From the NCBI GenBank assembly GCA_033442325.1, contig JAWQFM010000028.1, forward strand, positions 282,405 to 308,779: a stretch of DNA of 26,375 nt, given 5' to 3'. Each line of letters opens with the position of its first letter. Within the stretch, counting starts at the first letter, position 1. Positions 1-26,375 of the stretch are shown piece after piece. The DNA is from Salpingoeca rosetta (Eukaryota; Protista; Choanoflagellata). Below the pieces are notes generated by a model that ran no database searches, had not been told where the DNA came from, and saw only the letters and a program-made list of their open reading frames with translations. Made by a program: the position numbers and the translations under genes.

Positions 1-90
<90 letters not shown>
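1..90. repeat. (CA)n microsatellite, intronic in the SLC25 gene
   Basis: Perfect CA run at the window start, downstream of the minus-strand donor at 129. Confidence 0.95.
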
Positions 91-92
<2 letters not shown>

Positions 93-129
93 ACCACCAC
101 CACCACCGCCATGCTGCGTGTGTGCTGAC

Positions 130-433
130 CGAGCCTGCGATGGCGCCGGCGACAAACGAGACGGCGATGGGCGGGGCGCTGGGATCAAACGTGGAGGGGT
201 AGAACCGGGTGCCCAGGCGCCACCGCAGCTGCTCGTACCCAGTCCAGTACAGCACTGATGGCAGTGGTGTAAGGGGGGGGAGGGCAATGTTGTGTGGCGG
301 TTGAGGTGATTGGACGATGTGAGGATATGGACCAGATGGACACAGACGAGAGGAGATGAAAACATATCCGGAGACAGCTGCTTTGCATGGCACCATCGCC
401 ATCATCACTACAACGACCATCGCCACCACTCCC

Positions 434-513
<80 letters not shown>

Positions 514-1255
514 CGCCACCGTCGTCACCTGAGAATGGGACGTCGCGGAGGAGGGTTGATCCGAGCCCGCGGTAGAGTGACTGCAGCCCGTCAGCCCGCA
601 CCGTCGCACGGATTGCACGGAACGCCTCTGTACAACCAGCAAGGCAGACGATGGCGCGCGGTGTGCGTGTGTATCAGACGTGTATCAGCCTCTTGTGCTC
701 CTTGCCGTACTCCCTCTCCCCCGTCCCAACATCTTCCCCACTTGATGCATGGCAATCATGCCGGGGGTACCTGCGTATTGCGCGTTCTGTGTCGCCTGCA
801 TCTTCGTGCGCAGCATCTCCAGCGGGGACACCACCGTCGCAGCAAAGACTGCACGCGGCCGCCAAGGGTCGCACGGGCGTGAGGCAACGTGCCATTGCAT
901 GGTTGGTTGGTTGTATGCGGTTTGTTGGGCGGTTGGGAAGTTGGACGGTTAGGTGCAAGTGCGTACGTGCACGTGCAAGAAAGCAAGAACAAACCCAAGA
1001 AACCATCACACACATCCACACACACACACACACAGGTACACACGTGCACGCGTACAATAGGCAGTGACTCACTGCGCGAGATGCCGCCGCAGGCGCCGGG
1101 TGAGTATTTGCTGTCACCCAAATGTGGACGCAGCCTGATTGTTGGCGACATTGGTGATAGCGACGGTGATCGTGATGATGAATGCACAGTGGAAGAGGAG
1201 AGAATGTGAGGTGAGACGCGGCGAGGGACGAGGTCACACACTACTGCAACAAGAC

Positions 1256-1312
<57 letters not shown>

Positions 1313-1859
1313 CACGCACACACTCTCCACGCTTCCCTGCCTTCCTCTTCCAAGCACACACACACACAGAGCAAACTGACTGGTCGTATAAAGAAAAGTA
1401 GACGACAGTGCCCGGTACAGACATCATCCTGACACACACGCGCGCGCGCGAAAGAGAACAAGCGGAGGAGAATAGAAACACAGGGTTGCATCATGGTGTG
1501 TTGGGTGGTGGTCGTCGTCGTGGTGGTGGAGTGGAATGAGACACGTGTGCTGTGTGAGGATAACACCGCGGGCAAGGTGCGCTCAGAGTGCACACCGGAA
1601 CCACGAACAAGAAGACCGGCATGAAAGCACGCGCGTGTATGTGAGCGTGTGCGAGTGTCTCGCATGACGTACAGAGTTGGTGTCATGCCCCGCCACAGCG
1701 ACCTGAGCCCTTCATGTCGGCCAATCTTGAAAAACGCATCCTGCCACCAAAACGGACCCAAACCACAACGCACGCGCATGCGCAAACACGTCATGGAACA
1801 CGCAGCCAACCCCATCACGGAATGAATCAACACAAAAGCACAGACACGCACGTGAGTTT

Positions 1860-1918
<59 letters not shown>

Positions 1919-3020
1919 TGTGTGTGTGTGACCGCTCAGAAAAAAAGGACGAATGCGCACACGGCGGCCTCGGTTCCGCGGGGAAAAAGCGTATGTGAGA
2001 ATCCCCTCCCGAGCCATTCGCGCAATTGCTTGATTTTGTTTTGTTTTTCAAGGCATTCTCGTCATCGCGGCGTATGCGTGTGTGTGTGTGTGTGTGTGTG
2101 CGTGGCTGTTGCTGTGATGGTGCATGCATGCGAGAGCACGCGTACCATGGTGCCGTGGAATCGTATTCTGGGTGCATGCGGTGTTCCACAGCCAGGGCAG
2201 TGCACGGGTGTTTGTGCTGCCGCGCTGCCCATCGCTGTCGTCGTGCAGTTGCGTACTGTTGGGCGGTCAAGTCGCAATGCGTGCGGGCAAAGATGGTGGA
2301 TGTGTGCCACGAGCGTGATGGTGTTGGTCAGTGTGTGTGTCAGTGTGTGTGTGTGTGTGCGTATGTCTGTGTGTGTGTGTGTGTGCATGGCACGCAGATG
2401 TTGACTGAGGTGAAGAACATCCACACACACACGCACACGCATACATACCTTGTGGTTGGTTTTGTGCTTGTAGTCTGTTCTTTACGACATCAAAGGGCGT
2501 CACTGCAGACAAACAAGACAAAATCAAAAGCACGTGAGTTTGTGCAGGTGGTTCTGTCAACAGCCCGCCCCAGCCCAAGACGACAACGACAGCAACGACG
2601 GCACATGTGCAACACGCTGCATGCTCAACCACAAGCGTCTCCAACACTTCAAAAGTTCTCACTCTTCCACACGCATACACACGCACTTGTGAGCGACGTC
2701 AGCACTGCGCCCGTGCATGATGCCAGCATTTGCTGGTGAGCGGAGATGGATGTCATCTGGGGTTGTTGATCATCCTGCAAAGCCCGACCGCAAGAGCACG
2801 CGCGTTTTCGTCCATGAGTGTGCAGACAAGAGACAAAAGGAAGGCGGTTCGTTGGCAGCAGGCAGGAAACGGACGACAAACAACGCACGTGTGCATTAAA
2901 ACTACACGCACACCCATACACACATACATACACATACACATAAACACACATACACATACACTCACACACTCACATGCTCACACACGCACATCAACGTACG
3001 TTGGCTTCGCGAGAGGGCAT
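130..3020 (-). CDS. SLC25A40: Mitochondrial carrier, SLC25A39/SLC25A40 (Mtm1) subfamily; multi-exon, 3' end lies beyond the window start
   Basis: Phase-consistent GT-AG exons: 3020-3000, 2774-~2687, 2502-2449, 2255-2146, 1740-1673, 1428-1381, 1134-1073, 848-771, 627-529, 254-130. Translation includes [72 protein letters not shown] and LYRGLGSTLLRDVPFS, i.e. Px[DE]xx[KR]x[KR] carrier motifs with SLC25A39/40-type context. The third carrier repeat is incomplete in the window. A39 vs A40 cannot be resolved. Confidence 0.92.
448..514. repeat. (CAA)n trinucleotide repeat, intronic
   Basis: Directly visible; lies inside intron 528-255. Confidence 0.9.
1256..1310. repeat. (CAT)n trinucleotide repeat, intronic
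   Basis: Directly visible; lies inside intron 1380-1135. Confidence 0.9.
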
Positions 3021-3108
3021 GACGCCCCGCACGAAGACGGAGGAACAAGGTCGCGCCGTCACGCTTGGTTGTGTGGTGGCCGCCACCAAACACAAACAAA
3101 CAAACAAC

Positions 3109-3139
<31 letters not shown>

Positions 3140-3431
3140 AACAAACAGCACAAACGAGAAAGCTTCAAAGACAGCGCGTTCAGGCACTTGCTTGCTTGCT
3201 TGCTGCTCACTCTCCAGCAGAGACTGCAGCTGTGTGCGTGTCAGCAGCGTGCACTTGTTGCGCGTTGTTGCTGGCGTGTGTGTGATGTAGATAATTGACC
3301 ATAATTTCAACAATATTTCTGGCCACACACAAACCAAAGCAGCTGCTGGTTTGCAAGCGTAAAGCCACCGTGTGCCTGTTACGCCTTGCCTTTGCCTGTT
3401 ATTGTGGGAGCTTTATTTAGTCAACCGTGGC

Positions 3432-3665
3432 AAATGTTGATGGGTCGAGAGCCAAATTGGAGTGGCGCCAACTGGCACCTCACACCAGGCGAAAGGGTCG
3501 AGTCATATGCCACTCCAAACCTTTGACACTCTCGGCCCACCTTTTTTCTTCCTTTCTGATATCTGGAGGTGTAAGCCCGGGTGTGGCTGCCTGCGTCTGA
3601 GTGATGCTGTATCATGTCTCGGTCGGCTGTTAGTGCTCCCGATACACACCCTTGTTACACTCCTT
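3432..3665 (-). ncRNA. Putative structured ncRNA with hairpin-hinge-hairpin-ACA (H/ACA-like) architecture
   Basis: Two ~100-nt nested inverted repeats. Hairpin A: 3565-3574 with 3655-3663 and 3579-3585 with 3645-3651. Hairpin B: 3441-3451 with 3529-3539 and a perfect 10 bp, 3457-3466 with 3509-3518. On the minus strand the hinge has ANANNA (ATATCA, 3562-3557), and ACA (3437-3435) plus UUU follows hairpin B. Non-repetitive, non-coding intergenic sequence. Confidence 0.45.
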
Positions 3666-4012
3666 GCGTTCCATCTGTTTGACGCTTGTGCTTGCTTGTT
3701 GTTGCCTCTGTTGCGCTCTGGGAATTTACTTGACGCTGTGGGGCGTCAAAGAACACGGGGGCAAACACGTGATCAACAGGTCGCACAACAGTGGGCGCAG
3801 CACGTAGCAAATGCGTCAGCAGCAAGCGAACATTTCACAGCCAGCAGCAAACGCCAACACGAATAACCACGTCACAACAAACACAACAAACAAACAAACG
3901 AACAAACGCATCGCAGGAAACAACAGCAAAGGCCAAGTACACAATCTGGTGATGTGAGGTCTCAGTGACCATCGTCCACATGCAGATCCCAGTGCTTGCA
4001 AGCAACGGCACT

Positions 4013-8270
<4,258 letters not shown>

Positions 8271-8599
8271 CCTGTTGTTGCTGTTTGTTGTGTATTGGTT
8301 GTTGGAGGAAAGAAGAAAGGCAGATTTGCCTTTGTACGCAAAGGCAAACTTGACAAGCAAGCAAGGAAAGGCAAAGATGAAGAGGAGATGGAGAGGAGAT
8401 GGAGAGGAGCGACGATCGCAATGACGAACGCCACGAACGGGCAGTTGTGAACGTGGGGCCGGCCTGCAGAAGCAGCAGCAGAGTATGGACACAGATGCGA
8501 CGCACACACAGAAACACACACACACAAGAATACACATACACACATACAACACACACAGAAACATACACACACGCACACACACACACATCGCATCGCAGG

Positions 8600-9922
8600 T
8601 CACATGTTGCAAAGGGCAATCTGTTGGGGGTCAATGATGAGCACGGAGGTGGCGCTGCCCGGGATGCCATACAGCTTGCCATTGGGAGCCGCAATGGTGG
8701 CGGACCAGCCGTTGCCGTCGGGAACAAGTGACGTGTCGTCAATGTCGTTGCTGTTGTTGGGATCAAACACGAGAATCCCGCTCGCGTGCAGCGGCATCGC
8801 ATACAGCTTGCCATCAAACGCGCTCACGGCTGCCCCGTTGTACTGGCAGCAATTTGCATCAAAGGAGCTGCCAACAAAGGCCGTCTCAGTTGACGCCCCA
8901 TCCGGCGAGATGCGCAGGATGCCCTCCGCTGCAAAGGGCATGGCGTAGATGAAGCCGTTGTGGACCACCGCGCCCGACCACGCCCGCCCGGAGCTGCCCG
9001 ACACTGAGACCGTCTGGTATGAGTCATCGCTGGGGTCGATGACAAGCACGCTCTGCGCATCGTTTGGCGGCGCGTAGATGAGGCCATCTGTGAACAGGGC
9101 GCCCGTGCGCCACTTGGACCCGCCAGCCAGCAGGCCAGAAATCTCTGAGGTGGTGTTGTCGCTTGGGTCGATGATGAGAATCGGGTCGGCGTTGAGTGGG
9201 ATCGCAAAGATGCGCCCGTCATCAGCCATGGCACCGCCAACCCACTTGGCCTCAAGGTCGGGGTTGGAGCTGACGGTGATGGTCGTCTCGTCCACCGTTT
9301 GCGTGAGCGGGTCGATGATCAGCACGCTCTCTGCACTGTATGGGATGCCGTAGATGAGGCCGGTCTGAGCAAGCACGCCGCCGTACCACTTTGCGTCTCC
9401 GGAAGATACCAGCATGGACGTGTTGTCCGCCGTGTCCGTCGTCGTATCGATGGCCAGCACCGAGCTTGCCGCATAAGGGATGCCGAAGATGATGCCCGTG
9501 TCTGGGTGCAACACGCCACCAGACCACAGCCCCGTGTTGCCTGGCTCAAACCCGGAGATGGTTGTCGTGTCCATCACTTGGTCAGGAGTGCACTGGGGCT
9601 CTATGGTCGTTGTTGCTGCCGCAGTTGTTGTCGTTGTAGTTGCAAAGCCACCTTTGCCATTGCCAGTGCGGTTGAGGTACACGTCGACGAGCGTCTGCAA
9701 GGTGGCGATGCGCTGCTCCAGCCCGGCAATGAGCCCGTTCACATCCACCCCATTCACCAGCACCGCCTGTGAAGGGGACGTTGTGTTCACAAACACGTTT
9801 CCCGCCTCATCCTCCCGAATCACGGCCCCATCCACCAATGCAACAGCAAGCAGTGCAGCAGCCACGAGGAGCAACAAGAAAGACAGGCGAATCCTGCTCA
9901 TCGTCATCTTTGACAACTGCAT
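8600..9922 (-). CDS. Intronless secreted protein: signal peptide, short beta segment plus coiled coil, Thr-rich linker, seven ~45-aa repeats (predicted 7-bladed beta-propeller)
   Basis: Uninterrupted 440-aa ORF. Hydrophobic leader LSFLLLLVAAALLAVALVDG; heptad-like VNGLIAGLEQRIATLQTLVDVY; linker TTTTTTAAATTT; seven repeats of consensus W-x-G-G-x-L-x2-3-G-x-I-Y-x-I-P-x2-A-x-S-V-L-x-I-D-P. The start could instead be the Met at 9907 or 9901. Confidence 0.88.
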   Translation of the reverse strand: MQLSKMTMSRIRLSFLLLLVAAALLAVALVDGAVIREDEAGNVFVNTTSPSQAVLVNGVDVNGLIAGLEQRIATLQTLVDVYLNRTGNGKGGFATTTTTTAAATTTIEPQCTPDQVMDTTTISGFEPGNTGLWSGGVLHPDTGIIFGIPYAASSVLAIDTTTDTADNTSMLVSSGDAKWYGGVLAQTGLIYGIPYSAESVLIIDPLTQTVDETTITVSSNPDLEAKWVGGAMADDGRIFAIPLNADPILIIDPSDNTTSEISGLLAGGSKWRTGALFTDGLIYAPPNDAQSVLVIDPSDDSYQTVSVSGSSGRAWSGAVVHNGFIYAMPFAAEGILRISPDGASTETAFVGSSFDANCCQYNGAAVSAFDGKLYAMPLHASGILVFDPNNSNDIDDTSLVPDGNGWSATIAAPNGKLYGIPGSATSVLIIDPQQIALCNM

Positions 9923-10009
9923 GCCGAGATTGTGGAGAATTAGTGGATGATTTCCTCAAATTTTCCCCAGCCAAACCAAAACAAAACACCCAAGCGAGCG
10001 AGAAGCGAG
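9923..10009. promoter_or_regulatory. Very short divergent intergenic region (putative bidirectional promoter)
   Basis: Only 87 bp separate the head-to-head ATGs at 9922 (-) and 10010 (+). Confidence 0.5.
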
Positions 10010-10450
10010 ATGCTGTCGTGTGGCGTGGTGGCGCGGGCTGTTGCGGCCTGTTGTGCGGCGTTGCTTGTGGCTGCAGTGTGCAGTGCGCCTGGTGTGAGTG
10101 CGCACAGTGGCCGCGGCGAGCTGTTTGAGCTGCTGGATCGTGTGGACTTGAACGCCGACAAGGTCATTTCCTCTGAGGAGGTGGCGCTGTGGGCTGCAGC
10201 AAATGGCGCCACAACAGCGGCAGGCACCAACCACTCCTTCACCCAAGAGCATGTCCTCGCCCTGTCCAAGCTTCTCTCCAGCCCAATCCTGGACGGTGTG
10301 TGTGTGTGTGCGTGTGTGTGTGCGTGCGTGTGTGTGTTTGTGTGTGTGTGTGTGTGTGTTTGTGTGCGTGTGTGTGTTTTCTTTATGTTGATGTGCTTGT
10401 GCACATGCCCGTCGCATTCTGCAACACTGTTCTCAACCCCTACCCCTCCC

Positions 10451-10506
<56 letters not shown>

Positions 10507-10743
10507 ACTGACGCGGCAGGCACCGTGCCGGTGGAAGTCCACACGTCGCTGTTGAACAACAGCCGCCTGGCCATCATGTGGGTGACGGAGGTCCCAACGA
10601 AGACATCCACGGTTGAGTACAGCACGGACGGATCGCACTCGTTCTCCAAGTCCATTCAGGGATCCACGCACACTTACACCGCCGGCGGATGGAAGGGCGT
10701 CATCCACGAGGTATGTGTGTGTGTGTCTCTGTGTGTGTGTGTC

Positions 10744-10794
<51 letters not shown>

Positions 10795-12190
10795 TTTGAC
10801 TGTGTTGAATGGTCGAGCTGTGTGGGGGTTGACTTTACTGTGCTGTCTTGTTGGTTTAACCCTACTCACGCCTTGACATCCTCCTTCTTACACCAAAAAT
10901 GACACCTCCCCTCTCTTCCTCCTGCAAACCCCGAAGGTGCACATGCCGGAGTTTCCCGCCAACACGCGCGTCACATATCACGTGGGCGACCGCGACGGCG
11001 GGTGGAGCGCCATCTACACCGTGCAGACGCCGCCCACTGTTGGCAACAAGCGCACGGCCGACAAGCCACTGCGCATCGCCACTTTTGGCGATATGGGCAC
11101 ATACATCCCGCTCGGCTACAAGGTGTGTGTGCTCTGTGTGTGTGCTGTTTGTGTACTGTGTGCTGTGTGTGTGTGTGTGTGTGCAAACTACAGCTGTGTG
11201 GGCTGACGGCTTGTCGCATGGCTGCGTGCTGTGTTGTGGTTTCTGTGCACAGGTGTGCGAGCAGATGGAGGAGGATCACAAGAAGAAGCCGCTCGACCTC
11301 ATTGTTCATCAGGGCGACATCGCATACGCGTCCACAGCAGTCACCGCTGGTCAGGGTAGCCGCATCTGTCTGTCTGTCTGTGTATGTGTGTGTGTGTGTG
11401 TGTATGTCTGCGTGTGTCTCTGTGTGCTTGTCTGTCTGGGTGTCATCTGTGCTTGATGTGAGGGCGTGTTCTGCATGGAGGCAGCCGTGTACACCCTTTC
11501 CTGACGCATATCACTGCCGTGGTCATATGTACAGACGGAACTGACGATGAAGACGGCTCAGACACCGTCGGCGAAGAGCAGGTGCGTCTATGGGTGTGTG
11601 TGTGCATTTTCGCGTGGGTGTTTACTTGTTCATGTACAAACATACATATGGCTGATTTCTTTCGTGTGTGCCTTGACTCTTGGCTTGTTCGTTGTGTGTG
11701 TGTGTGTGTGCGTGTGCGAATTGTAGGAATTCGTCTGGGACATGTGGGCGCAGCAGGTGCAGCCTCTCGCTGGTGAGTGGCTCAACCGTCAGTGCACACG
11801 CGCAATCTGAGAACCCGTCCACTCCTTCCTCAAGGGAAGGGGTGGTACCTTACCACCACCACCACCACCCAAACTATTTCCTTCACAATCACCACCGTCA
11901 TCATCATCGTCATCGCCATCGCCGCCATGGTCATGTCACGATCATTTGATGAACACGTGCGTTGATGTGCCGGGTTTTGTTCATTGTTCTCACCTTTACT
12001 CATGGTTGCTGCTATGCGTTGCGGCCCGCCACCAGCCAACATCCCATATGTGGCCGGTGTCGGCAACCACGAGAAGTTCTTCAACTACTCCTCCTACCTC
12101 GCCCGCTTCAAGAACCCAGAGCCATGGTACGGTGTGATGTATGTGTGTGTGTGTGTGTGTGTTTGATTGTGTGTGTGTGTGTGTGTGTGT

Positions 12191-12228
<38 letters not shown>

Positions 12229-12875
12229 TGACACTGTTTGTGTGTGTGTGTGTGTGTGTTTTTATGTTGTGTGCCATTACACACGTCTTGATCCGAGTGC
12301 ACGCTTGTCCCAGCCAGTGTGCACCCATCGTGCGTCATTTGAGTCACACCAGTGGCTGTGTTCACAACCATCACTGCTTTTCCTATCTGAAGGGGCGGGT
12401 CACCAAGCGCAATTGACAACGCCACGTTCTGGTTCAGCTTCGACTTTGGCCTTGGTAAGTCAGCAATGACTTTGTGGATGTGCGTGCGCGCGCGTGCGAA
12501 GTTATGCTTGTACTTGCGTGTGTCATCTGTCGATGTATCCCCAATCACACACGCACAACACACGTCCACACGTCCACATGCTTCGTTGCTCACTAACTTC
12601 CGTTTTCCTCGTCCACAACCGGCGTCCACTTCCACCTACCCGCCCTTATTCCTGTTAACTTGTCTTTACATGGTCCCCACCACCACCACCATCATCACCA
12701 TCATCATCACCACCACCACCACTGTATCAGTGCACTTCACGATGATGAGCACGGAGCACGACTACACGCCCGGCTCCCGCCAGCATCGCTGGATTGTCGA
12801 CGACCTCAACGCCGCCGTCGCCAACAGGGGCACCGTGCCCTGGATCATCCTCGTCGGTACGCTTGTCGTTTGTGT

Positions 12876-12937
<62 letters not shown>

Positions 12938-13334
12938 CTGTGTGTCTGTGTGCCTGTGTGTCTGTGTGTGTGTTTGTGTGCTCGTACTCGTTTTGTTTTC
13001 GCGCACTGGCGCACGTCTTCATGCACCACACTTGCACTTGTCGAGGCCCTACGATTGCCACCCATGCCCTCCTCCTCATGTGTATCTCCTCAATGCCTCT
13101 CACCTCAACTCACGCGACGCCATTGCTTGTCACTGCTGCTCGTTCACAGTGCCAAAGTGGACATGTACTTCTGTGGCCACATGCACATTTACGAGGTGAG
13201 CACGTGACTCAAGTTGGGTGAATCACTTCACCTCTCCACCCTTTCTTTCTTAGCAACAGCAGCAGTCCGCACTCACTCACTCACTCACTCACTCACTCAC
13301 TCATTCACTCACACACACACACACACACTCTCTC

Positions 13335-13396
<62 letters not shown>

Positions 13397-13405
13397 TCTC
13401 TCTCA

Positions 13406-13448
<43 letters not shown>

Positions 13449-14169
13449 ACTCACTCACCCCTCCGTTAGCGTATCCACGCGGTGAACAACGGAACGGTGG
13501 TGAACGCCGCCTCCACCATCTACCGCAACCCGTCTGCCCCCGTGCACGTCGTGCAGGTAGTCGCTCATTTGTTATGCTGTATTGTGTACGTGTTTCCACA
13601 TGCTTATGTCCGTTCATCTGCCTTTCCATGCCCATTCCGCTGTCTGTCTGTTTGTCTGCGTGCGTGCCTGTGCTCACTGAAACGCCGCCGCTCTGGACTG
13701 GTTCTCCTCTGCGCGCGCCATGACAGGGCAACGCTGGCGTGTTTGAGGATGTGGAGTGGGTGACGCCAACGCCCGGTTGGAGTGCCGTCCGCAAGAGCCG
13801 CATCGGTTCGTGCACTCGGTGATGTGAGAGAGAGAGAGAGAGCGTGTGTGTGTGTGTTTGTGTTTGCTTGTGTGTACGACTCGTGCGTGTTGATCCCTGT
13901 GTGTGCAGTTTCGTTCTGACTTCCTCATAATCACCCATCTTCACTCGACATGTATGCGCTACTCTCTTCCCCCAACCAACCCCCCAACACACACACGCAC
14001 ACACGTCCGTCATGCCTTTGCGGGTGACTTGACATGTTATTCCTCCACCTCCACGCACGCAACAGGGTATGGCCGGTTTGAAGTGTACAACGCCACACAC
14101 CTTTTCTACGAGAGCCTGGAGCTTGCCACCCGCGAGGCCATGGACCAGTTCTGGATCATCAAGTCCTGA
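10010..14169 (+). CDS. Secreted purple acid phosphatase (FN3-like N-domain, metallophosphoesterase, C-terminal domain) with an N-terminal EF-hand; one internal exon not recoverable
   Basis: Exons 10010-10295, 10520-10710, 10937-11122, 11253-11349, 11535-11581, 11727-11772, 12036-12126, 12393-12454, 12731-12856, [gap], 13150-13195, 13470-13556, 13727-13805, 14066-14169. PAP motifs FGDMG, HQGDIAY, VGNHE and CGHMHIYER; also [35 protein letters not shown] and GYGRF. The expected GHRP motif after PWIILV is absent. Confidence 0.9.
13270..13457. repeat. Compound (CACT)n/(CA)n/(CT)n microsatellite, intronic
   Basis: Directly visible in PAP intron 13196-13469. Confidence 0.9.
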
Positions 14170-14756
14170 ACAACGAACGCCATCCATGCCGTACGCCGAC
14201 AACAAGCCAAAACCACACAATCAAAGCATGTTCTGTGTTACCCTTTCCCATCATCGCCCACCCATCTCTGCATCCAACAGCTTCAACCAAAGCCCCTTTT
14301 CGTTGTGACATGAACTTGTCGCGGCGGCACATGTTTTCGTTCCCGACACCATTAAAAGTGGCATTGCACAAAATCAATGCCTGCACGCATTTTTGTTTGT
14401 CGCGGTCGCCGCGCAACTTGCAAACCCAGCCACGCTTGGCATCCTGTGGGGGTGACGATGGATATGGCGGCTCTTGCAGGACTGCGTGCGAGTATGAGTG
14501 AGCGTGGGTGAGTTTGGGAAGCACGACGACTCCTCGTCACCCACGCTTGCATCCATTTCTCTCCGTTCCACTGCTGCTTCATCACCAACAACAACACACA
14601 CTTCTTTCCTTGCCCGAGCAAGAGAGAGAGCACATCAACGGCAACAACACCAACAGCACCAACAACACCAGCACCACCAACAACAACACCAGCAGACGGA
14701 CGAGCCGATCTCAACCTCATCAACCTCCTTGCCCACCCCCTTGCACGAAACCAACC

Positions 14757-15010
14757 ATGGCTGCCTCGTTGCGATCTTTTGTGATGTTGCTGCTGGCGTG
14801 CTGTTTTGCGCTCGCTGTCATCACCGGCCCTTCCATGATGGCGGATGCCCGCCCCGTGGCCGTCGCAGCCGATGCTGTGGCTGTGCAGCAACAGCAAGCG
14901 GAGGTCGTCCCCTTTGCACGCAACCGCCGCAGCAAGCATAGCGCCAAGACTGGCTTTCCTGCCGAACGATTCCCTCTCTCAAAGGAGGGCGCCCGCGCCA
15001 GGCGTGACGT

Positions 15011-15073
<63 letters not shown>

Positions 15074-15077
15074 TGCC

Positions 15078-15128
<51 letters not shown>

Positions 15129-15620
15129 GAAGTGTGGATACACAACCTTCCTGCGCTTGAATATCTCTCTGCCCCTGCCCCTGCCCCTGTCTCTGCCCCT
15201 GCCCCTGCCCCCTTGCTCTTCTCTTCATCCCCACCGCTCTTTCATCGCCCTAACCCCCCCCCCACTCCACTATCGTTCCCTTCTCTCAGGCTGAGGTCGA
15301 CCCCGAACTGGAGGAGCGATTCCGTAAACAGGTGCTTGGCGTGAAGAACGCAAAGCAACACCGCATGCGTGCCGCCGCCGCCCCTGCCGCCCCTGCCGTG
15401 GTACGGAGACATATCCATCATGAGAGCATGATGCGCGTTGAAAGGGAACATCTTGTCCATGTCCATGTTGCCGCAGGCAGCTTGTGTGCTTGTGTAGTTG
15501 CTTGTTGTGAAGTTGCTCCGATCTTTCTCTCACAATGACATGACCCGTATACTTGTGTATCCTCGTGCCTGCTTGCAGTCTGAGCCATTCAAGAGCTCTC
15601 ACTCCAAGAACCACAAGTAA
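14757..15620 (+). CDS. Small secreted prepropeptide-like protein (~134 aa) with signal peptide and two furin-type sites; function unknown
   Basis: Exon 1 14757-15008 (ACCATGG start, GTAAGT donor), exon 2 15290-15400 (pyrimidine-rich CAG acceptor, GTACGG donor), exon 3 15579-15620 (TTGCAG acceptor, TAA). All junctions are phase 0. Product: MAASLRSFVMLLLACCFALAVITGPSMMADARPVAVAADAVAVQQQQAEVVPFARNRRSKHSAKTGFPAERFPLSKEGARARRDAEVDPELEERFRKQVLGVKNAKQHRMRAAAAPAAPAVSEPFKSSHSKNHK. The exon 2 end and exon 3 are less certain than exon 1. Confidence 0.75.
15013..15128. repeat. (GT)n followed by (GTCT)n microsatellite, intronic
   Basis: Starts immediately after the GTAAGT donor at 15009. Confidence 0.9.
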
Positions 15621-15958
15621 CGCCAGACCCACCAAGCACCTCCTCCAAGTCTTTTGTCCCCCCCCCCTTGTTTTTCCACCACACACACACACACACACAC
15701 ATCAACTGCTTTTGCCCCTCACTTATGATGAATGCTGTGTTATGTTACAACGTTATTTGTCTTGTTACCTTGTCTTGTTGTGATTGCTTTGCCGACGCCA
15801 TGCCCTGCCACCAGCGTTCAAATCAGTCCAAATACACACCAACAGCTCCAGCTTGCTCCAATTGTAATGGGTTGGTTTACTTGTGGTCAGCAGGTTACGT
15901 TATTGATGAGAACACAACACGCGCCTCTTCCCTTCCCCCTCCCCACAAGTGTCATTTT

Positions 15959-16019
<61 letters not shown>

Positions 16020-16099
16020 TACGAAACAGAACAAAGCACAAAACCATTCTCAGTGTCGACAAGCAAAGAGAGAAAGCCAGAATAGCACATGCGCGCGCA

Positions 16100-17017
16100 T
16101 TAACGGTGATGGCGACGCATGGTGTCAACCACGTCGAGCTGAGTCAGCACCTGCCAGACAGCCATATCCCAGCGGTTGCGCGGATGCGCCTCCTCGCTCT
16201 CTGCGCGAGCCGTGCTGATACGCCGGCCAATGTGGTCGCGCAGGCTTGGCGACTCGCCAGCGCGCACGTGCTCTGGCTGCTGCAGTGGCACGCGCGGCCC
16301 TTCGATGCTCTCCATCTCCATATCCGACAGCTTGCCTGCCTCGCCCTCCTCCAAGATGACCGGCGTGATGAGGTGCGGCTCAACCAGACGTCCGCGCTCA
16401 CCCTCGTCCTCGCCTTCCTCAACCTCAACGGCAGTGCCGCTGTCGGTGCGGTCGCGGTGGCGGCGGCGGCGGCACACACGTGCCATCCACGGCCATGGGT
16501 CGGTCGTGATAGAGTCTGGCAGGAGGTTGAACATGGTGGACCATGCCAGCGGCAGGAAAGCAATGAGCACGCATGCGCCCCACTGGTTTGCACTCAGCGG
16601 CTCCGTCTCGATGGCCGTGCCGCCAAACTCGGTGATGAGGACCTGAATGATGAGGGAGAACACCCACACGCCGCAGAAGATCCAGTGGCGGGTGAGGCCG
16701 GCCAGGATGTTGAGCTCGCCCCGAAGCTTGCGGCAGTTAAGCTGGTTCACAAGCTGACTCAGCACAAATGAGGTGAAGATGATCGTGTAGTGGCGCACGG
16801 AAAACTGGGCCTTCTCGTTCTTGGCTGGGTCCTTGTGCGAGTTAAACCAATCCTCGCCAGCGTACAGGATCGTCAGGAACGTCGCAGACTGCCGCAAGAC
16901 AATAGTGTGATACAAGGGGTAATTGGTGGGGCTTGTGAGTGTGTGAATGTACAAAAAGACTATGTGGGTGGGAATGTGCACGTAAAATGCAACAACACAG
17001 GCATCGCGTGCAACCAT

Positions 17018-17048
<31 letters not shown>

Positions 17049-18670
17049 CTGCATGACGACTTGGAAGATCATGCGCCTGATCATGTATGTGGTGAGGAGG
17101 GGCTCGCTTCGGTCATATGGCTTGTACGTGAGCAGCTTCTCCGTGGGTGGCTCCGTCGCCAAAGCGAGCGCTGCAAACGAGTCCCTGAACACAAGCACGT
17201 ATGTATATGTGTATGTACGTGTGCGTGTGTGAGGAAGAGGTGAGACGAAGACTTGTGCGACGAATATGTGTGAAACGACAAGCATCAACTTGCAGGCCAA
17301 TCAGCATCCCCCGCGAACATATGCCGTGCACACTCCAACAACAAATCATGCCTGCTAAAGGCGACATGAAAGAGCAGACAAACGCACATGATGAGGTTGA
17401 TCCACAGCAGCTGGACAGGCTTGAGCGGGGAGTTGTCGGCGTTGCCATTCGGGTCGCTCAGGACAGCAACAAGGACGACGATGATGGCAGTAAAGTTGAC
17501 CGTCAGCTGGAACTGCAGGAACTTGCGAATGTTGTCAAACACATTGCGGCCCCACTTGATGGCGTTGACAATGGAGGCGAAGTTGTCGTCCAGCAGCACA
17601 ATCGCAGACGCCTCCTTGGCCGCCTCGGTACCAGAGAGACCCATGGCAAAGCCAACATCCGCCTTCTTCAGCGCAGGGCCATCGTTCACGCCGTCGCCAG
17701 TCACAGCAACAACATCGCGCTGCTTCTGCAGCAGCGTCACCAGCTTGAGCTTGTCGAGGGGCGATGAGCGGGCAAGAATGCGGAGACGGGGCAGAAGTGG
17801 AATCAGCTCCTCCTCGCTCTTGTTCCGGAAGTCAGGGCCCTCCATGCAGATGTGGTCCTCAGATTCCTGCACGTGGTGGCCCGGGCATTTGTTTGCGTTG
17901 TGTTTGTGTGACGATGTGAGAGGATGTGTACTTGCAGTTGGCCATGTGCGCACGTGAACATGAAAATCACACCAATACAACGATCAAGGCGACAACTGCT
18001 CTCGCTAACACGCACACACACACACACGTTTTCTTGCTCTCTCTCTCTCGCACACACACGCACACACGTCGCAATCTGAACACAACGACACAAACCACTC
18101 ACGTCAAAGAGGCCGCAATTCTTGCCAATGTTGCGGGCAATGGCAGCAGCGTCACCGGTCACCATACGCACAGTCACGCCTGCGCTCTGACACGCGCGCA
18201 CGGCGTCGCGCACCTCCGGACGCAGCGGATCCTGGATACCAACCAGGCCCTGGTGGTGGTGATGGTGGTGTCGGTGGTGTTGGTTGTGGTTGAGACATCA
18301 GGAGCGTGCAATCGCCGCTTGTGATAATGCCGTCGTTGTTGTGGGAACTGGTTATACTCAAGCACACACACACACGCACACACACACGCGCACACACGCC
18401 GACGTACGAGGAGGACGAGTTCTGGCTTGTCGGTGTCTGTCCAGTCCTGGTCGTTGTCTGAGCAGCGGAATGCCATTCCGATGGAGCGAAGCGCTTTCTC
18501 GCCCATCACCGTCAACTTGTCCTCAAACCGCTTGCGCGCATCAGCAGTCATCTCTTTCACGCTCCCATCACTGTGTGTGTGTGTGTTTGTGTGTATGTCG
18601 TTGTTATTGTTGCACATGAGCGAATGTAAGAACTCAACAGTAAGTTCAACGCGATCTTCAACACTGCCCC

Positions 18671-18712
<42 letters not shown>

Positions 18713-21155
18713 CAGCACCAGCACCGCGACTTCAACTCACGCTGCGACGTATCGCGTGGACATCTCGAGGAGGACCTCTGCGGCGCCCTTAACGTGCTGG
18801 ATGTTTTTTCCTTCGCCCGAGACCGGGGTACCGCTGGAGCTCACGACCGTGGACATGCGCTTCTTGTCAGAGGAGAACGAATACACCTTCTCAACCTGAG
18901 TCGATGTGCAGGAGGGGGCACAGAGAGGGGGGGGGGTGAGAGGCATGGGTGAATAAGACGGAAGGTGAATGATGGTGGTGGTGGTGGTTTGGGCGGACAT
19001 GAGCGCTCGAGGAATACAATGAAACGAGCGAGCAACGAGAGTGGAGAATTGGTTCAACAACAATTGCTCACAAACTCCATGCGCCACGCACCTCCGTTGC
19101 CTCGCGGATCTTGGTGTAGTCCTGGCCAAGGGTTCCGAGAAAACCAAGTAGTGCACCTGAACATGAAGGCAGGAGGGAGGAAGTGTGGAAGATGACACAT
19201 TGTCATGTGAGCACGCAAACGGCAGCGAACCGATGACGCACGCGGGCATGAAGACATGCACACCTACGCACACCTACGCACACATGTGCACACACACACA
19301 CACACACGGGACGCACATTCGGTCCTGCTTCCGACAAAGGTGACGACGCCTTCCTCGTTGATGCTCTCGTATGCGGTGCTGTTGACAGCAATGCTGTTGT
19401 ACAGCAGCCGCAGCATGTCGTTGTTCATCTTGTCAGACTTGCCCTGTGTCAGCAAGTGGACGCAAACGAGTGTGGTTGAAGAGTAAGATGAGAAACAGGA
19501 TGGACAAAGAGCTGCACACAAACCAAACACAACACAACACAACACACTGCACCCCAACACACTACACTGCACTACAACACAGCGCGATTAAACAACGCGG
19601 CAAAGAACACGACACAACTGTAGCAGATGGCAACACTGCTAAAGCCACCACCAGCCACATACCGTCTTGTTGTCGATTGGCAACTCTTCCTTCTCGTTGG
19701 AGTCGAACATGGTGTCCAGCAGCACGCCTTCAACCACCGTCATCTTGTTCTGCGTGAGTGTTCCCGTCTTGTCGCTGCAGATTGTGGTGGCGCCACCCAT
19801 TGTCTCGCACGCATCCAAGTGACGCACGAGGTTGTTGTCGCTGTGCACGTGTGCATGGTTGTGCATATGAAGGTGTGCATGTGTGTGTGTGTTTGTGGGT
19901 GAGAAGACGGGAGAGCAAGCAAAGACATGCAGGCGCGGCTTGAAGGTGGATCGGAACCACAACTGCATTTGAACAGCGACGTGCACACACACACACACAA
20001 GCAGCAGCACCACACACACACACACACAATGCGGCACAACAAGCAGCAACACAACAACCACCACGCTGCCAAGCATACCGCATCATGTTCTTCATGGAGT
20101 AAGCGAGGGCGATGGTGACAGCGAGCGGCAACCCCTCCGGCACAGCCACAACGACGATGCTGATGGCAATGATGAGAAAGTCGACGGCGTTGTTGGCGGC
20201 GTCGGTTCCGTTCACGTCAGAGCCCGCCACTGCAAAGTACTTGATCAGCTGCGCACGCACAGGGAACAAAAAAAAAAAGTCGACGAGACCAGGGATGTTT
20301 GGATTATCGTTTGTGCGGGTGGTTGATGGGGGGGGGGTAGTTGTGAGGCCCATCTTTGTTCAGAAGTGTGGAGGCTTGAAAAGCACGCGAAGAACACACA
20401 CGCACATGTAAGCACCACACACACACATACACACACACACACGCACATGTAAGCACCACCACACACACACACACACACAACCACACAGCCACATGTACAC
20501 ACCTGTGCGAAGAAGATGAGGAGGGCGGTGATGATACCAAAGTTACCGATGAAGTTTGCGAGCTTTGAGAGCTTGACCTGAAGCGGGGTGTCCTCGTTTG
20601 GCGTGCGCAGGGACATGAGGATACGGCCTTTGAACGAGTGCTCGCCAACGCAGATGACAAGCATCACGCCAGACCCGCCCGTCAGCTGTTGTTGGAGAGA
20701 GGATGAAGGTGATGGAGAAGGGAAGGAGGCGTGAGAAGATGTGACAAAACGGGAAGGAGGCGTGAGAAGGTGTGGCAGCGGCAAGGAGGTGATGCAATCA
20801 TGAATACTACATCAACAACACAACACATAAGCAGATAAACACACAAACAAACAAACAAAGACAACTGAACAAATAACCAACCAACACCCACAAACACGCA
20901 CACACACACACACACACCTGCGTGCCGGAGAGGAAGAAAGGGTCGCGGTTGGGGGCGTGGCCTTTCTTCTTGTGCTCGCTCTCACCGGTGGCGGATGACT
21001 CGTCCGCAACAACAGACTCGCCAGATACAAAGACGCCGTCTGTGACACACGAGGTGTCATGTGGGGTGGAGGGGTGTGAGGAGTGGAACAAAGGTTACGT
21101 GTGCGAACAGTCGAGGCCATCGCTAGGTTCATAAAGCATTGACGTCCGCGTTCGT

Positions 21156-21186
<31 letters not shown>

Positions 21187-22108
21187 TTACAGGCACCACT
21201 GCATGGCTGTGGAACATCGCTTGTTCTCTCTCCAAAAACAACACGACACAACACAACTCAAACACAACACAACACAACACGACACAACACGACACGCGCA
21301 CCTGCTGGGACGACGTCGCCCGTGTCCACGACGACCAGATCGCCAACAACAACTTCATACACGGAGACGCGGAGCTTCTTTCCGTTGCGAATGATCGTCA
21401 CCTCGTGATCGTTCTTGATTTCGTTGAGACGGCGGAACTGGCGCTCCTTCTGGTAGTCGTTCAGGCTGGTGATGGCAACGACGACGATGATGGCGACAAA
21501 CACGGCAACGCCGTCCTTCCATCCAAGCTCGGGCCCCTCCGTGACCATTCCAATGACAAGACTGATGGTAGCAGCAATGCACAGCATGATGAGCGTCTTA
21601 TCCTGTAACGCCTCCCACACGAGGTGTAGCAGGGAGCGAAACTGGACCGGTGGGAGCTTGTTCACGCCAAAGTGCTCACGGTTGTGCTCCACAACATCGT
21701 CGCTGCTGATGCCCTTGTCCATAGAGGTTTTCAGGTGCTGGCACAGCGCGTCCACACCGCCGATGGACTGCAGCAGCTCGGGGCTCTTGGGATCAACCAG
21801 TGCATACCTGAGAGCATGGAAGGAACAGGATGGTGACGTGAGGAGTGCGCCGGGGTGAGGACAGGGGGGGGGGGTGGGAGCGAGAAGCGCGGTGCAGGCA
21901 ATTGCTAACAGCAACTTCGAACAAGAGTCATTGCGAACCACGACAAAGTCACGCAGGCTCGCAAGCGCATCATTCAGGGCACGCACACAGCAAGCGCATG
22001 GGACACACACACACACACACACACACATGCAGCACGCACGCGCACACACACATGCAGCACACATGCAGCACGCACGCACACACACACACACACTCCCACA
22101 CACACACT

Positions 22109-22150
<42 letters not shown>

Positions 22151-22483
22151 CAGCACACATACAACGCACAGGTCATCGATGGAGAGCTCCTGGCCGCTGG
22201 CGCCCATGGTTGTCTTGAGATGCGCGGCGGCTGTCTCGCTGTCAAAGGCGGGCTTGGAGACGGATTCCTTACGACCGTTCTCCAAGTCATCCGGTGTCGG
22301 CGATGACGCGCCGGTGGCTTCGGGCGCATTGCCGTTCACGCCGTTCATGACACCGCCGTTGTGCTGGGGCAAGAGGTCAGTCTCGCTCTCCTGCACCACG
22401 TTGCCGATGCTTGTTGGGTTTCCGATAGCGATGCGGTAGCTATCGGTTCTTTCGTCGATGTTCGTCTCTGCTGTCGACTTCAT
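16100..22483 (-). CDS. ATP2B: Plasma-membrane-type calcium-transporting P-type ATPase (P2B, PMCA)
   Basis: Exons 22483-22170, 21807-21302, 21039-20918, 20685-20503, 20248-20079, 19840-19663, 19443-19317, 19156-19092, 18895-18741, 18570-18408, 18249-18103, 17866-17388, 17184-17049, 16888-16100, all phase-consistent. Motifs: [127 protein letters not shown]. Confidence 0.97.
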
Positions 22484-23549
22484 GCTTCACTACACACAAG
22501 CAAAAGCGCCCAATCCTCGGCTAGTTGTGTGTGTGAGTGCGTGTGTGTGTGTGTGTGCACGTGAGTGCGTGTGCGTGTGTGTGCACGTGAGTGCGTGCGT
22601 GTGTGTGTGTATGTGTGTGTGAGCGAAGTGAATAGTAAACGTGCAGACTCGATGGGAGAATAAATGAGTGGTCACGTGTACGTGCAATGTGTGGGGCGAG
22701 CAAGCGCTTCCACCATCGCCACAACAAACTCCGCGCGCAGAACAAGGCAGCAATGTTGGCGGAGGACCGCTCAACATGCACGAACGTCAACAGATGCAAA
22801 GCGGATGATGCGCAGGGCCTTGACAATCTTCACAGCCCTCATGGCAGGGGGGGGGGGTGTACCTGCCCAAGAAATGGACCCGAGGGGCTGCGAGTTGAGG
22901 CACAGAGAACGTTGGGCAACGCCAAAATCTGGAGAAGCAATGACGTGATCGCATGCAGATACAACGTGCAACGTGCAGGTGTGCCACTCTCCGGTCAGAA
23001 TGCGCACACACAGCAAGGCTGGCTGGTGCAATCGAGTGCCATGACAACCTGGCACGATGCAGCTCACAAAGAGGCATGCACGGAACCAACCACGCACACG
23101 CGCACCCGCACCCGCACATCGAGCACACGCGCTCATACCACCCTCCCATCTTTTCCACACACACACACACCTTGCAGGCAGCGAGGGTTTGTGGCTGTGT
23201 GTGATGTTCGCTTCACAACCACCATGCAAAGTAAGCAAGACACTTGTTTGGGTGCTCGATTTCTTCGCCTTCTTGCTTCTTGTCCTTTTTGGCTGGCAAC
23301 AACAGATTTCGTCCGAATTTAGCGGTTCGCGTCATCGGTTGCAGCGAACTGCCCGGTTCGCGATGATTCGCTGAAGATGCCCAAGAATCGGCGTTGGCTG
23401 CAATGTAGTTGTTCATTGGTACGGGCCCAGGCGAGCACAATGAGAAAAAAATAAAACAAATAGTAGTGCACTGCGTAGCCCTCACTGTTTACCCCTGCTG
23501 CTGTTGCTGTTGTTGTTGCGTAGCAGACGGACGGACAGCGGAGACAAGC

Positions 23550-26375
<2,826 letters not shown>

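What the first reader, a model, noticed from the sequence alone, without database searches (positions are those of the whole stretch)
14757..15620. Orphan prohormone/neuropeptide-like precursor in a probable choanoflagellate
Seen: a three-exon ~134-aa ORF, not visible intact in the ORF track, with a signal peptide (likely cleaved after ADA, residue 31) and an Ala/Val/Gln-rich pro-segment. Two perfect R-x-R-R sites, RNRR (14919-14930) and RARR (14994-15005), bracket a 21-mer, SKHSAKTGFPAERFPLSKEGA. An acidic segment (DAEVDPELEE) follows, with further basic sites (RFRK, RMR). There is no Cys after the signal peptide and no recognisable folded domain. Established: R-x-[KR]-R is the furin/kexin-family convertase consensus, and signal peptide + spacer + basic-site-flanked peptides is the layout of animal prohormones and fungal Kex2-processed pheromones. 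Inference: this could be a lineage-specific secreted peptide signal (colony formation, mating) or a cationic antibacterial peptide in a unicellular relative of animals. No Gly directly precedes either site, so amidation is not predicted.
Basis: partly seen in the sequence, partly recalled or inferred. Interest (0 to 1): 0.75.

Follow-up and report, generated by a model that had tools for sequence, protein, structure and literature searches.

The report
Small secreted orphan protein, furin-type sites
This is the already annotated but unstudied gene PTSG_08862 of the choanoflagellate Salpingoeca rosetta; it encodes a small, unfolded, probably secreted protein with two furin-type cutting motifs, expressed mostly in solitary swimming cells, and the idea that it is a hormone-like peptide precursor is possible but rests on motifs alone.

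Summary
Exons 14757-15008, 15290-15400 and 15579-15620 (+), with GT-AG phase-0 introns, give the 134-aa protein described. It is identical to the public model "hypothetical protein PTSG_08862 [Salpingoeca rosetta]".

- **Expression.** Published RNA-seq tables give FPKM 38 in solitary swimmers, 6-14 in thecate cells, 0 in chain colonies and 0-20 in rosettes.
- **Protein features.** It has a signal-peptide-like N-terminus, RNRR and RARR sites in a stretch modelled as disordered, and no Pfam domain.
- **Relatives.** There is no paralogue in its own genome and no credible relative among 1.84 billion protein representatives.
- **Processing enzymes.** The genome encodes at least two S8 + P-domain convertases and a multi-domain M14 carboxypeptidase, so cutting is mechanistically plausible.

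The case for a peptide signal is weak:
- Two R-x-[KR]-R sites arise in 2% of shuffles of this Arg-rich sequence and in 3.8% of mechanical ORFs from this genome.
- 31% of S. rosetta genes are species-unique.
- There are no repeated peptides, no amidation signal and no orthologues to test site conservation.
- The released peptides are not antimicrobial-like.

Verdict: a real small secretory orphan protein and a candidate furin-type proprotein. Processing and signalling are unproven. The scan has no other note of this kind for this gene.

The parts
14632..14694 (+). CAACAACAC-type repeats in the probable 5' leader, 63-125 nt upstream of the start codon
   Evidence: Tandem Repeats Finder rows with periods 9, 15 and 18. 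The transcription start is not known.
14757..15008 (+). Exon 1, residues 1-84: start codon, signal-peptide-like leader, Ala/Val/Gln-rich pro-segment, both R-x-R-R sites and the peptide between them
   Evidence: Translation. 100% match to residues 1-84 of P0001/PTSG_08862. GC1/2/3 of 0.68/0.54/0.69 is coding-like.
14757..14849 (+). Predicted signal peptide, residues 1-31: Arg6, hydrophobic core 8-22, Gly-Pro break, A-D-A before the likely cut. An alternative cut after Ser26 is possible.
   Evidence: Kyte-Doolittle window means of 2.6-2.75 over residues 7-23. The -3/-1 rule allows cuts after residues 26 and 31. AlphaFold helix 3-22. No SignalP was available.
14919..14930 (+). RNRR, residues 55-58, furin-type site followed by Ser
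   Evidence: It lies in a stretch with pLDDT about 45-55.
14931..14999 (+). Middle peptide, residues 59-81, as expected after convertase cuts and removal of the two C-terminal Arg.
   Evidence: 23 residues, net charge +3, two Pro, hydrophobic moment 0.23. Cleavage is inferred, not shown.
14994..15005 (+). RARR, residues 80-83, furin-type site followed by Asp
15009..15289 (+). Intron 1, 281 nt, phase 0, GTAAGT...CAG, with a (GT)n/(CTGT)n microsatellite at 15013-15129 and (CTGCCC)n at 15166-15211
15290..15400 (+). Exon 2, residues 85-121: acidic start, RFRK, RMR, predicted helix, Ala/Pro-rich end
   Evidence: Translation. Matched in the own-genome protein search at E 2.3e-16. AlphaFold helices 76-86 and 89-114, with pLDDT block means up to 81.
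15401..15578 (+). Intron 2, 178 nt, phase 0, GTACGG...CAG; no structured RNA detected
   Evidence: Fold z-score +1.6. No Rfam family reaches its threshold in 14300-16100.
15579..15620 (+). Exon 3, residues 122-134 plus the TAA stop: a hydrophilic, basic tail with no membrane anchor and no ER-retention motif
   Evidence: Translation; identical to the end of P0001.

Best explanation
PTSG_08862 is a real, spliced, transcribed, species-restricted gene of Salpingoeca rosetta. It encodes a 134-aa preproprotein with no folded domain. Inferred mechanism: the N-terminal leader takes it into the ER and is removed, most likely after Ala31. In the late Golgi, the cell's furin/kexin-like S8 + P-domain convertases cut the exposed, disordered chain after RNRR58 and RARR83. 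An M14 carboxypeptidase then trims the terminal Arg residues. The products would be a pro-segment (about residues 32-56), a 23-residue middle peptide (59-81) and a 51-residue C-terminal piece (84-134) with one predicted helix, all released outside the cell. Transcript levels are highest in solitary swimmers and about zero in chain colonies, so the products would belong to the swimmer's secretome. Shown: gene model, transcription, orphan status, lack of fold, motifs, and presence of the enzymes. Inferred: translation, ER entry, cleavage and any biological role. My odds: secretory-pathway protein 0.75; cut at one or both sites 0.4-0.5; a dedicated extracellular signal about 0.1.
For: The model is identical to the public annotation, and that gene set was refined with RNA-seq from eight conditions (PMC4054682). 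Expression (FPKM): ThA1 5.95, ThM 9.46, ThAM 14.2, SwM 38.5, CCM 0, RCA1 0, RCA2 2.04, RCAM 19.8. The gene sits in the cluster of 393 genes 'upregulated in Swim', with log2 Swim/Colony 2.72, P 2.9e-11. The base composition by codon position, 0.68/0.50/0.70, resembles neighbouring genes. The first ATG has a strong context. The leader is hydrophobic and ends in A-x-A. Residues 23-75 are disordered, pTM 0.20, and the Atlas model has pLDDT 0.51. Both R-x-R-R sites lie in that disordered part, with Ser and Asp at P1'. The own genome holds S8 + P-domain genes at C1:1.688 Mb (with a furin-like Cys-rich GF_recep_IV tail) and C9:1.065 Mb, plus two more P-domain loci. It also holds tandem M14 domains at C17:0.80 Mb. 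Conserved processing sites in the S. rosetta phoenixin precursor already suggested that prohormone processing occurs in this species (PMC9004410).
Against: There is no direct evidence of translation, secretion or cleavage. Read counts are low, at most 67 per sample. The motif pair has a 2-4% background. Orphan status prevents any conservation test, and 31% of S. rosetta genes are species-unique. The hydrophobic core is fairly long (15-16 residues), so a signal anchor is not excluded. No dense-core-type vesicles were seen in S. rosetta (PMC7934909), which argues against regulated, neuropeptide-style release but not against constitutive secretion.
Confidence: 0.5

Rival explanations
1. It is a small secreted or ER-targeted orphan protein whose two R-x-R-R motifs are chance products of an Arg-rich (12%), GC-rich, low-complexity sequence. 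Any cutting is incidental and the fragments have no signalling role. The protein could be a young, fast-evolving component of the swimmer's cell coat or secretome.
For: P(>=2 sites) is 0.02 in composition-matched shuffles, and 3.8% of mechanical ORFs in this genome show the pair. With about 11,600 genes, several small leader-bearing proteins should show the pair by chance (inference). There are no relatives, no paralogues, no repeated peptide and no amidation Gly. 31% of genes are species-unique.
Against: Accessible R-x-[KR]-R sites in disordered secretory proteins are usually cut where furin-type enzymes are present (established knowledge of animal furin). Those enzymes are encoded here. Both sites are the full four-residue consensus with favourable Ser and Asp at P1'.
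Confidence: 0.33
2. The transcript is not translated. It is a young or non-coding RNA whose 134-codon ORF, leader-like start and basic motifs are accidental.
For: The gene is an orphan with low read counts. Ala makes up 20% of residues. Long ORFs are common in all six frames of this GC-rich window, with 57 of >=150 aa in 26 kb. The frame even stays open through the whole of retained intron 1 and ends inside exon 2 (ORF 14508-15344).
Against: The frame is kept across two phase-0 introns. The first ATG has a strong context and is followed at once by a textbook leader. GC by codon position matches neighbouring coding exons. No ncRNA family or structured intron was found that would explain a host-gene role.
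Confidence: 0.1
3. The leader is an uncleaved signal anchor, making a type II membrane protein with a roughly 110-residue disordered ectodomain. Cutting at the R-x-R-R sites would then shed that ectodomain.
For: The hydrophobic core spans 15-16 residues with a single Arg before it. AlphaFold draws one helix over residues 3-22.
Against: A Gly-Pro break and a small-x-small motif follow the core, as in cleaved leaders. The core is shorter than the roughly 20 residues typical of membrane spans (my knowledge).
Confidence: 0.05
4. It is the precursor of a cationic antibacterial peptide used against prey or competing bacteria.
For: The fragments are net positive at +3, +3 and +2 with the basic tails counted. 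Expression is higher in most cultures fed mixed bacteria: ThM, ThAM, SwM and RCAM versus ThA1, RCA1 and RCA2.
Against: The middle peptide has a hydrophobic moment of only 0.23, two Pro and mean hydrophobicity below zero. The best 18-residue window in the C-terminal piece reaches only 0.32. The chain-colony sample, also fed mixed bacteria, has zero reads.
Confidence: 0.02

Closest known systems
Phoenixin (SMIM20) precursor of S. rosetta (Yanez-Guerra et al. 2022, PMC9004410)
   Same: It is a small leader-bearing precursor in the same species, with basic processing sites. It was taken as a sign that prohormone processing predates animals.
   Different: Phoenixin is conserved from choanoflagellates to mammals, cleavage sites included. 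PTSG_08862 has no relative at all and no Pfam family. The two were not aligned directly here.
Animal furin-processed small secreted propeptides (for example osteocrin/musclin and urotensin-2B precursors)
   Same: The layout is shared: leader, disordered pro-region, R-x-[KR]-R sites and no Cys-rich fold. Such families appear among the nearest protein-language-model neighbours.
   Different: Those neighbour scores (0.77-0.83) are at the level that shuffled proteins reach a third of the time. There is no sequence homology. This shows likeness of kind only.
Classical metazoan neuropeptide precursors
   Same: Both have a signal peptide and basic sites flanking short peptides.
   Different: There are no repeated or conserved peptide copies and no Gly for amidation. 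The sites are furin-type R-x-R-R rather than plain KR/RR. No dense-core-like vesicles have been reported in S. rosetta.
Fungal Kex2-processed pheromone precursors (alpha-factor type)
   Same: Both have a leader, a pro-region and cleavage after paired basic residues by a kexin-family enzyme.
   Different: Alpha-factor-type precursors carry tandem copies of one peptide separated by spacers. Here the three products are unrelated to each other (read directly).
Amidated peptide precursors of Chlamydomonas (Luxmi et al. 2019, as cited in PMC9004410)
   Same: They are lineage-specific secreted peptides of a ciliated protist, processed by convertase-like enzymes.
   Different: Those peptides are amidated and were found by mass spectrometry. 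Here there is no amidation signal and no peptide evidence.

Membership tests
Furin/kexin-type proprotein (convertase substrate) | N-terminal signal peptide that brings the chain into the secretory pathway | tested here: met
   Hydrophobic core at residues 8-22, Arg6, a Gly-Pro break and A-D-A before residue 32; helix 3-22. This is rule-based only, because no SignalP was available.
Furin/kexin-type proprotein (convertase substrate) | R-x-[KR]-R site(s) in an exposed, unfolded stretch | tested here: met
   RNRR at 55-58 and RARR at 80-83. pLDDT block means are 44-55 over residues 31-80, and RARR sits at the start of a short modelled helix, 76-86.
Furin/kexin-type proprotein (convertase substrate) | A subtilisin S8 + P-domain convertase encoded by the same organism | tested here: met
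   There are four P_proprotein loci. S8 and P domains lie together at C9:1.065 Mb and C1:1.688 Mb, the latter with a GF_recep_IV tail. Catalytic residues were not inspected.
Furin/kexin-type proprotein (convertase substrate) | Cleavage at the sites actually occurs | not testable with these tools
   This needs tagging with a Western blot, or peptidomics.
Furin/kexin-type proprotein (convertase substrate) | Sites conserved in orthologues | tested here: inconclusive
   No orthologue or paralogue was found to compare.
Metazoan-type neuropeptide / prohormone precursor | Homology to a known peptide family | tested here: not met
   Pfam gives nothing above threshold. HMMER against 1.84 billion representatives gives only the protein itself and one spurious repeat protein.
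Metazoan-type neuropeptide / prohormone precursor | Multiple copies of a peptide, or a peptide more conserved than its spacers | tested here: not met
   The three products are unrelated in sequence. There are no relatives with which to measure conservation.
Metazoan-type neuropeptide / prohormone precursor | Gly before the basic site as an amidation donor | tested here: not met
   The residues before the sites are F-A and G-A. After trimming, the C-termini would end in ...RN and ...RA.
Metazoan-type neuropeptide / prohormone precursor | Storage in dense-core vesicles, regulated release and a receptor | not testable with these tools
   Literature only: large electron-dense vesicles were seen in M. 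brevicollis but not in S. rosetta (PMC7934909).
Fungal Kex2-processed repeat pheromone precursor | Tandem repeats of the mature peptide separated by KR/RR spacers | tested here: not met
   There is no internal repeat in the 134 residues. Tandem repeats at the DNA level lie only in the leader and intron 1.
Cationic antimicrobial peptide precursor | Strongly cationic, amphipathic mature peptide | tested here: not met
   The middle peptide has charge +2/+3, hydrophobic moment 0.23 and two Pro. The best window elsewhere reaches 0.32.

The most novel reading that the evidence does not exclude
PTSG_08862 is a lineage-specific, convertase-processed secreted peptide signal of S. rosetta. It would be made by solitary swimmers and switched off in chain colonies, and would act between cells, for example on settlement, colony formation or mating. 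That would make it the first species-restricted (not animal-conserved) peptide signal precursor in a choanoflagellate.
Probability: 0.1. Interest if true: 0.75.

Novelty: new member of a known kind. Interest (0 to 1): 0.3.

Why it matters
Whether peptide signalling predates animals is an open question. So far only phoenixin, plus a secreted nucleobindin (NUCB) homologue that lacks the nesfatin-1 peptide, have been traced to choanoflagellates, and those by homology (PMC9004410). A fast-evolving, convertase-cut, cell-type-specific peptide in S. rosetta would show that unicellular relatives of animals also invent their own secreted peptides, as animals do. S. rosetta has gene editing (my knowledge, not checked here), so this could be tested directly. 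As it stands, the gene is one of several thousand uncharacterised species-unique genes. Its motif pattern is expected by chance in a few small secreted proteins per genome, so it is a reasonable but unremarkable candidate.

Tried and rejected
- **Homology.** Pfam on exon 1, exon 2 and the whole public protein gave nothing; the best hit was 14 bits against a 25-bit cut-off. The word search with exon 1 found only the gene's own record.
- **The one HMMER hit.** Reading all 1.84 billion representatives gave one extra hit, P0002, at E 7e-9. I reject it. It is the sum of 21 sub-hits of -2.8 to +5.2 bits each on a 2576-aa tandem-repeat protein, with bias 35.6, and BLASTP finds no alignment at E <= 100.
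- **Paralogues.** The own-genome DNA and protein searches found none.
- **Protein Atlas.** Neighbours fall below the noise line.
- **Fold search.** Not run, because the model has pTM 0.20.
- **Genes on other frames.** Minus-strand ORFs 14352-14939 and 15270-15698, and the +2 frame ORF 14498-14941, have no family.
- **snoRNA or ncRNA host gene.** No Rfam family reaches its threshold; mir-129 scores 21.9 against 48.6 bits. Intron 2 folds no better than shuffles.
- **Literature.** No paper names PTSG_08862 in its main text. A 2025 chromatin and expression paper has no supplements held as text.
- **Earlier scan notes.** A search for other prohormone-like genes found none.
- **Assembly comparison.** The old assembly GCA_000188695.1 is identical to the window over the gene and 1.5 kb on each side, so it adds no information.
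- **Not done.** There was no search of choanoflagellate transcriptome nucleotide data.

Full report
**What is there.**
The window is GC-rich (0.52-0.60) eukaryotic DNA full of dinucleotide and tetranucleotide microsatellites. They are separated by introns with GTAAGT...CAG and GTACGG...CAG ends, both in phase 0.

A word search with exon 1 alone, given by reference, returned a single protein, P0001. It is 134 aa, 100% identical, and named by NCBI "hypothetical protein PTSG_08862 [Salpingoeca rosetta]". Its sequence equals the three translated exons in order.

Searches of my own model were made exon by exon, by reference. Every whole-protein step used the public record P0001 that the exon-1 search returned.

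The window is contig 28, bases 282405-308779, of a 55.4-Mb, 68-contig assembly. The older assembly GCA_000188695.1 is base-for-base identical over the gene and 1.5 kb on each side.

**Is it a gene that is used?**
The public gene set was built from ab initio, EST and homology evidence, then refined with RNA-seq from eight conditions (PMC4054682). That paper's supplementary tables list PTSG_08862 with these FPKM values:
- thecate samples: 5.95, 9.46 and 14.2
- solitary swimmers: 38.5
- chain colonies: 0
- rosette samples: 0, 2.04 and 19.8

Raw counts are 13, 16, 24, 67, 0, 4, 43 and 0, listed in the order thecate x3, swimmers, rosettes x3, chain colonies. [quoted passage not shown] In the group comparison its log2 Swim/Colony is 2.72 (P 2.9e-11) and its log2 Swim/Attach is 1.69 (P 1.6e-4).

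The counts are small because the gene is short and modestly expressed.

Coding signs are consistent but not decisive:
- GC at codon positions 1/2/3 is 0.68/0.50/0.70, like the neighbouring exons (0.56-0.61 / 0.43-0.49 / 0.63-0.76).
- The ATG at 14757 is the first in its frame and has A at -3 and G at +4.
- The frame survives two splices.

Against this, long ORFs are common in every frame of this DNA: 57 of at least 150 aa in 26 kb. No RNA family or structured intron suggests a non-coding host-gene role.

**What the protein looks like.**
Residues 1-31 form a typical leader: one Arg, a 15-16-residue hydrophobic core, a Gly-Pro break and A-D-A. The -3/-1 rule allows cuts after residue 31 or residue 26.

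AlphaFold without an alignment gives pTM 0.20. It draws the leader as a helix, residues 23-75 as disordered, and helices at 76-86 and 89-114 with 10-residue pLDDT block means up to 81. The ESM Atlas's own model has pLDDT 0.51.

There is no Pfam family, no Cys outside the leader, no N-glycosylation sequon, no membrane span, and no retention motif at the C-terminus (read directly).

If both sites are cut and basic tails trimmed, the products are a pro-segment, a 23-residue middle peptide (59-81) and a 51-residue C-terminal piece. The middle peptide has charge +3, two Pro and a hydrophobic moment of 0.23. That is unlike an amphipathic antimicrobial peptide.

**Relatives.**
None were found. HMMER read all 1.84 billion cluster representatives and reported only the protein itself and P0002. 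The underlying collection carries the query's own record under a EukProt source label.

P0002 is a 2576-aa protein of roughly 95-residue tandem repeats. Its E-value comes from adding 21 sub-hits of -2.8 to +5.2 bits, with bias 35.6. BLASTP with composition correction finds nothing at E <= 100, so I treat it as spurious.

The own genome has no second copy at either the DNA or the protein level. Orphan status is thus supported at HMMER sensitivity. It is also ordinary here: 31% of S. rosetta genes are reported as species-unique.

**Can the sites be used?**
The genome has four loci with the proprotein-convertase P domain. At two of them the P domain follows a subtilase S8 domain. One of those continues into a furin-like Cys-rich GF_recep_IV region.

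Tandem M14 carboxypeptidase domains lie at contig 17, 0.80 Mb. Two kexin-like genes were reported in the other sequenced choanoflagellate, Monosiga brevicollis (bioRxiv 10.1101/802215). Conserved cleavage sites in the S. rosetta phoenixin precursor were taken to mean that prohormone processing occurs there (PMC9004410).

Earlier notes of this scan say that paired furin-type sites are conserved in many cohesin-dockerin linkers of this genome. I did not test that and use it only as a lead.

So an exposed R-x-R-R in a secretory protein of this cell has a plausible enzyme. R-x-[KR]-R is the furin type of the constitutive route (my knowledge). No large electron-dense vesicles were seen in S. rosetta (PMC7934909). 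If cutting happens, it therefore resembles furin processing of a secreted proprotein more than neuropeptide maturation in dense-core vesicles.

**How much do the motifs prove?**
Not much on their own. The part after the leader is 12% Arg. Shuffling it gives at least one site in 21% of trials and at least two sites in 2.0%.

As a second null, I took all ATG-ORFs of at least 100 aa in the six frames of the window and seven other loci of this genome. Of these, 22 of 157 have at least one site in residues 32-134, and 6 of 157 (3.8%) have at least two.

With about 11,600 genes, a handful of small leader-bearing proteins should show the pair by chance. That is an inference; the proteome-wide count could not be run. 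The nearest protein-language-model neighbours include small hormone precursors such as urotensin-2B, a diuretic hormone and osteocrin. Their scores of 0.77-0.83 are, by the tool's own statement, reached by shuffled proteins a third of the time.

**Surroundings.**
The public annotation places these genes around PTSG_08862:
- a purple acid phosphatase gene upstream on the same strand (window about 10010-14169)
- a 1177-aa P-type Ca2+-ATPase downstream on the opposite strand (about 16100-22483)
- a 433-aa protein without any family (about 8600-9903, minus strand)
- a phospholipase B-like gene further upstream

Nothing links them functionally to PTSG_08862.

**Verdict.**
The organism guess is right, and "orphan" holds.

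The best-supported reading is a small, unfolded, secretory-pathway protein of solitary swimmers that is probably, but not demonstrably, cut at two furin-type sites. A dedicated peptide signal remains possible (about 0.1). No evidence beyond layout supports it, and the antibacterial alternative fits poorly.

Noticed in passing
window 15013-15129 (intron 1), 15683-15700 and 15960-16016 (downstream of the stop): Intron 1 starts with about 117 nt of (GT)n/(CTGT)n right after the GTAAGT donor. (CA)n runs lie in the probable 3' UTR and beyond, not next to the acceptor. So the '(UG)n at the donor, (CA)n at the acceptor' pattern noted elsewhere in this window (s1-434602) is only half present here.
   Followed up: partly
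P0002 (2576 aa): A giant Ser/Ala/Pro/Thr-rich protein of roughly 95-residue tandem repeats reached E 7e-9 against a 134-aa query. It did so only by summing 21 sub-hits of 5.2 bits or less. This is a caution for reading whole-sequence HMMER E-values on repeat proteins.
   Followed up: yes
PMC4054682 supplementary files 7-13 as held: The captions of the held supplementary files are shifted against their contents. The file captioned 'upregulated in thecate cells' has Swim/Attach and Swim/Colony columns. The one captioned 'colonial cells' has Attach/Colony columns. The one captioned 'read counts and FPKM' holds the cluster heat-map sheets. I read the expression data by column headers, not by captions.
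   Followed up: partly
G000:C1:1687127-1690333 (L003): This is a convertase gene with S8, P domain and a furin-like Cys-rich GF_recep_IV region. It is the furin-type architecture in a choanoflagellate, split over at least two exons.
   Followed up: partly
G000:C17:801929-807582 (L011-L013): Several M14 carboxypeptidase domains lie in tandem within about 6 kb, reminiscent of multi-domain carboxypeptidase D. I did not resolve whether this is one gene or several.
   Followed up: no
window 8600-9922 (-): This is a single-exon ORF of 440 aa by the mechanical ORF list, called as a 433-aa gene in the public annotation, with no Pfam family. It is another uncharacterised gene next to the purple acid phosphatase.
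   Followed up: no
window 14508-15344 (+): The reading frame of exon 1 stays open through the whole of intron 1, where the microsatellite reads as Cys-Val repeats. An intron-retaining transcript would therefore give a 195-aa product from the same ATG with a different C-terminus.
   Followed up: no
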